The notes under the pieces were generated by a model. It searched no databases and was not told the origin of the DNA. It saw only the letters and a program-made list of their open reading frames with translations. Below, piece after piece: positions 1-48,871 of a stretch of 48,871 nt of DNA (within the stretch, counting starts at the first letter, position 1; each line of letters starts with the position of its first letter). This DNA comes from an uncultured Candidatus Saccharibacteria bacterium (GTDB lineage Bacteria; Patescibacteriota; Saccharimonadia; CAILAD01; GCA-016700035). The position numbers were made by a program, and so were the translations under genes. The stretch is from NCBI GenBank assembly GCA_937996675.1, contig CALKUN010000113.1:1-48871 (forward strand), read 5' to 3'.

Positions 1-1
1 T

Positions 2-343
2 GTTACGATGTACGTCTTAGTAGCCCTTATCAATCTTAGTGCCAAAAATACGGCACTGCGCGATCAGGCTGACTCGGTCGAAGAAGATACGATCCGGCTG
101 GAGAGCGAAATTAGCGGCCTTCAGGCGCAGGTAGCTTACTTTGGCACAGATCAGTTTAAAGAAAAGCAGGTTCGCGAGAAGCTTGGCCTGCAGGCACCGG
201 GCGAGAATGTGGTGATCGTCGGACGTGGCGACGCTGATCGTGGTGTGAAGGGAGGCGACACGAGTGCAAGCAGCGTCGACTTACCAGATCAGACACATAT
301 TGAGGAGTGGGCCACCTTTCTATTTGGCGGTGATAAAGGCTAG
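2..343 (+). CDS. FtsB/DivIC-like septum formation initiator, N-terminus cut by window edge
   Basis: The frame is open back to position 2. The tail of a hydrophobic segment (YVLVALINL) is followed by the coiled-coil-like LESEISGLQAQVAYF and KEKQVREKLGL...GENVVIV, the usual FtsB/DivIC layout. Motif-level recognition only. Confidence 0.55.
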   Translation, partial: VTMYVLVALINLSAKNTALRDQADSVEEDTIRLESEISGLQAQVAYFGTDQFKEKQVREKLGLQAPGENVVIVGRGDADRGVKGGDTSASSVDLPDQTHIEEWATFLFGGDKG

Positions 344-364
344 TCGCCGACGTGATTCACCACC

Positions 365-400
365 ATAGTAAAAGCCCCGCCGAAGCGGGGCTTTTACTAT
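365..400. terminator. Bidirectional hairpin terminator between the ftsB-like gene and tRNA-CAT
   Basis: Perfect 16-bp stem ATAGTAAAAGCCCCGC / GCGGGGCTTTTACTAT with loop CGAA. It has A/T runs on both sides and abuts the 3' end of the minus-strand tRNA. Confidence 0.7.
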
Positions 401-475
401 GGTGGCTGTGGGTGGAATCGAACCACCGACCTTTGGCTTATGAGTCCACTGCTCTAACCCCTGAGCTACACAGCC
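400..475 (-). tRNA. tRNA with anticodon CAT (elongator Met or lysidine-dependent Ile2)
   Basis: The reverse complement reads GGCTGTG-TA-GCTC-AGGGGTTA-GAGC-A-GTGGA-CTCATAA-GCCAA-AGGTC-GGTGG-TTCGATT-CCACC-CACAGCC-A-CCA. This is a 76-nt cloverleaf with encoded CCA. The acceptor, D and T arms pair well, but the anticodon stem has only 3 Watson-Crick pairs. Confidence 0.8.
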
Positions 476-593
476 ATGTGCGATATTGTGCTTACACAAT
501 CAGTTTACTATACCAAACCAATCTTATATCGAGAAGGGCTGGCATGCCAGCTATGCCAAAAATGTTAGGATAGAGGTATGAAGGTATCGCTCC

Positions 594-3122
594 ATGGATC
601 GCTCTAAAAGTCAGCTCTACAACTTGGAGATCGACGAAGCTCTTCTCTCTCAGGCATCTCAACTTGATGGCTTGTCGACTGAAGATGTTTTGGCTCGCCT
701 CAAAAAGCATGGCCGGAATGAGTTGACCTCGAAGAAAACGCCGCTCTGGCGGCAGATTGTTGAACCGTTTACGAGTTATTTTGTCATTGTGATTATTGGT
801 GCTGCGCTCCTGAGTGTATACGAACGACAGTGGTTTGAAGCAATCATCATTAGCGTTATCGTTGTGATCAACGCCATGATTTACTACTTCCAGCAGTTTG
901 CGGTCAATCGTGTGCTCAAGACTTTGCGAGACCAGGACAAGTTGAGTGTGAACGTGGTCCGCAATGGAGCTGATGTAGTAGTTGCGAGTGAAGAGCTCGT
1001 GCCAGGCGACATTGTTCATGTTGTCGAAGGCATGAAGGTATCGGCTGATGGGCGGTTGGTCGAATCAAATCACATTCAGCTCGATGAGTCAGCCCTTACG
1101 GGGGAGTCATTGCCCGTACACAAACATGCCGCCGCAATCCCCGGTACAAAGGCAATTTACGATCAGGAGAACATGATTTTCAAGGGAACCTACGTGAAGA
1201 GCGGGAGTGGGCTGATGCTCGTCACGGGTACGGGTAATGAGACACAGCTGGGTAGTATTAACACCTTGGCTGCCGAAGCGGATGACGGTAAGGCCCCGAT
1301 TGAGCAAAAGATAGACGACATTACAAAGAAGCTCCTCGTCGCTATCGGCGCGGTTAGTGTCGTGGTTTTTATGCTAGCGATTGTGCGAGGGATAGTGCTC
1401 GATGAGGCACTTAAGTTTACTCTGAGTCTGATTGTGTCAGCCGTGCCGGAGGGTCTACCGGTAGCGATAACTCTGGTACTCCTTTTTAGTGCTCGGCGCA
1501 TGGCCAAGCACAAGGCGCTCGTCAAAAAAATATCAGCTATGGAGACGCTGGGAGCGGTTACACTGATCGCGACCGACAAGACAGGGACACTTACCAAGAA
1601 TAAATTATCGGTGGCAGATACATACACCCCTCATGCCAAGGCGCACGCTTTTCATGAGACGATTCGCGCGAGTCTAAATGGAGACACTGGTTTTGCCGAA
1701 GATCCACTCGATCAAATTCTCCACCACTCAATTGCCGACGTGCGAACGCCTCGGTCATGGAAGAAGGTCAAGGAGTTTCCGTTCAACCAACAGCTGAGAT
1801 TGAGTGGAACAGTCTGGAGGCATACCGAAGGATACGTACTTCATATTAAGGGTGCGCCAGAGCAGGTGTTATCGCACTGCAAGCCAGGCGATGATCGTGA
1901 GACCGCCTTGGTAAGCTTGCAGAAGTTTACGGGAAAGGGATATCGAACAATTGGCTTTGCGCATCGCACAGTGACGACAATTCCCGAGGCGCTGACGCAC
2001 ACTACGCTCAAGGGCTTGAAACTAGATGGATTTGTGGCGTTGAGTGATCAAATTCGCCAGAACGTGAGTAAGGCAATCGCAGAGGCGCACGAGGCAGGGA
2101 TCAAGGTAATTATGCTGACGGGTGATCATGTTGAGACGGCTGGGTATATTGCCTCGCGTGTTGGAATCATAACCGATAGAAGCGAAGTAGCCGATAGTTC
2201 TCTCTTAGCACATGGAAGCCCGACGCAAGTACGATCAGCGCTGAAGAAATTCAAGGCCTTTGGTCGCGTTTTGCCCGAGCATAAGTATGCTTTGCTGAAG
2301 GCCACAAAGAATTACGAGATCACCGCGATGACCGGTGACGGCGTCAATGACATCCCGGCGCTGGTGGAGGCGGATATCGGTTTTGCAATGGGGAGTGGTA
2401 CCTCGGCTGCTAAGGATGCGAGCGACGTGATACTTATGAATAACAACTTCCATACCATTATGCATGCAGTTCGAGCTGGGCGTACCGTCCTCGCGAATAT
2501 CCGCAAGATGGTCGTGTACTTACTTGGCACGAATGGAGGAGAAGTACTGACAATGCTGTCGGCGCTTCTCATCGGTGTGCAACTGCCCATCACCGCGGTC
2601 ATGGTGCTCTGGATAAACCTCGTAACCGATGGCTTTACCGTGATCCCGCTCGGCCTCAGCCCCTCGGAGACTCACCAGATGAAACACCCACCTCGGGATC
2701 CGCGCGGACCTCTCTTGGATGGTGTGATGTTGACGCGATCAATTCTACTCGCGGTTGTTATCGCAGTCTCGGTGGTGTGGATCTTCATATTGAACCTTCC
2801 GAAAGGCCTCGCCTATGCGCAGACAGCGGCTTTTTTGAGCCTTATCGTGATTCAGTGGGCTAATGCATTCAATATGAACTACGAGTTCAAATCGTGGCTC
2901 TACAACTTCGTTCGACCGAACTGGGCATTAGTGGCTGCCATTGCTGCTTCTATTATATTGAACGGCATTGTTTTTATGACGCCTATCGGAGAATACTTTG
3001 GGGTAGTGCCAATCCAGTTCAAGGATGCTATAGGGGCAATAATCTACCCAATGATTGCTGCGTTTGTCACGGCCGACCTACATAAACTCGTCTGTGCTCA
3101 AATAATCAGACGGAGAGTGTAG
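594..3122 (+). CDS. Cation-transporting P-type ATPase (P2-type, Ca2+/Mg2+-like)
   Basis: 842-aa ORF with the DKTGTLT phosphorylation motif, the PEGLP transmembrane motif, TGD, and the GDGVNDIPAL hinge. It has a multi-TM N- and C-terminal layout. Confidence 0.93.
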   Translation: MDRSKSQLYNLEIDEALLSQASQLDGLSTEDVLARLKKHGRNELTSKKTPLWRQIVEPFTSYFVIVIIGAALLSVYERQWFEAIIISVIVVINAMIYYFQQFAVNRVLKTLRDQDKLSVNVVRNGADVVVASEELVPGDIVHVVEGMKVSADGRLVESNHIQLDESALTGESLPVHKHAAAIPGTKAIYDQENMIFKGTYVKSGSGLMLVTGTGNETQLGSINTLAAEADDGKAPIEQKIDDITKKLLVAIGAVSVVVFMLAIVRGIVLDEALKFTLSLIVSAVPEGLPVAITLVLLFSARRMAKHKALVKKISAMETLGAVTLIATDKTGTLTKNKLSVADTYTPHAKAHAFHETIRASLNGDTGFAEDPLDQILHHSIADVRTPRSWKKVKEFPFNQQLRLSGTVWRHTEGYVLHIKGAPEQVLSHCKPGDDRETALVSLQKFTGKGYRTIGFAHRTVTTIPEALTHTTLKGLKLDGFVALSDQIRQNVSKAIAEAHEAGIKVIMLTGDHVETAGYIASRVGIITDRSEVADSSLLAHGSPTQVRSALKKFKAFGRVLPEHKYALLKATKNYEITAMTGDGVNDIPALVEADIGFAMGSGTSAAKDASDVILMNNNFHTIMHAVRAGRTVLANIRKMVVYLLGTNGGEVLTMLSALLIGVQLPITAVMVLWINLVTDGFTVIPLGLSPSETHQMKHPPRDPRGPLLDGVMLTRSILLAVVIAVSVVWIFILNLPKGLAYAQTAAFLSLIVIQWANAFNMNYEFKSWLYNFVRPNWALVAAIAASIILNGIVFMTPIGEYFGVVPIQFKDAIGAIIYPMIAAFVTADLHKLVCAQIIRRRV

Positions 3123-3261
3123 GGAACGGACAGCGCACGACTATCGTTTACAAAGAACGATAAAAACTTCACTCCTCGTCATGAGTTCGAGCAAGCTCGA
3201 CTCAAGCTAGCGGGGCTAGATTATCGGGCCTAGGGTTTAAGCCCTTCCGCTTACTCAGAAT

Positions 3262-3291
3262 AAAAAGACCAGCATGAATGCTGATCTTTTT
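3262..3291. terminator. Bidirectional terminator (ATPase on +, tRNA-fMet on -)
   Basis: AAAAA-GACCAGCA-TGAA-TGCTGATC-TTTTT. The 8-bp stem has one mismatch and is flanked by A and T runs. Confidence 0.6.
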
Positions 3292-3295
3292 ATTC

Positions 3296-3371
3296 TGGTA
3301 GCGGGGGAAGGACTCGAACCTCCGACCTTCAGGTTATGAGCCTGACGAGCTGCCAACTGCTCCACCCCGCG
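3296..3371 (-). tRNA. Initiator-type tRNA-fMet (anticodon CAT)
   Basis: The reverse complement is CGCGGGGTGGAGCAGTTGGCAGCTCGTCAGGCTCATAACCTGAAGGTCGGAGGTTCGAGTCCTTCCCCCGCTACCA. The 5' part closely resembles my recollection of E. coli tRNA-fMet. Position 1:72 is unpaired (C opposite U), which is typical of bacterial initiators. CCA is encoded. Confidence 0.88.
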
Positions 3372-3405
3372 ACAGGGCATGAATATTTTCTTCGTACGGG
3401 TGATT

Positions 3406-3435
3406 ATTATATCTGTTGGGGGTGGTTTTTGTCAA
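3406..3435 (-). promoter_or_regulatory. sigma70-type promoter for tRNA-fMet
   Basis: On the minus strand TTGACA (3435-3430), an 18-nt spacer, then TATAAT (3411-3406), about 35 nt upstream of the mature tRNA 5' end. Confidence 0.6.
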
Positions 3436-3457
3436 TGTTGTCAGAATGTGATAATTA

Positions 3458-3486
3458 TTGACCAGCTCGAGAAGTCTCGCTATACT
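3458..3486 (+). promoter_or_regulatory. sigma70-type promoter of GC-rich cassette A
   Basis: TTGACC (3458-3463), a 17-nt spacer, then TATACT (3481-3486). It is divergent from the tRNA-fMet promoter. Confidence 0.6.
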
Positions 3487-3505
3487 AGCAACTCCGCTGA
3501 GAGAA

Positions 3506-3862
3506 ATGAGTGCACCTATGTCCACGTCCGTCCTGCTTACGCGCCGCGCAGATCTGCGCGACCGCCAACCGCACCCTGACCACTGCTTGCCGCACCCCGA
3601 CTGCTGCGGTGAGTGCGCTTGGGGCTTCGTCGACCCGTCGTCACCGGGCTACCAGCCAGGTCTTCCGCTTCCGGACGACATCAAGACCGCCTACGAGACC
3701 ATGCCGGGTGGCTACGACAGCCACTGCGGTGAGGTGCAGATCGTCCGGCACTGTGCCACCGGCGTGATCTACGCCATTCGCAACGGGCGACTGTACGTCG
3801 CCGACACCGAGTCCACGGCCTTCATCGGCTACCGCGAGGCCATGGGTCTCGTCGCTGCCTGA
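3506..3862 (+). CDS. GC-rich orphan protein A (Cys/His/Pro-rich N-terminal half), no family recognised
   Basis: ATG at 3506 lies in frame within track ORF 3458..3862, whose annotated TTG start is the -35 box itself. An alternative ATG is at 3518. Third codon positions are G/C-dominated, and a hand count of line 3601 gave about 70% G+C. Shadow ORFs occur on both strands. Contains HPDHCLPHPDCCGEC and HCGEVQIVRHC. Confidence 0.6.
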   Translation: MSAPMSTSVLLTRRADLRDRQPHPDHCLPHPDCCGECAWGFVDPSSPGYQPGLPLPDDIKTAYETMPGGYDSHCGEVQIVRHCATGVIYAIRNGRLYVADTESTAFIGYREAMGLVAA

Positions 3863-3866
3863 CCCT

Positions 3867-3911
3867 GTGCTCCCTGCCTCTATCACTGAGGTAGGGAGCA
3901 CAACCATTTTG
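3867..3911 (+). terminator. Hairpin terminator of cassette A
   Basis: 14-bp stem GTGCTCCCTGCCTC / GAGGTAGGGAGCAC (one G-T pair) with a 7-nt loop, followed by AACCATTTTGTT. Confidence 0.55.
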
Positions 3912-4076
3912 TTGACAAAATACTCAAAAGCTTATGCTTTACAGATAGGGCACCTGATGCTAGTATCGGGCATCACTTATTAACTTGTTCGTAAACCATA
4001 AGCAAACAGATATTCGGCAAAGGAGAGCGAGATTCGGGTTTTGTCGTCTATCAGCGAATGAAAAGGAGAAGGTACA

Positions 4077-6191
4077 ATGTCACACAGTATTCTAAAGGGG
4101 GGAATCGGAGTTCTGCTAGGATTGGCTGCCGCAACGGTAATTAGCTTCACCGCTTTTACCCCGCTCGTCACAGGCGCAACCTCGAACCTTGTTACTAATA
4201 ACTCATTTGAGACCAGTACTGCATCGTCAGCGACTGGTTGGGCACCTGTCCGATGGGGTAGCTCAACGGCTGCTTTCTCGATCAAGAATGAAGGACAGTC
4301 TGGCGGAAAGTCAGCTTACGTTCAGGTCTCAAACTATAAAAACGGTGATGCTAAGTGGGAACCAGCAGTTACTGCTGTCACTGGCGGAACCAAACTCCAG
4401 TATAGCGACTGGTACAAGAGCTCCGTCGCTACCGAAGTAAATGCCGAGATCACGCTTACCAACGGTAAAGTTCAGTATGTGTGGCTCGCTAATGCAGCTG
4501 CTAGCTCGACTACCTGGAAGAAACTGGCTGCTACTATCACGCTTCCTGCCAATGCTAAGTCGATCCGTGTCTACCATTTGATCGCCAAAAATGGCTGGCT
4601 CCAGACTGACAACTACGAACTCAGCGACGCAGTTGCAACACCAACAGTTGCTCCGACTGTTTCTGCGACGCCGACTCCGTCTGCTACCAAGACGCCAACC
4701 CCATCAGCTACAGCTGTTCCGACCAAGACACCGACTCCATCGGCGACAGTTACGCCAGTCCCGACCGTAGCTCCAACTGCCACCCCAAAGCCTTCTGCTA
4801 CACCGGTCCCGACCGCTGTCCCAACTGCTTCACCTTCGGTAACTCCAAAGCCGAGCGCTACTCCAGTGCCAACCGCTGTCCCGACAGTGACACCAACTCC
4901 TACTGCTACTCCAGTTCCGACAGTCGCCCCAACTGTTACTCCGGTACCAAGCACTACCCCAACTCCATCGGCCAACCTGATCCTGAACCCATCTATGGAG
5001 TCAGGTGACGCAACGACCATCATGAACTGGGTTGCTTCATACTGGGGTACGCTCACACCAGTCTTTTCGGTCAACACAGCTGGTGTACAGAACGGTACTC
5101 GTTCAGCTACCGTTACTGTGACCGCCTACACCGATGGCGATGCCAAGTGGGTATCTGACTCCGTGACCGTGCTGCCGAACACGACGTACACATTCAGCGA
5201 CTATTACAAAGCTACCGCCGGTACTCAGCTTGATGCTGCGATCACTGACACAGCCGGAGTCACTACGTACACATGGCTCGGTGACCTCCCAGCTGCAACA
5301 GCTTGGACCAAGGCCAGCGCTACCATCACTACTCCTGCCAATGCGTCCAAGATGACGATCTTCCACCTCATCTACAGCAACGGTACGCTCGAGATCGACA
5401 ACGCATCACTCACGACCGGAACACCTGTCGTGACGCCTACACCGACGCCAACTCCTACAACCACCCCAACGCCATCCAGCACACCGACACCAAGTCCTGG
5501 AGCACACGCACCGTTCTCACGGCCGCTGGCATCGATCGAGTTTGACGACGGTTGGACGTCTGCTTACATCAACGGCCTCCCAATTGTCCGAAGCTTCGGA
5601 TGGGTACCAACTCAGTACATCATCACGGACACGGCTGCAAACAATGCCAATTACGGTGCGGGTACATACATGACACCTGCGCAGATCAAGGACTGGGTAG
5701 CTAAGGGCGGAGACATCGGATCACATACAGTAGATCACTCTGACCTCGCTACGCTGACTCAGGCTCAGGTGACTGCCCAGCTCAGCACCAGCAAGAGCTA
5801 TCTCGAAACGCTCCTGAATCGCAAGGTTAATCTCTTCGCTACACCACTCTGTAGCGCGAATGCCACCGTTACTGCTGCGGCCAAGCTGTTCTACCAAGAC
5901 CTCCGCAACTGTGACAGCTCTACAAACTTCAAGGCGAGTTTTGATGCCTACAACGTACAGGACATCAACATCCTCTCTACGACTACCGACGCCGAGATCA
6001 TCTCGATCCTCAACGCTGCCAAGGCCAACAATGGCTGGGTAGACTTCACCTGGCACATGGTCGGCGGTACTGCAGGGGATACATACAATGTGACTCCAGC
6101 GCAGTTTACCCACCAGCTTCAGTTGATCAAGGATAGCGGGATCACTGTTCTCTCGACACAAGAAGCACTCAACGAGTCTCAGGGTAAGTAA
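4077..6191 (+). CDS. Secreted or anchored polysaccharide deacetylase (NodB domain) with two CBM-like beta-sandwich modules and Pro/Thr linkers
   Basis: Strong SD AAAGGAGAAGG and an N-terminal TM/signal segment. A module is duplicated (NxxxNxSFE...GDAKW...IRVYHLI / MTIFHLI). The C-terminal domain has FDDGW...HTVDHSDL, typical of NodB deacetylases. Confidence 0.8.
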   Translation: MSHSILKGGIGVLLGLAAATVISFTAFTPLVTGATSNLVTNNSFETSTASSATGWAPVRWGSSTAAFSIKNEGQSGGKSAYVQVSNYKNGDAKWEPAVTAVTGGTKLQYSDWYKSSVATEVNAEITLTNGKVQYVWLANAAASSTTWKKLAATITLPANAKSIRVYHLIAKNGWLQTDNYELSDAVATPTVAPTVSATPTPSATKTPTPSATAVPTKTPTPSATVTPVPTVAPTATPKPSATPVPTAVPTASPSVTPKPSATPVPTAVPTVTPTPTATPVPTVAPTVTPVPSTTPTPSANLILNPSMESGDATTIMNWVASYWGTLTPVFSVNTAGVQNGTRSATVTVTAYTDGDAKWVSDSVTVLPNTTYTFSDYYKATAGTQLDAAITDTAGVTTYTWLGDLPAATAWTKASATITTPANASKMTIFHLIYSNGTLEIDNASLTTGTPVVTPTPTPTPTTTPTPSSTPTPSPGAHAPFSRPLASIEFDDGWTSAYINGLPIVRSFGWVPTQYIITDTAANNANYGAGTYMTPAQIKDWVAKGGDIGSHTVDHSDLATLTQAQVTAQLSTSKSYLETLLNRKVNLFATPLCSANATVTAAAKLFYQDLRNCDSSTNFKASFDAYNVQDINILSTTTDAEIISILNAAKANNGWVDFTWHMVGGTAGDTYNVTPAQFTHQLQLIKDSGITVLSTQEALNESQGK
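4634..4972 (+). repeat. In-frame low-complexity Pro/Thr/Ala/Val linker with internal tandem units
   Basis: It encodes about 113 aa of TPTPSAT/PVPTAVPT units. PKPSATPVPTAVPT occurs twice. A second, shorter PT linker lies at about 5417-5500. Confidence 0.85.
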
Positions 6192-6208
6192 AGACGTACT
6201 AGTTCCCA

Positions 6209-6240
6209 CAAAAACACCCTCGAAAGAGGGTGTTTTTGTT
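6209..6240 (+). terminator. Intrinsic terminator after the deacetylase gene
   Basis: ACACCCTC-GAAA-GAGGGTGT followed by TTTTTGTTT. Confidence 0.8.
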
Positions 6241-6269
6241 TCTAGCCATAACCATGATGGTTCAGTATC

Positions 6270-7058
6270 ATGGGGAGCATGCTATTGCTCATCGCCATCG
6301 TATTGCATCTATCTCTCGCGGCTTGGTTCCTGTATTACTTATTGACACACGACAAAGGGAATCGGGAGCCCACCTGGGCACTCGTCGTATCTTGTTTGCT
6401 TGGCATCATCTCGATCGTACTGGCGTTGATTGGAAACGGGGCTTGGGCAGACTACTACTTTGGTATTGCTCAACAGACCCATACCTTGGGAGACGCGTGG
6501 GCTGGTGCATGGCGGGTCGGCGTCGTTGAAGAAGTTGCTAAGGCACTACCAGTGGGCCTCTTCATCTTTCGTCGCAGGTTCTTTAATGAATCAACTGACG
6601 GAGTAATCTATTTCGGTCTTGCAGCCTTGGTTTTTGGGACCCTTGAAAACATTATGTATTCTCTCTCAGAAGGGGGCGAAACTGGCATCGTACGGATTTT
6701 TATGACGCCCTTCCTTCACGTCGCCCTGACTGCAGCATTTGGCTATTATGTTGCACGGTGGAGGCTTGGCTTGAGCGCATTCTGGAAGGCAGCTCTGGTA
6801 TTTATTGGAGCAATATTAGTGCATGCGATCTATGATGCATCGCTTCTTGCTATGCCGACTTCGGCTTGGCTGGGCCTCGTGTCGCTCACTCTATCACTCT
6901 CTACCACGATCGGGATTTTTCTCATCTATGCCCATGCCCACAAGTCGGATCTCACACTTGGATTAGCCACAGATGGTGTTCGTGCGTTCTGTCGGAGTTG
7001 TGGTCGACCAAATCCACAGCATGACCTGCACTGTTCGGTATGCGGCAAAAAAGCATGA
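6270..7058 (+). CDS. PrsW-family intramembrane protease with C-terminal zinc ribbon
   Basis: Multi-TM protein with the EEVAK (EExxK) and HAIYD (HxxxD) motifs of the PrsW family. The C-terminal CRSCG...CSVCG forms a zinc ribbon. Confidence 0.7.
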   Translation: MGSMLLLIAIVLHLSLAAWFLYYLLTHDKGNREPTWALVVSCLLGIISIVLALIGNGAWADYYFGIAQQTHTLGDAWAGAWRVGVVEEVAKALPVGLFIFRRRFFNESTDGVIYFGLAALVFGTLENIMYSLSEGGETGIVRIFMTPFLHVALTAAFGYYVARWRLGLSAFWKAALVFIGAILVHAIYDASLLAMPTSAWLGLVSLTLSLSTTIGIFLIYAHAHKSDLTLGLATDGVRAFCRSCGRPNPQHDLHCSVCGKKA

Positions 7059-7098
7059 CCTTGTTGAAGCCCTCAGAATTCTGTAGCATAAGGGCAAT

Positions 7099-7728
7099 AT
7101 GAGCCCAGAACCAACTTTGCTTTGCCCACAGTGCCACAATAAAGTGACCGCCAATGACACGTTTTGTGGGAGCTGCGGTCATCAGCTGAAAGCCGGAGAG
7201 GCGACAACAGCTCCCGTCGTTGCTCCTGCTCACCAAGATCAGCCAGTAGTACCACCGCCGCCGACTCCTTCCCCGGGCCCAGCACCAGTAGCTCAGCCCG
7301 TAGTCGCCCCTACACCCCCGGTCGTACCGGCTGTATCCGGTCCAGTTGTTGACCAAGGGAATAGCCAGAAGAACGGTGTAGCAACTGCCAGCATGGTTAT
7401 CGCCCTGGCTGGACTTGGCACGAGCCTGCTCAGTCTATTTGTACCATTCTACGGATTTGTCTTAATCCTCATGTATATCACAGCTGTCGTACTCGGTATC
7501 ATGGGGTTAAAGTCTCAAAAACGTGGTCGAGCAATCGCTGGCCTTATTATGGGAATCATTTTTGCACTTATCTCGATCGGCCTTACTCTTTTGTACCTCT
7601 TGGGAGTAGCTGTTTGTAAGGACCCCGAGAAGTATGGGGCCGACCCAAATGACGAGCGGTGCGCCTCGGTAATCGAAGATGTGTCATCACGAGTTCCTTC
7701 TCTCGTCGAGTTGATTTGGGATCGCTAG
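7099..7728 (+). CDS. Zinc-ribbon / proline-rich / DUF4190-like membrane protein
   Basis: N-terminal CPQC...CGSCG zinc ribbon, a Pro-rich spacer, then two or three TM helices with a GxxxG-rich pattern as in DUF4190 proteins. Confidence 0.55.
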   Translation: MSPEPTLLCPQCHNKVTANDTFCGSCGHQLKAGEATTAPVVAPAHQDQPVVPPPPTPSPGPAPVAQPVVAPTPPVVPAVSGPVVDQGNSQKNGVATASMVIALAGLGTSLLSLFVPFYGFVLILMYITAVVLGIMGLKSQKRGRAIAGLIMGIIFALISIGLTLLYLLGVAVCKDPEKYGADPNDERCASVIEDVSSRVPSLVELIWDR

Positions 7729-7773
7729 CTTTGATCTTTGCGTCGAAGGTCTTCTCCTCTTACAATAGATAGT

Positions 7774-9099
7774 ATGCTTGACCGCTTTGCGCAACTTCTC
7801 GAAAAAGACCAGCTGATGCCGGCTGGGGAGAGCTATATTGTTGCAGTTTCGGGTGGGGTTGATTCGATGGTCTTGCTCGACCTCCTTACTCAGTTGTCCG
7901 AGGGGTGGGGCTGGAATCTTATTGTGGCCCACGTTGATCATGCGCAGCGGCCCGAATCTATGGACGATGCTATGTTTGTAAGTCAAGCTGCCGATCGGGC
8001 GGGACATAGATTTTTATTGCACCGACTGCGCCCTGGTTCTGGGTCGGAAAACCGCTTACGCAACGCTCGGCATGCTTGGCTCGAAGACATGCGCCAGCAA
8101 TACGGTGCTCGCTCGATTGTAACGGCGCACCACCTGAATGACCGACTGGAGACTGCCGTCTGGCATGCTATTCGTGGAAGTGATCGTTTGGGTCTCACGA
8201 GCTTGGGTCAGAAGAGCCAGAACCTTATCCGTCCGCTCATTCGCTTCTCACGTGGAGAGATCTTGACGCATGCCCAGCTGCGGGATCTGGCGTGGCGCGA
8301 GGATCGCACGAATGCCGATCGTAGCTACACACGCAATCTCATCCGTCATGAACTCCTCCACGAAGCGCCCACTCTAGATCCTCATTACCACAACAACCTC
8401 TCTGGTTGGCTCGATCATCTGGAGGTGGTCAATGCGCGCATTGATAGTCGCTTGGATCACCTCAGCGAGAAGATCAGCACCCTCAAGGAGCACGAGCGTA
8501 GCATTAAGCTCTCGTCTTTTCTAAGCTTCTCACCGGCTATTCAGTCCGGCCTTCTGACCTACTGGGCGCGCCAGTGGACTGGCGGCACCGGTTTGACTCA
8601 AGCCAACGTTTCAACGGCTTTAGACTGGATCGCTTCAGCCCCCACGGGCACCTACACAGAGGCCCTGCCTGGCTTGATCCTAATCAGGGAATATGATAAA
8701 GTCAGTCTCGTCCCGAGGTCAGCTCCCGTAGAATCGTTAGCCCCCGAAGGAGCTGTACCCCTCGTACTCCATGAGCCGGTTCGCTACGGCCACTTACGCC
8801 TCACGCTTGTTCCTGCCGACGATCATCCCGACGATATTCCGTTGATGACATCGGGCAGTTATCTCGTACGTTCTTGGCAGTCGGGTGATCGCATCCAGCC
8901 GGTCGGTATGCAGGGGTCGAAAAAAGTCCAAGACATTTTTGTTGATCAAAAGATCCCACGCCGTCAGCGTCACACCTGGCCACTCGTGGTAACACCACAG
9001 AATGACATCGCACTCATTCCGAGGCTAGCCCGCGATCGTCGCTTCGCTAGCTCTGAGCATCACACCGCAGTAAAACTTCATGTAGAGGAGGTAGATTAA
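7774..9099 (+). CDS. tilS: tRNA(Ile)-lysidine synthase
   Basis: PP-loop SGGVDS near the N-terminus, the conserved tilS-ftsH gene order, and a C-terminal TilS substrate-binding-like segment (GSKKVQDIFVDQKIP). ATG 7774 is chosen because TACAAT sits 7 nt upstream; the track ORF starts at TTG 7738. Confidence 0.88.
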   Translation: MLDRFAQLLEKDQLMPAGESYIVAVSGGVDSMVLLDLLTQLSEGWGWNLIVAHVDHAQRPESMDDAMFVSQAADRAGHRFLLHRLRPGSGSENRLRNARHAWLEDMRQQYGARSIVTAHHLNDRLETAVWHAIRGSDRLGLTSLGQKSQNLIRPLIRFSRGEILTHAQLRDLAWREDRTNADRSYTRNLIRHELLHEAPTLDPHYHNNLSGWLDHLEVVNARIDSRLDHLSEKISTLKEHERSIKLSSFLSFSPAIQSGLLTYWARQWTGGTGLTQANVSTALDWIASAPTGTYTEALPGLILIREYDKVSLVPRSAPVESLAPEGAVPLVLHEPVRYGHLRLTLVPADDHPDDIPLMTSGSYLVRSWQSGDRIQPVGMQGSKKVQDIFVDQKIPRRQRHTWPLVVTPQNDIALIPRLARDRRFASSEHHTAVKLHVEEVD

Positions 9100-9102
9100 A
9101 TT

Positions 9103-10953
9103 ATGTTCAAGAAAATTCCTCGCAATTTCTGGTTCGCCATCATCGGTGTCGTCGTGCTCGTCGCGCTCCTTATCATCCCTGATGCCACTACCACAAAGCC
9201 GCAGTCTGTTTCTATCAGCCGCGTTATCGAGCAGGTAGACAAGGGCGAAGTCCAGAAGGTCGAAGTTTCGGGAGACAAGCTGACCGTAACGCTCAAGAGT
9301 GGCAGCAAAGAAGAAGCCTTCAAGGAAGCTGGCTCGACGCTCAAGGACTACGGTATTGATTCAGGCAAAGTCTTAATTGACCCGAAGAACCCCGACGACG
9401 GCTCGGGGCGATGGGTTGATGCGCTCTTTGCCTTCCTCCCGGTTGTTTTCATCATCGGCTTCTTCTGGTTGATCATGCGACAAGCCCAGGGGCAGAGCAA
9501 TGCCGCTATGAGCTTCGGACGATCCAAGGCTCGGGTGGCTGGTCTTGACCAAGAAAAGGTGACTTTTGGTGACGTCGCTGGCGCGCAAGAGGCTAAGCAA
9601 GAGCTCCAAGAGATCGTAGAGTTTCTCAAGTATCCAGCAAAGTTTGAAGCGCTTGGCGCGAAGATTCCTAAGGGAGCCTTACTGTTCGGATCGCCTGGTA
9701 CTGGTAAGACTCTCCTGGCTCGCGCAGTAGCCGGCGAAGCTGGCGTGCCATTCTTTTCAATCTCTGGATCTGAGTTTGTCGAAATGTTTGTCGGTGTCGG
9801 TGCGAGTCGTGTGAGAGATCTCTTTGCTAAGGCCAAGAAGAATGCTCCATGTATTATCTTCATCGATGAGATCGACGCTGTCGGACGGCAGCGTGGCACC
9901 GGTCACGGTGGCGGACATGATGAACGTGAACAGACCCTGAACCAGATTCTCACTGAGATGGACGGATTCGAGCAGGGAACAAACGTCATAGTGATGGCAG
10001 CAACCAACCGTCCTGACGTCCTCGATCCAGCCCTTCTCCGACCAGGTCGATTTGATCGACGCATCACGATCGATCCGCCAGATCGCAAGCAACGTGCTGA
10101 GATCCTCGAGGTTCATACCAAGGCTAAGCCACTTGAGAAAGGCGTTGATCTCGATCAGATTGCCGCCAAGACTCCTGGACTGTCTGGAGCAGATCTCGCT
10201 AATATCACCAACGAAGCGGCTATCTTCGCGGCTCGCAAGGACCGCAAGAAGATTCTTCAGAGTGACCTCAACGAAGCTGTTGAGAAGGTCGCCCTCGGGC
10301 CGGAGCGTAAGAGTCGCGTGATGAACGAGCAAGAGCGCAAGATCACTGCTTGGCACGAAGCCGGTCACGCTGTGCTCTCACACGTTCTGCCAAACTGCGA
10401 TCCAGTTCACAAGGTTTCGATTGTGTCTCGAGGTATGGCTGGTGGTGTAACGTGGTCACTCCCATTAGAAGACCGCAATTATCATTCAGTGTCAGACTTC
10501 CTCGACGACATCGCTATGAGTCTCGGTGGGCGTACGGCCGAGCAAATGATCTTCGGCGATATCACAACTGGAGCATCGTCTGACCTCCAGCATGCTAACG
10601 GTATCGCTCGTCGTATGATTATGGACTTTGGTATGGGGACTGGCGGACTCCGCAACCAAGTCTTTGGTGGAGAAGAGTCTTCATTCATGGGTCGATCATT
10701 CGGTGGTGAGAAGAACTTCTCCGAACAGACCCAAGATAAGATTGATGCAGAAGTGGCCCTCATCATGGCTGAAGCTACCAAACGTGCCGAAGCTACGCTC
10801 AAAGTCCATCGCAATAAGCTTGATGCGATTGCTGAGAAGCTTCTCAAAGAAGAGACCATTGAAGGTCCAGAGTTTGTAAAACTCTTTGAGAGCATCGATA
10901 AGGCCAAGAAGAAAGATCCGAAAGGTGTATCGCCCGTCACCGACGAAGTCTAA
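9103..10953 (+). CDS. ftsH: ATP-dependent zinc metalloprotease FtsH
   Basis: N-terminal TM pair, Walker A GSPGTGKT, the AAA second region of homology, and the HEAGH zinc motif. Confidence 0.97.
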
Positions 10954-10969
10954 GAATTAAACAGATGTG

Positions 10970-11010
10970 AAAAGACCCCCGGTGTGTACCGAGGGTCTTT
11001 TGTTTTTTTG
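10970..11010. terminator. Bidirectional terminator shared by ftsH (+) and GC-rich cassette B (-)
   Basis: AAAAGACCCCCGG-TGTGTA-CCGAGGGTCTTTT followed by GTTTTTTT. It reads as a hairpin plus T-run on both strands. Confidence 0.75.
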
Positions 11011-11023
11011 CTGGACCTGAGCG

Positions 11024-11617
11024 CTAGCCGCTTGTCCTCTCCCAGAGCCTGAGAACGCAATCTTGCACAGTGATGCCATGCTGCTCTGACTCGAGAGCCA
11101 CCAGCCGAGTCCGCTGTTCGTTGATGAGATCCTGCAGCACCCTGTTGAGTCCGCTACAGATTTCTTGAGGCGAGATAAGGCCCATGCCCGAGAGGCTTTC
11201 TACAGTGCAGCCGTTTTGGCTGGGCGCGATGATCTTCACGACCTCACCCCCTTCATCCGTCCTCTCGTACTCAATCCACAAGGTTGACCAGGTGGCATCC
11301 TCTTTGAGCTGTATGACGGTGAGGTTGTGCGTGGAGGCAATGGACGCAGGCATTGCGCGCGTGCTGGGAGCCAGCATGTAGATGCCGCGCTTCCCGGACC
11401 ACTCTGCCAGTCGTCCGGACAATCGCATTGGGCAAAGGCTGCCTCGCTGGTTGGTGAGTAGCTTCAAGGAGCCAAGGGTAGGGAACCGGTACTTTTCAAG
11501 AAGCCCCACCATGGTCTTGGCTCGTAGCTCGGCGAGCTGGATCCATTCTTCTGGGGTGAACGCACGCCGTTCTGATGGCATGAGAAAATCAATTTGATCT
11601 AGGGTAGATTGAGGCAT
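11024..11617 (-). CDS. Moderately GC-rich orphan protein B (197 aa), no family recognised
   Basis: ATG at 11617 is preceded by GAGCGAGGA. The longer track ORF (to 11896) would overlap the murJ start and its own promoter. Composition is visibly richer in G/C than the flanks. Confidence 0.55.
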   Translation of the reverse strand: MPQSTLDQIDFLMPSERRAFTPEEWIQLAELRAKTMVGLLEKYRFPTLGSLKLLTNQRGSLCPMRLSGRLAEWSGKRGIYMLAPSTRAMPASIASTHNLTVIQLKEDATWSTLWIEYERTDEGGEVVKIIAPSQNGCTVESLSGMGLISPQEICSGLNRVLQDLINEQRTRLVALESEQHGITVQDCVLRLWERTSG

Positions 11618-11674
11618 TCCTCGCTCTTTCTTTTTGGCCTTCGAGGCAGTCCTCTCCGGCGGGTGCGGACCTAA

Positions 11675-11703
11675 ATTATGCAATAGTATCGAGTAGCGCT
11701 CAA
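11675..11703 (-). promoter_or_regulatory. sigma70-type promoter of cassette B
   Basis: On the minus strand TTGAGC (11703-11698), a 17-nt spacer, then CATAAT (11680-11675). Confidence 0.5.
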
Positions 11704-11720
11704 GCATAAGGATAAAGGGG

Positions 11721-11749
11721 TTGGCACTAAGAGTCCTACAGGGTAGAAT
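11721..11749 (+). promoter_or_regulatory. sigma70-type promoter upstream of murJ leader
   Basis: TTGGCA (11721-11726), a 17-nt spacer, then TAGAAT (11744-11749). Confidence 0.6.
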
Positions 11750-11770
11750 AGGTGCAGAGTTTAGAACTGT

Positions 11771-11815
11771 GAGGTCGCGGAAATACGGGTAGCCCGTCCG
11801 CGACTCCATTTTTTT
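11771..11815 (+). terminator. Promoter-proximal intrinsic terminator-like hairpin in murJ leader (attenuator or short sRNA)
   Basis: GAG(G)TCGCGGA ... TCCGCGACTC stem with an inner CGGG-TAG-CCCG hairpin, followed by CA-TTTTTTT. It lies about 15 nt after the predicted TSS and 16 nt before the murJ ATG. Confidence 0.5.
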
Positions 11816-11831
11816 ATGATCGATACTATTT

Positions 11832-13469
11832 ATGCCTAGTTTTTCATCCAAGCCCCTCACCAAGCTATCTGTCCGCAATATCCTGAAGCGCATCAATAAG
11901 CAGCGTTCGATTTCGATTGCGGCAACATTAATATCGCTTTCGTATTTGTTGAGCCGTATGCTCGGGCTGGTGCGCGATCGTCTCTTGGCCTCAAACTTTG
12001 GTCTCTCGGCTCAGACCGATGCTTACTCAGCTGCCTTCCGTATTCCTGACTTGCTATTCACCTTGCTTGTTTCTGGTGCACTCGCTGTATCTTTCATCCC
12101 GGTTTTCGTAGGATATCTTGAGCGTAAGAAGATCGAAGATGCCTGGAATATTGCCAGCACTATTCTCAACTTTATTATAATAACTACGCTCGGATTTGGT
12201 CTCGTTGCCATGATCTGGACTGGTCCACTCGTGAAGCTCATAGCACCAGGCTTTGATCCCGAGCGATTTCAGCTGACGGTTGACCTGACGCGCATCATGC
12301 TCATTACACCGTTACTCTTTGGTGTTTCTTCTGTTCTCGGCGCCATTCAGCAGTCTTTCCAGCGCTTCTTGCTCTTTGCGCTAGCCAGTGTATTCTACAA
12401 TGTCGGGATCATCATCGGGATCATCTTCTTCGCACCGATGTTTAATACGCCAATATATGGCGTAGCGCTCGGTGTCGTAACGGGTGCCGCTTTGCAGACG
12501 CTCATGCAGTGGTTTGGTTTACGTGGTCTTGATTTTCGATATCGCTTCCGACTTAATCTACGCGACCCAGCCGTCTTCCGTATTATCAAGCTTATGATCC
12601 CACGCTCGCTCGACATGGGCCTCGAGCAGATCAATATCATCGTCGTGACGGCTATCGGCTCACAGCTTGCTGCCGGATCACTGACGAGCTTCTACTTCGC
12701 TAATAACCTCAGTAATGTGCCGCTAGGCCTCTTCGGTGCAGCGATCGCGACCGCTATTTTCCCATCACTCATCCGTTCAGCTAAGTCGCATGATCCTGAG
12801 CGTTTGCCGCACTCTATCCGACAGAGTATTAAGTTTGTACTCTTCCTGGTTGTGCCGGCTGCAGCCGTAGCGGTCATTATGCGTGGATATATCGTCCGCC
12901 TGCTACTCGGGTTTGGTGATCAGGTTACGGCCGACGTGCTAGGCTGGCTATCCGGCGTGATTATCGCTCAATCAGTTTTTTACGTTGTGGCACGTATCTT
13001 CTACGCGCTCGAAGACACTCGCACACCACTCTTTACGAGTCTCATGACACTTGGGCTCAATGTGTTCTTCAGTTTTTGGATGGCCAAGGAATTTGGTGTA
13101 CCAGGTCTGGCTATGGCTATCTCACTTGTCACATCAATTGAGCTTTTGTTCTTGCTCTTTATGCTCAAGCGCAAGATTGGTGATTACGGTGTCCGTGCAA
13201 TTGCTTGGCTCGCCGCCAAAGTTTTCTTTGCAGCAGCAGTTATGTCTGGGGTTATGTATGGACTCATCACCGTCTTCTTCCCGCTCTACCGTGATGAGCG
13301 GGGATGGCGCGTACTTGGTCCAAAGTTTCTCATCGTTTGTATTGTCGGTGGTCTGATCTACTTTGCGATCTGTTGGATTCTGCGAGTCGAGGAGACGCGG
13401 GCTGTCTGGCGCTTGACCGAGTCGAAGTATCTGAATAAGCTGCGCAAGAAAGTGTGGGGCCGTGGATAA
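11832..13469 (+). CDS. murJ: Lipid II flippase MurJ (MviN family)
   Basis: 545-aa protein with about 14 TM helices. The N-terminal LSRMLGLVRDRLLASNFG is characteristic of MurJ. Confidence 0.9.
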   Translation: MPSFSSKPLTKLSVRNILKRINKQRSISIAATLISLSYLLSRMLGLVRDRLLASNFGLSAQTDAYSAAFRIPDLLFTLLVSGALAVSFIPVFVGYLERKKIEDAWNIASTILNFIIITTLGFGLVAMIWTGPLVKLIAPGFDPERFQLTVDLTRIMLITPLLFGVSSVLGAIQQSFQRFLLFALASVFYNVGIIIGIIFFAPMFNTPIYGVALGVVTGAALQTLMQWFGLRGLDFRYRFRLNLRDPAVFRIIKLMIPRSLDMGLEQINIIVVTAIGSQLAAGSLTSFYFANNLSNVPLGLFGAAIATAIFPSLIRSAKSHDPERLPHSIRQSIKFVLFLVVPAAAVAVIMRGYIVRLLLGFGDQVTADVLGWLSGVIIAQSVFYVVARIFYALEDTRTPLFTSLMTLGLNVFFSFWMAKEFGVPGLAMAISLVTSIELLFLLFMLKRKIGDYGVRAIAWLAAKVFFAAAVMSGVMYGLITVFFPLYRDERGWRVLGPKFLIVCIVGGLIYFAICWILRVEETRAVWRLTESKYLNKLRKKVWGRG

Positions 13470-15234
13470 GATACGCAATTTCTGCATCATTGCACACATC
13501 GATCACGGTAAGTCGACACTGGCCGATCGTCTCTTAGAGATCACAAACACTGTGTCAGGCCGTGATATGAAGGCGCAGATCATGGATACCATGGAGCTCG
13601 AGCAGGAGAAGGGTATTACGATTAAGCTCCAGCCAGCTCGCATGGGATGGAAAGGTCATGAGCTCAACCTCATTGATACGCCTGGTCACGTCGACTTCTC
13701 ATATGAGGTCTCCCGGTCGCTTGCAGCCGTCGAAGGGGCTATTTTAGTAGTCGATTGTACGCAGGGTATTCAGGCGCAAACCCTGGCAAATGTCTACATG
13801 GCGATTGAAGCCGGGCTCACTATTATCCCGGTCCTCAATAAGATTGATCTTCCCGCCGCGGAGCCTGAGCGGGTAGCCAAAGAAGTCGGACAGCTGCTAG
13901 GTGTGGATCCGAATTCGATTGGTAAGATCTCTGGCAAGACCGGTGAAGGCGTGGCGGAGTTGCTCGATCGCATCGTGATCGACGTGCCAGCCCCGACTAG
14001 CGATAGCGATGAGACTCAGGCGCTCGTCTTTGACTCGATTTTTGATGGGTATCAGGGCGTCATCCTATATCTGCGCATGGTGAACGGTTCGATCAAAACC
14101 AATCAGCCAATTCGCCTCATCCAATCAGAGAGCTCAAGCTTGGCTCTTGAGACAGGACACTTTATCCCCAGTCGTGTGACTGATCAGGAGCTGACCACCG
14201 GCCAGATTGGCTACGTTACGACCAATATTAAGTCAGTCCAGTTTGCGCGCGTGGGAGATACTGTCACTCTGGAGACCCAGAAGGACACTAAGCCGCTGCC
14301 CGGATATAAGAAGGTACAGCCACTTATCTTCGCGAGTCTCTATCCGACCAGCCAGGAAGAATATCCCAAGCTCAAAGACTCACTCGAGAAGCTGGCCCTC
14401 AATGATGCGTCATTGTCGTATTCCACAGAGAACTCAGCCGCCTTGGGATTTGGTATGCGCATTGGTTTCCTCGGCTTGCTGCACCTTGAGATCATCAAGG
14501 AGCGTTTGGAACGCGAATTTGATCTCGACCTCATCGTGACGAGTCCAAGCGTGAGCCATAAGGTCACTATGACGAACGGTGACCAGAGCATCATTGAGCA
14601 GGCTAGTGCGTTGCCGGATGCCAGTACTATCCTAGAGATTGCCGAGCCATGGGTACGTGGTGAAGTCGTGACGCCTAGTCAGTTTATCGGCGGTATCTTA
14701 CAGCTGATCATTGATGCTCGAGGCAGGCAGACCAAGCTCGACTATCTTGATGAGACTCGTGCCGTGTTGGGCTTTGAGGCGCCTCTAGCTGAAGTGCTGA
14801 CGGATTTTTATGACGCCCTCAAGAGCCTCACGGCTGGATACGCTTCGCTTTCGTATGAGTGGGACCGCTATGAGGTTGGCGATCTCGTCCGAGTAGATAT
14901 CTTACTCGGTGGAGATAAGGTGGACGCACTGGGTACAATCACTGCTCGATCTAAGTCTGTGGCATATGGCAAGAAGATTTGCGCTCGACTCAAAGAGCTC
15001 ATTCCGAGACAAAACTTTGAAGTCGCCGTGCAGGCAGCCATTGGCGCGAAGTTCATCGCCCGTGAAAATATCTCAGCGGTGCGTAAAGACGTGACGGCCA
15101 AACTCTATGGCGGAGACGTCTCACGCAAGAAAAAACTTCTTCAGAAGCAGAAGAAGGGTAAGGCAAGAATGAAGCAGTTCGGCAAGGTGTCAGTACCGAG
15201 TGACGTCTTTATGGATCTTATTAAGCGCGATTAG
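13462..15234 (+). CDS. lepA: Elongation factor 4 (LepA)
   Basis: GTG start. G1 motif AHIDHGKST and DTPGHVDF, plus LepA-specific C-terminal domain sequences (KLYGGDVSRKKKLL). Confidence 0.97.
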   Translation: MDKIRNFCIIAHIDHGKSTLADRLLEITNTVSGRDMKAQIMDTMELEQEKGITIKLQPARMGWKGHELNLIDTPGHVDFSYEVSRSLAAVEGAILVVDCTQGIQAQTLANVYMAIEAGLTIIPVLNKIDLPAAEPERVAKEVGQLLGVDPNSIGKISGKTGEGVAELLDRIVIDVPAPTSDSDETQALVFDSIFDGYQGVILYLRMVNGSIKTNQPIRLIQSESSSLALETGHFIPSRVTDQELTTGQIGYVTTNIKSVQFARVGDTVTLETQKDTKPLPGYKKVQPLIFASLYPTSQEEYPKLKDSLEKLALNDASLSYSTENSAALGFGMRIGFLGLLHLEIIKERLEREFDLDLIVTSPSVSHKVTMTNGDQSIIEQASALPDASTILEIAEPWVRGEVVTPSQFIGGILQLIIDARGRQTKLDYLDETRAVLGFEAPLAEVLTDFYDALKSLTAGYASLSYEWDRYEVGDLVRVDILLGGDKVDALGTITARSKSVAYGKKICARLKELIPRQNFEVAVQAAIGAKFIARENISAVRKDVTAKLYGGDVSRKKKLLQKQKKGKARMKQFGKVSVPSDVFMDLIKRD

Positions 15235-15241
15235 GAGTGAT

Positions 15242-15754
15242 ATGAAGTATCGAATCGCACTCTTGCCTACACAACGTGAAACCAAGCAGCTCATCGAATA
15301 TTCACAGTCATTGCCGGTGAGTGGCCCAGGCTTTCGCCTTGATCAAGACCATCATCCGCATATCACTATTGTGGCTTTTGAGGCCGAAGAAGCTACCGCC
15401 CTGGAGTATTGGAGCAAGCTGGAGGGTGTAGTCCTTGTCCCGGCTACCTCTCCGCTCGAGAAACTTCACTTCTCGCCTGAAGAGGGCTACATACTCTACG
15501 ACGTAGCGTTATCCTCCAGCCTGCAGTCACTCGCGAGGCACATTCGCGCGGTGCTCGAAGGTGATATCGGTAGAGATCGTTTTGATAAATACGCTGGCCG
15601 TGCTCCGCACCTCACGTTGGGTGTGGACGATTCCCCGGTTGAAGTAGTATTGCCCGAACCGCCATTACACGAAATACACTTTGATCGGTTGGTTCTAGCT
15701 GAGAGTGCCGAGCTCGGCTCAATCCGAAAGATGCTAAAGCAACGAGGCCTGTAA
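15242..15754 (+). CDS. 2H phosphoesterase superfamily protein (LigT / 2'-5' RNA ligase-like)
   Basis: Two HxT/S-type motifs (HPHITIV and APHLTLG) at the expected spacing. AGGAG SD lies before ATG 15242. Confidence 0.6.
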   Translation: MKYRIALLPTQRETKQLIEYSQSLPVSGPGFRLDQDHHPHITIVAFEAEEATALEYWSKLEGVVLVPATSPLEKLHFSPEEGYILYDVALSSSLQSLARHIRAVLEGDIGRDRFDKYAGRAPHLTLGVDDSPVEVVLPEPPLHEIHFDRLVLAESAELGSIRKMLKQRGL

Positions 15755-15801
15755 CCCAAGGCTTGACCTGAAAAAGCTCACGCTCGTAGTCTGGGAAGAA
15801 T

Positions 15802-15951
15802 ATGAAGTTACGACTCGCAATATTTTTCATGCTTGGGCTATGCTACTACAGCTACATACGTTCGACTGCTGACTTGGCACTCGTCCGTTTGGAGGCATTT
15901 CAGACGAGCTACCTTAGGGCTATTGAGACATACTCAATGCCGCAAAACTAA
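15802..15951 (+). CDS. Possible 49-aa hydrophobic small protein
   Basis: The unlisted short ORF MKLRLAIFFMLGLCYYSYIRST... has a weak GGGAAG SD and TTGACC-18-TAGTCT upstream. It overlaps the stop of the convergent CHAP gene by 4 nt. Weak evidence. Confidence 0.2.
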   Translation: MKLRLAIFFMLGLCYYSYIRSTADLALVRLEAFQTSYLRAIETYSMPQN

Positions 15952-16628
15952 TAGATGTAGCTAAACGAGGTTTCTGGTGCCCAACGGTAGCTGAGTCGGT
16001 TCCAGCCAACATAGTTCATCTCTGATACGTAGACCCGGCCATTTTCGACCTTTTCGACATACACAACGTGACCATAGCGGCCGGCTGTAGTCTGACCGAT
16101 TGCACCTGGACGGGCATTTGGTCCTGTCGTGAAGCCTGCAGCCTTGGCACGAGTCAGCCAGTCACGGGCGTTGCCCCAGTTCTGAGGAATGGGACGGCGT
16201 TTTGAGACATAGGCGGTACATTGACCGTAGGCATAGCCAGTAGCAGTATATTGTTCAGCCTGACTTGGACCCGATTCGCTTGGTTGATCAGTAGCCGGGA
16301 GGGTAGTGACGCTTGAGCTCGCTTCTGGCTTGGCGGCTATTGGGGTTGGCTTTGGTGCTGAGCTGGCAGACAGGACTGGCTGACTTGTGGCGCTACCGCC
16401 ATTGTCTACCGATAAGAATGCCGAAGACTTTGACTCAAAGTCATTACGACTTGCCTGGAAACAAATTGAGAATATAAAGAGGTAGGCCACCACCGTGAGG
16501 GCAGATTTCAGGGTCGGCATTGATGTGCGCAGGCTACGGATCTTTTGTGACAACGGCGAATTCGCCCGGCGGAGTTGTCGGGTGTGGGCTTCGAGTATTT
16601 GGCGTTGTTCGAGCGTAGCTGTGTTCAT
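15948..16628 (-). CDS. Membrane-anchored CHAP-domain peptidoglycan hydrolase
   Basis: N-terminal TM anchor, a Ser/Pro-rich spacer, and a C-terminal CHAP signature (YGQCTAYV ... GHVVYVE ... SEMNY). Confidence 0.8.
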   Translation of the reverse strand: MNTATLEQRQILEAHTRQLRRANSPLSQKIRSLRTSMPTLKSALTVVAYLFIFSICFQASRNDFESKSSAFLSVDNGGSATSQPVLSASSAPKPTPIAAKPEASSSVTTLPATDQPSESGPSQAEQYTATGYAYGQCTAYVSKRRPIPQNWGNARDWLTRAKAAGFTTGPNARPGAIGQTTAGRYGHVVYVEKVENGRVYVSEMNYVGWNRLSYRWAPETSFSYIY

Positions 16629-16754
16629 AAGATATGACGTCCTGAAAAAAGACGATTTGACATAGTAGCATGACCTGAGGATATATGCAATGTTTTTGAC
16701 GTTTTTGCGATCTCAAACTGCTATCATAAGCGTAAGAATAAAAGGAACCACTCT

Positions 16755-17336
16755 ATGCGCAAAGGATCAGCTCATCTCATTGTCGTCCTGCTTGTTGCCC
16801 TCATTATTATTTGTGGACTTGTATACTACGCACTTTTTATGGGCAAGAAGGCTACTGCGCCTGTTGCAAAATCTACGCCAACCGCAGTTTTGCCGGTCAA
16901 AGATGGATACCGCAGAGTAGCTATGGAGGAAGTTACGATTGATGTACCTGCAGGTTGGCAAGAAACAATCGATGATCCGAGTGAGACTGTGCGTACATAT
17001 AAGGAGTACGATGCGGTGACAGGCGACTATGTGTCTTTGACGATTGGCGGTGGTGGACGTTCGAACCCTAGCGATGCATCTTGGGCATATCGACTTAGCG
17101 ATACGAGGCCTAAGTCATTGATTTTGGTAAAAGAAGATGAAGTCCTTTGTGCGGAGTCTGAACCACTCTGTATCGTCGGGGATGGCCAATTGGATATCGG
17201 TGTAAAAATAGATAATGATGGAATGATCGGCATTATTGCAGGCAATCTTTACAGCCTTTATATCGGAAATTCTAAGAATGAAGCGGCGAGTCGACAGCTA
17301 TATCGGGACATCTTGAGCACCGTCCGCGTACAATAA
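16755..17336 (+). CDS. Hypothetical membrane-anchored or exported protein
   Basis: 193-aa ORF with an AAAAGGAA SD and one N-terminal TM helix. No family recognised. Confidence 0.6.
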   Translation: MRKGSAHLIVVLLVALIIICGLVYYALFMGKKATAPVAKSTPTAVLPVKDGYRRVAMEEVTIDVPAGWQETIDDPSETVRTYKEYDAVTGDYVSLTIGGGGRSNPSDASWAYRLSDTRPKSLILVKEDEVLCAESEPLCIVGDGQLDIGVKIDNDGMIGIIAGNLYSLYIGNSKNEAASRQLYRDILSTVRVQ

Positions 17337-17354
17337 TGGTATGAATAAATAAAA

Positions 17355-17381
17355 CTAGCACTCTTGACATGAGAGTGCTAG
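17355..17381. promoter_or_regulatory. CIRCE operator 1 (HrcA binding site) overlapping the hrcA promoter
   Basis: CTAGCACTC-N9-GAGTGCTAG compared with the consensus TTAGCACTC-N9-GAGTGCTAA. The spacer contains TTGACA, and TAGTAT lies 18 nt downstream. The hairpin plus TTTTT could also terminate the upstream gene. Confidence 0.85.
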
Positions 17382-17400
17382 TTTTTGTAGTATAGGGGTA

Positions 17401-17427
17401 CTGGCACTCAGCAATATACAGTGCTAG
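17401..17427. promoter_or_regulatory. CIRCE operator 2 (degenerate)
   Basis: CTGGCACTC-N9-CAGTGCTAG, just downstream of the -10 box. Confidence 0.65.
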
Positions 17428-17489
17428 AATATGTGTAGCACGAGACTGAATTTTCTCGATATAAACGACGTTTTATCTTACAACCACTT

Positions 17490-18194
17490 ATGTCTATCAC
17501 CGCACGACAAGCAGCTATTCTAGCTGAAATCATTCGTCAGTACGCCCATGGAGCCGAACCTGTTGGGAGCCATGCTCTTGCTGAGACGTTTGATGTGTCG
17601 AGTGCGACGATCCGAGCCGATATGGCCGCTCTGGAGCGCGAAGACTACATCTATCAGCCCCACATCTCATCAGGGCGCGTACCTACCGACAAAGGCTATC
17701 GCTTTTACGTCAATAACCTTACTGGTAGCGAAATGGCTACTCGTACGGCTATGACGATGGAGAAGCGCGTTGCGAGCCTCAAAGACCGAACGGATCATGC
17801 TATTAAAATTGCGACTGAGACTCTGTCAGATCTGACTGGTAATATGGCTTTTGCTACGCTCGCGGACAATGTGTACTTCCATGGTCTCCACCAGCTCTTT
17901 TCGCAGCCGGAGTTCGCTCACGCCCTACAGGCCGCCGCCGCCGCTCGCTATCTAGATGCTATGAGTGAATGGCTCTACGGTCGAGGCTTTCGCGATGACA
18001 TGGGCATCTTCATCGGCGCAGAGAACCCCTTCGCCCGTTCGAGCGGAATGGCCATGGTGCTAGCTCGATTCGAGAGCCCTTACTCGCCGTATTCCTACGT
18101 CGGCGTCGTCGGACCGACCAGACAAGATTACGCCAAAGTCACCGGACTCGTTCAGCTCACCGGACAAAAATTAGAGGAGGTCTTCAATGCCTAA
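17490..18194 (+). CDS. hrcA: Heat-inducible transcription repressor HrcA (compact, 234 aa)
   Basis: N-terminal winged helix (RQAAILAEIIRQY...SSATIRADMAALE) and the C-terminal VGVVGPTRQDY motif. The hrcA-grpE-dnaK order and upstream CIRCE sites support the call. Confidence 0.9.
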   Translation: MSITARQAAILAEIIRQYAHGAEPVGSHALAETFDVSSATIRADMAALEREDYIYQPHISSGRVPTDKGYRFYVNNLTGSEMATRTAMTMEKRVASLKDRTDHAIKIATETLSDLTGNMAFATLADNVYFHGLHQLFSQPEFAHALQAAAAARYLDAMSEWLYGRGFRDDMGIFIGAENPFARSSGMAMVLARFESPYSPYSYVGVVGPTRQDYAKVTGLVQLTGQKLEEVFNA

Positions 18195-18753
18195 ACCATC
18201 AGATAACACACCAGAAATTCCCGAACAACCAAAGGGCGCAAAGTCATCTAAGTTTGCAAAGAAGCAGCCCAAGATCGATCCAGTAGAAGTACTTACAGCT
18301 GATCTTCAGCGTGTTCAGGCAGACTTTGAAAACTACAAGAAACGCGTCGCTGGTGAGCGTAGCGAGCTCATGAATAGCGCCAAGCTATCAGTGCTCTCTG
18401 ACCTTCTTCCGGCCCTTGATAATTTTGACCGAGCAGCCACTCATCTTCCTGAGCATCTCACGAGTGATCCATGGGCACAGGGGATGAGCTATGTTGGCTC
18501 GCAGCTCGAGACAATTCTGTCCGACATGGGCGTCAAGAAATTTGATCCAGCCGGCCAGGAATTTGATGCCACAGAGCATGAAGCTCTGGAGTACGTTGAG
18601 TCGGACAAGCCAGAGGGGATCGTGCTTGAAACGCTCACTCCGGGCTATATCATTGGCGATCGGGTCGTCCGCCCAGCCACCGTTCGCGTGAGCTCAGGAG
18701 CTTTTCAGCCAAACCAACAAGACATTGATGACGCTAAGGAGGATACCGCATGA
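18187..18753 (+). CDS. grpE: Nucleotide exchange factor GrpE
   Basis: The coiled-coil LQRVQADFENYKKR motif and a C-terminal beta domain. It overlaps the hrcA stop. Confidence 0.93.
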   Translation: MPKPSDNTPEIPEQPKGAKSSKFAKKQPKIDPVEVLTADLQRVQADFENYKKRVAGERSELMNSAKLSVLSDLLPALDNFDRAATHLPEHLTSDPWAQGMSYVGSQLETILSDMGVKKFDPAGQEFDATEHEALEYVESDKPEGIVLETLTPGYIIGDRVVRPATVRVSSGAFQPNQQDIDDAKEDTA

Positions 18754-18932
18754 ACAAACCAAAACTTAAAATCATCTTGACGGCGATTTTAGCTTTCATC
18801 CTCGCTGTTCTGCTCTTTCGCGTCACAATGATTTTTGTTCAGGTAATTATCGGCTTCAGTATCATACTTGCACTTACGGTTATTATCTTTACAGCAATTA
18901 ATTCACGCTCGCAGAAAGGGCCCATCGAATGA
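18750..18932 (+). CDS. Small two-TM membrane protein inside the heat-shock operon
   Basis: 60-aa ORF with an ATGA overlap on the grpE stop and two clear hydrophobic helices. Confidence 0.45.
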   Translation: MNKPKLKIILTAILAFILAVLLFRVTMIFVQVIIGFSIILALTVIIFTAINSRSQKGPIE

Positions 18933-19011
18933 ATGAATTTTTGAAAGCTCTCGCACTCATCAAGAAGCGTAACGAAGACAAGAAACAAGAAGCAGCTAAG
19001 AAGGAGAATAA

Positions 19012-20925
<1,914 letters not shown>

Positions 20926-20955
20926 AAATGATCGAAAAAGAAGTAAACTAGAAGT

Positions 20956-21294
20956 ATGAAGACACTCATCGCCATGAGCTTGGCAGTGCTGCTCCTCCTC
21001 TCAGCAGGCTACTTCGCTACCACAACGATCACTACTAAGGTTGATCAAACCTGTAGTAGCGAATCAAACTACCAAAACTCATGGCGTGATGTGTATTTTT
21101 TCACGCAGCAGTCTGAGACCGGAGGCACGCCCTCCATGGACCTTAGGATGTGCACAGGGCCCTCAGTATACGTCCGTTACCACCCGGTAGACGTCGCGGC
21201 TGTGAGCTTCCTTGGCGCCCTGACGGCTGGCTTCATAACCTACAGAAATGAGACAATGCATACTAAGAAACCAAAACAGAAGGAGACAAAATAA
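20956..21294 (+). CDS. Hypothetical exported or membrane protein
   Basis: 112-aa ORF with an N-terminal signal/TM segment and a C-terminal hydrophobic segment. Its stop overlaps the next start (TAATG). Confidence 0.5.
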   Translation: MKTLIAMSLAVLLLLSAGYFATTTITTKVDQTCSSESNYQNSWRDVYFFTQQSETGGTPSMDLRMCTGPSVYVRYHPVDVAAVSFLGALTAGFITYRNETMHTKKPKQKETK

Positions 21295-21689
21295 TGACTG
21301 AAACACCTGATAATCTCCGTACTATTCATATCTACGTCGTCGAAGGCGATGACGTGTGGATCAAGCAGAATAATGACAGTCTGAACATCCAGTGGGATCC
21401 ACAGTCGGACGTCAAAGCGGGCGAGACGGTGTCTCGTCTGATGAACGAAGTATTCAATGGGAAACCGTTTGAGTTTCTCAACAGCGCCGAAAAGGCGTAT
21501 GATCCTACAGCGAAGGCCTTTTACTTTCTCGTCATGCTGCGCAACATCGGTGGGCCGACCGCAGCAGCGTCGGATTTGAAGAAGGTCAAGTCGATCTGGC
21601 TCACAGATGAAATCAACAAGCCAGACGGCGAATCAGAACTAATCAAAGATAGCTTCAAGCACTTTAAGCTATTACATAAACGAGTATAA
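21294..21689 (+). CDS. Hypothetical protein
   Basis: 131-aa ORF tightly packed in the operon. No family recognised. Confidence 0.5.
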   Translation: MTETPDNLRTIHIYVVEGDDVWIKQNNDSLNIQWDPQSDVKAGETVSRLMNEVFNGKPFEFLNSAEKAYDPTAKAFYFLVMLRNIGGPTAAASDLKKVKSIWLTDEINKPDGESELIKDSFKHFKLLHKRV

Positions 21690-21691
21690 CT

Positions 21692-22597
21692 ATGAAGACA
21701 ATATTTTTTATTGATGGCGAAAACTTCGTCTACCAACTACGTGACACATTGGCTAAAGGCCGCCTCATCCGCTACCGCGATGAGCTGGCACGTGTGGATA
21801 TTCGCAAGCTCTTTGTGAATACCCTGCAAGATGAAGGTGTGAAGGACTCGAGTATCCGCTACTATGCCTCCAAGATCCACATTATTGACCGTACGCCAGA
21901 GCTGAAAGAACGTACTGAGCGCTACCTAGCCGACTCTGAAGTCTGGCAGAAGGTCCTGGCTGACCAAAAGGTCGAATATATCGAAGCAGGTCACTTGCTC
22001 GTCCGTGACGGCAAACCATGCGTGGAGTGCGGACACCGTGAGCCTGTTTTGACCGAGAAGGGAACAGATGTAACTATCGCGACTGATCTCATCCGTGCAT
22101 CAGGCGAGAATGTTCGACTCGTCCTCTTGAGCTCAGATGGAGACCTCATGCCGGCGCTCGAAGAGTCCAAGCGACGTGGCTCCGAAGTGATTTATGTTGG
22201 ATTCCGCGGCGTGAGCAATGCGGCTCTCGCGCGGAATGCGACCAGCCGATTTACGATTACTACCAAGCTCGCCGCTGCCGTATTGGCACCAAAGTCCAAG
22301 TCTGATCCTGAATCAAAGGCTCGTCCAAAAGTTGGCGAGGTCAAAGGCAAAGGCACGACACAGCAGCAGAAGCCGCAAGCGACTGAGCACACTCACGCCG
22401 AACAGCCAGCTCCAGCTCAGGAAGTAAAGCCAAAGCCACAGAATCAGCAACGACGTGGACGAAATAATAACAATACTAATCGACAGAAGCCCGCCGCCGA
22501 TCAGCCAAGCGTATTTACCGGCTCTCGTCTAGCGAGCATTCTGCCAGGACCAGCGCCTGCCCAAAAGAAGGATAAGACCGATGGCCGAAAAGCGTGA
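21692..22597 (+). CDS. NYN-domain (LabA-like, PIN-fold) putative RNase with inserted zinc-ribbon-like segment and disordered basic tail
   Basis: [19 protein letters not shown] and [11 protein letters not shown] motifs of NYN domains, plus a CVECGH insert. The last 100 aa or so are low-complexity and K/P/Q-rich. It overlaps the dnaJ start by 17 nt. Confidence 0.7.
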
Positions 22598-23495
22598 TTA
22601 CTACGATATCCTCGGAGTACAGCGCGATGCGAGCCCCGACGATATCAAGAAGGCTTTTAAGAAGGCGGCTCTAAAGCACCATCCCGATCGCGAGGGCGGT
22701 GACGAAGCGAAGTTCAAAGAAGTTGGTGAGGCCTATGAGGTACTCTCCGATGATCAGAAGCGCGCTGCCTACGATCAGTATGGTCATGCGGCTGGCGCAG
22801 CCAACGCGGGCGGACCAGGCGGGGGTAATCCCTTTGGTGGTGGAGCTGGTGGATTTGATTTTGGCGGAATTCATTTCGACTTTGGTGGCGAACAAGCCGG
22901 AGGCTTTGGCGATATGTTTGGCGATTTATTTAGCACGGTGCGTGGTCGTCCGCGCGACGTCCAGGTCGCTCTGGCCATTGAGTTTATGGAAGCTATCCAT
23001 GGAGTCGAGCGCGAGCTCAGTCTGCGTATTATGGATCGCAGCACCAATGAGCGTAAGTCTGAAACGGTGAAGATCAAAGTGCCAGCCGGTATTGATGACG
23101 GTCAGACGATTCGCGTCGGTGGACGCGGTGAGTATGGGAGCCAAGGACAACGTGGCGATCTGTACGTAGAGATTCACGTTCGTCCAGATCGCAACTTTGA
23201 ACGGCAGGGTCCACACATTGTGAGTCGCGTAAAGGTTGATATGGTCGATGCCGCTCTCGGTACCGAGGTTGAGATCAAGACCCTTGAGGGCGATGTAACA
23301 ATTAAGGTCCCAGCTGGAACGCAGCCAGGCAAAGTACTCAAGTTGAGTGGCAAAGGGGTAGCCGTACCGGGCTCGAACCAGCACGGTGATCATCTCGTGG
23401 AGGTTAGTATTCATATTCCAACTAAGCTGACGGCCAAACAGAAAGCAGCCTTGCAGGACTATCGCAAAGGTCAGAAAAAAAGCCTCTTTCATTAA
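22581..23495 (+). CDS. dnaJ: J-domain co-chaperone lacking the zinc-finger domain (class B, CbpA-like DnaJ)
   Basis: J domain with HPD (KHHPDR), a G/F-rich region and C-terminal substrate-binding domains. The 304-aa protein contains no cysteine at all, so the CxxCxGxG domain is absent. Confidence 0.9.
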
Positions 23496-23503
23496 ATTAC
23501 GAA

Positions 23504-23531
23504 GCCCATGCTTGTAAAAGAAAGCATGGGC
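23504..23531. terminator. Bidirectional hairpin between dnaJ (+) and GC-rich cassette C (-)
   Basis: GCCCATGCTT-GTAAAAGA-AAGCATGGGC. Confidence 0.6.
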
Positions 23532-23539
23532 ACTTGAGT

Positions 23540-23935
23540 CTAGGCGAGAGTGAGGTCGGTGAGGCTGTACAGCCACTCGTAGCCTGACATCTCCTGCAGA
23601 ATTCTCAAGACGGCGTGAATGAGTGGCCTGACCTCGGCATCACTCGGTAGAGCTGATTTGTCCGCGAAGTCGTCGCGGTTGAGGATGAGGTGAAAGCCAT
23701 CACCGATGGAGCCGAGGCGCGTACATGAGGGCAGCTCCGGCGCTACCACATAGAGCTTCACGAACGGGTCATCACCGTGGTGGGCCAACAGTTGGAGCCA
23801 GTTGTCTTCATAGAAGGAAAAGGCGAGCGTGAGTTGTCCTCGCCTGTCGACGGATCGGTCGACAACGAGCCACTTGGTGGGCAGGGGCTGACGCGTGGGG
23901 CCAGCCAGATCAGTGCCTGACTCAGTTGTACTCAT
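23540..23935 (-). CDS. GC-rich orphan protein C (131 aa), no family recognised
   Basis: ATG with a GGGAGA SD. It is G/C-rich with G/C-dominated third positions and has its own promoter and terminator. Confidence 0.6.
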   Translation of the reverse strand: MSTTESGTDLAGPTRQPLPTKWLVVDRSVDRRGQLTLAFSFYEDNWLQLLAHHGDDPFVKLYVVAPELPSCTRLGSIGDGFHLILNRDDFADKSALPSDAEVRPLIHAVLRILQEMSGYEWLYSLTDLTLA

Positions 23936-23971
23936 AGAAGGTTCTCCCGGGTCGAGTGGGTTTGTGGTGAT

Positions 23972-24000
23972 AGCCTACATCTGTCGCTCAGTGCTGTCAA
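23972..24000 (-). promoter_or_regulatory. sigma70-type promoter of cassette C
   Basis: On the minus strand TTGACA (24000-23995), a 17-nt spacer, then TAGGCT (23977-23972). Confidence 0.55.
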
Positions 24001-24011
24001 TAAAATTACAA

Positions 24012-24039
24012 GACCCCTACGCTGGCTTGCGTAGGGGTC
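24012..24039 (-). terminator. Hairpin terminator of cassette D
   Basis: GACCCCTAC-GCAAGCCAGC-GTAGGGGTC on the minus strand, followed by TTGTAATTTTATT. Confidence 0.65.
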
Positions 24040-24048
24040 GGGGAAGGA

Positions 24049-24504
24049 CTAGCCGTCGCACATGATTCGCTCGAAGTACTCCGGCGGGTGCGACCTCAGG
24101 TTGAGGGGATTGGTCAGCGGCGCATCGGTTGGTGCCGGCGGTACTTCCCACTCATCCCAGAGGTCGTCCTCGAAGGACGGTCTGGGTGGGGATCGCTGAG
24201 TAAGGGTGGCCTTGGAGGTGTGGACCGACTCGAAGCCGGGCACTTCGCGGATGGCGATGTCGATTTTCCGGGCGGCGGCTTCGCTCAGAAGGGCCGTGCG
24301 GAAGCGGATCACCAGTTCGCCGCGAGGGCTGGCGATGGAGAGGAGGAGGCCGTCGAGCGCGATGCCGCCGATGCGTTCCAGTCGCTCACGAATGATTCCG
24401 GCCTTCCAGAACTTGCCGTCCTGGCAGTCGCTGCTGAAACCGTGCGGGAGGTGTGTGACGCTCAGTTGGTAGGTATCGGTACCGAAGTGGGGTGCAATGG
24501 TCAT
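24049..24504 (-). CDS. GC-rich orphan protein D (151 aa); shares a roughly 50-aa motif block with protein E
   Basis: ATG with a GGAG SD. A hand count of line 24301 gave about 70% G+C. A shadow ORF on the plus strand (24088..24519) is typical of high-GC coding DNA. Confidence 0.6.
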   Translation of the reverse strand: MTIAPHFGTDTYQLSVTHLPHGFSSDCQDGKFWKAGIIRERLERIGGIALDGLLLSIASPRGELVIRFRTALLSEAAARKIDIAIREVPGFESVHTSKATLTQRSPPRPSFEDDLWDEWEVPPAPTDAPLTNPLNLRSHPPEYFERIMCDG

Positions 24505-24539
24505 GGGTGCTCCAGATGAGTAGAGTTACATCGGAGCAA

Positions 24540-24568
24540 ATATTACATCCTTAAGGTGTAAATGTCAA
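24540..24568 (-). promoter_or_regulatory. sigma70-type promoter of cassette D
   Basis: On the minus strand TTGACA (24568-24563), a 17-nt spacer, then TAATAT (24545-24540). Confidence 0.6.
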
Positions 24569-24605
24569 TATGGGTTCTGTTCCGCTAGCAAGGCTGAGAC
24601 GGACA

Positions 24606-24637
24606 AAGCCTCCCTGTCTGGTGGGACAGGGAGGCTT
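24606..24637 (-). terminator. Hairpin downstream of cassette E
   Basis: 13-bp stem AAGCCTCCCTGTC / GACAGGGAGGCTT with a 6-nt loop. The downstream T-run is weak (TTGTCC). Confidence 0.45.
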
Positions 24638-24660
24638 GATGGGTGAATGTGAGGTGTGGC

Positions 24661-25038
24661 TCAGCCGGCGCTGGCACCTCCGAAGCCGAAGGGCACGCTG
24701 GAGTCGATGGCCATCGGCGTGAAGGGCTGCCGCTCAAAGGCGGCGTGGTTGCCGCTGAGCGTCTCCTGCACGCCGACCTTGCAGCCAGCCAGAGCGGCCA
24801 GGGCGCGTTCGATGTAACGCTGCACCACCTCACTGAGGCGGTTGGAGCGGACGCTGACCACCAGAGTGCCGTTCTCGATTCGGCAAGCAGTGACGTCGAG
24901 CTCCGGAATGGTGCGGTTCAGCCGATCCGCAAACTCCGACATGTCGGCGGCTTCGAGGGAGAGGGCGAGTGGTGGCTTGACGCTGACCTGCTTCTCATCT
25001 CTGGCTGCCGACGTGACTGAGGTACTCGTGTTGATCAT
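24661..25038 (-). CDS. GC-rich orphan protein E (125 aa); paralogous block with protein D
   Basis: ATG 25038 is preceded by a GAGAGGA SD. The track start at 25107 is the TTG of the -35 box. G/C-rich, with a plus-strand shadow ORF at 24643..25020. Confidence 0.6.
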   Translation of the reverse strand: MINTSTSVTSAARDEKQVSVKPPLALSLEAADMSEFADRLNRTIPELDVTACRIENGTLVVSVRSNRLSEVVQRYIERALAALAGCKVGVQETLSGNHAAFERQPFTPMAIDSSVPFGFGGASAG

Positions 25039-25077
25039 GAAAATCCTCTCGGGGAAGTACGGGAATGGACAGTGGTC

Positions 25078-25107
25078 ATCGTACGCCGCATTACGTACTT
25101 TTGTCAA
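25078..25107 (-). promoter_or_regulatory. sigma70-type promoter of cassette E
   Basis: On the minus strand TTGACA (25107-25102), an 18-nt spacer, then TACGAT (25083-25078). Confidence 0.5.
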
Positions 25108-25141
25108 CTTTATTATTGTCTGAAAATGTTACAATAAGCGT

Positions 25142-25669
25142 ATGCAATTTGGCTCAGTTCACGTCGATCCCAACTTCCTGATATTTGGTGTGCTTGGCGT
25201 GTTCTTTGTACTCACCTTTCTCTTCGGTGAAACCCGACTCCGGCGGGTGGCACTTGCACTACTTGCTGGGCTCTTCGCGGCTGACCAACTGACAAATCTC
25301 GCAATGACACAGCTCTCCAAGTCTGGCAGCGGGGGCGGTGAAGAAATGATGATCAAGCTCGGTATCCTTGGTACTATTCTGGTGCTCATGTCGCTGGGCA
25401 AAGCACCATCAGTCGGCGGCCACTTCTCTATACGCAGCATGGTACTCTCATTACTTACTGCAGCAACGCTTCTAGCGAATGTCTTTAGTTACCTGCCATC
25501 AGGGGAACAAAGCCAGTTGGAGAATGACTATAATCTTGCAGCTATCGCGATGAATAATCGTTCGTGGTGGCTCGTAGGTTTAATTTTCTGGCTCATCTTG
25601 CTACAACTCTGGAAGAAGAAGGCCAAAGAAGACGACTCAGCCGGTAAAGGCAAGAAGGGCAAGAAATAG
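25142..25669 (+). CDS. Hypothetical integral membrane protein
   Basis: 175-aa ORF with about 5 hydrophobic helices and a Lys-rich tail. TACAAT lies 6 nt upstream of the ATG and there is no SD. Confidence 0.6.
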   Translation: MQFGSVHVDPNFLIFGVLGVFFVLTFLFGETRLRRVALALLAGLFAADQLTNLAMTQLSKSGSGGGEEMMIKLGILGTILVLMSLGKAPSVGGHFSIRSMVLSLLTAATLLANVFSYLPSGEQSQLENDYNLAAIAMNNRSWWLVGLIFWLILLQLWKKKAKEDDSAGKGKKGKK

Positions 25670-25723
25670 ACTGCATGAGGCCCGGAGCTTGTATCGAGAG
25701 AGTATTTCCACTAGGCTAAATCG

Positions 25724-27016
25724 ATGAAGCAAACGCTCTACGAACGCCTCCTCAGGCGTTTTTTGATCAGCTGTATCCGGCGAGTCATGCGCAAGCAGTC
25801 GCCTCGGGTTATTGTCGTGACTGGTAGTCTCGGCAAGACTTCGACGCGGGCTGCTGTGGCGCGAGCCATCTCTGGTAGCTGGCCAGTCTTCACTCGCAGC
25901 CTCAAGAGCAACTTTGACCGAGGCCCCCTCATGGCGTTCTTCGGCCTGCGCCCCAACAAGAACATTCGCGGACGGCGTTTTTGGGTAGAAGATGTGCCGC
26001 GCATTTTGCGGCTCAGCAAGAAATATCCATATGAGCTGGTAGTGTTGGAAATATCTGAGATATCACTTACCAACCAGCTTGACCTGATAGAGGTGTTGCA
26101 GCCTACGATCTCTGTGCTGACAAGTCTCGCCAAGGTGCACGCATCGGATCACGCCGAGGATGACATCACATTACAGATGCAGAGCCTTATCGAGCATAGT
26201 GAGTCAGTTATCTACAATGCTGACTTTTCATCGCTGAAGGTAGTGGTCGACAATCATCCGCGAGTGAAGAGTTATGGTAGCGCCCGAACAGCCGACTATC
26301 GATTGATAGTGGCTGGGGTTGGCATAGACCAGCTCAGCAATTTCGTAATCCGACATGGCATGCAAGAATGGGACGTGCCGAGCAATCAGATCGGTCAGCA
26401 CTCTGGCGTGGCATACTCCGCGGCATTGGCCGTGACGGATGTGCTGGGCGGTGACATCCCCGATGCAATTGCCGAACTCAAGCTGCTCTACCCGGTGCGA
26501 GGTCGTCTCAATCCATTGCGGGGCATTCGTAAGTCTCTCATCATTGACGACTGCTACAACGCGAACGCTATCTCGATGGGTGCGGCGCTTGATACCCTGG
26601 CTCGGTTCCCGGCACCACGTATCGCTGTCTTGGGCAGTATGAATGAACTCGGCGACCATAGCCCTCGCGAGCACCGGGCTGTCGGTAGGAGAGTAGCGCA
26701 GTCGGCTGATGTGCTCATTGCGATAGGCGAAGATTCTACTCGCTATCTAGCACCTGCTGCGATACAGGCAGGCATGAAGTCCGACCAAGTGCATACATTC
26801 GAGTCGGCCCGAGCAGCCGGTGCCTATCTCAAACGGCATGTAGCCGTAAGCAGTACTGTTATGGGCAAGGGCTCTCAAGACGGCGTCTATACCGAAGAGG
26901 CCTTGCTTCCACTAGTAGTAGGGCGTGACAAGCGGCGACTGATCCGTCAGACGGCTTTCTGGCGAGCCAAAAAAGATCGTTTCTATGCCAATCTACAGAC
27001 TCGTCCAACTGAGTAA
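25724..27016 (+). CDS. Mur ligase family protein, MurF-like, lacking the N-terminal domain
   Basis: P-loop VTGSLGKTST, and DDCYNANAISMGAALDTL and GSMNELG blocks that resemble MurF. It sits next to ATP-grasp ligases rather than in a dcw cluster. Confidence 0.75.
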   Translation: MKQTLYERLLRRFLISCIRRVMRKQSPRVIVVTGSLGKTSTRAAVARAISGSWPVFTRSLKSNFDRGPLMAFFGLRPNKNIRGRRFWVEDVPRILRLSKKYPYELVVLEISEISLTNQLDLIEVLQPTISVLTSLAKVHASDHAEDDITLQMQSLIEHSESVIYNADFSSLKVVVDNHPRVKSYGSARTADYRLIVAGVGIDQLSNFVIRHGMQEWDVPSNQIGQHSGVAYSAALAVTDVLGGDIPDAIAELKLLYPVRGRLNPLRGIRKSLIIDDCYNANAISMGAALDTLARFPAPRIAVLGSMNELGDHSPREHRAVGRRVAQSADVLIAIGEDSTRYLAPAAIQAGMKSDQVHTFESARAAGAYLKRHVAVSSTVMGKGSQDGVYTEEALLPLVVGRDKRRLIRQTAFWRAKKDRFYANLQTRPTE

Positions 27017-27021
27017 AGGTA

Positions 27022-27050
27022 TTTACAAAGATCTTAAAAACAGGTATAAT
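27022..27050 (+). promoter_or_regulatory. sigma70-type promoter directly abutting the first ATP-grasp gene
   Basis: TTTACA (27022-27027), a 17-nt spacer, then TATAAT (27045-27050), then 9 nt to ATG 27060 with no SD. Confidence 0.5.
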
Positions 27051-27059
27051 ATAAGCACT

Positions 27060-27995
27060 ATGACCACCAAGCCACACAATCATGATGTGCTGGTCTTTTT
27101 TAGCTTTAAGTCCCACAAAAAAGGCTACTACAAGACACTCTTCGACCGTCTGACGAGCCAGGCGGCTGATTTTGGTTTGACTCTGCATCAGGGCTCACTC
27201 AAGGACCTCGTTATTTCCTACAAAGATAATAAGATGGAGATCACCGAAACAATGACCGGACGTGATCTATCTTCGTTTGGACTCGTATACTTTGAGCTTT
27301 TTACCAAGGCTCCACAGCAGGCATTGGCCGCCGCCGCTTACTTGGACCGCAAGAGGGTGCCATACTTCTCGCCGCAGGTTCGACAGATCCTTCCAGACTC
27401 TAAGCTGGCCGAAATGGCTCTCTTGGCCGATAATGGGCTCTCGATTCCAGATGGCATCACGTCTTCAAATACTCAGCTCAAGTCGATCTTTCGCGCGGAC
27501 CATCCAATTGAGTACCCATTCATTCTCAAAAGCGTGAAAGCCTTTGGTGGTGCTATGAATTTTTTGGTTCACGACTATGCCGAGCTTGTTGCTCACTTGG
27601 ATGAGAATCCGCAGGAGACGTTTATTATTCAGAGCTTTATTCCAAACCAGTTTGATTACCGCGTTCTGATCTTCGGTGGTGAGGTCAAACTCGTGCTCAA
27701 GCGATCACGCAATAGCGCCGAGACCCATCTCAATAACACATCCAAGGGTGCAGCTGGCGAATTCCTCGACCCATCCGAACTCACCGAAGATCAGATGGCT
27801 GATACACTCAAAGCAGCCAAGCTGCTCGGCCGGGAGGAGTTCTGTGGACTCGACCTGATTATCAATGAGCAGACTGGCGAGCACAGCATTCTGGAGATTA
27901 ATGAATCACCTGGTATCGAGCTTGGTGTCGAGCCTGAGAAGAAAATGGGCATCATGCTGGCCTATATGAAATCACGAATGGAGACACAGTCATGA
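27060..27995 (+). CDS. RimK-type ATP-grasp ligase paralog 1
   Basis: DYRVLIFGGEV, HLNNTSKGAAGE, GLDLI and ILEINESPG blocks matching the RimK/GshB-like ATP-grasp core. The start is chosen at the ATG after the promoter; track ORF 26985 overlaps the upstream gene. Confidence 0.75.
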   Translation: MTTKPHNHDVLVFFSFKSHKKGYYKTLFDRLTSQAADFGLTLHQGSLKDLVISYKDNKMEITETMTGRDLSSFGLVYFELFTKAPQQALAAAAYLDRKRVPYFSPQVRQILPDSKLAEMALLADNGLSIPDGITSSNTQLKSIFRADHPIEYPFILKSVKAFGGAMNFLVHDYAELVAHLDENPQETFIIQSFIPNQFDYRVLIFGGEVKLVLKRSRNSAETHLNNTSKGAAGEFLDPSELTEDQMADTLKAAKLLGREEFCGLDLIINEQTGEHSILEINESPGIELGVEPEKKMGIMLAYMKSRMETQS

Positions 27996-29383
27996 CACGA
28001 CCAGCTATGCAGAAGCCGCGAATTCTCTTCATGTTTGCCCGTGAGGCGGCAGCTGGATCGACTCGTTTTGATGGTTTTGTGAAGCGCCTCAAGAAGTATG
28101 GTGACTTCTCATTTGCGGACGCTGATGTTGCAGCGATCGAAGATATGGTCTTCCTGATCGATAAGCGCAAGGCCAAAGTCATCGACTGGCGTACGAAGAA
28201 AGACCCAGCCGACTACGACTTTGTGTACTTCAAGAACTGGCAGAGTATGCCCGACCAAGCAGCAGCCCTAGCTGTGTATCTAGAAGCCAAGGGTGTGCCA
28301 TACATCGACTACGCGATCACTCAGCGTCGTGGTAATGCTGGTAAGATTATCACTATGCTCAAGCTTTGGGCGGCACGCATTGCTACGCCGCGTACTGTTT
28401 ACGCATCGCCGAAACGCGTCGCGGACGTAGTGAGTTCCGATCTTGTGCAGTATCCGATGGTGATCAAGGCTGCGAATGGTGAGAAAGGTCAGAATAATTA
28501 TCTTGTAAAGACTGCTGCAGCAGCCCGCAAGGTCATTGCTGAACAGCCCGAGATCGACTGGATCATTCAGGACTTCATTCCAAATGATGGCGATTGGCGT
28601 GTACAAGTCTATGGCGGAGAGCCGGCCATGGTGATCAAGCGCAAGGGGAGTGGCGCGTCGCATCTCAATAATACTTCGGCTGGCGGAACGGCTGAGCTCT
28701 TTGAGCACAAAAAGGTACCCACAGCTGTGCTAGACTTGGCAGTCAAGGCTGCCGAGGTAATGGATCTTGCAGTATCGGGAGTAGACGTCATCGTCGACAA
28801 AGAGACCGGACGCAAGGCTATTCTTGAGGTGAACCAAGGTTCGCAAGTAGTCACTGGCGCGCATATCGAAGAAAACATCCAGGGCTTTGTAAAGTTCCTG
28901 AAGCGCACCACTCGCCGCCGCTACCATCGTAAGTCGACCCACGGCCTGCCGAAGAAAGTCATCGGACGCATCGAGCTGGTAGGGCTTCCCGAGTTTGGCC
29001 TCACCGACATTGCTGCAAAGTCTGACACTGGTGCATATAGTGGTGCATTGCACGCTGAGAACATCCGCCTGATCGAAAAAGGAAACAAGAAAGAACTTCA
29101 TTTTCAAATCCCGCACTTCACCGATGGCCGCACCCACACCACTGAACTCGTCGATTGTGTCAGTCATGACTTTGAAGCAGTTTTTGTAAAAAGCTCCAAT
29201 GGACAACGGCAGAACCGCTATAAGATCAGTACACTAGTACGTATACAAGGGCGCGGCTATCAGGCGCAATTCACCCTTACGAACCGTCAAACCCAGAAGG
29301 TGCCAATGCTGCTCGGCCGCAAGCTGTTGCGCGGCAACTTCCTAGTCAATGTAGAACTATCAAGAGGAGAAACACAATCATGA
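27992..29383 (+). CDS. Fusion of RimK-type ATP-grasp ligase (paralog 2) and a RimB/DUF785-like retropepsin-type aspartic peptidase domain
   Basis: The ATP-grasp blocks DWRVQVYGGEP, HLNNTSAGGTAE, GVDVIVD and ILEVNQGS are present. The C-terminal 150 aa or so carry AKSDTGAYSGALHA (DTG active-site-like) and MLLGRKLLRGNFLVN, as in proteins annotated 'putative ATP-dependent zinc protease' (RimB). ATGA overlap with the upstream gene. Confidence 0.7.
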   Translation: MTRPAMQKPRILFMFAREAAAGSTRFDGFVKRLKKYGDFSFADADVAAIEDMVFLIDKRKAKVIDWRTKKDPADYDFVYFKNWQSMPDQAAALAVYLEAKGVPYIDYAITQRRGNAGKIITMLKLWAARIATPRTVYASPKRVADVVSSDLVQYPMVIKAANGEKGQNNYLVKTAAAARKVIAEQPEIDWIIQDFIPNDGDWRVQVYGGEPAMVIKRKGSGASHLNNTSAGGTAELFEHKKVPTAVLDLAVKAAEVMDLAVSGVDVIVDKETGRKAILEVNQGSQVVTGAHIEENIQGFVKFLKRTTRRRYHRKSTHGLPKKVIGRIELVGLPEFGLTDIAAKSDTGAYSGALHAENIRLIEKGNKKELHFQIPHFTDGRTHTTELVDCVSHDFEAVFVKSSNGQRQNRYKISTLVRIQGRGYQAQFTLTNRQTQKVPMLLGRKLLRGNFLVNVELSRGETQS

Positions 29384-30288
29384 AAATCGCCATTCTATCA
29401 GCCGGACGAAAAAACTACTCTACTCAACGTCTCATGGAGGCGGCGGTTGCGCGTGGTCACGAAGCTATTATCGTCAACTACACCAAGGCATATATGGCGA
29501 TTGAGAGCTCTAACCAGACGGTACACGCTGCCGATCAGGAGATCACTGAAGATGTGCAGGCGGTAATTCCTCGTATTGCAGCCAAGCACACCAACTACGG
29601 TACGGCTGTGTTGCGTCAGTTTGAAATGATGCGTGCCTATACAGCGACCAGCTCACTGGCTCTCGTCCGTAGCCGTGACAAGCTCCGTTCGATGCAGCTT
29701 CTCGCTCGTGCTGGCGTGGGTATTCCCAAGACCGTCTTTGCGAGCCAGACAGCTGATGCTAACGACCTCCTTGAGCTCGTCGGCGGCGCACCGGTAGTTG
29801 TGAAACTCCTCGAAAGTACTCATGGATCAGGCGTCGTGTTGGGTGAGACTAAGAAAACTGCCAAGTCTATTATTGAGGCCTTCAACTCGATCAATGCCAA
29901 GATCATCTTGCAGGAGTTTGTGGAAGAAGCTGACGGCGCTGACATTCGTGTAGTCGTGGTAGGCGATCGCATCGTGGCTTCGATGATGCGTAAGGGCGGT
30001 GAAGGTGAATTCCGTAGTAACACTCATCGTGGCGGACAGGTTCTTCCAGTCCAACTCACCAAGAAGGAGGCAAACATCGCGCTCAAGGCGGCTCGTACGC
30101 TCGGTATTAATATTGCTGGTGTAGATATCATCCGATCAAAGCGTGGCCCATTGATCCTCGAAGTAAACAGCTCACCAAGCCTCAAGGGCGTGGAGCGTCT
30201 CACCGGGCAGGACATCGCTGGCGAGATGATCGACTATGTAGTCGCGCGAGCACAGGGCAAGCGAACGCGCGATAAGATAGGGGCATAA
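29380..30288 (+). CDS. rimK: Ribosomal protein S6--L-glutamate ligase-type ATP-grasp enzyme (RimK)
   Basis: Canonical RimK length and blocks: DIRVVVVGDRIVASM, EFRSNTHRGG, GVDIIRS, ILEVNSSPSL. ATGA overlap with the upstream gene. Confidence 0.85.
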   Translation: MKIAILSAGRKNYSTQRLMEAAVARGHEAIIVNYTKAYMAIESSNQTVHAADQEITEDVQAVIPRIAAKHTNYGTAVLRQFEMMRAYTATSSLALVRSRDKLRSMQLLARAGVGIPKTVFASQTADANDLLELVGGAPVVVKLLESTHGSGVVLGETKKTAKSIIEAFNSINAKIILQEFVEEADGADIRVVVVGDRIVASMMRKGGEGEFRSNTHRGGQVLPVQLTKKEANIALKAARTLGINIAGVDIIRSKRGPLILEVNSSPSLKGVERLTGQDIAGEMIDYVVARAQGKRTRDKIGA

Positions 30289-30337
30289 AGCTTTCTTAGC
30301 TGTTGCTGGCTTACGTTCGTGACGGTGTAGATAATAC

Positions 30338-30366
30338 TTGATTATTACTGATAAAAATAGTATAAT
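30338..30366 (+). promoter_or_regulatory. sigma70-type promoter of GC-rich cassette F
   Basis: TTGATT (30338-30343), a 17-nt spacer, then TATAAT (30361-30366). A strong SD AAGGAAGGAG lies at 30397-30406. Confidence 0.6.
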
Positions 30367-30411
30367 ATCGAACTGCACCACTACATCTCTCTACATAAGG
30401 AAGGAGCTCGC

Positions 30412-31701
30412 ATGAGCTCAACCGCAACCCGTTGGAAGGATCAGTCCTTCGCTATCGCATCCTCAAATGGAGCGGCGCCGATCCATGATTGGTTCGAACA
30501 GACACCCGAGGTGCTGGCACGCTTGCGTGCAGCTCTTCTCGCCGGCAGCCCGTTGAATCCTCAGTACCCCGTACTTCAGGCTCAGGATCTCACCGCCAAG
30601 GTCGCAAGTCTGAGCGGATACACGGCATCCGACCAGCCGCTGGAGAAGTTGTACTCGCAGGTCTTCAGCCAGCGCAGGAGGCTTCTGCAGCTGGCCATCG
30701 CCGCGCAGGCGGGTGACATGGCAGCCTTCAGGGTCGCCACAGAGAACATGGCCCTGCAGCCGGACGTCGGATCGTTTCGACGCATTCTCGGCAATCTCGC
30801 CGAGCGTGCTGGAGACCGACCCAACCGGGCCGCCGAAGAGCTGTTCGGCATGTTCCCGCCGGACTACGGCTTCAAGCCGAGCTTGCCGCGAGCAGCCTTC
30901 GTTCAGAAGCTGCGCGATCCAGTGATGGCACTGGTCGAGTCGCTCGGTCTGCCAACCGTCATCCCTCCCGCCGAGGAGGTGTGGGATGCCAAGCGCATCG
31001 CTGCGACCCTGGAAGCCACGGTTCTGCCACCGGCGTTCGATGATGCGCGCGTCAAGATGCGCGTCGTCATCACCGCCAAGAAGCCACGCCCCGTCGCCAC
31101 GCGGAAGGGCACGATGTACATCCCGGAGAGCCTCATGCTCAACGGGGTGGATGCATATGTGCTGATGGTGCGCCTTCGACTCACCGTCGAGCGCTGGTAC
31201 CGAGGTGAGCTCACCGGCTACTACATCATGCTCAACGGCACCGTTGCCGACCTGACTGCCGGCCCGGCCATCCTCACGGTGGTCGAGCAGGTTCTGAGGA
31301 GCAATGCCAACTTCTACGCCGAGGAAGATGCCTACCTGGCATGCTCGTTGGCGGAGGGGATCGGCTCTGAGCCCAAGTCCATCTACGAAGTGTACGCCGC
31401 CATGGTGGCGTACTACCGCTTCGTGGACACGCAGCTGCCCACGGGTGCCGCCATTCCACGCTCGATCGAAGACCGCGCGTGGTCGATGACCTGGAAGACC
31501 TTCGCCGGAACCGACTGCAAGACCCCCGGGGTCTACGCCGGTTTCGGTACCAGGGCTTTGCGAGCCACGGTCAGCCTCTGGGATGCCCTTATGCGCGAGC
31601 CGCGCATCGTCGAGTGCTTCCACCTGGGTCGATTCGATCCTGGCTTCGCGACCGAAGTGAACCTTCTGGTCGAAGCGGGGGCCATTCCGGCTCTGAGGTA
31701 G
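30412..31701 (+). CDS. GC-rich orphan protein F (429 aa), no family confidently recognised
   Basis: Hand counts of lines 30481 and 30781 gave about 65-68% G+C, with G/C-dominated third positions on the plus frame. The 386-aa antisense shadow ORF (30463..31623) is typical of high-GC coding DNA. A strong SD precedes the start and a terminator follows. Confidence 0.7.
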   Translation: MSSTATRWKDQSFAIASSNGAAPIHDWFEQTPEVLARLRAALLAGSPLNPQYPVLQAQDLTAKVASLSGYTASDQPLEKLYSQVFSQRRRLLQLAIAAQAGDMAAFRVATENMALQPDVGSFRRILGNLAERAGDRPNRAAEELFGMFPPDYGFKPSLPRAAFVQKLRDPVMALVESLGLPTVIPPAEEVWDAKRIAATLEATVLPPAFDDARVKMRVVITAKKPRPVATRKGTMYIPESLMLNGVDAYVLMVRLRLTVERWYRGELTGYYIMLNGTVADLTAGPAILTVVEQVLRSNANFYAEEDAYLACSLAEGIGSEPKSIYEVYAAMVAYYRFVDTQLPTGAAIPRSIEDRAWSMTWKTFAGTDCKTPGVYAGFGTRALRATVSLWDALMREPRIVECFHLGRFDPGFATEVNLLVEAGAIPALR

Positions 31702-31716
31702 GAGGATTTAGTACCC

Positions 31717-31759
31717 GCGACTGTTGCTATGACGTACGTCATAGCAACAGTCGCTTTTT
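31717..31759. terminator. Strong hairpin terminator after cassette F, shared with the convergent trpC-like gene
   Basis: Perfect 17-bp stem GCGACTGTTGCTATGAC / GTCATAGCAACAGTCGC with loop GTAC, followed by TTTTT. Confidence 0.85.
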
Positions 31760-32298
31760 CATGCGTGCCGGCTGGCTACAAATTGTTCAAGGTGAGTGCC
31801 GACGAGTATGGCATCGGCAGCTGGATCGACATCGTTCATTGTCATGATGTTGCTGGCTTGGCAAAGCCATCCTCTGAAAGCTTTGCGGGCCTCCGCGAAT
31901 GTTTCTGATTTGAGCCCGCCAGTAGCAAGGTCGCGGCTGTTCCAGACAGCACGACATTGCCCGGGCAGTCTGGTGAGTTCAGCGATGGTGTAGGGTTCAA
32001 TGAGGCACTTATCTAGATGGATAGCAGGTATTCGTCCGACAACGAGCACATGGTCGGCGCCTGCCACGAGAGCTTGTTTGATGTCATCATCGCTCGCATG
32101 GATTCCTTTTGCGAGGATTGGCTTAGTGGTGAGGCTACGGGCTTTCCGCACCAGGTCAAAAGATCCATGCCAGCGTGGATCGGTATGGATTGAGATAATA
32201 TCACCGACCTCGTTCGCCATTGCGAAGAGTTCGCTCCAGCTCTTGTCGGACTGCCATCCAAAAGGGGAGTGAGTTTTTACCTCGGCGATGACCTGCAT
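31759..32298 (-). CDS. Short indole-3-glycerol-phosphate synthase (TrpC)-like TIM-barrel protein
   Basis: IAEVKTHSP.G, ISIHTD...GSF, PILAKG, GADHVLV, NSRDL and LVG blocks occur in IGPS order. It is only 179 aa, and no other trp genes are in the window. Confidence 0.55.
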   Translation of the reverse strand: MQVIAEVKTHSPFGWQSDKSWSELFAMANEVGDIISIHTDPRWHGSFDLVRKARSLTTKPILAKGIHASDDDIKQALVAGADHVLVVGRIPAIHLDKCLIEPYTIAELTRLPGQCRAVWNSRDLATGGLKSETFAEARKAFRGWLCQASNIMTMNDVDPAADAILVGTHLEQFVASRHA

Positions 32299-32300
32299 AG

Positions 32301-32639
32301 CTAGCCTTTGAGTATCTGGGCTTGGCGAAGCGTAACGATCTCTCTGATGACAGTCTCTGGAAGCGGCTTGTTTTCGGTAAACTGCAGTGTGCCATGGCCA
32401 GAGAGGGTGAAGCCTTCGAGCTTGTCGGCGATCTCGTCCACGTTACCAAAGATGCTCATGTGGTTCTTAAAGGCTGCAAACATGAAGAGCTGTTTACCAT
32501 TTAGCTTGAAGGTTGGCATATCGTAGCTGATAGTTTCTTCAGCCTCGGGCACGGCTTCGTGCACGATTTTGCGAATGCGTTCCATTTCAGTACGCTGTGA
32601 TGGTGTGACTTTGGCGAGGTATTCATCGATGGTTTTCAT
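32301..32639 (-). CDS. DUF1801 (YdhG-like) domain protein
   Basis: MKTIDEYL...QR..MERIRKIV...PEAEETISYDMPTFK pattern, typical of DUF1801. Confidence 0.7.
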   Translation of the reverse strand: MKTIDEYLAKVTPSQRTEMERIRKIVHEAVPEAEETISYDMPTFKLNGKQLFMFAAFKNHMSIFGNVDEIADKLEGFTLSGHGTLQFTENKPLPETVIREIVTLRQAQILKG

Positions 32640-32707
32640 GAGGTTATATTAACAGATGTAAATATTTCCATACGAATGCCCTGGAGATAGAAGAACGGCG
32701 GCCTTAT

Positions 32708-33250
32708 CTACTTAATAAGACCGCCGCCGTTGCGAGTTGTTGAGACAAAGTCACGAATATGTGTTGCCAGCTCGTTGACTCGCTCTCGTTTCATTTTTAT
32801 GAGCAAGAATATGACAGCGACACACTCTACGATGATGAATCCGACTAGTAGCGGAGATAGGTGTTGAATGACACCGACAAAAACGACTATCTGGCAGGTT
32901 GGTCGGTACCATTTGAGCCAAACCTTACCGGTCATCAGTGTTACGTAGTCTTGTAGCCATATAGGCACTAGCAAGCCGAGGGTTGCCCAGAGGTACATGT
33001 TGCTTGTGGTGAGGATGCCAAATACAGCACCTGCAAGCAGGATTCGATCAGACTGAGTATCAAATACTGAGCCGTATGTGGTCGAGACTGACCAAAGCCG
33101 CGCTAGGAAGCCATCTATTAAATCCGTGATCACTCCAATGAGGAGGAGCTGAGCAGCGAACATCCAGTGTTCGTTGCTGAGAAGAAACACTACTGCTGGC
33201 ACAGCCATGAGACGATAGGCTGTGAGTAGACTTACGAGGAACAGCTTCAC
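32708..33250 (-). CDS. CDP-alcohol phosphatidyltransferase family protein (PgsA-like)
   Basis: DLIDGFLAR-x8-G-x3-D-x3-D signature in a 6-TM protein. Confidence 0.85.
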   Translation of the reverse strand: MKLFLVSLLTAYRLMAVPAVVFLLSNEHWMFAAQLLLIGVITDLIDGFLARLWSVSTTYGSVFDTQSDRILLAGAVFGILTTSNMYLWATLGLLVPIWLQDYVTLMTGKVWLKWYRPTCQIVVFVGVIQHLSPLLVGFIIVECVAVIFLLIKMKRERVNELATHIRDFVSTTRNGGGLIK

Positions 33251-33305
33251 AAATTAACCACCTCTCAGGTCGTGGATGGAATATTCTTAGTATAGAAGTT
33301 GTGAG

Positions 33306-33335
33306 ATAAAAAACAAACGACTCCCGAAAGAGTCG
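33306..33335 (-). terminator. Intrinsic terminator downstream of tRNA-Lys
   Basis: On the minus strand CGACTC-TTTCGG-GAGTCG followed by TTTGTTTTTT. Confidence 0.7.
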
Positions 33336-33345
33336 ATTTTAATAT

Positions 33346-33422
33346 TGGAGGGCCTACTGGGATTCGAACCCAGGACGCACAGCTTAAAAGGCTGTCGCTC
33401 TAACCAACTGAGCTATAGGCCC
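33346..33422 (-). tRNA. tRNA-Lys (anticodon TTT)
   Basis: The reverse complement is GGGCCTATAGCTCAGTTGGTTAGAGCGACAGCCTTTTAAGCTGTGCGTCCTGGGTTCGAATCCCAGTAGGCCCTCCA. All four arms pair, the anticodon loop is CTTTTAA, and CCA is encoded. Confidence 0.93.
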
Positions 33423-33572
33423 GCGTCGTAAGATTTACGACGCGATAAGAACTTTTGCAAATGAAATTCAAACGCGTCTGCATGACCTATTTAACCTGAT
33501 AGCAGCCCTCAAGTCAATCTGGAGATCGGGCTCATGCTTGGATGAGAATGTGTGCGGGCGTAGCATGGCGCT

Positions 33573-34979
33573 ATGAGGCGGTTTACGCAGATCTTCGCAG
33601 CTATGGGCGCCTGGCTCGCGGGACTCGTCATCGCCAGTCAGTGGATATTAGCGCTTAATCTTCTCGCCATGTCGCTACTGGTAGCTCTCGCGCTCACTGC
33701 TCTTTGGATCGTGCGGTCCAAGCTCGGCTATATCCTGGTATTCGTCGCCTTTGTGTCACTCGGCATGGTCAGGGGGCAGCTCTACTTTGCACAACAGGAG
33801 CGTTGGTCGGTGGAGAATCTGCTAGGCGAGAAGGTAGAGCTTGTCGGGCGAGTGACTGGTGAGCCGAGCTGGAATGCTGATCGACTTCATGAATTCTATA
33901 TCGACGGCATTACTCTGAACGGACGCCCGGTACCAGGCATGATGAAGATCAAGAGTCTGGTCGGGAGCTCGCAGGAGGGCCAGGTTGTGCGGGTCGTAGG
34001 CAAGGTAGGCCATGCACTTGGTCGGGCGCCAACGCAAATATGGTATGCCAAGGTCGAGACGATAGACCGGAATATTCCGTATCCGATTCGATTGAAGAAC
34101 CTGCTCGGACATGGACTGGCGGTGGCGCTTCCGCGCGAGGAGGCAGGCTTTGTGCGAGGGCTGCTCTTCGGCACGAGTGCAGCCGTGTCGACACAACTAG
34201 AGGCAAACTTACGCGCTGTTGGGCTCACGCATATCATTGCGGTGTCTGGCTACAACCTCACGATCATCGTGGCGGCGTTGACTGTTTTTTCACGACGGAG
34301 GAGCAGCAACTCATTGCTACTAGCTCTGGCGGGTATTAGTTTCTTCATTATTATGACGGGTGCACCTGCCTCCATTGTGCGGGCTGGAGTGATGGCCGGA
34401 ATATTCTTGCTGGTGAGCTACTATCGTCGCGAGCTTGATCCTCGTATCGCACTTGCTGCTACTGTTGTTGCGATGAGCGCCTGGAATCCAACGTATCTTT
34501 ATGCAGATATTGGGTGGCAGTTGTCTGTCTTAGCGCTGGCTGGTGTGTTGTGGCTGGCGCCTGGCTTCCGGCCAAAAGCCATCACTCGACACAAGACATT
34601 TTGGGAGGTCTTCTCGACCGCTATTGGTGCCTACATCGCGACCGCACCTATCCTGGCGTACTATTTTGGGACTGTGTCTTTTGTCGCACCACTCGCCAAC
34701 ATATTTATCCTGCCTGTTGTGCCGGTGATTATGTTGTTGGGATTTGTGGCAGCGCTGGTCGGCGTATTAGTACCGAGCGCAGCCTTTGTGTTCATGCAGC
34801 CGGTCGCATGGGTGGTTTCATTAGTCGTGCGGATGATAACGGCATTTGCGCATGTGCCACATGCCAGCGAACATTTTGTTCTGGATGCCAGCGTAGTGCT
34901 CACGACATACATCGGTCTGCTCGTGATTGCATTCGTAATGATGCGTCGGGGTTCAAAATTGATAGCAAAAAGGCTATAA
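33573..34979 (+). CDS. comEC: ComEC/Rec2 DNA internalisation channel protein (no C-terminal metallo-beta-lactamase domain)
   Basis: An N-terminal OB/DUF4131-like region is followed by a polytopic competence domain with GLTHIIAVSGYNLTII. The 468 aa end straight after the membrane domain. Confidence 0.85.
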   Translation: MRRFTQIFAAMGAWLAGLVIASQWILALNLLAMSLLVALALTALWIVRSKLGYILVFVAFVSLGMVRGQLYFAQQERWSVENLLGEKVELVGRVTGEPSWNADRLHEFYIDGITLNGRPVPGMMKIKSLVGSSQEGQVVRVVGKVGHALGRAPTQIWYAKVETIDRNIPYPIRLKNLLGHGLAVALPREEAGFVRGLLFGTSAAVSTQLEANLRAVGLTHIIAVSGYNLTIIVAALTVFSRRRSSNSLLLALAGISFFIIMTGAPASIVRAGVMAGIFLLVSYYRRELDPRIALAATVVAMSAWNPTYLYADIGWQLSVLALAGVLWLAPGFRPKAITRHKTFWEVFSTAIGAYIATAPILAYYFGTVSFVAPLANIFILPVVPVIMLLGFVAALVGVLVPSAAFVFMQPVAWVVSLVVRMITAFAHVPHASEHFVLDASVVLTTYIGLLVIAFVMMRRGSKLIAKRL

Positions 34980-34987
34980 TTCCAGAT

Positions 34988-35722
34988 ATGAGTGGTCACA
35001 GTAAATGGGCAAGCATCAAGCACAAAAAAGGTGCTCTAGATGCTAAGCGCGGTAAGATCTTTACCAAGCTTGGCAACGAGATCGCTATCGCGGCACGCGA
35101 TGGTGCGGATCCGGATGCAAACTTTCGCCTTCGTCTAGCTATCCAAAAAGCCAAGCAGTCTAATATGCCAGCGGCCAACATCGATCGATCGATTGCTCGT
35201 GGTGCTGGCACGGCCGGTGGTGCCGCATTGGACGAGCTCACCTACGAGGGCTACGGTCCGGCTGGTGTAGCTGTCATGGTGCAGGCGCTGACGGACAACC
35301 GCAACCGCACGGCTTCTGATGTGAAGCTGGCATTTTCTAAGCATGGCGGTACCTTGGGTAGTCAGGGCAGTGTGGCCTATCTCTTTGAAACAAAAGGCGT
35401 ATTGGTCTGCACGACAGATGCCGATGCCGATGAAGTGACACTGGCAGCCATTGAGGCCGGCGCACTCGACATAGATGATAGCGGGGAGCAGGTGATTATT
35501 TATACTAAGCCTAGCGAGCTCGAAGCTATTCGCATGGCTGTTGGTGAGAACAATGTTGAGAGCTCGGACGTTGAGCAAATAGCTAGCCAGACCATCGCAG
35601 TGGAAGACGCGGGCAAAGCCGGCACACTGATGCGTATGATTGACGCCCTCGAAGATCTTGATGATGTCGCGACAGTGACAGCCAACTACGACATCGCTGA
35701 GTCGATTCTCGAAAGTCTCTAA
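34988..35722 (+). CDS. yebC: YebC/PmpR family DNA-binding regulator
   Basis: MSGHSKWASIKHKKG...KRGKIFTKL N-terminus. The start is set at ATG 34988; the track ORF extension from 34514 overlaps comEC and is discarded. Confidence 0.93.
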   Translation: MSGHSKWASIKHKKGALDAKRGKIFTKLGNEIAIAARDGADPDANFRLRLAIQKAKQSNMPAANIDRSIARGAGTAGGAALDELTYEGYGPAGVAVMVQALTDNRNRTASDVKLAFSKHGGTLGSQGSVAYLFETKGVLVCTTDADADEVTLAAIEAGALDIDDSGEQVIIYTKPSELEAIRMAVGENNVESSDVEQIASQTIAVEDAGKAGTLMRMIDALEDLDDVATVTANYDIAESILESL

Positions 35723-36309
35723 TGAACATACAGGATTGGTACGGTCTCATTGCGGGTGTGCTCTCGGCCTCGTGCTACGTTCCGTATATCCGTGACATTT
35801 TGTCGGGTACGACTCGTCCGGAGCGCGCCACTTGGCTCATATGGACAATTCTCGGTCTCATTTTGCTCGCATCTCAATTGGCTAAGGGCGCGAGTGCGTC
35901 GGTGTGGCTGACGGTTGCACAGACAGCCGGTGTGACAACGATCTTTTTGTTGTCCCTCAAGTACGGTGAGGGCGGCTTGGCCCGTTCGGATATCGTTGCA
36001 CTGGGAGTTGCGGCGGCTGGTCTGGTGGCCTGGTACTTTACGCGCGAAGCCTCTGTCGCTCTCTATATCGCTATTGGAGTAGACTTTTCTGGAGGGATAT
36101 TGAGTGTCGTGAAGGCTTACCGTGACCCGGAGAGCGAGACCGCCCTGACTTGGCTCATCGCGGCTTTTGCTGGAGGTTTTGGAGTACTTGCCGTGGGCCT
36201 CGATGGCTCAATTGCATTGCTGGCATTTCCGACATATTACGTCATCATTAGTCTCATGCTGTATGGTGCAATACAACTTGGGCATCGCAAAGTTGTATCA
36301 CGCGCATGA
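35722..36309 (+). CDS. Hypothetical polytopic membrane protein
   Basis: 195 aa with about 6 TM helices. TAATG overlap with yebC and a 4-nt overlap with ruvC. Confidence 0.6.
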   Translation: MNIQDWYGLIAGVLSASCYVPYIRDILSGTTRPERATWLIWTILGLILLASQLAKGASASVWLTVAQTAGVTTIFLLSLKYGEGGLARSDIVALGVAAAGLVAWYFTREASVALYIAIGVDFSGGILSVVKAYRDPESETALTWLIAAFAGGFGVLAVGLDGSIALLAFPTYYVIISLMLYGAIQLGHRKVVSRA

Positions 36310-36782
36310 TTATCCTCGGTGTAGACCCCGGCACTGCTACTACAGGATTTGGTGTGATCCGCGTGGAGAAAGGCCGCTCGACCATGCTCGACTGTGGCAT
36401 CATCTCGACGCCAAAAGACTTAGCGCACGCTGAGCGCTTGCGTATTCTCTACGATGACCTGAGCGAACTCATCGCCTATCACAAGCCGGTGCGGGTAGGC
36501 GTGGAGAAGCTTTTTTTCTCATCAAATATTACGACAGCCATGGCCGTGAGCGAGGCGCGCGGAGTTGTTCTGCTCGCCATTGAGCAAGCAGGACTGGAGC
36601 TCGCTGAGTTCACGCCGACTCAAGTGAAGCAGGCTACAACAGGCTATGGGCAGGCGAAGAAAAAACAAATGCAAGCCATGGTACAAAAGATATTGCAGCT
36701 AGAGGTAGTCCCACAGCCCGACGATGCCGCTGATGCACTGGCTATCGCCCTCGCTGCTGCCCACATGATTACCCCGCGATAG
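36306..36782 (+). CDS. ruvC: Holliday junction resolvase RuvC
   Basis: IILGVDPGTATTGFGVI N-terminus and C-terminal DDAADALAIAL. Confidence 0.95.
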   Translation: MIILGVDPGTATTGFGVIRVEKGRSTMLDCGIISTPKDLAHAERLRILYDDLSELIAYHKPVRVGVEKLFFSSNITTAMAVSEARGVVLLAIEQAGLELAEFTPTQVKQATTGYGQAKKKQMQAMVQKILQLEVVPQPDDAADALAIALAAAHMITPR

Positions 36783-36946
36783 GGCTCGGGTGAGCTCGAT
36801 CGCGGGGAGATTAACGCTTGTACGGACTGCGTTGAGTCCGAGGTCGGTAGAAGCGGGGAGGCGCTTCGCGGGTGGGACGGATGCATTTCGGCAAATGCGG
36901 CGAGTGAAAGAGGCGGATGAGGAAGGTTGGGGGATGAACGATCTGG

Positions 36947-37312
36947 CTAGGCAACCCGACCTCCGAAGCGGTGCCGCGCTGCGTCGATGTGTGCCTGAGA
37001 GCTGGCCGCGATGGCGCTCTGCTCCAAGTCGATGAGCTTATAGCGCTCGTCTCGCGCTCGTCGGTAGGCATTCAGCTCGATGGGCTTCATCCCACTTCGC
37101 ATGTCCACCATGGTGTTGGTTCTCAGCGCGTCTTCGAGACACGAAACCTCAACCCGACAACCGGTACAAGCCTTTTGAGCCCGTTCGGTGACGGTGGGGC
37201 AGCAGAATTCTTCGTGCTGCATGTCCTTACAACCAGCCTCAGCTCGCCAGGGCTGTTGACTGAAGCTCACTCCACCACAGGGGTGGGGCGAGTGTGCCGT
37301 GGGTCGCCCCAT
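36947..37312 (-). CDS. GC-rich WhiB-like (Wbl) iron-sulfur protein
   Basis: W-x5-C ... C-TG-C-RVEVS-C-LEDAL reproduces the Wbl pattern C-x(n)-C-x2-C-x5-C (compare the M. tuberculosis WhiB1 segment VCNRCPVTTECLSWAL). A basic region AYRRARDERY follows. ATG 37312 has a GGGAG SD 7 nt upstream. An alternative TTG at 37336 has AAGAGG 5 nt upstream. A hand count of line 36961 gave about 70% G+C. Confidence 0.6.
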   Translation of the reverse strand: MGRPTAHSPHPCGGVSFSQQPWRAEAGCKDMQHEEFCCPTVTERAQKACTGCRVEVSCLEDALRTNTMVDMRSGMKPIELNAYRRARDERYKLIDLEQSAIAASSQAHIDAARHRFGGRVA

Positions 37313-37368
37313 GACGATACTCCCGGTAACCGTCAAAAGAACCTCTTTTCTATCGTAGGGTGCTGATA

Positions 37369-37383
37369 CTTGTAGAATACAAG
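37369..37383. promoter_or_regulatory. Perfect inverted repeat in the WhiB-like / ruvA divergent intergenic region
   Basis: CTTGTA-GAA-TACAAG. It overlaps a possible TTGTAT -35 for the WhiB-like gene, with TACGAT 19 nt downstream on the minus strand. Confidence 0.35.
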
Positions 37384-37413
37384 ACCGGTCATGCTCTCCA
37401 CAAGGGGATAGTT

Positions 37414-37442
37414 TTGGCTTGTGTTCGCTGTACCGGTATAAT
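37414..37442 (+). promoter_or_regulatory. sigma70-type promoter for ruvA-ruvB
   Basis: TTGGCT (37414-37419), a 17-nt spacer, then TATAAT (37437-37442), 7 nt before ATG 37450. Confidence 0.6.
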
Positions 37443-37449
37443 GGGAGGA

Positions 37450-38010
37450 ATGATTGCATTACTACAGGGTGAGGTAGTTTCGAAGGGGAGTGATAGTCTC
37501 ACGCTTCTGGTTGGTGGTGTTGGATATGACCTCGCAGTACCGAGCCGTGATATGCACCACTTGGCACTTGGCGAGCTTCAAACCTTCTATGTTGCCGAGC
37601 AGATTCGCGAAGATGCCTATGACCTCTATGGGTATATGGAAGAGGCTGAGAAACGGCTGCATTTCAAGCTCGTGACGGTGCAGGGGATAGGGCCACGCAT
37701 GGCGCACGCTATTCTGTCGGTCTATGACGCAGCGACGTTTGCGGAGATCATCGAACATGAAGACTTAGTGCGACTCGGTCAAGTATCTGGGGTGGGCAAG
37801 AAGACTGCTCAACGCATGTTGCTCGACCTCAAGGGCAAGCTCGTTGACGTAGCGAGCGGCGAAGGCATGGTGAGTGATGATCCGGCTCTGATGGCGCTCG
37901 TACAGCTCGGCTTTAGCCGTGATCAGGCGAGTCAGTCACTGAAGAATATTGATAGCACGCAGCCCACCAGCGAGCGAGTGCGTGAGGCGCTGAAGGGGAT
38001 ACAGGGATGA
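37450..38010 (+). CDS. ruvA: Holliday junction helicase subunit RuvA
   Basis: [10 protein letters not shown]-terminus, HhH motifs ([24 protein letters not shown]), and a C-terminal domain III. Confidence 0.93.
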
Positions 38011-39053
38011 TCGAGCGACCAGCTGAAGAGCTACGCCCCGAAGCACTACCAACTGACGATGTGGTCGTCGAAGAGACACTGCGTCCGCGAGCCTTTGATG
38101 ATTACGTTGGTCAGCGTCAGGCGATTGACTCGCTGAAGGTGGCTATCCAGGCAGCCAAGCAGCGTGGCGATGCGCTGGACCATGTCTTACTCTATGGTCC
38201 TCCAGGGCTCGGGAAGACGACGCTGGCACATATCGTGGCCAACGAAATGGGCGCACAGCTGAAGATCACATCTGGCCCGGCCATTGAGCGAGCCGGCGAT
38301 CTGGCTAGTCTCCTTACGAACCTGAATGAAGGCGATATGCTTTTTATCGACGAAATTCACCGGCTGGGACGAACGGTCGAGGAGATACTCTATCCAGCGA
38401 TGGAAGATTATGCGATCGACATCATGCTTGGCAAGGGACCATCAGCTCAGTCACTACGACTCGACTTGCCGCCGATTACTATCATCGGTGCCACCACCCG
38501 GTATGGCGCGCTGTCTGGACCGCTGCGCGATCGCTTCGGGCTCATCCATCGACTAGAGTTCTACAAGCCGGAAGAAATCGCTCAGATCCTGACGCGTTCG
38601 TCGAAGTTGCTGAACGTAGAGATTGAGCCAGAGTCTCTCACGATGTTGGCTGCTCGCTCCAGGCTCACTCCACGTATTGCAAATCGACTTATCAAACGAG
38701 TGCGAGATTATGCCGAGGTGCACAATAAGGGTCAAGTCGATGCGACGTCTCTTGACTCTGCCTTGGGTCTTCTGGAAATTGATGCACTTGGCCTCGATAG
38801 CTCTGACCGCCGTCTCCTCCAGACGCTCGTCGATCACTACCAAGGTGGTCCAGCCGGCGTCGAAGCGCTTGCCGCCGCTCTGTCTGAAGAGCGCCAGACG
38901 ATTGAGGATGTGATTGAACCGTATTTGATCCAAGTCGGGCTCCTCAAACGCACAACCCGGGGCCGTCAATTGAGCAATCAAGGCTGGAAGCATCTTGGGT
39001 ATACGCCGCCTACCCCGGACGTCGCCCAGCCCTCGCTCGATCTTGAGGAATAA
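38007..39053 (+). CDS. ruvB: Holliday junction helicase RuvB
   Basis: LRP..FDDYVGQ, Walker [10 protein letters not shown], and DEIHRL. ATGA overlap with ruvA. Confidence 0.97.
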
Positions 39054-39067
39054 GCTAAGATAACTGT

Positions 39068-39697
39068 ATGCAAGAACGACCCGAAGCCTGTACATTTCCC
39101 GGCCAGGACGACGATGAAGTCGTCCAGATTCTCATCTACAAGCATATCTTCTCTGTCTTGCCGGTGTTTGTCGTATCGATAGCTACCTTCATCGGCGGGT
39201 TGTTTCTCCTGGCCTACGCGGCATCCGGCGCTGCCTTACGCATCCCAAGCGACTTCGGGGCAACCGGCTCGACGGACACGATTGGTTTTCCGCTCATCAC
39301 ATTGAGTTTAATCATTATAGTCATTGGAGTGTTGCTTGGAGTCGGCGCGCTGTATGTCTGGCGACAGAATAAGATGCTCATCACGAATGAGAATGTGGTT
39401 GATATTGATCAGCACGGGATATTCGGCCGCGTGATCTCTACTCTCCGACTCAGCCGCGTGCAGGACGTCACCGTTCAGGTGAAGGGGCCGATGCAGACAA
39501 TGTTCAAGTATGGCACGATCAATATCCAGACAGCTGGTGAGAAAGACCTGTTTGAGTTTGATTATGTACCCGATCCATACGAGGTGAAGGCGCGAGTTCA
39601 GGATCTCTTCGAAAAGTTTGTTGAGAACAAGCCGCATGAAGGCGATGGTGTGCGGCACACCAAGACCCTGGACGAAGAAGCACTGGTTGACGAATAG
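39068..39697 (+). CDS. Bacterial PH domain (bPH_2 / YdbT-like) membrane protein
   Basis: Two TM helices are followed by ITNENVVDIDQHGIFGR...VQDVTVQ...GTINIQTAG, typical of bPH_2/DUF304. Confidence 0.7.
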   Translation: MQERPEACTFPGQDDDEVVQILIYKHIFSVLPVFVVSIATFIGGLFLLAYAASGAALRIPSDFGATGSTDTIGFPLITLSLIIIVIGVLLGVGALYVWRQNKMLITNENVVDIDQHGIFGRVISTLRLSRVQDVTVQVKGPMQTMFKYGTINIQTAGEKDLFEFDYVPDPYEVKARVQDLFEKFVENKPHEGDGVRHTKTLDEEALVDE

Positions 39698-39716
39698 ACC
39701 TTACAAGGCTTGAACT

Positions 39717-39744
39717 AAAAATGACCGCCAGGAGCGGTCATTTT
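39717..39744. terminator. Bidirectional terminator between the PH-domain gene and the pilin gene
   Basis: AAAA-ATGACCGC-CAGGA-GCGGTCAT-TTT. Confidence 0.75.
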
Positions 39745-39765
39745 AGTAACGTACCATTTTGGGGT

Positions 39766-40188
39766 CTACTGAGAGCTAGTTATTTCGTATGTACGACTAT
39801 TGTTAGCATTAGATTTGATATCCTTGTCGTTTTCATACTCGAGGGTAGTTTGGACTGTATAGCTCGAATAAGTTGGTCCGCCAGCTGGGGCTGGAGTATA
39901 GGTGTAGTCTTTGCCCGTCTTCGGGTCTTGTGGCACCGAAGGAATGTACCCGGCTGAGCCAGCTGTGAGCGCGCTGAGTGCGGCTGGGTAGTTTGAGTTG
40001 TCGTTGTAGTATTGCTCAAGACCATCCTTGATCGAGCGGAGGTCGGCTTTGCGTCGTGCATCACGCGCTCGAGCTGGTCCAGCGATGAGGTTTGGTAGTA
40101 CGAGTAAAAGTAGGATGCCGATAATGACGACGACGATCAAGAGTTCGAGGAGGGTAAAACCCTTTTGTTTATGAAGACCAAATAGCAT
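39766..40188 (-). CDS. Type IV pilin / pseudopilin with prepilin-type N-terminal methylation motif
   Basis: KGFTLLELLIVVVIIGIL prepilin cleavage/methylation signature after a short leader. Confidence 0.9.
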   Translation of the reverse strand: MLFGLHKQKGFTLLELLIVVVIIGILLLLVLPNLIAGPARARDARRKADLRSIKDGLEQYYNDNSNYPAALSALTAGSAGYIPSVPQDPKTGKDYTYTPAPAGGPTYSSYTVQTTLEYENDKDIKSNANNSRTYEITSSQ

Positions 40189-40248
40189 GGTGTGGCAACG
40201 CTCCGGTGTGTATTAATAGTGGATATTCGTAATCGAAAGCTAGTATGG

Positions 40249-40278
40249 ATTATAAGCGCTTATGATTAGGTCAGTCAA
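40249..40278 (-). promoter_or_regulatory. sigma70-type promoter for the pilin gene
   Basis: On the minus strand TTGACT (40278-40273), an 18-nt spacer, then TATAAT (40254-40249). Confidence 0.5.
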
Positions 40279-40295
40279 TCAAGAGCCAGCTGTGG

Positions 40296-41810
40296 CTAGG
40301 TGGCAGCTAGAGGAATGATCTCTTCAGCTGTAGTCATACCTTGGAGTGCTTTGATGAATCCATCTTCCTGCAGAGTTAACATCCCGTCATTGGCGGACTT
40401 CTTCTGAATGTCCTCAGCTGTGGCGCGCTCCGTAACGAGCTTAATGATGTGAGGCGTTACATCAAGTACTTCAAAGACGCCGACACGTCCGAAATAGCCC
40501 GTCATGCTGCACTGGGTACAACCTTTGGCCCGATAGAGCTTGAGATCTGAAGGGCTATAGTTGCGACCACTAGATTTAAACTTGGCATGCTTAGACGCTT
40601 CGTCATCATCATTGATCCCGGCACGCTCAATGAGGCTGGGGTCGGCTGCGATGCGGTCCAGGATGCCGCCGCGATCGGTGACGAGATCATCTGGCACGGG
40701 AATAGTCTTACGGTTCTCGCCGTTAGCATTCTTGTTTGTGCGAGAGTTCTCCTCGGACAAAGCCGGAAGGCTGTCAGGATAGTCACCTGTGTCTTCAAGC
40801 GAGTGGAAGACTTCGATGGCGCGGTGAATCGGGAAAGACTCTCCGATACGTGCTAGTTCATCCGTTGATACGGTGTATGTCTCTCGACAGTCGGGGCAAA
40901 GTCTACGCACGAGCCGTTGAGCAACGACTGTCTTGACTGATGTCGCTACAACAAAAGGCTCAACGTTCATATTGATGAGATGAGGAAACGCACTGGCAGC
41001 ATTCTTGGTGTAGAGTCCGGCAAAGACGGGGTGACCACTCATAGTAGCCTGCATGGCAAGATTGGCAGTCTCGTTGTCTCGGAGTTCCCCAACCATAATG
41101 ACGTTTGGATCTTGGCGCAACACAGCGCGGAGTGAGTTGGCAAACGACATGCCACTGCGGGTGTCGACCTGCACTTGGTTGATCCCTGGGACAGCATACT
41201 CGACCGGGTCTTCGATCGTAGAGATGTTGGCATCTTTGGCGTTGATGGCGCCAAGCATGGAATACAGCGTGGTCGACTTGCCTGAGCCAGTCGGTCCGGT
41301 GACGATGGTCATACCTTGGCCACGCTTGAGCTGATGTTCGATCTCGTGTAGGGCGGGTGTGGCGATGCCGAGGTTATCAAGAGGGCGGATCTTACTGGCA
41401 TCATCGAGAATGCGAATGACCACCTTTTCACCGCCTACGACTGGCAGAACTGAGATACGAGCTTCGATAGTTTCGCTCCCGATCGTGTACTTGAGGCGAC
41501 CGTTCTGAGGTACTACACATTCGTCGGCTTTGAGCTGCGCCATGAGCTTGATGCGGCCGGTGACGGCTGGAGCAATCTGATGAGGCACGGTCATAACATC
41601 CCTTAGTGTGCCATCGATACGAAATCGTACCTGGACGAGGGTTTCGTGTGGTTCGATATGAATATCGGTGGCCCGTGTGTCGTGAGCTTGTTGCAGGATC
41701 AAGTCTACTGCCTGGGTGATGGGCGCATCCACAGGTGTCTCAGCTGGCACGGGCGGTGCGGCTGTGGCTATCTTTACTGGGGCTGGGAGGGGGAGATTAG
41801 CGGGCGACAT
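40296..41810 (-). CDS. pilB: Type IV pilus assembly ATPase (PilB/GspE family)
   Basis: Walker A GPTGSGKST, Asp box, Walker B VIMVGELRD, His box, and a tetracysteine motif (CPDC...CTQC). Confidence 0.92.
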   Translation of the reverse strand: MSPANLPLPAPVKIATAAPPVPAETPVDAPITQAVDLILQQAHDTRATDIHIEPHETLVQVRFRIDGTLRDVMTVPHQIAPAVTGRIKLMAQLKADECVVPQNGRLKYTIGSETIEARISVLPVVGGEKVVIRILDDASKIRPLDNLGIATPALHEIEHQLKRGQGMTIVTGPTGSGKSTTLYSMLGAINAKDANISTIEDPVEYAVPGINQVQVDTRSGMSFANSLRAVLRQDPNVIMVGELRDNETANLAMQATMSGHPVFAGLYTKNAASAFPHLINMNVEPFVVATSVKTVVAQRLVRRLCPDCRETYTVSTDELARIGESFPIHRAIEVFHSLEDTGDYPDSLPALSEENSRTNKNANGENRKTIPVPDDLVTDRGGILDRIAADPSLIERAGINDDDEASKHAKFKSSGRNYSPSDLKLYRAKGCTQCSMTGYFGRVGVFEVLDVTPHIIKLVTERATAEDIQKKSANDGMLTLQEDGFIKALQGMTTAEEIIPLAAT

Positions 41811-41923
41811 ACTTACATATATTTTAGCATAAGGGGGATAGATAGTTGCCTACGAAACTGCATGCGCTTTACTTTCGGTTTTGGGTGCGACTATTATCAC
41901 CGTATAACGAGGGGAGGGGAAAT

Positions 41924-43222
41924 ATGAAGCCGGGATATATCAAGTATGGCCTGATGATCGGTGCCCTGTTCTTTTCAGGAGGTGCCGTCCAGCACGTCTC
42001 TGCAGCATCTGATCCCTCCTCGCTACTTATTCAATCGGTACAGCTTGGATCGGGCGCCGATGCAACTGACGAATATGTCAGGGTTATCAATACCAGCACG
42101 CAGTCGGTCGAAACTAAGGGACTCACTATCGAGTATAAGGCCGCGACTGGCACCTCGTGGGCCAAAAAAGCGTCAGTAGGTGAGAGCCATGTACTCTCCC
42201 CTGGCGCCACGCTTACTGTGGCGAGTAAGCAGGCTCACGATGTACCACTCACGGCCGGGCTCGCTCAAGCCGGCGGTAATCTTCGGCTCGTTCTGACCTC
42301 TAAAACTTTGGACCAGCTCGCGTGGGGTAAGGGGGATAGCCCGGAGGGAAAAGCCATCTCGGCTCCAGCTATCGGCCAAACGATCGATAGGGTCTGTACG
42401 GTCACTTGTCAGGACACGAACGACAATAGTGCGGATTTTGAACTGAGAGGCACTGCAGATGGTAGCGTTCGGGTAGAGCCTGTGTCGCTCGATGATGCCT
42501 CGGCTGCATACTCAATTGAGATAACAGAGCTCTTCCCTGATCCAGCGAGCCCACAGACTGATGCGCAGGATGAATATATCGAGATCTTTAATGCTGGGGA
42601 TCGGACAGCTATTCTTGTCGGCTGGAAACTGGTGAGTGGTAAGCAGTCTTATAAGCTTGATGGCGTACAACTGACGGCTGGTCAGTATCTGGCGCTCAGC
42701 TCGGCTACGACAAAGCTTGGTCTGACCAATACTGGTGACACAGTCTCACTTCTCGATGCGTCTGGAGGCGAAGTCATGACAACGCCAAACTATGCAGCTG
42801 CAAAGTCTGGCAAGTCCTTCGGTGTGACGGATGGCGGCTGGGCTTGGCTGGATCATCCAACACCAAGTGCAGTGAACGCCGGGGTACTCATGGAAGGGCT
42901 GGTGCCCGAGAAGACGCCGAAAACAACTGACAAAAAAGCCACAACTACCAAGAAAGCAACCGCTAGCTCCAAGGCTACTTCGGCAAAATCTGTCTCCAGC
43001 GCGGTCAAAGAAGCAGCCAAGTCTACCTCCACTGAGGGTGATTCGGAGTCTTCAACAACCTTCTCGAGTGGATGGGTGCTGGCTATCTTGGGGATATTCG
43101 CGATAGGATATGGGGTATATGAATACCGACCAGAACTTCTCAGTCTCTACACACGGCTCCGAGCAAAGTCTCAAGCTGGGCGAGAGCCTGTCAAAAATTC
43201 TCAAGCTGGGCGACGTCGTTGA
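41924..43222 (+). CDS. Surface protein with two lamin-tail domains (LTD) and a C-terminal TM anchor
   Basis: Signal peptide, then two LTD-like repeats (DEYVRVINTS...; ITELFPDPASPQTDAQDEYIEIFNAG), a Ser/Thr/Lys-rich stalk and a TM helix. The start is set at ATG 41924 after GGGGAGGGG. Confidence 0.75.
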   Translation: MKPGYIKYGLMIGALFFSGGAVQHVSAASDPSSLLIQSVQLGSGADATDEYVRVINTSTQSVETKGLTIEYKAATGTSWAKKASVGESHVLSPGATLTVASKQAHDVPLTAGLAQAGGNLRLVLTSKTLDQLAWGKGDSPEGKAISAPAIGQTIDRVCTVTCQDTNDNSADFELRGTADGSVRVEPVSLDDASAAYSIEITELFPDPASPQTDAQDEYIEIFNAGDRTAILVGWKLVSGKQSYKLDGVQLTAGQYLALSSATTKLGLTNTGDTVSLLDASGGEVMTTPNYAAAKSGKSFGVTDGGWAWLDHPTPSAVNAGVLMEGLVPEKTPKTTDKKATTTKKATASSKATSAKSVSSAVKEAAKSTSTEGDSESSTTFSSGWVLAILGIFAIGYGVYEYRPELLSLYTRLRAKSQAGREPVKNSQAGRRR

Positions 43223-43601
43223 GCTCGTCGGTGACCTCGGTGGCGGCAAGACCACGCTGGCCAAGGGCATTGCTGCAGGCATTGGCGTAATCGAGACAGT
43301 GACAAGCCCGACCTATAACATTCAGCGATCATACAAGATACCAACGGGTGGCTTGCTCGAACACTATGATCTCTACCGCCTGGGCGACGATGAGATCTTG
43401 CTCGACGAAATGCGTGAAGTGATTGAGGCCAAAGACGCGATCATAGTGGTCGAGTGGGCCGATCACTTCCAGCAGCATCTCATTGAAGACCGCTTCGTCG
43501 TGAATATTACCTTTGTGGATGACGACACACGAGAAGTGAAGATTGAGGCAACGGGGCCATCGACGAGTGAACGACTCGCGAAGCTGGAGTACACGGCATG
43601 A
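43110..43601 (+). CDS. tsaE: tRNA t6A biosynthesis ATPase TsaE
   Basis: GDLGGGKTTLAKGI P-loop and HYDLYRL motif. An alternative ATG is at 43119. It overlaps the LTD gene by more than 100 nt. Confidence 0.88.
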   Translation: MGYMNTDQNFSVSTHGSEQSLKLGESLSKILKLGDVVELVGDLGGGKTTLAKGIAAGIGVIETVTSPTYNIQRSYKIPTGGLLEHYDLYRLGDDEILLDEMREVIEAKDAIIVVEWADHFQQHLIEDRFVVNITFVDDDTREVKIEATGPSTSERLAKLEYTA

Positions 43602-43990
43602 TCCTGGCACTCCGCACCGATAAGCCTGAGGCAGAACTGCATCTACTTGATGTGAGTGGTGCTGAAGTAGCTACTTACTCCTGGGAGGCTCATCGCACGC
43701 TGGCTGCTACGCTCGTCGGTAAGATTGGTGAGTTTCTCGAGGAGAATAAAACGTCTACCAAAGAGCTCACAGGTCTCATAGTCTTCACTGGTGCGGGCTC
43801 ATTTACTGGTCTGCGTATCGGTACAACTGTCGCGAATGCGCTGGCATATTCAAATGAGATCCCAATTGTCGCAGGAGAAGGCGATGGGTGGATTATGGAT
43901 GGCTTGAAGAAATTACCTGGCGCCAAGCTCGAGCAGTACGTCATCCCGACCTATGATCGCGAACCAAATATCACGAAGCCAAAGAATTGA
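43598..43990 (+). CDS. tsaB: tRNA t6A biosynthesis protein TsaB (short, 130 aa)
   Basis: GAGSFTGLRIGTTVANALAY motif. ATGA overlap with tsaE. Confidence 0.85.
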   Translation: MILALRTDKPEAELHLLDVSGAEVATYSWEAHRTLAATLVGKIGEFLEENKTSTKELTGLIVFTGAGSFTGLRIGTTVANALAYSNEIPIVAGEGDGWIMDGLKKLPGAKLEQYVIPTYDREPNITKPKN

Positions 43991-43998
43991 TCACTAAT

Positions 43999-44832
43999 AT
44001 GAGCTCAGAACCCTCCTCTCTCGCCGCACCATTACTTGATCCGCGTATCCTACCTATCGGGTCCATTGTCCGCATGGATGCTGACGGCTACTTTCCTGAT
44101 AGCATTGGGCATCATCCCGTTACTTCGCCGTGGGATCAGCCGGCGCAAGAACTGGTTGCGGAATACAATGAGCGGTTGGGCAGTAGTCTACATAGTCTGT
44201 ACCTACGCGGCTCGCTCATCCGAGGTACGGCCATAGAAGGGGTGTCCGATGTTGATCTGTTGCTGCTTGTAGACGGGGATGCAGCCATCATCGATTGGAG
44301 TTGGCTCAGGCCTTTCCACGTCTCGCTTACAAAAAAATATCCATTTATGAATGGCGTAGATCTTGGAATTAACAACCTAGACCGCGTACTGAATGGTGAG
44401 AACAAAACCCGAGCCTTCTTGCTGAAGGTTATGTCAGAGTGTATCCAAGGAGAAGACATTCGTGGGCAACTGCCGCGCGTTAAGCTCGGACGCGATGCAC
44501 TCATTGCGCGTTGGCAATTTCGCGAAAGAACCAGCCCTGATTTCCTTGCTGGTAGCAAGGCAAGTCTTGAGGATCGAGTGAGCTTGATAGGCAAGCAAAT
44601 AGTTCGCGCTGGCATGGAGCTCGTGATGGAAGAGGAGGGGTACTACTCGCGGGATCTCTATCCTTGCTATGAGACTTTTGCGCGACATTATCCAGAAAAA
44701 GCCACCGTGATGGCGCGGGCTCTCACCCAAGCACTTTTTTCAGCCGAGAGCGAGGCTGACTTTGCTGAAATGCGCGATGACATTAGCCCGTGGCTCGCCA
44801 ATGAGCTTGATAAGAAGTATCCTGAACTATAG
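43999..44832 (+). CDS. Nucleotidyltransferase-domain protein (ANT/AadA-like architecture)
   Basis: LYLRGSLIRGTAIEGVSDVDLLLLV matches the GS-x(n)-DxD minimal nucleotidyltransferase fold. A helical C-terminal domain follows. Confidence 0.6.
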   Translation: MSSEPSSLAAPLLDPRILPIGSIVRMDADGYFPDSIGHHPVTSPWDQPAQELVAEYNERLGSSLHSLYLRGSLIRGTAIEGVSDVDLLLLVDGDAAIIDWSWLRPFHVSLTKKYPFMNGVDLGINNLDRVLNGENKTRAFLLKVMSECIQGEDIRGQLPRVKLGRDALIARWQFRERTSPDFLAGSKASLEDRVSLIGKQIVRAGMELVMEEEGYYSRDLYPCYETFARHYPEKATVMARALTQALFSAESEADFAEMRDDISPWLANELDKKYPEL

Positions 44833-45267
44833 TTGAGATAGTATTTTCTGGATATCTCTCTTAAAATTGGTGGGACTAATCCATTCAGTCTGGTTATCAG
44901 CATCTTTCTGCATATGCTCCATGAGATTAAGGAAGCAATATTCAGAAACATGTTCCGTGGTGGTAATCTGACTTTCATCGACTGTGACCCGATATACCAG
45001 CCAGAGGAGGTGCTGTCGCTCTTCAACATTTGCCCAAGGAGTGACGAGTATGGGCAGCGGTTCGATCTCGCCGCTACAACCGATCTCCTCAGTGAGCTCT
45101 CGATGCAATCCATCTATCGGATCTTCTCCCCAATCTAGTCCGCCACCTGGGAGATCCCAGTCGCGACCATTCTCTCGAACCATGAGCACTTGGCAGGCTT
45201 CGTTGGTGATGAGTGCACGTACCGAGACTCGGTAGTAGCAGTTGGGGATGTCTGGACCTAGCTTCAT
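44827..45267 (-). CDS. NUDIX hydrolase
   Basis: Nudix box GGGLDWGEDPIDGLHRELTEEIG. Confidence 0.88.
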   Translation of the reverse strand: MKLGPDIPNCYYRVSVRALITNEACQVLMVRENGRDWDLPGGGLDWGEDPIDGLHRELTEEIGCSGEIEPLPILVTPWANVEERQHLLWLVYRVTVDESQITTTEHVSEYCFLNLMEHMQKDADNQTEWISPTNFKRDIQKILSQL

Positions 45268-45347
45268 CTTACTAGTATATCCTGGAAATAGGTTTGCGAC
45301 ACGGGAGTAGCCAGGCTAAAATACTCTGGAACGAAAGGTATAAAAGA

Positions 45348-45680
45348 ATGAACTTTAAACGCGTAAAAATATCCATCAATGTTCCGGCCGAGGCGACTGC
45401 AAAAGTACAGGAAGCGCTTGGAGAAGCCGGTGCAGGTGTGATCGGCGAGTATTCATTCTGTAGCTTTGTCATCAAGGGCACAGGATATTCGATACCAAGC
45501 GACAAGGCTCATCCATATAAGGGCTCTGCTAACCAGCTGGAAGTATCGGATGAGGACCGCCTCGAAGTAATCTGTGATCGAGATAAGGTACATGCTGCAA
45601 TCGACACCATGAAGGCTGTCCACCCTCACGAAGAGGTGGCTTTTGATATTGTGCCGCTCTTGAGTAGGGAAGATATTTAG
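45348..45680 (+). CDS. Stand-alone NIF3/YqfO cap-domain-like (PII-fold) protein
   Basis: VKISINVPAEATAKVQEALGEAGAGVIGEYSFCSF...GTG and AVHPHEEVAFDIVPL resemble the inserted domain of Nif3-family proteins. Confidence 0.55.
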   Translation: MNFKRVKISINVPAEATAKVQEALGEAGAGVIGEYSFCSFVIKGTGYSIPSDKAHPYKGSANQLEVSDEDRLEVICDRDKVHAAIDTMKAVHPHEEVAFDIVPLLSREDI

Positions 45681-46019
45681 ATGCCCGAGATCACCTACGA
45701 CAACTTTGCTGCGGTGGATATCCGTGTGGGAAAGATCGTGGCGGTCGAAGACTTTCCAGAAGCTCGCAAGCCAGCTTATAAGCTGACGGTCGATTTTGGT
45801 GACGAGATTGGTACGAAGCGATCCAGTGCTCAGCTTACTAAGCACTACACAAAGGAAGACCTCAAAGATCGACTCGTTCTCGGCGTAGTAAACTTTCCGC
45901 CACGACAAATCGGACCATTCATGAGTGAATGTCTGACACTCGGCGTACCAGACGAAACGGGCGAGTGTGTTCTTGTGCAGCCTGACACGGGCGCCGTAAT
46001 AGGCGGAAAGCTCTACTAA
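45681..46019 (+). CDS. tRNA-binding domain protein (CsaA/YgjH-like)
   Basis: F..VDIRVGKIV.VE.FPEARKPAYKL.VDFG...SSAQ pattern of CsaA/EMAP-type OB folds. Confidence 0.85.
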   Translation: MPEITYDNFAAVDIRVGKIVAVEDFPEARKPAYKLTVDFGDEIGTKRSSAQLTKHYTKEDLKDRLVLGVVNFPPRQIGPFMSECLTLGVPDETGECVLVQPDTGAVIGGKLY

Positions 46020-46492
46020 TGCATCTCTACAAACTACTCATCTTCGATTGGGAAGGGTGCCTGGTTCAGCTTGGCGCCAAGGCCGAGCTATCCGATGGTG
46101 TGGAGGAGTTTCTCAAAAAGCTTCACTCGGATGGTGTGAAGCTAGCTATTGTGACAAACGGCGGCACCGCCCAGTTTGATCGCCCAGCCGAGTTTGCTGC
46201 GCTCAAACCGCTCTTCGCGACTATCATTACCGCCCATGATGTTGAGCGATCTAAGCCACACCCTGAAGGTATAGAAAAAATATTGACTCAATTGGACCTC
46301 ACGCCAGATGATGCACTTATGGTGGGGGATACAGAACGAGACATTATGGCTGGACGGACTGCAGGACTCGATACGGCACTATATTTACCAGATCAGAACG
46401 CGGCTTCTTATCAGGATAAGGATATTGGACAGCTTGATCCCACATATACCTTTCGTAGCTTTGCAGAGCTCAAGTCACTCATATTGGTCTAA
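46019..46492 (+). CDS. Short HAD-superfamily hydrolase
   Basis: Motif I-like FDWEG, motif III/IV VGDTERDIMAGRTAG. 157 aa. TAATG overlap with the upstream gene. Confidence 0.65.
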   Translation: MHLYKLLIFDWEGCLVQLGAKAELSDGVEEFLKKLHSDGVKLAIVTNGGTAQFDRPAEFAALKPLFATIITAHDVERSKPHPEGIEKILTQLDLTPDDALMVGDTERDIMAGRTAGLDTALYLPDQNAASYQDKDIGQLDPTYTFRSFAELKSLILV

Positions 46493-46497
46493 AACCA

Positions 46498-46526
46498 TTG
46501 ACAAATAGGCAATAACATGCTATTAT
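46498..46526 (+). promoter_or_regulatory. sigma70-type promoter of GC-rich cassette H
   Basis: TTGACA (46498-46503), a 17-nt spacer, then TATTAT (46521-46526). Confidence 0.6.
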
Positions 46527-46562
46527 GTCTGGTATCCGTTTACCGACGAAAGGCTTCCCCCT

Positions 46563-46694
46563 ATGTCACACACGGAAGACAAGAAAGCACCGCAGCACAA
46601 GTCGTCCTGGCCGAAAGGCCTTGTCGTCCTGGGCAGCAACTCTTGGGGTCGCGAAGCCCCTCTCAACACGCATTCCCCGTACCAGCCGAAGTAA
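46563..46694 (+). CDS. Possible 43-aa upstream ORF within the cassette H leader
   Basis: The unlisted ORF MSHTEDKKAPQHKSSWPKGLVVLGSNSWGREAPLNTHSPYQPK has fairly high G/C at third positions but only a weak GAAAGG 13 nt upstream. Confidence 0.3.
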   Translation: MSHTEDKKAPQHKSSWPKGLVVLGSNSWGREAPLNTHSPYQPK

Positions 46695-46734
46695 TTCCCT
46701 TCATTCCCCACATTTCTACACGGAGGTAGAATAC

Positions 46735-46965
46735 ATGCGCAAGCGCCAGACCAAGCCCACCGCCCACCCCACTTCTCTCGACACGTTGAGCTACCGGCTC
46801 CTCTGTTTCGGTCGTCGGGCCAACCAGGTGGCGTCCATGCCGTTCCATCCGAAGCGGGTCGACCTGACCCAATTCGCGGAGCCCGCGATCCATCGCTCGC
46901 CGTCCTTCGGTGACGACCCGCACGTCGTGGTCAGGCTCAGTCAGCGTGACCTCGTCTTGGCCTAG
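46735..46965 (+). CDS. GC-rich orphan protein H (76 aa), no family recognised
   Basis: GGAGG SD 8 nt upstream of the ATG. Third codon positions are almost all G/C. The in-frame upstream part of track ORF 46525 lacks that bias. Confidence 0.55.
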   Translation: MRKRQTKPTAHPTSLDTLSYRLLCFGRRANQVASMPFHPKRVDLTQFAEPAIHRSPSFGDDPHVVVRLSQRDLVLA

Positions 46966-47012
46966 CCAAGACAACCCCTTCCGGGTCCCCATTCTCGCCA
47001 CACGGCCAGAAA

Positions 47013-47032
47013 GGGGACCCGTCCCCATTTTT
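47013..47032 (+). terminator. Terminator-like hairpin after cassette H
   Basis: GGGGA-CCCG-TCCCC followed by ATTTTT. An alternative longer pairing is GGGTCCCC (46983) with GGGGACCC (47013). Confidence 0.45.
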
Positions 47033-47123
47033 ACTCTTGTAAAATGCTTACTGTTCGGGTATCATTCGGTATTATTATCACTTATTCCGCCCCTCTCTTA
47101 TTTGAGGCTAGTTAGAAATATTT

Positions 47124-47924
47124 ATGAAAGTCCTACACATCGGCGATATCGTAGCCCGTCTCGGTCGCCGCACTGTCCAGAAGCTCTTACCCGATCTCAT
47201 AGCTGAGTACGGGATTGATCTCGTCATCGCACAGTCAGAGAATGTGACGACCGGCAATGGCCTTACAATCAAGGCAATACATGAGCTCATGGGAGCTGGT
47301 GTTAATGCTTTTACCGGTGGCAATCACAGCTTCCGCAAAGAAGTCTTTCGCTCATATTTTCAAGACCCCAGCGTCCCCGTCCTCCGACCGGCTAACTATC
47401 CAGCCGATCGTCCAGGCCGAGGATCGATGCTGGTGGAGACCCCATACGGCCCCTTTTTACTCATATCTGTAGAAGCTGCTCGTTACAATGCTGATCAGTC
47501 TGAACTTGGTCATCCGCTCAAGGTAGTCGATGAAATCCTGAAGAAGTACGAACATACCCAGCTAGCTGGCTCGCTCATCGATATGCACGGCGACCTTACC
47601 AGTGAAAAAGTCGCCGCCGGCTATCACTTTGATGGGCGGGCGAGTGTGGTCGTAGGTACGCATACACACGTCCCAACAGCCGATGCGCGTGTATTGCCGG
47701 GCGGAACGGCAACGATTACGGATGTTGGAATGGTCGGTGGAGCTGGGACAGTCTTGGGGGTAGACAAAGACATCATTATCGGTCGATGGCTCGATGACCA
47801 GCCGCGTCGACATGAAGTGCCGACTCACGGTGAGGCAGTCTTTAATGCTGTCCTGGTGGACATTGATACAGCTACCGGAAAAGCCCGTTCGATTCAACAA
47901 ATCCTCCGTACGACTACGATCTAA
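47124..47924 (+). CDS. ymdB: YmdB-family metallophosphoesterase (2',3'-cyclic-nucleotide phosphodiesterase-like)
   Basis: Collinear along its whole length with B. subtilis YmdB as I recall it: GDIV, ENVTTGNG, GGNH, RPANYP, DMHGDLTSEK, GTHTHVPTAD, ITDVGM. Confidence 0.9.
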   Translation: MKVLHIGDIVARLGRRTVQKLLPDLIAEYGIDLVIAQSENVTTGNGLTIKAIHELMGAGVNAFTGGNHSFRKEVFRSYFQDPSVPVLRPANYPADRPGRGSMLVETPYGPFLLISVEAARYNADQSELGHPLKVVDEILKKYEHTQLAGSLIDMHGDLTSEKVAAGYHFDGRASVVVGTHTHVPTADARVLPGGTATITDVGMVGGAGTVLGVDKDIIIGRWLDDQPRRHEVPTHGEAVFNAVLVDIDTATGKARSIQQILRTTTI

Positions 47925-47977
47925 TCCTTTTCATACCTCTTACGTTCTCGGTATGACTGCGTTACAATGAAAACAAT

Positions 47978-48871
47978 ATGGCTCGCCAAAACTCACAGCT
48001 AGCCCCGTCATCTCGCGACGAACTCGTCCGTGAGCTCCGTCGCTCGCGCCGACGCATCAATATCTTTCGTGATATAGCCGTAGCCGACCAGGCTTCTGTG
48101 CTCGAAGTCGCGCCGCCAGCTCTGCAGCGCAAGATTTTCACGAGCCTACATAATGATGAGATTATTGCGCTGCTCAATCCGCTCGATCCTGACAGAGCTA
48201 CCCAGCTGATCCGCCAGCTTCCGCAGAAACGCGGTACCCGTATCACCAACGAACTCTCCGCTCAGCTCAAGGAAAAGGTTGAGTTTCTTTTGCGTTTTCA
48301 TCCACAGACTGCAGCTGGCATGATGAACACCGACTATCTCATTGCGACGCCAGACATGAAATTTGGTGAGCTCGCCGGAATCATCGAAAAACATGAGGCC
48401 AAGACTGGACGATTCCCGACGACGCTGTGCGTGTCAGGCAAGAAGCTTATCGGTGAGTTGCCGGGGCACATATTGGCACTCAAGCCAGCTAGCACCAGAG
48501 TAGGGGACAACTGTCGCAAGATTGCATCTATGCAATACAACGCAGACGAACGCAGTGTGGTCAGCAAGTTTGTGAGTCATCCGCACGACAAGGTGGTCGT
48601 GTTGGATGATGATAAAAGCATTCTCGGTATCGTCCACTCCGATGACGTACTGTCACTACTCGATCGCCGGGCGCTTCATGATCTCTTTAACTTTGCTGGT
48701 GTCTCGCACGAAGAAGATGCTCTCGACTCGGCATGGAGCAAGTTTAAGAGTCGATATCTCTGGCTCATCATTAACCTCGCGACAGCCTTCCTAGCCGCCT
48801 CAGTCGTCGGCTCGTTCGAAGACACGATCTCAAAGTTTACTCTCCTAGCAGTCTATATGCCGATCGTTGCG
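47978..48871 (+). CDS. mgtE: Magnesium transporter MgtE, C-terminus beyond window end
   Basis: It is not in the ORF track because no stop is reached. An N-domain and CBS pair (VVVLDDDKSILGIVHSDDVL) are followed by the start of the TM domain (RYLWLIINLATAFLAA...AVYMPIVA). TACAAT lies 9 nt upstream of the ATG. Confidence 0.88.
   Translation, partial: MARQNSQLAPSSRDELVRELRRSRRRINIFRDIAVADQASVLEVAPPALQRKIFTSLHNDEIIALLNPLDPDRATQLIRQLPQKRGTRITNELSAQLKEKVEFLLRFHPQTAAGMMNTDYLIATPDMKFGELAGIIEKHEAKTGRFPTTLCVSGKKLIGELPGHILALKPASTRVGDNCRKIASMQYNADERSVVSKFVSHPHDKVVVLDDDKSILGIVHSDDVLSLLDRRALHDLFNFAGVSHEEDALDSAWSKFKSRYLWLIINLATAFLAASVVGSFEDTISKFTLLAVYMPIVA

What the first reader, a model, noticed from the sequence alone, without database searches (positions are those of the whole stretch)
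46498..47032. G+C-rich cassette with a ~200-nt leader containing a direct repeat around a GNRA-type hairpin and a possible 43-aa upstream ORF
Seen: TTGACA-17-TATTAT at 46498-46526 lies about 200 nt upstream of the 76-aa G+C-rich ORF (46735-46965, GGAGG SD). The leader contains GTCGTCCTGG twice (46601-46610 and 46623-46632), flanking the hairpin GGCC-GAAA-GGCC. It can also be read as a 43-aa ORF (46563-46694) with fairly G/C-rich third positions but a poor SD. A terminator-like GGGGA-CCCG-TCCCC-ATTTTT closes the unit.

Inference: this is either a two-gene module of small proteins (toxin-antitoxin-like in size) or a structured regulatory or non-coding RNA preceding a small protein. Nothing here matches a family I recognise.
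Basis: partly seen in the sequence, partly recalled or inferred. Interest (0 to 1): 0.6.

Follow-up and report, generated by a model that had tools for sequence, protein, structure and literature searches.

The report
Orphan small gene in variable slot
This is most likely an ordinary fast-evolving orphan gene for a small, very basic 76-residue protein, transcribed from its own promoter in a variable slot of a wastewater Saccharibacteria genome; it is not a recognisable regulatory RNA or toxin-antitoxin pair.

Summary
The unit 46498-47032 sits between a HAD hydrolase gene and ymdB in a ~1.2 Mb Saccharibacteria genome.

- **Distribution.** It occurs only in one species-level clade, as 17 haplotypes from metagenome contigs. 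It was not found in 60 relatives, 400 genomes of the phylum, phages or plasmids. No Rfam family matches.
- **ORF76 looks coding.**
  - G+C by codon position is 0.64/0.47/0.86 (0 of 20,000 permutations as extreme).
  - It has a GGAGG 8 nt before the ATG.
  - It is intact in all haplotypes. Both of its indels are in frame, while all six outside are 1 nt.
  - Protein-level constraint is weak (dN/dS ~0.5) and no homologue exists.
- **Other ORFs.** The 43-aa ORF carries a nonsense allele. The antisense 121-aa ORF is broken in some haplotypes.
- **Leader.** It folds no better than shuffles (z +0.83).
- **3' end.** The 3' 190 nt form seven hairpins (z -6.9).
- **Sister lineage.** The promoter, the first transcribed bases and the long 3' hairpin are conserved. 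The ~430-nt cargo is unrelated and carries a different G+C-rich, basic 108-aa ORF.

The same scan had already noted similar G+C-rich orphan cassettes in this genome. Function is unknown and interest is modest.

The parts
46498..46526 (+). Sigma-70-type promoter: TTGACA, 17-nt spacer, TG-extended TATTAT. The predicted transcription start is near 46533.
   Evidence: 11/12 match. Among 17 haplotypes there are 0 variable positions in the -35 box, the TG and the -10 box. Seven spacer positions and three positions just after the -10 box vary. The homologous promoter is in L066 at 1621-1649.
46527..46562 (+). Start of the transcript. The first ~15-20 nt are conserved with the sister lineage. A GAAAGG ribosome-binding-like motif lies at 46548-46553.
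   Evidence: Alignment: 32 of 46 positions from the -35 box onwards are identical to L066. Three 1-nt indels (46543, 46549, 46557) lie here, outside any ORF.
46563..46694 (+). 43-codon upstream ORF. It is not maintained as a protein and is possibly a remnant of, or a dispensable partner to, the slot's original first ORF.
   Evidence: A stop at codon 18 occurs in L013/L014/L015, with 5 non-synonymous against 2 synonymous changes. G+C periodicity is weak (0.56/0.49/0.74, p = 0.046). The only relative is the same-locus variant at 93% identity.
46601..46632 (+). Direct repeat GTCGTCCTGG x2 around the GGCC-GAAA-GGCC hairpin (46609-46620). It forms part of a degenerate 22-nt tandem duplication.
   Evidence: The only variant here is GAAA>GUAA at 46614. 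It keeps a GNRA-type loop and is the same change that creates the stop in the 43-aa ORF.
46645..46660 (+). Second local hairpin, GGGGU-CGCGAA-GCCCC.
   Evidence: The variants change U.G to C-G at the closing pair (46649/46656). One further change lies in the loop (46652).
46722..46726 (+). Shine-Dalgarno GGAGG, 8 nt before the ORF76 start codon.
   Evidence: Read. It is invariant in all haplotypes.
46735..46965 (+). ORF76, encoding 76-79 aa. The product is basic (pI 10.8), hydrophilic and an orphan. This is the probable protein product of the unit.
   Evidence: - G+C by codon position is 0.64/0.47/0.86, with 0 of 20,000 permutations as extreme. The genome's own RNase P RNA and tmRNA show no such periodicity.
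- Third positions are 50% C and 1% A, like the other G+C-rich cassettes in the window.
- The ORF is intact in 17 haplotypes. Both indels (6 nt and 3 nt) are in frame, against 0 of 6 outside (Fisher p = 0.036).
- dN/dS is 0.43-0.55.
- AlphaFold2 gives pLDDT 54.
46843..46978 (+). Array of six adjacent local hairpins (H1-H6) overlapping codons 37-76 and the stop codon. An alternative 8-bp long-range pairing exists between 46854-46861 and 46914-46921.
   Evidence: Folding z = -3.98 alone and -6.86 together with H7; the minus strand gives -4.28. In 46843-47032, of 10 substitution sites, 8 fall in loops, 2 keep their pair and none breaks a pair (p ~0.007). Inverted repeats are listed.
46982..47021 (+). 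Long 3' hairpin H7 with 18-nt arms. It is the conserved 3' boundary of the slot and a probable terminator or 3'-end stabiliser.
   Evidence: In sister lineage L066 all 17 pairs hold: CG>UG, UA>UG, and the A.A mismatch becomes A-U. The loop changes from ACAC to UCUC.
47022..47032 (+). UCCCC-AUUUUU tail. This is the U-run of the terminator, which is weakened in some haplotypes.
   Evidence: The U-run reads GTATTAAC or GTATTTAC in L013/L015/L019. It is kept as ATTTTT in L066.

Best explanation
**What it is.** The unit is a self-contained expression cassette for a lineage-restricted orphan small protein.

**How it is read.** A strong sigma-70-type promoter starts transcription near 46533. A ~200-nt C-rich leader follows; it is not unusually structured and it contains a dispensable 43-codon ORF. 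Ribosomes then start at the GGAGG-ATG of ORF76 and make a 76-79-residue, very basic, probably disordered protein. The transcript ends at, or is stabilised by, the long hairpin 46982-47021 with its U-run. The hairpin array just upstream probably adds 3'-end stability.

**Where it sits.** The cassette occupies a fixed slot between the HAD gene and ymdB. The slot's promoter, first transcribed bases and 3' hairpin are under selection. Its ~430-nt cargo is not conserved between lineages: the sister lineage carries an unrelated G+C-rich ORF for a basic 108-residue protein.

**Shown here:** the anatomy, the promoter and hairpin conservation, the coding-type periodicity, the narrow distribution and the loss of the other ORFs.

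**Inferred:** transcription, translation, termination and any function of the protein.
For: - **Promoter.** It is an 11/12 match. Its hexamers and TG are invariant while 7 of 17 spacer positions vary among 17 haplotypes. It is conserved in L066 although synonymous sites in the flanking genes are saturated (pS 0.74-0.84).
- **ORF76 composition.**
  - The 3-nt G+C periodicity is 0.64/0.47/0.86, with 0 of 20,000 permutations as extreme.
  - It holds in both halves of the ORF (p = 0.022 and 5e-5).
  - It is absent from the genome's RNase P RNA and tmRNA.
  - The periodic signal in ORF76's frame is confined to about 46700-46980, essentially the ORF itself.
  - Third-position composition matches the other G+C-rich cassettes of the window and L066's ORF108.
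- **ORF76 integrity.** GGAGG sits at optimal spacing and is invariant. ORF76 is the only ORF of the unit intact in all haplotypes; the 43-aa ORF, the 121-aa antisense ORF and the 146-aa extension all acquire stops. Indels inside it are 6 nt and 3 nt, while all six outside are 1 nt.
- **Not a known RNA.** No Rfam family matches. RNase P RNA and tmRNA lie elsewhere in the genome. The leader's z-score is +0.83.
- **Slot.** L066 and L069 share the synteny, the promoter and hairpin H7, with 82.6% identity over 109 nt at the 3' side. No similarity exists in the cargo by blastn, tblastx or tblastn.
- **Recurring pattern.** Strongly structured 3' ends recur at other G+C-rich cassettes in the window.
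Against: - **No protein-level selection shown.** dN/dS is 0.43-0.55, from 7 synonymous and 11 non-synonymous changes. The 21 substitution sites fall 7/4/10 on the three codon positions, which is not significantly uneven.
- **Intactness is weak evidence.** About 65% of neutral histories with 21 substitutions would leave the ORF open.
- **No homologue.** None was found among 5.8 billion clustered proteins or 1.84 billion representatives. AlphaFold2 gives no confident fold.
- **The C-terminal 40 codons are ambiguous.** They coincide with hairpins whose substitutions sit in loops. The 4:1 synonymous excess there is equally explained by RNA structure.
- **The cargo is unusually similar between haplotypes.** It differs by 0-5% between haplotypes whose flanking genes differ at 31-37% of synonymous sites. 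This needs either a recent spread by recombination or constraint on every base.
- **The leader is unexplained.** Nothing accounts for a 200-nt leader.
Confidence: 0.6

Rival explanations
1. The unit is a non-coding or dual-function RNA. The functional product would be the ~190-nt 3' domain of seven hairpins (46843-47032), perhaps released as a 3'-derived small RNA. ORF76 would then be incidental, or a second function.
For: - Folding z is -6.86 on the plus strand against -4.28 on the minus strand, and still -3.98 without the terminator hairpin.
- None of the 10 substitution sites in 46843-47032 breaks a pair, and 8 lie in loops (p ~0.007).
- L016 shows 0 differences in 46850-46999, although its flanking genes differ at 31-37% of synonymous sites.
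- The loop variant GAAA>GUAA keeps a GNRA loop while destroying the 43-aa ORF.
Against: - The hairpin domain carries strong codon-type periodicity (0.72/0.40/0.85, p = 5e-5), which the genome's true structured RNAs lack.
- No Rfam family matches.
- The domain is absent from the sister lineage, whose cargo has no excess structure (z +0.09).
- Only one-sided pair changes were seen and no double compensatory change.
- After correcting for G+C across the window, the region lies only -2.4 SD below the trend, similar to the 3' ends of other cassettes.
- Recombination can explain the low divergence.
Confidence: 0.15
2. The unit is a decaying or near-neutral transcribed remnant. The 43-aa ORF and ORF76 would be pieces of one former slot ORF broken by a frameshift near 46695-46720. 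The sequence would persist because it is young and spreads by recombination, not because it does anything.
For: - The G+C-rich codon phase switches from the 43-aa ORF's frame (46545-46724) to ORF76's frame (46695-46979).
- A CGAAAGG-ATG start context lies shortly downstream of the promoter, as for ORF108 in L066.
- dN/dS of ~0.5 is not distinguishable from 1.
- The 43-aa ORF has a nonsense allele.
- The cargo is not conserved across lineages.
- There is no homologue and no predicted fold.
Against: - ORF76 has its own invariant GGAGG and ATG.
- Both indels inside it keep the frame.
- The unit was present in every contig of this clade that was examined, from many samples.
- The promoter and the 3' hairpin are kept under selection over a distance at which neutral sites are saturated. 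That is hard to reconcile with a useless transcript.
Confidence: 0.13
3. The unit is a two-gene small-protein module, toxin-antitoxin-like or otherwise paired, in which both the 43-aa and the 76-aa products are made and act together.
For: - Both ORFs lie on one predicted transcript.
- No frame-breaking indel falls in either ORF, and four of the six 1-nt indels lie within ~20 nt of an ORF end.
- The 43-aa ORF shows weak periodicity (p = 0.046) and has a GAAAGG 9 nt upstream.
- Accessory slots often hold addiction modules (general knowledge).
Against: - The 43-aa ORF is cut at codon 18 in a circulating sub-lineage found in three samples.
- It has 5 non-synonymous against 2 synonymous changes.
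- Neither ORF hits PADLOC, Pfam, NCBIfam or PHROGs.
- The sizes (43 and 76 aa), the 40-nt gap and the two basic hydrophilic products do not fit type I or type II toxin-antitoxin patterns.
- No antisense promoter was found.
- The sister lineage has a single ORF.
Confidence: 0.07

Closest known systems
Taxonomically restricted (orphan) accessory genes in flexible chromosomal slots, including the other G+C-rich orphan cassettes noted by this scan in the same window
   Same: - It has its own promoter, a G+C-rich ORF with C-rich third positions and a strong 3' hairpin.
- It has no homologues outside a narrow clade, and protein-level constraint is relaxed.
- A related lineage holds different content at the same position.
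   Different: - It has a ~200-nt leader holding a second, non-maintained ORF.
- The product is very basic (pI 10.8), while the other cassettes are mostly acidic.
- The hairpin array reaches 120 nt into the coding region.
Integron gene cassettes (promoterless ORF plus an attC recombination hairpin)
   Same: It is a small ORF followed by an imperfect long hairpin. The cargo differs between strains at a fixed position.
   Different: - The cassette carries its own promoter.
- The hairpin and promoter are single-copy in the genome, so there is no attC-like family.
- No integrase gene is adjacent.
- The conserved parts belong to the locus and do not travel with the cargo.
Type I and type II toxin-antitoxin modules
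   Same: Small ORFs, a long leader and an accessory location.
   Different: - There is no family match.
- There is no hydrophobic toxin and no antisense promoter.
- The upstream ORF is dispensable.
Cis-regulatory 5' leaders (riboswitches, ribosomal-protein leaders, attenuators)
   Same: A long untranslated stretch with local hairpins lies between the promoter and the start codon.
   Different: - No Rfam match.
- No excess folding stability (z +0.83).
- Not conserved outside one species-level clade.
3'-terminal stem-loop arrays that protect bacterial mRNAs from 3' exonucleases (for example REP/BIME-type hairpins in E. coli; from general knowledge)
   Same: Several stable G+C-rich hairpins lie at the 3' end of a transcript.
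   Different: The hairpins here are all different in sequence and single-copy in the genome. Most of them lie inside the coding region.

Membership tests
Any curated RNA family (Rfam 15) | Covariance-model score at or above the family's gathering threshold | tested here: not met
   The only sub-threshold hits were to a microRNA model on hairpin H7, on both strands (28.9 bits against an 81-bit threshold).
Cis-regulatory structured leader (riboswitch-like) | Folding stability above that of shuffled sequence, and a structure conserved across diverged homologues | tested here: not met
   The leader 46533-46734 has z = +0.83. No homologue exists outside the clade, and the sister lineage has a different, ~60-nt leader.
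Protein-coding gene (ORF76) | Codon-position compositional periodicity and a ribosome-binding site | tested here: met
   G+C by codon position is 0.64/0.47/0.86, with 0 of 20,000 permutations as extreme. GGAGG lies 8 nt upstream.
Protein-coding gene (ORF76) | Purifying selection on the protein (dN/dS clearly below 1; excess of third-position changes) | tested here: inconclusive
   dN/dS is 0.43-0.55, based on 18-19 changes. Substitution sites fall 7/4/10 by codon position. In-frame indels give p = 0.036.
Protein-coding gene (ORF76) | Detected transcript and protein | not testable with these tools
No proteomic data were available.
Protein-coding gene (43-aa ORF) | Open reading frame maintained in all carriers | tested here: not met
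   AAA>TAA at codon 18 in L013, L014 and L015.
Type II toxin-antitoxin module | Both products belong to known toxin and antitoxin families, or at least form an adjacent, co-conserved pair | tested here: not met
   No Pfam, NCBIfam or PADLOC hit. The upstream partner is broken in a sub-lineage.
Type I toxin-antitoxin module | Small hydrophobic toxin and an antisense RNA with its own promoter | tested here: not met
   ORF76 is hydrophilic (GRAVY -0.48, pI 10.8). No minus-strand promoter-like site lies in 46200-47300.
Integron cassette | An attC-type recombination site shared among cassettes, and an integrase nearby | tested here: not met
   Hairpin H7 and the boundary sequences are unique in the genome, even allowing 9 mismatches. 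The neighbours are HAD, YmdB and MgtE.
Intrinsic (factor-independent) terminator | A G+C-rich stem directly followed by a U-run | tested here: inconclusive
   The small stem 47013-47026 with its adjacent U-run fits the scan but is not conserved. The conserved long stem is separated from the U-run by 5-6 nt. The U-run is interrupted in three haplotypes.
Sigma-70-type promoter | -35 and -10 hexamers at 17 nt spacing, conserved relative to their surroundings | tested here: met
   The transcription start itself was not mapped.

The most novel reading that the evidence does not exclude
The HAD-ymdB slot may be a fixed expression socket made of a promoter, the first transcribed bases, a ribosome-binding context and the 3' hairpin. 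Unrelated G+C-rich ORFs for small basic proteins would be exchanged through it among Saccharibacteria strains, perhaps through their natural competence. In this cargo, the seven-hairpin 3' domain overlapping the coding region would itself be a functional RNA, making the transcript dual-function.
Probability: 0.12. Interest if true: 0.65.

Novelty: new member of a known kind. Interest (0 to 1): 0.3.

Why it matters
Saccharibacteria have tiny genomes and depend on host bacteria, so any gene they keep or keep replacing is a candidate for host interaction. This locus adds one more example of G+C-rich, separately promoted orphan genes in hypervariable slots of a wastewater lineage. It also shows that the slot's control elements (promoter and 3' hairpin) outlast their cargo.

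The work removes a candidate from the list of possible new riboswitches, large non-coding RNAs and toxin-antitoxin systems. What stays open is why such cargo is G+C-rich, why both known cargos encode very basic small proteins, and whether the hairpin array inside the coding region has a role of its own.

Tried and rejected
**Known RNAs**
- Rfam search around the unit with permissive filters, and over the whole window: nothing.
- Divergent RNase P RNA or tmRNA: rejected, because both are found elsewhere in the genome.

**DNA homologues**
- 60 relatives and 400 genomes of the phylum: only chance 30-40-nt matches.
- Own genome: single copy.
- Phage and plasmid collections: no match.

**Protein homologues**
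- ORF76 found only 87-88% identical same-locus variants. The one other hit, P0012, is the translation of a tandem DNA repeat and a chance match.
- The 43-aa ORF found only its own variant.
- Back-translated pattern scans of genome, viral and metagenome contigs found nothing.
- An exact-pattern metagenome scan with the conserved ymdB-promoter 20-mer gave one unrelated chance hit.
- A marginal tblastn hit in contig C40 lies out of frame inside a membrane-protein gene and contains a stop.
- Pfam, PHROGs, PADLOC, NCBIfam and PDB sequences: no hits.

**Other attempts**
- AlphaFold2 on ORF76 gave pLDDT 54, too low for a fold search.
- The antisense 121-aa ORF, called as a gene in some public annotations, was rejected. 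Its start codon is lost and it gains a stop in three haplotypes.
- RNAalifold on the haplotypes was set aside as biased towards compatible pairs. The single-sequence fold was used instead.
- One script for folding controls returned no answer and was replaced.
- Two literature searches found nothing on such elements in Saccharibacteria.

**Tools and models not used**
- No covariance model was built, because even the sister lineage lacks the cargo.
- No complex prediction was run, because binding between the two peptides is not claimed.
Full report
**1. Observation.**
- One search finds TTGACA-17-TATTAT at 46498-46526. It matches 11 of 12 consensus positions and has TG before the -10 box.
- Searches confirm GTCGTCCTGG at 46601 and 46623. 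There are 3 copies in the window against 0.07 expected.
- GGCC-GAAA-GGCC lies between the two copies at 46609-46620.
- One search lists the 43-aa ORF (46563-46694) and the 76-aa ORF (46735-46965). GGAGG lies 8 nt before the ATG of the latter.
- The stretch is 61-62% G+C and C-skewed, in a ~51% background.
- The neighbours are a tRNA-binding-domain gene and a HAD hydrolase gene upstream, and ymdB and mgtE downstream.

**2. Known RNAs are excluded.**
- Rfam gives nothing, either around the unit or across the window apart from three tRNAs.
- The genome is ~1.2 Mb, and earlier notes of this scan identify it as a wastewater Saccharibacterium.
- It has its RNase P RNA and tmRNA on other contigs.

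**3. Distribution.**
- The 551-nt query matches only itself in its own genome.
- It finds only chance 30-40-nt matches in 60 relatives and 400 genomes of the phylum.
- It finds nothing in phage or plasmid collections.
- In 24 relatives that have ymdB, the gene upstream abuts ymdB directly and there is no G+C-rich spacer.
- Public gene callers have annotated this spot in two ways: as the 76-aa plus-strand ORF, or as a 121-aa antisense ORF. Both clusters contain only near-identical sequences.
- From their contigs I collected 17 distinct haplotypes of the interval.

**4. What the haplotypes say.**
- *Promoter.* The -35 box, the TG and the -10 box never vary. Seven of 17 spacer positions and three positions after the -10 box do vary. 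This is the pattern of a working promoter.
- *43-aa ORF.* It gains a stop at codon 18 in three contigs from three samples. The change is the loop variant GAAA>GUAA. Its other changes are mostly non-synonymous.
- *Other frames.* The antisense 121-aa ORF loses its start and gains a stop. The 146-aa upstream extension of ORF76 and a 70-aa frame also gain stops.
- *ORF76.* It alone is intact everywhere. Its two indels are 6 nt and 3 nt, whereas all six indels elsewhere in the interval are 1 nt (Fisher p = 0.036).
- *Limits.* Protein-level selection is not demonstrated. dN/dS is 0.43-0.55, against 0.03 for ymdB and 0.09 for HAD. Substitution sites fall 7/4/10 across the codon positions. About 65% of neutral histories would leave the frame open anyway.

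**5. Coding signal.**
- ORF76 has G+C of 0.64/0.47/0.86 at codon positions 1, 2 and 3.
- No permutation out of 20,000 reaches that spread. It holds in both halves of the ORF.
- The genome's own RNase P RNA and tmRNA show no periodicity.
- The periodic signal in ORF76's frame is confined to about 46700-46980, essentially the ORF itself.
It differs from HAD and ymdB.
- The 43-aa ORF shows only a weak signal (p = 0.046).
- The product of ORF76 is basic (pI 10.8) and hydrophilic.
  - It has no family or structure match.
  - It has no relative below 87% identity in two very large protein sets. The single extra hit is a tandem-repeat artefact.
  - It has no confident predicted fold.

**6. RNA structure.**
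- The whole transcript folds better than shuffles (z -3.2 on the plus strand, -1.1 on the minus strand).
- The 202-nt leader has z = +0.83 and the first 108 nt of ORF76 have z = +0.69.
- The last 190 nt (46843-47032) have z = -6.86, with seven adjacent hairpins. The value is still -3.98 without the last hairpin and is -4.28 on the minus strand.
- Using the fold of the window sequence alone, the ten substitution sites in this stretch comprise eight in loops, two that keep their pair and none that breaks one (p ~0.007).
- Four of the five sites inside the ORF are also synonymous, so RNA constraint and protein constraint cannot be separated here.
- After a G+C correction across the whole window, the stretch lies 2.4-3.0 SD below the trend. 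That is comparable with the 3' ends of other G+C-rich cassettes and with the tRNA genes. It is therefore unusual but not unique.

**7. The sister lineage.**
- Searching YmdB relatives gave a contig, L066, with YmdB 89% identical and the same gene order.
- Synonymous sites in its flanking genes are saturated (pS 0.74-0.84), so anything still alignable is under selection.
- What aligns:
  - The promoter and the first ~15 transcribed bases (32 of 46 positions).
  - The long hairpin together with the region in front of ymdB (82.6% over 109 nt).
- All 17 pairs of the long hairpin hold in L066, through CG>UG, UA>UG and an A.A mismatch that becomes A-U.
- The ~430 nt in between show no similarity by blastn, tblastx or tblastn.
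- L066 instead carries a plus-strand 108-aa ORF.
  - Its G+C by codon position is 0.52/0.63/0.80 (p = 1.5e-4).
  - It has the same C-rich third positions and a pI of 11.9.
  - Its leader is only ~60 nt, and its 3' part has no excess structure.
- A third contig, L069, has the L066-type cassette at 99.6% identity. It also has an extra 364-aa gene between HAD and the promoter.
- The boundary sequences are single-copy in the window's genome, so this is not an attC-like system.

**8. Interpretation.**
The best reading is a locus-fixed promoter and 3' hairpin framing a fast-turnover cargo. In this clade the cargo encodes a small basic orphan protein (confidence 0.6).
- Whether the cargo was swapped or diverged beyond recognition cannot be decided. 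At dN/dS ~0.5 and saturated dS, orthologues would be unrecognisable.
- The cargo differs by only 0-5% between haplotypes whose flanking genes differ at 31-37% of synonymous sites. The region is a recombination mosaic: in L019, for example, ymdB is identical while HAD has dS 0.46. Recent spread by recombination is therefore the simplest cause, but constraint on every base remains possible.
- The rivals are:
  - a functional 3' RNA domain or dual-function transcript (0.15);
  - a near-neutral remnant of a frameshifted slot ORF (0.13);
  - a two-protein or toxin-antitoxin module (0.07).

**9. Limits.**
- All evolutionary tests rest on about 40 substitutions within one species-level clade, plus two contigs of one sister lineage.

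Noticed in passing
window 46019-46492 (HAD gene); L066 1118-1606; L069 4673-5155: The HAD hydrolase gene next to the slot is hypervariable. It is only 49% identical in protein between the window and L066, while its neighbours are 86-89% identical. Its 3' two-thirds are only 65-69% identical in DNA between L066 and L069, which are ~99% identical from the cassette promoter through ymdB. Within the window's own clade, HAD and the tRNA-binding-domain gene have dS of 0.45-1.7, against 0-0.4 for ymdB.
   Followed up: partly
L069 5213-6307 (minus strand): A 364-aa orphan gene with no Pfam family lies between HAD and the cassette promoter in one strain of the sister lineage. It is absent from L066 and from the window. 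The insertion point is therefore just upstream of the conserved promoter.
   Followed up: partly
window 47037-47081: The stretch in front of ymdB contains the promoter-like TTGTAA-17-TATCAT and a direct repeat, TTCGGGTA-TCA-TTCGGTA. It is almost invariant between the window and the sister lineage even though neutral sites are saturated. It may be an operator as well as the ymdB promoter.
   Followed up: no
window 46788-46810: A terminator-like hairpin GAGCT-ACC-GGCTC followed by a weak T-run lies inside the variable N-terminal third of ORF76. Two of the variable sites fall in its tail.
   Followed up: no
window 46736-46840: The first 36 codons of ORF76 hold 16 of the ORF's 21 substitution sites and both in-frame indels. 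One indel is a 6-nt CGCAAG-type duplication and the other is 3 nt in a C-run. The leader and the 3' domain are far less variable.
   Followed up: partly
window 24606-24795 and 31636-31825: These are two of the most stably folding 190-nt windows of the contig after G+C correction, apart from those around the tRNA genes. They lie at the ends of other G+C-rich cassettes, which suggests that strong 3' hairpins are a shared trait of these cassettes.
   Followed up: no
relatives' loci L024, L026, L029, L034, L041, L043, L044: In many relatives ymdB directly follows a ~500-aa ORF, which matches the RNase Y gene seen in L069. The HAD gene, the tRNA-binding-domain gene, the 110-aa gene and the cassette therefore look like later insertions into an rny-ymdB pair.
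   Followed up: no
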